Of a stretch of 16,481 nucleotides of DNA, positions 1 to 16,481 are shown one piece after another; the first letter of the stretch is position 1, and each line of letters opens with the position of its first letter. The position numbers and the translations under genes were made by a program. Origin of the DNA: an uncultured archaeon (GTDB taxonomy: Archaea > Asgardarchaeota > Thorarchaeia > Thorarchaeales > Thorarchaeaceae); assembly GCA_964558645.1 (NCBI GenBank), contig CAZLEV010000009.1:91668-108148 (forward strand). Reading direction: 5' to 3'. The notes below the pieces were generated by a model. That model worked only from the letters and a program-made list of their open reading frames with translations. It did no database searches and was not told the DNA's origin.

Positions 1-1650
1 TTATGCTCCATGAAGTCCCTGGGTCTGAATGTGGCATCTGACTTCCTCCTCAATGTCAACCTCTCAGGGACAGGAGATGGAGGGATTGTCATAGTAGTAT
101 GTGATGACCCGAGGGGATACAGTTCGTCAAACGAACAAGACTCCCGATTCTACGCCAAGGCTGCGATGGTACCTCTTCTTGAACCCTCCACCCCGCAGGA
201 AGCAAAAGACGTGGTCAGGCACGCACTCACTCTATCGTCAGAGAAGCAAGTCCCGGTCATGGTTCGAAGCACTACGCGACTGAGCCACTCGCGAGGAGTG
301 GTTGTAACAGACAAACTGACAAAGAGAGATCGTACCCCGTCCGAAATGATACCTGATGGTCTTTACAATGTCCCCAATCCACATCTAAGACATCGGGACC
401 TGCTCGTCAAGATGGAAAAAATAGCAGAAGAGTTCGATCAGAGTCAGCTGAATATACTCAAGCTGCCGGACGAAGGGGAGATTACGGCCATCTCCTCAGG
501 AGTCAGCTTCATGTACACTCGTGAGGCCATAGAACGCCTGGGACTCACAAATCGCGTGGGCTCACTACATCTCACAACAACCTACCCCCTGCCTGCATCA
601 TTGATTCACAAAGTGTTCAAGCACTCTGACAGTATTATGTTTGTTGAAGAGGGGGATCCATTTGTAGAAGATTCCGTGAGAGTTCTGGGAACCGTCTTGG
701 ACTGTGAAAGAAAAAACATGTATGGGAAGAGAACTGGTCATATTCCACAATACGGAGAGATGACCCCTGACCTAGCAACAGCCGCATTGAAGGACATTCT
801 GGGGCTCGCCCATGAGGAAACAAGAAGACCGAGCAGAGAACTACTGTCGCGGATCGATGACCTAATTGTTCCTAGACCCCTCACATTTTGCGCGGGATGC
901 ACCCACAGAAATGCCTACTGGGCACTCACCAGACTAAGAAGGAGGCTGAAAGGGAAACTCATCGTCACGGGCGATATTGGATGCTACTCTCTCGGTGTGT
1001 TCTACCACAGCATCATGAACACAATGCAGGCGATGGGATCAGGAATTGGCACAGCAAATGGAATCGCCCAGTTGAAGCAGTTCGGACTGAAGACAAAGAC
1101 GATTGCGGTGGCCGGGGACTCGACCTTCTATCACGCGTGTCTACCCGGTTTGATAAATGCAAGACACAAGAACCTCGACCTGACATTCCTGATTCTGGAC
1201 AACGGCACAACCGCTATGACAGGATTTCAATCGCATCCGGGTTCAGATAGTCAGGTGTCGGGAGATAAGCTGGTAGAGATAGCTGATGTTGTTAGAGGCA
1301 TTGGACCGGATTATCTTCTCACGGGAGACGCTCGAGAAGTAAAGGAAACTATTGATCTGCTTTGGGATGCGGTCAATAGGCCCGGACTGAAAGTTGTCAT
1401 ATTAAGAGGGGTCTGTCGTCTAGAGAGCAGGAGAAAGCCGGAAGAGACTACCGAGAAACGAGTGAATGTTGATGCTGAACTGTGTAAGGGAACGGACTGC
1501 AGAGTCTGTGTGGGTGAGTTCGGATGCTTCGCTCTGATCTGGGACGGAGTAGAAGAGGTTGCGGTGGTTGATGAAGGTGCATGTGTGCGATGTGGCGCGT
1601 GTATTGAGATATGTCCTCATGGGGCCATCAAGTGGGAGGAATCCCAATGA
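1..1650 (+). CDS. iorA: Indolepyruvate:ferredoxin oxidoreductase alpha subunit (5'-truncated by the window edge)
   Basis: The frame is open from base 1. MKSLGLNVASD is an internal IorA motif, so the N-terminus lies upstream of the window. Other motifs: DDP-x4-SSNEQD, FCAGCTHR, GDIGCYSLG, TPP-binding GDSTFYH...ILDNGTTAMTGFQ, and a C-terminal ferredoxin domain (CVRCGACIEICP). Confidence 0.93.
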   Translation, partial: LCSMKSLGLNVASDFLLNVNLSGTGDGGIVIVVCDDPRGYSSSNEQDSRFYAKAAMVPLLEPSTPQEAKDVVRHALTLSSEKQVPVMVRSTTRLSHSRGVVVTDKLTKRDRTPSEMIPDGLYNVPNPHLRHRDLLVKMEKIAEEFDQSQLNILKLPDEGEITAISSGVSFMYTREAIERLGLTNRVGSLHLTTTYPLPASLIHKVFKHSDSIMFVEEGDPFVEDSVRVLGTVLDCERKNMYGKRTGHIPQYGEMTPDLATAALKDILGLAHEETRRPSRELLSRIDDLIVPRPLTFCAGCTHRNAYWALTRLRRRLKGKLIVTGDIGCYSLGVFYHSIMNTMQAMGSGIGTANGIAQLKQFGLKTKTIAVAGDSTFYHACLPGLINARHKNLDLTFLILDNGTTAMTGFQSHPGSDSQVSGDKLVEIADVVRGIGPDYLLTGDAREVKETIDLLWDAVNRPGLKVVILRGVCRLESRRKPEETTEKRVNVDAELCKGTDCRVCVGEFGCFALIWDGVEEVAVVDEGACVRCGACIEICPHGAIKWEESQ

Positions 1651-2258
1651 ACACCTACAACATAATGATTGCAGGAGTAGGGGGACAGGGCAATCTCCAG
1701 TGTGGAGCCGTGCTGGCTGATGCTGCGATGGAGGCAGAAATGAAACCAGTCATTGGAGAGACCTTCGGAGCATCAAGGCGCGGTGGAGGGGTCATCACTC
1801 ATCTAAGAATCTCGAAAGAGGACATGGGCCCACTGATACCTCAGAGGGAAGTGGATCTCATGTTGGGACTGGAGCCCTTAGAAACACTACGGGCAGCCCG
1901 AGATTTCGGCGGCAAAAGAACGTCCATCATCATGAGCAAGATGAGAATAGAAACTATGGAAACGCTCTCTGGAACTAGTCATTATCCACGCATCGATGAT
2001 ATCGCCAGTTGTTTGACAGCCCTATGCAGAGATCTGATTGTAATCTCTCCCACAAGCTCCTTGGAGGAACTAGGTACCTCGAGAGTACTGAATGCCTACA
2101 TGATTGGAGCGGCTTCGCACTTGGCAGAAATGCCGATATCACGCACTCATCTGGTAGTTGCTCTCAAGTATATGTCGGGTGATAGAGAACTCAATATGCG
2201 TGCCTTCGAAAAGGGGATTGTTGATGCGAAACGCTTAGAACCGACAACTGATGACTAA
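1647..2258 (+). CDS. iorB: Indolepyruvate:ferredoxin oxidoreductase beta subunit
   Basis: GVGGQG, GETFGASRRGGGVITHLRI and DLMLGLEPLETLR motifs. ATG 1647 overlaps the iorA stop (ATGA) and has GGAGG at 1635-1639, so 1647 is preferred over the ORF-track start at 1611. Confidence 0.9.
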   Translation: MNTYNIMIAGVGGQGNLQCGAVLADAAMEAEMKPVIGETFGASRRGGGVITHLRISKEDMGPLIPQREVDLMLGLEPLETLRAARDFGGKRTSIIMSKMRIETMETLSGTSHYPRIDDIASCLTALCRDLIVISPTSSLEELGTSRVLNAYMIGAASHLAEMPISRTHLVVALKYMSGDRELNMRAFEKGIVDAKRLEPTTDD

Positions 2259-4627
2259 GACTTGTCTTTCTTCTTCTCTGTTGCCGTCCTCGCCTCACGC
2301 CACATGACCTCAGATAGAACCGTGAACATGTCCGCAACTCCCTCCCCAGTCTTGGCGCTGCTCTCCATGTAAAGAAAGCCCTGGTCCTCGGCCCATTTCT
2401 TGGCCTCCTCGGAAGACACAGCTCTGTCTGGCAGGTCAACTTTGTTTCCGACAACAACAATGGGTACACGGGTACCTATGGACTCATCAGCCTCTTGAAC
2501 CCATTTCGGCAACTCAGTGAACGAACGTCTTCGGGTCACATCATAGACGAGAATCACACCGGCAGCACCACTGTAGTACATCTTTCGAACTGCAGCAAAT
2601 CGGGCCTGCCCCGCCACATCCCACGCTTGAACTTTTATGCCGACTGCGTATTCTGATTCGGGGGGAAAGATATGAGTGAGTTTGACAGCAAATTGACTCC
2701 CGATTGTTGTCTTGTAGTCACGCTCGAAGACACCGGTCACATATCGATTGACAAGGGTTGTCTTCCCCACAGCACCTTCTCCGGTGATCATCGTCTTAAA
2801 CAGATAGCTGTATGCATCGCTTTGAGTACCGGGTCTAGGCGGCTTAGGTTTCCGCATTCGAATCTCGGCAACTAATGTACTCTCATCAGGTGCTGGTTCG
2901 ATCTCAGTGACTTGGGTCTCTGCTACGGAGGGTTGTGATTCAGTTTCACCAGTAACAGCACTCTGAATCTCGTCAATCTCGGACATATCAGGTTGAGCCG
3001 GTGTTTCGCCAAAGAGCTTGTCCAGCAATTCCTCGGCCTCTCGGATTGAGGCATCCTTCTCGCCTCCTGAGACGGCAGCTGCCAGCTCTGCGTTCTCTTC
3101 CGCGGAAACCGAGCCAAAGCCAGTCCCCTTTACAGGAGCAAAGGGTGATGGCTCCTTGTAGACAGTTTCCTTCGCCGGACTTGTTTCTGCACGTTCTAAG
3201 GAAACGGATGGTTCCTCAGCTGCTGCTACTGCGGCAGAACCTTTCTCTACAACTATGACTGTTTCAGGCGTGGTGGCCTGCTTTATCTGATCTTCGCTAT
3301 CCTTCCACATAAGAACAATGGGACGTACAATGACACTGCCCTCAGCAATGGGTCTCAGCGTGATCTCCCTAGTGGCACTCTCGTTAGGGCCCAAGTCAAA
3401 CTGAATCTGTTGAGGCTCCACGGTCATAGAGTCTTTGGGGAAGTGATAGATCTTACCGGATATTCCCGAGATGGTCTTGTTAGTGACGTTGACAACAGTG
3501 AGTCTGCCTGTCAGCTCTGTGCCTGCCTCTGCCGTCTGCTGAACACTGAAAGACGGGATGATCTGATAGAGCCCCTCAATGACCTTCAGAGGGCGATCAG
3601 AAATGCCCACAAGAATCTCATTACGATCATCGCCTCCCGCGTCGCCTACGGCAAGAGAAAGTATCTTGTCATCGATGGAGACCTCAGCGAGTTTCTTGAG
3701 CTCGGCCATATAGAGATTGTAGAACAATACCCTGTGATCAGATGTGGCAATAACAATCTCATCCATATGGTCGGCGTTGAGTTCTTTGATTCTTATTGAG
3801 AGGGCATTGACGCCCTCCAGAGTGGAGAATAGGTCTAGTCGGCTCTCTTCATTTCGGTAGATTCTGATTGAGCCATCATGGGTAACTACTCCAAGCTCCA
3901 TCTTGCGATCTCCAAGAATGTCGCCAGCAGAGAGAGAGATAACCGGGCTCGGAAGGTTTAGAACTTCTATCTGTTCGATTTCATGGTCACGCACCTTGAA
4001 TATGCGCAGTGTCCTGTCACGATTCCCCGTGACAATCTCATCAATCTCATCGCCAATGACATCACAGGTTCCAATTGTGATGGGCATGTCATCGAGATCA
4101 TATCTAGCAAACTCTGTGAGAACGTCATTTGTGTCCATCTTCAAAACCCTGAGCGTGGAATCGCTTCCTCCAGCCAGAATCTCATTCTTGTTGTCCCCGG
4201 TAACATCTGTGACCACAACCGTGGTGACAAAGCGGTCAATGGAATGTTCAGCCAGTAACTCCAGAGAACCACTGGGGGCATAACGATAGACCTGCAGGGT
4301 TCCCGTCTGCCCGGGTATGTCTCCGGGCCCAATACTCCGACCGATCACGATCTCATTCTGGCCGTCATTGTTGGCGTCGGCTATTCGGATTGAGAGAACA
4401 CTTCCAAGGAGATCATGCTGGGCCAGAAGGCGAACTTCGCTCTCATTGGCGTCGTATAGCTTGATAACACCGTCACGCCCTCCGGTGCACAACTCAGGTT
4501 TCAGTGTGCCAGTGATATCTCCGACTGCAATGGCGCTAGTACTTCTATCATCCTCAATCTCAAACAGTATACGTGGTGCAGTCAAGTCTGTTACCATCCA
4601 ACCCAAGTGAAACGACGTTCCAGCCAA
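2255..4627 (-). CDS. Multidomain protein: 7-bladed FG-GAP/WD-like beta-propeller + Ig-like domain + acidic linker + C-terminal Rab-like small GTPase
   Basis: Seven D-x-x-G-D-x-x-x-E-type repeats (aa ~30-351), a beta-sandwich (aa ~357-461), a low-complexity linker (aa ~462-605), and GTPase boxes GEGAVGKT, YKTTIG, WDVAGQ, NKVD and SAK. The start is uncertain (TTG 4627, ATG 4597 or TTG 4585). Confidence 0.9.
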   Translation of the reverse strand: MAGTSFHLGWMVTDLTAPRILFEIEDDRSTSAIAVGDITGTLKPELCTGGRDGVIKLYDANESEVRLLAQHDLLGSVLSIRIADANNDGQNEIVIGRSIGPGDIPGQTGTLQVYRYAPSGSLELLAEHSIDRFVTTVVVTDVTGDNKNEILAGGSDSTLRVLKMDTNDVLTEFARYDLDDMPITIGTCDVIGDEIDEIVTGNRDRTLRIFKVRDHEIEQIEVLNLPSPVISLSAGDILGDRKMELGVVTHDGSIRIYRNEESRLDLFSTLEGVNALSIRIKELNADHMDEIVIATSDHRVLFYNLYMAELKKLAEVSIDDKILSLAVGDAGGDDRNEILVGISDRPLKVIEGLYQIIPSFSVQQTAEAGTELTGRLTVVNVTNKTISGISGKIYHFPKDSMTVEPQQIQFDLGPNESATREITLRPIAEGSVIVRPIVLMWKDSEDQIKQATTPETVIVVEKGSAAVAAAEEPSVSLERAETSPAKETVYKEPSPFAPVKGTGFGSVSAEENAELAAAVSGGEKDASIREAEELLDKLFGETPAQPDMSEIDEIQSAVTGETESQPSVAETQVTEIEPAPDESTLVAEIRMRKPKPPRPGTQSDAYSYLFKTMITGEGAVGKTTLVNRYVTGVFERDYKTTIGSQFAVKLTHIFPPESEYAVGIKVQAWDVAGQARFAAVRKMYYSGAAGVILVYDVTRRRSFTELPKWVQEADESIGTRVPIVVVGNKVDLPDRAVSSEEAKKWAEDQGFLYMESSAKTGEGVADMFTVLSEVMWREARTATEKKKDKS

Positions 4628-4781
4628 ATCATATATTCAGACGCTCAGACTGTAAACGCATCTAACATATCAATTCGGTGTATGAGCCCTTTTGTACTTT
4701 GTGCGGTTCTAGCTAGCAAGCTCTAGTTGAAAACACTTATGGACTCGATATATCGTTACATGTGCAGAAACTTGAAGGTGT

Positions 4782-5567
4782 ATGTGCTTGCCAAAACTTT
4801 CAGTTCGAAACCTGTACAAGAGTTATCCAAATGGAAATGGTGGAGTTACAAGGGTCCTGGAGGACATCTCATTTGATGTTCACGAGGGCGAGTTTCTAAG
4901 CATAGTCGGGCCATCTGGATGCGGCAAGACGACTCTCCTGAAGATTATCGCCGGACTCATGGAACCTGACAGTGGTGAAGTCTTCATCGACGGAAAGAAA
5001 GCCAAGATGGGTCACAGCAAGGTGGGCTACATCTTCCAGCAAGAGAGTCTGTTTCCTTGGCGAACTGTCAGACAGAATATCGAGTTTGGCTTGGAAATCA
5101 AGGGTCTTTCACGTGAGGAAAAACGAAGACTCTCAGACAAGATAATCACCCTGATCAGAATGAATGGTATGGAGGACAACCTGCCTCACGAGATATCAGG
5201 AGGGCAAGCTAGAAAGACGGAGATGGCAAGAAGTCTCATCACATCTCCCGACCTGCTGGTGTCTGATGAAGGACTCTCGAATCTAGATGCCCAGACACGT
5301 AACTATCTTCAAGAAGAATTCCTGAGAATTTGGGAAGAAACGGGATCGACCATTCTGTTTGTTTCACATAACGTTGATGAGGCGGTCTTTATGTCGGACC
5401 GGATACTCGTCATGAGTAACATACCCGCAGAATTCATCGGGGAGTTCCCTGTGGACCTGTCGAGACCACGAGAACGCGCCAGTACGGGATGCCTTGAATA
5501 CCGAGCAAAGATCCTTGAGCTGCTTCGTGTGGAGCAAGAGAAGGCATTGGCGAGGCAAGAAGGTTAG
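4782..5567 (+). CDS. NitT/TauT-family (SsuB/TauB/NrtD-like) ABC transporter ATP-binding protein
   Basis: Walker A GPSGCGKT, FQQESLFPWRTVRQN, signature ISGGQ, Walker B LLVSDE, H-loop FVSHNVDEAVFMSDRI. The true start may be TTG 4788, which is better spaced from the upstream AAGGTG. Confidence 0.92.
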   Translation: MCLPKLSVRNLYKSYPNGNGGVTRVLEDISFDVHEGEFLSIVGPSGCGKTTLLKIIAGLMEPDSGEVFIDGKKAKMGHSKVGYIFQQESLFPWRTVRQNIEFGLEIKGLSREEKRRLSDKIITLIRMNGMEDNLPHEISGGQARKTEMARSLITSPDLLVSDEGLSNLDAQTRNYLQEEFLRIWEETGSTILFVSHNVDEAVFMSDRILVMSNIPAEFIGEFPVDLSRPRERASTGCLEYRAKILELLRVEQEKALARQEG

Positions 5568-6409
5568 ATTGATACTTCGGCCCGCCATCTCAAGAGGTTC
5601 TTTTCAACATAGAGAAACGCATAGCTGATGAGAAAACCAAATAGGCCAATCATCAGCATTGCCGATATCGTCTGTCCAGTTCGCCCGAGCTGTTGAGATA
5701 TTATGACTAGGTATCCCAGCCCCAATCCACCGCCAATCATCTCTGCTGCAACTAGACACATCCAACCAATTCCGAAGCCAATCCTGAATCCAGCGAACAT
5801 TTCCGGAGCAGAGGATGGAAGGACAATCTTGCGAAGTATCTGCGGTTCATCGGCGCCGAAGCTTCGGGCAACGTCGATGTGGACCGGATTCGTTCTCTTT
5901 ACCCCTGTTGTCGTATTGAGGAGAATTGGGAAAAATGCACCAATCCAGATGATGAAGACTTGAGCGCCAAGTAAGTTCGTTCTGAACATGAGAATTGAGA
6001 GGGGGATCCAAGCAATCGGCGGGATAGGACGCAGAGCCTCGACCACAGGACTCAGTACATCATTGATAACGCGATATCTACCGATGGCTATTCCCAGTGG
6101 GGAGGCAGTCACCAGAGCCAGAAGGAAACCCAGCGAAACCCGATAGATACTCCTGCCGGCATGTTCTAGGAGTGTGACCCCATCTGTGTCCCCCTCAATC
6201 AGCAGCTCCAAGAAAGCCTGTCCAACATCAACGAGACTAAATCCACGTGCAACATATGCAACAAACTCCCAGATAGCAAGCAGGATAATGATTGGCAAAA
6301 TCAGTCTTAGAAGCACATTTCGGGAAGAAGCGAATACTCCCTGCTCTTCAGCAATACCATCGGCATAAGCCCCCGGAGATGTTGAAGTAGACTGGGTCAT
6401 TGCATGCAC
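5564..6409 (-). CDS. NitT/TauT-family ABC transporter permease (SsuC/TauC-like)
   Basis: Multiple TM helices, RPIPPIAWIPL, an EAA-like loop (DVARSFGA) and WMCLVAAEMIG. The start could be the second ATG, at 6400. Confidence 0.92.
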   Translation of the reverse strand: MHAMTQSTSTSPGAYADGIAEEQGVFASSRNVLLRLILPIIILLAIWEFVAYVARGFSLVDVGQAFLELLIEGDTDGVTLLEHAGRSIYRVSLGFLLALVTASPLGIAIGRYRVINDVLSPVVEALRPIPPIAWIPLSILMFRTNLLGAQVFIIWIGAFFPILLNTTTGVKRTNPVHIDVARSFGADEPQILRKIVLPSSAPEMFAGFRIGFGIGWMCLVAAEMIGGGLGLGYLVIISQQLGRTGQTISAMLMIGLFGFLISYAFLYVEKNLLRWRAEVSI

Positions 6410-6453
6410 GTAGTTCGAATGGCGGCTTTTGTGTCTGTCGTTCTTCTCCGCGG

Positions 6454-7434
6454 TCAGGCACTCTCAAGAAATGTGCCGTTGATGAAACCATCCAGAAACT
6501 CGGTCATATCCCCATAGTCCATCTCGACCAGTTCCTCATGAATAAGGAACTCTAAGTATCTCTCCAGTCCCGTCCGGTTGAGAGTGTAGTCGTATATTAT
6601 GCGGTTAAAGGCGGTTTCTACAGCCTCCTCTTCTGCACCAAGCCAATCAACAGCAATCGCCAAGGCATCAATGGGGTTCTGAACAATCCATTCTTCAGCT
6701 CGCTTGTGAACACTTATGACCTTCTGAACTCTGTCAGGATGTTCTTGGAGGAAACTATTGGAGGATGCTACTACACAACAGGGGTGACCAGGCCATATCT
6801 CTCCAGAGAGGAGCAGAGGAACGGCTAGGCCATCATACTCAGCAAGAGAGGGAAACGGTTCCCATGCTATGAATGCAGGCGATTCTGGTGATAGAGATAT
6901 ACCCATGTCTTGGGGCCTAGCAGTTTCAAGTGAAACATCATCAATACTCATACCGGATTGGTTGAGCGCAAGACGCAGGATGAAGTTCTGAACGGTAGAC
7001 GGACCCGGATGATAGATTCTCTTTCCCGCCAGATCTGAAAGATCTACAATCCTCCCGTCATCATATTCGCCTTTGTGAACCATGATGGCCGATCCCTCAA
7101 GATTCACGGCAGCCAAGATGGTAATCCCAATATCTTGGTTGATGCTCTTGGTCAAAGCAGGTGCTGCACCAAGATAGCCCATGTCAATCTGCCCGCCCAG
7201 GAAACCATCCATCTCATATGCACCGTTACCGAACTGCAACAACTGGACATTGAGACCCTCTTCTTCAAACCAGCCCTTCTTGAGCGCAACACGCACAGCA
7301 AGCTGATGCAAGTCTTGGTTGAGATATCCTATTCGAACATCGGGAACTGTTGTGGGATACCAGAGGGCAACAAGAGCCACAGACGATACGACGACAATGG
7401 CCAGCACAACGGCAGTCATCTTGTTCTTTTCCAA
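6454..7434 (-). CDS. NitT/TauT-family ABC transporter substrate-binding protein (SsuA/NrtA/NMT1-like), N-terminally anchored
   Basis: N-terminal hydrophobic anchor, VRIGYL, GWFEEEGLNV, WEPFPS and WPGHPCCVV. TTG start preceded by AGGTG. Upstream of and co-oriented with the permease. Confidence 0.9.
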   Translation of the reverse strand: MEKNKMTAVVLAIVVVSSVALVALWYPTTVPDVRIGYLNQDLHQLAVRVALKKGWFEEEGLNVQLLQFGNGAYEMDGFLGGQIDMGYLGAAPALTKSINQDIGITILAAVNLEGSAIMVHKGEYDDGRIVDLSDLAGKRIYHPGPSTVQNFILRLALNQSGMSIDDVSLETARPQDMGISLSPESPAFIAWEPFPSLAEYDGLAVPLLLSGEIWPGHPCCVVASSNSFLQEHPDRVQKVISVHKRAEEWIVQNPIDALAIAVDWLGAEEEAVETAFNRIIYDYTLNRTGLERYLEFLIHEELVEMDYGDMTEFLDGFINGTFLESA

Positions 7435-7484
7435 GAGAACACCTTCCTAATTCTACGATGCACCATTCTTCATATTAATCCATA

Positions 7485-7516
7485 GATGTGACATCAATAT
7501 GCAACATCAAGTTGAT
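7485..7516. promoter_or_regulatory. Possible operator in the divergent intergenic region (two 11-bp palindromes)
   Basis: GATGT-G-ACATC at 7485-7495 and ATCAA-G-TTGAT at 7506-7516, plus an ACATCAA direct repeat at 7491 and 7504. Confidence 0.25.
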
Positions 7517-7542
7517 TAGAGAGGTACACCCTATCACACACC

Positions 7543-7920
7543 ATGTCGCTCCGGGAACGAATACCTGAACAGCTCAGACTCACTGACGACGCCTATGTTT
7601 CCATAACTCTGGACGAGGACATTGGTGTGTTTCCTACCAGCGAATATGTGCTGCTGGAGGTCTCACACAAGGCAGGGAGGATAGATTTCATGAGGGTCGC
7701 AGCCACGGTCCATGACCTTGTCAAAGATGACGGACGTATTGTAGCAATCAGGGGATTTGGATTCAAGGGCACAGGTCTCACCGTGAGAATTGCACATGAG
7801 ATCAAGAAGCGAGAGAAACGATTCATCTACCGTATGACATTTGACACCTTTGAAGCAACAGATGAAACGGGCAGACCTCAGACCAGCATTCAGATAGTCA
7901 TCATTCCTCCGGAGGGGTGA
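7543..7920 (+). CDS. Alba/SpoVS-fold putative nucleic-acid-binding protein with N-terminal extension
   Basis: The pattern LLEVSHK...VAATVHDLVKDDG...VAIRGFG...TVRIA...GRPQTSIQIVIIP follows the beta-alpha-beta-alpha-beta-beta layout and motifs of SpoVS and Alba. Confidence 0.62.
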   Translation: MSLRERIPEQLRLTDDAYVSITLDEDIGVFPTSEYVLLEVSHKAGRIDFMRVAATVHDLVKDDGRIVAIRGFGFKGTGLTVRIAHEIKKREKRFIYRMTFDTFEATDETGRPQTSIQIVIIPPEG

Positions 7921-7949
7921 TGACAATACTCGTGGAGAGATGACACAAC

Positions 7950-8558
7950 ATGACAGAAGAAACTCCAGGGGAGAATGAACCCAGCTGGGTCAGGCATACT
8001 CTAAGATGCAGAATGTCAAAACTGGAGTTTCCTGAAGCGTGTCCGGTCTGTATGCGGGAGCCCGAGGATCTTGTCACTGTCACAGTTATAGAGAAATCGA
8101 GCTTCGACAAAGGATCCGACAATATCATCAGTGAGTATAGGGGGGTAAGAAGCGAAGTAGATACGGCACTGGCACAGGCAAGGGGTGCTACCACTTTCTG
8201 GGTTCCGACCTGCATGCAACATGGTACTGGCAGTCTCAGAACTGATAGGAGCAAACTTGTCGCCGTCTGTGGTTTCTTCGGCTTGTTCTACATTGTCCTG
8301 TACTACATCCTTGCAGTCATTAATGCCATCCAGTACTCACGACCGCTCTTCCTTCCAGCTGCGGGTCTGGCTATAAGCTCGGGAGTCATGCTGTTGTTGC
8401 TACTCTACGGAGCCATACCCAGATCTCTCGAACGGAACCTCAAGTTTATCGACATAGACAGGGGAAAGGATTTTGTCTACCTGCAGATACGCAATCCAGA
8501 TTATGCTGAGGCGTTCAGGCAGCAAAACCAAATGCACGCGGATGTAATACACCGATGA
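7950..8558 (+). CDS. Hypothetical 2-TM membrane protein with a putative split Zn site (CxxC...CxxH)
   Basis: FPEACPVC and VPTCMQH in the soluble N-terminal part, two hydrophobic helices, and a C-terminal NPDYAEAFRQQN helix. Confidence 0.75.
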   Translation: MTEETPGENEPSWVRHTLRCRMSKLEFPEACPVCMREPEDLVTVTVIEKSSFDKGSDNIISEYRGVRSEVDTALAQARGATTFWVPTCMQHGTGSLRTDRSKLVAVCGFFGLFYIVLYYILAVINAIQYSRPLFLPAAGLAISSGVMLLLLLYGAIPRSLERNLKFIDIDRGKDFVYLQIRNPDYAEAFRQQNQMHADVIHR

Positions 8559-8595
8559 GAGTCAGAATCCTTTCGTCAAAGGTATCAGTCGCAAA

Positions 8596-9852
8596 TTGCA
8601 TGTACACTATAGCGAACAGCTCGATCCAATCACGGAGGGGATTAGAATCCAAAGAAAGGCAGCCATGATTGTACTGTTGTTCATTGTTCTTCTTGTACTG
8701 CCTCGAGGCACGGTACTCGTAGGCACTCCCCGGCCGACCATCGAAATCACTCTCAAAAGTCTTGGAGAGAACACTGCACAGTTTGCAAATCAGTCTCTAG
8801 AGTTCGTCAGCGATGAAGATCTTACTCATCTTCCTGGTGCTGGAACCAAAGAAGACCCATACAGGCTAGAGGACGCCAGTATTTCGGCAGAACCGCCCTG
8901 CCTCATCATCAGAGATATCGACACTCACATGCTGATACAGAACTCTGTCTTTGTCGCGAAATCCACCGAGTCTGCAGCAATCTTGATTGAAAACTCACGG
9001 AACATCGTTTTACGGGGTGTTGAAATCCGAAATGGTCGGTGTGGAGTGCGGTTCTTGCATAGTGACTCGTGTTTGATAGATTCGTGCAATATCACCGGAG
9101 CCAACGAGGGAATCACCTCCAGTATATCAAGGAACAACACAATAGAGAACAGCAATGTGTTTCGCAACACCATCGGGATGATGTTCCAATCCACAAACAC
9201 AACGCTAGTCAAATCCAGCAGCATCTTCGGCAATACGCAATGGGGAATTCAACTGCATGAGTCTTGTAGTGGAAATGAGATTTACTACAACCGCATAGGT
9301 TGGAATGCGAACTGGAGAACCGTTTCATGGGGGCGCAATGCCATGGACAACGGGGCGAACAATACATGGGATGACGGGGTAAGCAGGGGAAACAACTACA
9401 CCGACTATGACCAAGAAGCAACAGTTCTAATCCCCGGGACGGCAGGGGCTGTGGATAGATATCCCTCGGAGTTAGTAGACGACCAAGCTCCAGTCATCGA
9501 CAGACCGGAGCACGTATCCTTCGCGCACGGCTCATTGGACAATTCAGTGACATGGTCAGCCACTGATAGGTTTCCAGCTGAATACGCGGTCCGGCTGGGC
9601 CCCACACGTGTGTATGCCGCAGGACACTGGCATAGCAACATCTCTGTCAATCTTGATGACCTGAGTGTAGGGATGCACAACATGACAATTGAAGTCAAGG
9701 ACTACGCACAGAATGCAGCCTATAGCTTCGTCACAGTCTATGTGAGTGTCAGTTTTCTCAGCGGAGAAGGAGCGGGAATTGTGATTGCGTCATCTCTGCT
9801 GAGCGTGGTGGCTGTTGCCCTGCTCATCAGCGGCTTCAAGAAGCTTCGTTGA
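8596..9852 (+). CDS. Secreted, membrane-anchored right-handed beta-helix (NosD/PbH1-like) protein with an Ig-like domain
   Basis: Hydrophobic signal segment, GAGTKEDPYRLE, ~22-aa Asn-rich repeats, GNNYTDY...IPGTAGAVDRYP cap, Ig-like domain, C-terminal TM and KKLR. The start is uncertain (TTG 8596, ATG 8665, or a codon just after GGAGGGG at 8634-8640). Confidence 0.85.
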   Translation: MHVHYSEQLDPITEGIRIQRKAAMIVLLFIVLLVLPRGTVLVGTPRPTIEITLKSLGENTAQFANQSLEFVSDEDLTHLPGAGTKEDPYRLEDASISAEPPCLIIRDIDTHMLIQNSVFVAKSTESAAILIENSRNIVLRGVEIRNGRCGVRFLHSDSCLIDSCNITGANEGITSSISRNNTIENSNVFRNTIGMMFQSTNTTLVKSSSIFGNTQWGIQLHESCSGNEIYYNRIGWNANWRTVSWGRNAMDNGANNTWDDGVSRGNNYTDYDQEATVLIPGTAGAVDRYPSELVDDQAPVIDRPEHVSFAHGSLDNSVTWSATDRFPAEYAVRLGPTRVYAAGHWHSNISVNLDDLSVGMHNMTIEVKDYAQNAAYSFVTVYVSVSFLSGEGAGIVIASSLLSVVAVALLISGFKKLR

Positions 9853-10000
9853 TAGATGGCGAAGTTCCCACCGCATCGACATCCTCCGATTCCCATCCTT
9901 CCATGAGAGCAAAAACACGTGGCATTACAGAAAATACATAAGCATCGCAAAGAGGGTCGTGTCCTGACGATTCTCTAGTGAGAAGAGAGATGATCCCAAA

Positions 10001-10576
10001 ATGGCGCTCGACTTTGCTAAAGGTATTACCGAGATCCGTTGGCACGGACGCGGCGGGCAAGGAGTGGTGACCTCGAATCAGATGCTCGGAAAATCAGCAC
10101 TGGCAGAGGGCAACTACATCCAAGCATTCCCCGAGTTCGGCCCTGAAAGAACGGGGGCTCCGGTGCGTGCGTTCCTGAGAATCAGCAAGAACCCTATCCA
10201 GATCTATGCCCAGGTATACAAACCAGATATTGTGGTCTGTATTGACCCAACGCTACTCGAAGTGGTCAACCCTGTTGAGGGGCTGAGAGAGGATGGTGTC
10301 CTGGTTCTCAATACTACAAAGACTCCGGAGGAAATCCGGCAGAAGTATGACTTCAAGGGTGGGAAGGTAGTCACCGTTGATGCAACCAAAATTGCGATGG
10401 ACATACTTGGTCGACCATTCTACAACATGCCTACGCTTGCGGCAGCAATCAAGGCAACCAAGATTGTGAATCTCGATACTGCCATTGAAACCGTGGTGGA
10501 AAGATACCCGGGAAAAGTTGGTGACCTGAATAAGGCTGCTATGGAGAGAGCAGCAGAGGAGGCCAAGATAGGATGA
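10001..10576 (+). CDS. porC: Pyruvate/2-oxoacid:ferredoxin oxidoreductase gamma subunit
   Basis: EIRWHGRGGQGVVT, QAFPEFGPERTGAPVRAFLR and PDIVVCIDPTL. Confidence 0.93.
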   Translation: MALDFAKGITEIRWHGRGGQGVVTSNQMLGKSALAEGNYIQAFPEFGPERTGAPVRAFLRISKNPIQIYAQVYKPDIVVCIDPTLLEVVNPVEGLREDGVLVLNTTKTPEEIRQKYDFKGGKVVTVDATKIAMDILGRPFYNMPTLAAAIKATKIVNLDTAIETVVERYPGKVGDLNKAAMERAAEEAKIG

Positions 10577-10869
10577 GTGAAAAGTTTGACGAGATACCAA
10601 TGGCCGGAAATATACTGAAGCCGGGTAATGCAATGGAATACAAGACTGGTGGCTGGCGAGCCGAACGACCCGTTCACATCGCTGAGAAATGTCTGTGGGT
10701 GAAGAACGGCACCTGCGGTCTCTGCTGGATCTATTGCCCTGACAATGCAATACGACTGATTGAGAAGGACGGGAAGTACATCCACGAGTTCGACTATGAC
10801 TACTGTAAGGGCTGCAAGATCTGCTATAATGAATGCCCCACTGACGCGATCGAGATGGAGAGTGAGTGA
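10573..10869 (+). CDS. porD: Pyruvate/2-oxoacid:ferredoxin oxidoreductase delta subunit (2x[4Fe-4S])
   Basis: KTGGWRAERP, C-x7-CGLCWIYCP and DYDYCKGCKICYNECP. ATGA overlap with porC. Confidence 0.92.
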   Translation: MSEKFDEIPMAGNILKPGNAMEYKTGGWRAERPVHIAEKCLWVKNGTCGLCWIYCPDNAIRLIEKDGKYIHEFDYDYCKGCKICYNECPTDAIEMESE

Positions 10870-10870
10870 T

Positions 10871-12076
10871 TTGACAGCGGTTAAGAAGATTCCAGAAGAG
10901 GATATCAAGATTGAAGGCCTCACCGGAGATGCTGCAATAGCCCATGCTCTCAAGCAGTGTGACGTTGACGTACTGGCGGCATATCCGATTACGCCTCAGA
11001 CTATCATCGTTGAGGACTTCCAGAAGTTCGCTGCAGATGGCGAGGTGCAGACAAAGGTCATCCCGGTTGAGTCCGAGCACAGTGCCATGTCAGCCTGTGT
11101 GGGGGCGTCTGCTGCAGGCGCACGAGTCGCCACAGCAACAGCCTCAGCAGGGCTTGCATTGATGTGGGAGATTCTGTATTGCGCTGCCTCTATGCGGATG
11201 CCCATCGTTCTTACCATTGCCAATCGTGCATTGAGTGCGCCGATTAATATCCACAACGATTGGAGCGACTCTTATGGCGCACGCGACAGTGGTTTCATTC
11301 AGATCTACACACAGAACTGTCAGGAGGCGTACGATACCACGATCATGGCATTCAAGATCGCAGAGAACCACGACGTTCTACTACCTATCATGGTCTGCAT
11401 TGATGGTTTCATTCTCAGTCACAATGTTGAGCGAGTTGAGATGCTCCCAGATGATGCCGTGAAAGACTTCCTTGGTGTCAGAGAGCCTGTACAGCCACTC
11501 GACCCAAACAATCCCATCACCATGGGGCCCTTGGCGCTCACCGACTACTACTTCGAGTTCAAGGAACAACAGGATCGGGCAATCAAGAACGTGCCAAAGG
11601 TCTTCCAAGAAGTCGAGGCGGAGTTCGAGAAGATGACTGGGCGCTCCTATGGAATGTTTGAGAATTATAAGACTGAGGATGCCGATATCATCATTCTGAC
11701 CCATAGTACACCTGGCGGCACCGCGAAAGTTGTTGCCGATACTCTTCGAGAGAAGGGCGAGAAGGTAGGCGTTGTAAGGCTGAGGATGTTCAGACCCTTC
11801 CCATCAAAGGAAGTTGCTGAGGTGGTCAAGAATGCCAAGGCTGTGGCGGTGTTCGAGAAGTGCCTGTCCTTTGGTGGGGCGGGCAATCCACTTGCAATGG
11901 AATTACGGACTGCCCTCTATGACCTCGACAACAGGCCGATGGTCACAGACTTCGTCATCGGGTTGGGTGGACGCGATGTTCCGCCAACAACTTTTGTACA
12001 AGGCTATGAGAAGACTAAGGAATACCTCGAGAAAGGCGAGACTCCATCCTATGAAACACTGGGGGTGCGCAAGTAA
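10871..12076 (+). CDS. porA: Pyruvate/2-oxoacid:ferredoxin oxidoreductase alpha subunit
   Basis: AYPITPQT, VESEHSAMSACVGA, ANRALSAPINIHNDWSD, RMFRPFP and GLGGRD. The likely start is TTG 10871 (or GTG 10862). The ORF-track start at 10760 lies deep inside porD. Confidence 0.93.
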   Translation: MTAVKKIPEEDIKIEGLTGDAAIAHALKQCDVDVLAAYPITPQTIIVEDFQKFAADGEVQTKVIPVESEHSAMSACVGASAAGARVATATASAGLALMWEILYCAASMRMPIVLTIANRALSAPINIHNDWSDSYGARDSGFIQIYTQNCQEAYDTTIMAFKIAENHDVLLPIMVCIDGFILSHNVERVEMLPDDAVKDFLGVREPVQPLDPNNPITMGPLALTDYYFEFKEQQDRAIKNVPKVFQEVEAEFEKMTGRSYGMFENYKTEDADIIILTHSTPGGTAKVVADTLREKGEKVGVVRLRMFRPFPSKEVAEVVKNAKAVAVFEKCLSFGGAGNPLAMELRTALYDLDNRPMVTDFVIGLGGRDVPPTTFVQGYEKTKEYLEKGETPSYETLGVRK

Positions 12077-13021
12077 ATGGCGGTTAGACTGAAAGATATG
12101 CTTGAGAAGGACGAGATACTATCATCTGGTCATCGGATGTGTGCAGGTTGTGCTGCACCAACAATTGTGAAACTGATGGGAATGGCTCTTCGAGGACCCA
12201 CGGTGGTCTGTGAGGCTACCGGCTGCCTTGAAGTTGCCACAACCATCTATCCCTATACTGCATGGCGGATACCCTGGATTCATGTGGCATTTGAGAACGC
12301 AGCAGCAGTTGCATCAGGTGTGGCCGAGGCCTATGAGGCCATGATAGAGAAGGGACGAGCCGAGTTCGATCACGTTGATGTCATCGCCATTGGAGGCGAT
12401 GGTGGTACATTCGACATCGGTTTCGGAGCAATCAGTGGCGCTCTTGAGAGAGGGCATGACTTCGTGTATATGGTCTACGACAATGGCGCCTACCAGAACA
12501 CGGGCATCCAGCGTTCAGGAGCCACACTGCCAGGCCAGGAAACTACCACATCTTGGGCAGGAAAGGTGGAGCCGGGTAAACGTCAACGGAAGAAGCCGAT
12601 AACGGACATAGTGGCAGCCCACAAGATACCGTACGTTGCAACAGTAAGTCCCGCATATCACCGTGACTTCGTCCAGAAGTTTCGCAAGGCCCTAGAGGTG
12701 GAAGGGCCGGCGTTCATTCATGCAATCTCACCCTGTCCGAGAGGTTGGCGTTCTGATACTGGAAGAAGCATCGAGCTGGCACGATTGGCTGTTGAAACAG
12801 GCATCCATCCACTCTACGAGGTCTTCGATGGAGAGGAATACAAGATGTCGGGGCCAACCAAGAGGCTCAAGGAACTCAAGCCCATGGAGGACTACATGAA
12901 GCCTCAGGGACAGTTTAGGCACCTCTTCGCTGATGACAAGTGGGAAGACTTCAGGAATCAGATTCAGCAGTGGATCAACGAAGACTGGGACATCCTCAAG
13001 AAGAAGTGCGGTGTGGAATAG
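12077..13021 (+). CDS. porB: Pyruvate/2-oxoacid:ferredoxin oxidoreductase beta subunit (TPP-binding)
   Basis: GHRMCAGC, ATGCLEV, AFENAAAVASG, GGDGG...YDNGAYQNTGIQRS and SPCPRGW. It directly abuts porA. Confidence 0.94.
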   Translation: MAVRLKDMLEKDEILSSGHRMCAGCAAPTIVKLMGMALRGPTVVCEATGCLEVATTIYPYTAWRIPWIHVAFENAAAVASGVAEAYEAMIEKGRAEFDHVDVIAIGGDGGTFDIGFGAISGALERGHDFVYMVYDNGAYQNTGIQRSGATLPGQETTTSWAGKVEPGKRQRKKPITDIVAAHKIPYVATVSPAYHRDFVQKFRKALEVEGPAFIHAISPCPRGWRSDTGRSIELARLAVETGIHPLYEVFDGEEYKMSGPTKRLKELKPMEDYMKPQGQFRHLFADDKWEDFRNQIQQWINEDWDILKKKCGVE

Positions 13022-13030
13022 CCAACTCAA

Positions 13031-13069
13031 AAGGGAGCGTTCTATCGCTCTCTTCTTTTCCTTCTTTCT
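13031..13069 (+). terminator. Putative terminator of the por operon
   Basis: A 9-bp hairpin, AAGGGAGCG-TTCTAT-CGCTCTCTT (one G-U pair), followed by a T-rich pyrimidine tract, about 10 nt after the porB stop. Confidence 0.65.
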
Positions 13070-13219
13070 GAAGTTATTCACCACAGCATCCTCAGGAGGT
13101 TTCAGGTGGGGCTCCGACATGAGTACAACATCGTGCGGTTTCTTGTAGCAAGATTCTGTCAGTGATCATAGAGTCGCAGGGAAGCAGCATTTAAGGCTGC
13201 CAAAGCATGTCTGATCTCG

Positions 13220-14035
13220 ATGTCTATTCGGAATGTATTCGAAATCAAGAGACCATTGATAATGGCCCATAGGGGTGACCCAACATCTGCTCCGGAAAAC
13301 ACGCTCCTTGCCATGGAGAAGGCAGTGGAGATTGGAGCCGACGTCTTGGAAACTGATGTCAGACTTACCAGTGACAACAGGCTTGTGCTTTTCCACGATG
13401 AGACCTTGGATAGGACGACTAATCGGACAGGCCGAGTTCAGGACTACACCCTGGATCAGCTACGCGAGATAGACCTTGGGTGGACGTTCACGCCGGATGA
13501 AGGAGAGACTTATCCGTTTCGAGGACAGGGACACACCATCGTGACGCTAGGCGAGGCCTTGGACCGTTTTGAGAGTGTCTGGATGAATCTTGACATCAAG
13601 AATACAGAATGTATTGCTCCAGAACGGGTTGCAGAGGTGCTTGAGGCACACGATAGACTGGACACAGTTATGGTCGGGTCGTTTCATTCTGAGCAGCTTG
13701 AGCATTTCCGTACACTGGCACCTAGTGTTGTCACTTCTGCCCATCCGGGCGAGGTGAAACGATTCGTCATCAGCCTGAAGACACGGCTTCTGCCGCTGCT
13801 TGTGAGAGATCCAGCATATCGAGCGTTCCAAGTACCTATACGCCAAGGCAACATAGAAATCGTCAACGAACGGTTCATGCAGGAGGCACACAAGCGAGGG
13901 ATAGATGTACATGTCTGGACCATCAACGACCGTAACACGATGGAGTGGCTCATCGATATTGATGTTGACGGCATATTCACTGATGACCCGATGCTCTTGA
14001 AACAAGTCTTGACGGGAAAGGATCTACTTGATTGA
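13220..14035 (+). CDS. Glycerophosphodiester phosphodiesterase (GDPD family)
   Basis: MAHRG...APENT, LETDV, LFHDETLDRTT, NLDIK, VHVWTIND and GIFTDDP. Confidence 0.93.
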   Translation: MSIRNVFEIKRPLIMAHRGDPTSAPENTLLAMEKAVEIGADVLETDVRLTSDNRLVLFHDETLDRTTNRTGRVQDYTLDQLREIDLGWTFTPDEGETYPFRGQGHTIVTLGEALDRFESVWMNLDIKNTECIAPERVAEVLEAHDRLDTVMVGSFHSEQLEHFRTLAPSVVTSAHPGEVKRFVISLKTRLLPLLVRDPAYRAFQVPIRQGNIEIVNERFMQEAHKRGIDVHVWTINDRNTMEWLIDIDVDGIFTDDPMLLKQVLTGKDLLD

Positions 14036-14162
14036 GCTGCCGGTTCGTCAGAAACAGCCGAACAATGTTAATATGTGCTGATAGAACGTCATTGGAACTG
14101 AGGCCCTATTAACCTCGATGTGGGTTCTGGGACCAAATAACGTCTGAACGGTGAAAGGACCA

Positions 14163-14258
14163 ATGACCTGCCCTGAATTCAATGCAGCTGAGAACAGATG
14201 TGGTGTGGATGGCTTCAGGTTCTCGGTCCTTGAACCAAGAATAGATGCAAATAGGTGA
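14163..14258 (+). CDS. 31-aa micro-ORF, truncated paralog of the downstream Cys-rich peptide (possibly a pseudogene)
   Basis: Translated by hand: MTCPEFNAAENRCGVDGFRFSVLEPRIDANR. GGTGA lies 8 nt upstream. The first 20 aa align without gaps to the next ORF. Confidence 0.5.
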   Translation: MTCPEFNAAENRCGVDGFRFSVLEPRIDANR

Positions 14259-14267
14259 GAAGAAGAG

Positions 14268-14402
14268 ATGCCCTGTCCCGAATTTGACGAAGAAACAAAC
14301 ACCTGCAAGGTAGATAATTTTCGCTTCTATGAGGGGATGCAGAAGCCTTGCGAAACTCCAGGAATAAACAAGGATAAGTGCCCTAGATTTGCCATGCGTT
14401 GA
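14268..14402 (+). CDS. 44-aa Cys4 small protein (putative metal-binding)
   Basis: Translated by hand: MPCPEFDEETNTCKVDNFRFYEGMQKPCETPGINKDKCPRFAMR. AGGTGA lies 9 nt upstream. Cys at positions 3, 13, 28 and 38. Confidence 0.68.
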   Translation: MPCPEFDEETNTCKVDNFRFYEGMQKPCETPGINKDKCPRFAMR

Positions 14403-14460
14403 TGCCCTTCAGAGAAGTATCTATTCAAGTCATAGACCTATTTGATTCTCTGAATGGTAT
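14402..14460 (+). other. Predicted two-helix stem-loop immediately after the micro-ORF stop
   Basis: 14402-14416 pairs with 14446-14460 at 14 of 15 positions (one G-U). The inner helix TCTAT/ATAGA (14420-14424 with 14432-14436) closes a 7-nt loop. Confidence 0.45.
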
Positions 14461-14856
14461 AGACCCACTCATCAAGGGCACTTCCCTATTTTCTTTTATG
14501 CCGAAGCACACCGAGAATCCATAACCTAGACGAGCTCCGGTCAAAACTTGGTATCTTGTGTTCAGTAGTCTGTCCCAGAGCCGCACGGATCTCTGTGGAG
14601 CGGGGAGTAAACAGCCGCAGACATGGAACGGCCCCTCTTTGCGACAAACTTCGTCTCCACCTCCAGCATTGGCCGCCTCATCAACTGAGTTCAGATTCCC
14701 GATGTGCTAGGTGGAGCTCGTCGTGTTAGAAACTCTCATTCTGCGTATATTCTTCTTGTATCTGCCACCGTCAACTAAGGTCATTCTCCTGTCCTCTGGA
14801 CATCTGCCTGTGGAGGGGTAGCGACTGCTGTCCAGAGAGTTGGTGAAACCCATCCT

Positions 14857-16481
14857 TCATGAGTTCGCGTAAACGCTCCCCGGTGGTACCCTTCTGCGGT
14901 ATCTCAGGAGGATGACGACGGCAACGACAGCCTCCACGCCGATGATTCCAAGGAAGACCACGAAGAGAGTGGTCAAAGACCCATCTGGTGGTTCAGTGGT
15001 CGTGGTGGTGGTCTGCGCTGTCACGATGACAAACACGGTATCTGTCGCCTGGTTTCCGAAGATGTCCGATACCACGAGGGTGTAGTTGTACACTCCCGCA
15101 CTGAGCCCATCCACACTGATGCTGATGGGGCTCCCGTTCCAGCTGGCGGCGGCCACCTGTGTGCCGTTCCGGTAGATCACATAGGAAGAGGGATGGTCGT
15201 CAGATGGAGTCCATTGGAGGGTGTGCCCGGTGGTCCCCTCCTCGTACTGGATATCTGCGGGATGACTCACTGTTGGGGGAACCGACTCATAGACAGCGGG
15301 GTGGTGGTCGATGGCCCCCGCAGTTCCCGGGATAGGGTACACGCCGGTCCCGCTGTAGTCGGACCAGTAGTTACCCCTCCCCGTGGTGTTCCAGTGGTTG
15401 TTGGTCCCGTTATCGTATGCATTCACAGTGTTGTATGCAAGCATGTTGGAGTGGATGCGGTTGCCGTGTGTGTATCTTCCACAGCTCACGCCGTATGCCC
15501 CGTTTTCCTTGATGGTGTTGTGTGTGAGGATATTGTCCGGACCACCAACCAGAGCGATGCCGTCTTCCAAGTTGGATACAATTGAGTTGTTCGATATGGA
15601 GTTCTCCCATCCGAACGTGAGATAGATGCCATTGTGACCGTTGGCAGCGATGGCGTTATGTGCTATAGTTGAACCAACTTGATCAACGTAGATGCCATCA
15701 CCTGCGTTCTCACGTATCACATTGTGTGTGATGGTATTATTGGGAGAGAAGAGGTGCATACCATCACCGAGATTCTCCGATACGTCATTATACTGTAGTG
15801 TGGTGTTTCTGCAGGAGTCAAGGAATACGCCATCACCAGAGTTTCTCAAGATGACATTCTGCACGATGGTGTTATTTCTACACTCGTCCAGCAGGATTCC
15901 CCCCTTGGAATTATCCGATAGTGAGTTCTGGACTAGGTCAACACCGTTGGACCGGTATAGATACATACCGTGCAATGAGCTGTATCGGACGGTATTGTTG
16001 GTGATAGAGCAGCCTGATGAGAAGCCGAGGACGATTCCGGGTGATACGTTCTTGAAGACACCATCTCGCACGGTAATCCCACTGCAGTTGGCCAGGATCA
16101 CCTGACCATACTGGGAGCCCTCGATGGTATGTCCTGTTTGGTTCCAGAAGTATCCCAGGGGCTTTCCGTTGACCAGGTTGTCCATCGTGATGTTCTGCTG
16201 CCAATGAGATACAGACCCGCTAATGAACATAGCATTGTCCACCAGGGTGTTTGAGGACACTGTGGTGTTGGGTGAGGAGCTAAGGTAGATCCCACATTCG
16301 GCGTTATCTTCGAGCGTGTTGTTGAGAATAGTGCATGCTGTAGACCCAAAGAGGTGTATTCCATTGGTTGAGCCATCAGCGATTGTGTTGTTCACAGTAG
16401 TACACGATGACGAATGCCCAATGAGTATTCCGGGTGATACGTTCTTGAAGACACCATCTCGCACGGTAATCCCACTGCAGT
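14857..16481 (-). CDS. Large membrane-anchored beta-helix (NosD/PbH1-like) surface protein with Ig-like domain, Thr linker and C-terminal TM (5'-truncated by the window edge)
   Basis: The frame stays open to the window end. It has many ~22-23-aa Asn-rich repeats, VNGKPLGYF...YGQVILANC, GNYWSDY...IPGTAGAIDHHP, an Ig-like domain, TTTTTT, a TM segment and RYRRR. Confidence 0.9.
   Translation of the reverse strand, partial: CSGITVRDGVFKNVSPGILIGHSSSCTTVNNTIADGSTNGIHLFGSTACTILNNTLEDNAECGIYLSSSPNTTVSSNTLVDNAMFISGSVSHWQQNITMDNLVNGKPLGYFWNQTGHTIEGSQYGQVILANCSGITVRDGVFKNVSPGIVLGFSSGCSITNNTVRYSSLHGMYLYRSNGVDLVQNSLSDNSKGGILLDECRNNTIVQNVILRNSGDGVFLDSCRNTTLQYNDVSENLGDGMHLFSPNNTITHNVIRENAGDGIYVDQVGSTIAHNAIAANGHNGIYLTFGWENSISNNSIVSNLEDGIALVGGPDNILTHNTIKENGAYGVSCGRYTHGNRIHSNMLAYNTVNAYDNGTNNHWNTTGRGNYWSDYSGTGVYPIPGTAGAIDHHPAVYESVPPTVSHPADIQYEEGTTGHTLQWTPSDDHPSSYVIYRNGTQVAAASWNGSPISISVDGLSAGVYNYTLVVSDIFGNQATDTVFVIVTAQTTTTTTEPPDGSLTTLFVVFLGIIGVEAVVAVVILLRYRRRVPPGSVYANS
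16034..16088. repeat. Exact 55-bp direct repeat, copy 1 (copy 2 at 16427-16481)
   Basis: ATTCCGGGTGATACGTTCTTGAAGACACCATCTCGCACGGTAATCCCACTGCAGT is identical at both positions. The offset is 393 nt (131 codons), so the copies are in frame. Confidence 0.97.
16427..16481. repeat. Exact 55-bp direct repeat, copy 2, running to the window end
   Basis: Identical to 16034-16088. It encodes CSGITVRDGVFKNVSPGI on the minus strand. Confidence 0.97.

Follow-up and report, generated by a model that had tools for sequence, protein, structure and literature searches.

Within the analysed window, a 16,481-nucleotide stretch from the genome of an uncultured archaeon of the order Thorarchaeales, the minus-strand reading frame at 2255-4627 encodes a protein composed of a beta-propeller, an Ig-like domain, a linker and a Rab-like GTPase, in that order (Table 1). 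Although the longest frame opens with TTG, the real start is most likely the ATG at 4595-4597 (M11), which would yield 780 residues, since residues 1-10 of this frame lack conservation among orthologs (85% gaps in the column conservation). A 780-residue database protein (P0002) is identical to the protein of the window. The gene is flanked by a convergent iorB and a divergent ABC transporter gene. We found no operon partners at the locus, and genes for a GAP, a GEF, a longin or a roadblock protein are missing from the synteny conserved at about 60 of 74 loci. The gene is restricted to one Asgard order, Thorarchaeales: it is present in 71 of the 76 genomes of the source family and in the single genome of a sister family (1/1), and in none of 224 genomes from 28 other Asgard families. 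Within Thorarchaeales, where it occurs in about 70 species representatives of Thorarchaeota, it is single-copy and strongly conserved (65-70% identity).

Table 1. Features of the propeller-GTPase gene, in window positions; residues are numbered from the TTG-started frame.
Feature	Position	Strand	Residues	Details
Whole ORF	2255..4627	minus	790 aa	TTG start; likely real start gives 780 aa; stop codon 2255-2257
Seven-bladed, four-stranded beta-propeller, FG-GAP_3 class	3575..4576	minus	18-351	AF2, Pfam, Foldseek, VIA-align
Blade 1 core	4451..4534	minus	32-59	loop DITGTLKPE, hairpin GGRDGVIKL
Blade 2 core	4280..4393	minus	79-116	loop D-A-N-N-D-G-Q-N-E, hairpin GQTGTLQVYR
Blade 3 core	4139..4222	minus	136-163	loop DVTGDNKNE, hairpin GGSDSTLRV
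Blade 4 core	3995..4078	minus	184-211	loop DVIGDEIDE, hairpin GNRDRTLRI
Blade 5 core	3854..3937	minus	231-258	loop DILGDRKME, hairpin THDGSIRI
Blade 6 core	3716..3799	minus	277-304	degenerate loop ELNADHMDE, hairpin TSDHRVLF
Blade 7 core	3575..3658	minus	324-351	loop DAGGDDRNE, hairpin ISDRPLKV
Ig-like beta-sandwich	3248..3565	minus	355-460	generic MG / CARDB / TRAP-beta / ASH type
Linker	2828..3247	minus	461-600	~140 aa; acidic, poorly conserved, probably disordered
Conserved linker island	3008..3043	minus	529-540	REAEELLDKLFG; candidate short docking helix
Rab-like small GTPase domain	2258..2827	minus	601-790	Pfam Ras 1.6e-45

The GTPase domain, with 86% mean column identity within the family, retains intact G1 (GEGAVGKT), G2 (T), G3 (DVAGQ), G4 (NKVD) and G5 (SAK) motifs, including the catalytic glutamine. 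Its best PDB match is a Thorarchaeota Rab (7EZB, 1.1e-44), followed by Rab14, Rab30, Rab2A and Rab11A, and this Thor-Rab (PDB 7EZB/7EZD/7EZE; PMC10933270) is the closest solved relative of the domain. The domain ends in a basic tail (...EKKKDKS) and lacks a C-terminal cysteine prenylation motif, an absence that it shares with Thor-Rab. Unlike Thor-Rab, a standalone protein of about 180 residues (Tran et al. 2024, PMC10933270), the G domain described here follows a propeller, an Ig-like domain and a 140-residue linker. The Thor-Rab paper makes no mention of a propeller, and we found no description of the propeller-Ig-linker-Rab fusion in the literature; in the main text of a 2026 Nature Microbiology paper on ESPs, the terms BBSome, ITFG2, FG-GAP and propeller-GTPase fusion are absent. 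No N-terminal hydrophobic segment is found in the translation and, since the protein is moreover fused to a GTPase, it is expected to reside in the cytoplasm.

The region between the propeller and the GTPase has two distinct parts. The Ig-like sandwich resembles the sandwiches of BBS proteins no more than it does MG, CARDB or TRAP-beta domains. In the linker, which matches no Pfam domain above cut-off, column conservation is 0.33-0.6 with gaps, and pLDDT drops to 58 in the final block (about residues 461-470) of the two-domain model. Amid this variable sequence, residues 531-540 stand out with a conservation of 0.90.

The initial annotation had described seven regular blades, most of them joining an FG-GAP-like loop to a WD40-like hairpin, and our analysis bears this out. 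All seven blade peptides are found in the translation of the minus-strand frame, at window positions 3575-4534, six of them as full blade cores and that of blade 2 as residues 79-98. The combined pattern (D-x-x-G-D-x-x-x-E-[ILV] ... G-x-x-D-x-x-[LI]-[RK]-[VIL]) fits five blades; blade 2 also has the hairpin, separated from the loop by a 9-residue insertion that had been missing from the list of blades. The blades are spaced at 46-57 residues and have a mean pairwise identity of 0.22, a value reached in none of 60 shuffles (0.16 +/- 0.02). An AlphaFold2 model of residues 11-470, built from an alignment of 71 sequences (mean pLDDT 91.3, pTM 0.86), places 28 strands in model residues 10-340 as seven four-stranded blades, in each of which the FG-GAP-like loop connects strands 1 and 2 and the G-x-x-D-x-x-L-R-V motif forms a tight turn and strand 3. 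The model also suggests that the fourth strand of blade 7 is probably supplied by an N-terminal strand (residues 20-28) in a velcro closure. Only the loop of blade 2 (DANNDGQNE) is close to the canonical calcium-type D-x-[DN]-x-D-G-x-x-[DE], the other six being degenerate.

These features identify the domain as a degenerate propeller of the FG-GAP_3 class. Pfam FG-GAP_3 (PF13517) scores 54.3 bits in five stretches of the propeller, against a cut-off of 26.9, while classical FG-GAP (PF01839) stays at 16.6 bits, below its cut-off of 22.1. The blade type is intermediate between classical FG-GAP/VCBS and WD40 repeats and is common across bacteria and archaea; the combined loop and hairpin pattern occurs at least three times per protein in 48 of 144 relatives. 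Prokaryotic FG-GAP_3 propellers share with the Thorarchaeales protein a blade design (a D-x-D-x-D-G-x-x-E-[IV] loop followed by G-x-x-D-x-x-L-R-V), 29% identity across nearly the whole propeller, and matches to identical Pfam families. Unlike them, the Thorarchaeales propeller has degenerate loops and lower internal symmetry, and it belongs to a soluble, cytoplasmic protein with a Rab-like GTPase; Ras was not among the commonest families in any of the 43 relatives scanned. A whole-genome Pfam search revealed two further FG-GAP_3 propeller ORFs in the source genome.

We found that the propeller also resembles those of the eukaryotic BBSome and of the KICSTOR subunit ITFG2, as the initial annotation had noticed. 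In the Pfam search it had proposed, BBS2_Mid and Itfg2, like FG-GAP_3, score above their cut-offs, and BBS2_N (16.2 versus 26.3 bits) and WD40 fall below theirs. Beta-prop_BBS7 (54.6 bits), BBS2_Mid (49.5) and Itfg2 (31.4) all pass the cut-off of 27. The Beta-prop_BBS7 match consists of five fragments that are not collinear, the best aligning residues 124-254 to model positions 160-294 of 299, and the Itfg2 (PF15907) match spans only model positions 7-105 of 330. BBS and ITFG2 structures lead within the PDB by three independent measures, namely a family profile, Foldseek and VIA-align. The profile places ITFG2 at the top (7.1e-8), then BBS7 (9e-4) and BBS2 (0.014), ahead of bacterial FG-GAP structures (0.04-0.4), and integrins are not listed among its PDB matches. 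Foldseek ranks 1-12 are all BBS2, BBS9, BBS7, ITFG2 and BBS1 (4.5e-18 to 9.5e-13), a ranking that covers the Thorarchaeales model alone. The nearest named ESM clusters are likewise eukaryotic BBS2, BBS7 and ITFG2 (0.89-0.91). As a single sequence against the PDB, the protein reaches 0.054 with ITFG2 and 0.42 with BBS2. With a looser method applied to the whole source genome, Itfg2 misses the gene and BBS2_Mid barely detects it; among 14 well-known control genomes, Itfg2 matches none and BBS2_Mid one, Thermotoga maritima, below cut-off.

This likeness to BBS1, BBS2, BBS7, BBS9 and ITFG2 is real, but propellers of this blade type from bacteria and other archaea equal or exceed it. Our bacterial control, a membrane-anchored Pseudobacteroides protein with a multi-TM N-terminus and blades of the form DVDNDGxNEVxAGSNDxTLRCFK, scores 97.7 bits with BBS2_Mid, 55.8 with Itfg2, 52.2 with BBS7 and 36.3 with BBS1, and finds ITFG2 at 1.7e-11 and BBS2 at 2.5e-6 in a phmmer search of the PDB. 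The archaeal control, a 366-residue, eight-bladed propeller from Nitrososphaerota, reaches 88.7 bits with BBS2_Mid and 50.7 with Itfg2, and as a single sequence matches ITFG2 in the PDB at 7.5e-4. Ten single-propeller relatives score 34-77 bits with BBS2_Mid, 35-72 with BBS7 and 32.7-67.5 with Itfg2. Since 39-40 of 43 other, unrelated FG-GAP_3 proteins also match the BBS/ITFG2 models, passing the BBS2 and BBS7 cut-offs does not discriminate. When the search starts from the Thorarchaeales protein, prokaryotic FG-GAP_3 proteins come far ahead of ITFG2 or BBS2, with E-values down to 1e-31. Similar considerations apply to structure: BBS2 and ITFG2 reach TMq values of 0.57-0.59 to the two-domain model in Foldseek, an ESM Atlas shape search gives TM 0.67-0.72 across both domains for bacterial FG-GAP+Ig clusters, and these bacterial proteins fit the model no less closely than the two eukaryotic ones. 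Therefore, while the blades do resemble those of BBS2 and ITFG2 in Pfam, profile and Foldseek comparisons, the proposal that their combination of loop and hairpin marks a eukaryote-type class finds no support in the controls, and BBS2 and ITFG2 do not outscore generic prokaryotic propellers, the outcome that the initial annotation had itself named as refuting. Nor do the data support the suggested symmetric, ancestral-looking version. Its blades share 22% identity, against 36% in the bacterial control; both controls are more internally symmetric and retain 6-8 canonical calcium-type loops. Because its blades are less symmetric than those of the bacterial control and six of its seven loops are degenerate, the propeller looks derived rather than ancestral.

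The fact that bacterial and other archaeal propellers match BBS/ITFG2 models as well or better suggests that the likeness reflects a shared propeller class, rather than a sister or ancestor tie between the Thorarchaeales family and BBS/ITFG2, with the cytoplasmic BBS and ITFG2 propellers of eukaryotes apparently being divergent representatives of the FG-GAP_3 class. A closer kinship, in which the Thorarchaeales propeller would be a specific sister or ancestral form of the BBS2/BBS7/ITFG2 propellers and the Rab fusion an ancient propeller-GTPase partnership, would accommodate the leading Foldseek chains, the top profile match to ITFG2 and the nearest named ESM clusters. It would also fit a cytoplasmic protein physically joined to a small GTPase, given that BBSome-ARL6 and KICSTOR-Rag are functionally coupled pairs. 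Moreover, a recent preprint reports one structural cluster, labelled BBS7/ITFG2, that contains Asgard archaea and eukaryotes only (10.64898/2026.10.28.762692). We nevertheless consider such kinship improbable. The bacterial and Nitrososphaerota controls outscore the Thorarchaeales protein on the eukaryote-built models and on ITFG2 and BBS2 sequences, the BBS7 and Itfg2 matches are fragmentary or partial, ordinary WD40 propellers lie only 1-3 units lower in VIA-align Z, the sandwich is generic, and orthologs are found in Thorarchaeales only, which is not the Asgard lineage usually put closest to eukaryotes. The domain compositions differ as well. ITFG2 (PDB 9O5A chain G, 9V6E chain B), with 14% identity, has neither the Ig domain nor the GTPase of the Thorarchaeales protein. 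The BBSome subunits BBS2, BBS7, BBS9 and BBS1 (PDB 6VBU, 6VOA, 6XT9, 4V0N) carry coiled-coil, GAE sandwich, platform and helical domains that are absent downstream of the propeller in the Thorarchaeales protein, whose matches to the BBSome Pfam models (PF14783, PF23743) are non-specific. In addition, the BBSome GTPase is a separate Arf-like protein, whereas that of the fusion is Rab-like and covalently attached.

Convergence is another explanation, and one that we regard as very unlikely. It holds that loss of calcium sites in cytoplasmic propellers led independently in Thorarchaeales and eukaryotes to the same degenerate loop next to a conserved hairpin. In this respect, the Thorarchaeales propeller shares degenerate loops with ITFG2 and BBS2, whereas the bacterial and Nitrososphaerota controls keep canonical ones (D-x-D-x-D-G). 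By protein-language-model features, eukaryotic BBS2/BBS7/ITFG2 clusters rank 3-9 for the Thorarchaeales propeller and 14-20 for the bacterial control, for which many generic FG-GAP clusters rank higher, so that cytoplasmic propellers of Thorarchaeales and other Asgard archaea may be slightly closer to the eukaryotic ones than the bacterial control is. However, since controls with canonical loops already carry the hairpin motif, only loop decay would be convergent, and on present data convergence is inseparable from shared class ancestry. The least probable of the alternatives, in our judgement, is a divergent WD40-repeat propeller with incidental FG-GAP-like loops. The turn-strand motif S-x-D-x-T-L-R-V agrees with the WD40 consensus, the family profile matches CDC4, RACK1 and FAP52 in the PDB at 1e-3 to 5e-3, and Pfam gives weak matches to WD40 itself and to propeller models of WD40 type (THOC3, Prp19). 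Against this, Pfam WD40 (PF00400) falls short of its 27-bit cut-off with 21.1 bits and covers the C-terminal half of the repeat only, large WD40-propeller models score 24-26 bits against cut-offs of 305-320, and it is FG-GAP_3 that exceeds its cut-off in five stretches and is present in all 43 sampled non-orthologous relatives, 17 of which touch WD40. Taken together, we think it likely that the protein is a Thorarchaeales propeller of the FG-GAP_3 class, with a class-level likeness to BBS and ITFG2, that may serve as a GTPase-governed platform.

It is possible to envisage how such a platform might operate. The propeller and the Ig-like sandwich would together form a protein-binding platform, which the flexible, acidic linker of about 140 residues, with its conserved short helix EELLDKLF, would tether to the Rab-like G domain. 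Judging from its motifs, this domain would be switch-competent; its tail is basic and lacks a prenylation site. The nucleotide bound by this built-in GTPase could then govern where, or with which partner, the platform engages, be it a membrane or another protein; alternatively, it could free the platform from an intramolecular contact. A more far-reaching idea, to which we give little credence, is that Asgard cytoplasmic FG-GAP_3 propellers were the stock of the eukaryotic BBS1/2/7/9 and ITFG2 propellers, and that the Thorarchaeales protein is a single-chain, GTPase-governed scaffold whose Rab-like switch, possibly through the EELLDKLF helix, controls engagement of membrane or cargo. If so, an archaeon would possess a primitive device akin to a coat or an adaptor.

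For the origin of eukaryotic GTPase-controlled scaffolds such as the BBSome, KICSTOR and coats, a true forerunner in Asgard archaea would be of value. Our findings indicate that Pfam matches to BBS2_Mid, Beta-prop_BBS7 and Itfg2, and even BBSome chains at the top of a Foldseek search, are insufficient to claim such a forerunner, because signals of equal or greater strength come from bacterial members of the class. The interest that remains lies in a near-universal Thorarchaeales protein in which a cytoplasmic propeller-Ig platform and a Rab-like switch are covalently joined.

The propeller-Rab gene encodes a soluble protein in which a propeller-Ig platform is connected by a flexible linker to a switch-competent Rab-like domain, and its translated ORF contains no N-terminal hydrophobic segment. 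Since the first ten residues of the ORF are missing in 85% of orthologs, and since a database protein identical to that of the window (P0002) is recorded with 780 aa, the reading frame points to the ATG at 4595-4597 as the most likely true start.

Coordinates of the propeller-Rab protein, its neighbours and the propellers compared with it (positions are those of the window unless a locus is named)
Feature	Location	Strand	Details
Propeller-Rab ORF	2255-4627	-	790 aa counted from TTG
Propeller	aa 18-351	-	
Beta-sandwich	aa 355-460	-	
Acidic linker	aa 461-600	-	poorly conserved
Linker island REAEELLDKLFG	3008-3043, aa 529-540	-	conservation 0.90
Ras/Rab-type GTPase	aa 601-790	-	Pfam Ras 1.6e-45
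ORF beside ABC transporter	7543-7920	+	125 aa
ORF beside ABC transporter	7950-8558	+	202 aa
Propeller ORF, same genome	L079:1562-3103 (G000 contig C2)	-	513 aa with zinc ribbon; BBS2_Mid match (29.8 bits) collinear with model positions 2-107
Propeller ORF, same genome	L001:781-1794 (G000 contig C4)	-	337 aa; Beta-prop_BBS7 41.8 bits; Itfg2 26.6 bits, just below cut-off 27
Bacterial control	L077:2990-4951	+	Pseudobacteroides sp. MAG; 653 aa; multi-TM domain of ~330 aa, then very regular 7-blade propeller
Archaeal control with its divergent neighbour gene	L076:2745-5071		Nitrososphaerota MAG; propeller 8-blade, cytoplasmic, 366 aa

An AlphaFold2 model of the Thor protein, built on a 71-sequence family alignment, has 28 strands arranged as seven four-stranded blades (pLDDT 91.3, pTM 0.86). 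The seven blade peptides quoted in the initial annotation are all in place, with a spacing of 46-57 residues, and its description of most of them as an FG-GAP-like loop joined to a WD40-like hairpin is correct. The mutually aligned blades have in common a strand followed by D-x-x-G-D-x-x-x-E-[ILV] and then G-x-x-D-x-x-[LI]-[RK]-[VIL], with five blades matching the strict combined pattern; blade 2 also has the hairpin, behind a 9-residue insertion, and blade 6 is degenerate. In the predicted topology, strand 1 is connected to strand 2 by the FG-GAP-like loop, and strand 3 is entered from the G-x-x-D turn. Blade-to-blade identity is 0.22, versus 0.16 +/- 0.02 after shuffling, and 0 of 60 shuffles attain the value of 0.22.

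This blade type had been read as typical of eukaryotic BBS2 and ITFG2, and our data support a real likeness of the Thor propeller to BBS2, BBS7 and ITFG2. Pfam scores exceed the respective cut-offs for Beta-prop_BBS7 (54.6 bits), FG-GAP_3 (54.3), BBS2_Mid (49.5) and Itfg2 (31.4). When the family profile was run against all PDB sequences, ITFG2 came top (7.1e-8), followed by BBS7 (9e-4), WD40 proteins (~1e-3) and BBS2 (0.014), with bacterial FG-GAP structures lower (0.04-0.4) and integrins absent from the matches listed. Structure comparison with Foldseek places BBS2, BBS9, BBS7, ITFG2 and BBS1 at PDB ranks 1-12 (4.5e-18 to 9.5e-13), with integrin alpha chains at ~1e-12 and WD40 propellers at ~2e-11, and in protein-language-model features the nearest cluster is Asgard, followed by the eukaryotic BBS2, BBS7 and ITFG2 clusters (0.89-0.92). 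A special or ancestral relationship to these proteins, however, is not shown, because prokaryotic controls match them as well or better.

The closest non-ortholog sequence relatives of the Thor propeller are prokaryotic FG-GAP_3 proteins (1136 matches among 1.8 billion representatives, E to 1e-31). All 43 sampled relatives match FG-GAP_3, 40 match BBS2_Mid, and 39 each match Beta-prop_BBS7 and Itfg2; the combined loop and hairpin motif occurs at least three times in 48 of 144 relatives. Ten single-propeller relatives score 34-77 bits for BBS2_Mid, 35-72 for BBS7 and 33-68 for Itfg2, so that the Thor values fall within the first two ranges and just under the third. Two controls taken from a scan of species-representative genomes outscore the Thor propeller on BBS2_Mid, Itfg2 and the PDB sequence of ITFG2; the likeness is not specific to the Thor family. 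In the bacterial control (L077), whose multi-TM N-terminus precedes C-terminal blades of the type DVDNDGxNEVxAGSNDxTLRCFK, the same "hybrid" motif, the best Pfam match is the eukaryotic model BBS2_Mid (97.7 bits; Itfg2 55.8, BBS7 52.2, BBS1 36.3). In single-sequence searches of the PDB, it finds ITFG2 at 1.7e-11 and BBS2 at 2.5e-6, versus 0.054 and 0.42 for the Thor protein. The Nitrososphaerota control (L076) reaches 88.7 bits for BBS2_Mid, 50.7 for Itfg2 and 7.5e-4 for ITFG2 in the PDB. The two-domain shape is likewise matched at least as well by bacterial FG-GAP proteins with Ig-like DUF11, ASH/DUF1573 or TIG sandwiches (TM 0.67-0.72 on the Thor model) as by BBS2/ITFG2 (TMq 0.57-0.59). Only in language-model features does the Thor propeller lean more to eukaryotic clusters than the bacterial control (ranks 3-9 versus 14-20, all near 0.9), which is a lead, not proof.

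Nor is the proposal of a symmetric, ancestral-looking propeller borne out. Because Thor blades are 22% identical, versus 36% in the bacterial control, and retain one near-canonical D-x-D-x-D-G loop (blade 2), versus six to eight in the controls, the family looks, from its sequence, derived within the class, with degenerate loops. For both controls, the PDB sequences that match best are two designed symmetric propellers, "Cake" and "Scone", together with the natural protein 3HXJ (1e-21 to 1e-10), none of which is among the Thor family's PDB sequence matches; the controls are thus nearer the idealised consensus of the blade class.

Other features of the related propellers were also observed. Relatives of 620-660 aa (P0140, P0145, P0146, P0160) have an N-terminal hydrophobic segment and the L077 blade motif. 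A recurrent set of mostly ~1600-aa proteins without such a segment (P0135, P0137, P0155, P0157, P0164, P0177, P0181, P0201, P0237) has an N-terminal ...W...DWVT... motif ahead of FG-GAP_3 propellers. The L076 propeller adjoins a divergent gene whose N-terminus (...GIDLGTSS...) resembles an actin or ParM-fold ATPase.

Modelled alone, the beta-sandwich (pLDDT 91.4) has a generic Ig-like fold, best matched in Foldseek by TRAP-beta (3.9e-6), complement MG domains, CARDB, ASH/SPD-2 and MSP domains; BBS9 first appears at rank 50, and no specific BBSome link is gained. The linker is variable apart from the REAEELLDKLFG island and a basic stretch directly ahead of the G domain. This island may be a short docking helix, with the propeller or a partner as its putative target, much as peptide motifs bind to other propellers. 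The GTPase domain (86% mean column identity within the family) has intact G1-G5 motifs and catalytic Gln, and its basic C-terminal tail lacks Cys. Among solved structures it matches Thor-Rab best (7EZB, 1.1e-44), followed by Rab14, Rab30, Rab2A and Rab11A. Thor-Rab was described as a standalone protein, with no mention of a propeller (Tran et al. 2024, PMC10933270), whereas the Rab-like domain of the Thor family is fused behind propeller, sandwich and linker.

The propeller-Rab family is lineage-restricted. At E <= 1e-40, 71 of the 76 genomes in the taxonomic family to which the window belongs have an ortholog, as does the single genome from a sister family within that order; searches of 224 genomes spread over 28 further Asgard families found none. 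Database names and ~70 species representatives are those of Thorarchaeota. The gene lies between convergent iorA/iorB and a divergent ABC transporter, a position it occupies at ~60 of 74 loci. Gene by gene, the arrangement of iorA-iorB, the propeller-Rab gene and then an ABC ATPase-permease-NMT1-type binding protein recurs at ~58-68 of 74 Thorarchaeota loci (window 1-7434; L002-L075), a synteny maintained despite protein identity of just 65-70%. The 125-aa and 202-aa ORFs, neither with a Pfam match, adjoin the transporter in 55 and 37 of the 74 loci, respectively. The same genome also encodes at least two further FG-GAP_3/BBS-like propellers.

A literature search found no description of this propeller-Rab fusion. 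An October 2026 preprint mentions in passing an Asgard-plus-eukaryote-only structural cluster, "cilium-associated (BBS7/ITFG2)", matching an existing ESP catalogue (10.64898/2026.10.28.762692); BBS/ITFG2-like Asgard propellers as a group are therefore already catalogued, without analysis. The Thor propeller is a newly found member of the FG-GAP_3 class, and the whole protein a newly found form of multidomain small GTPase, encoded by a single-copy gene under strong purifying selection throughout an archaeal order. In such a protein, the propeller-Ig platform would bind partners. Where or whether it engages may depend on the nucleotide state of the G domain tethered to it, acting with the basic tail and perhaps also with the putative helix conserved in the linker.
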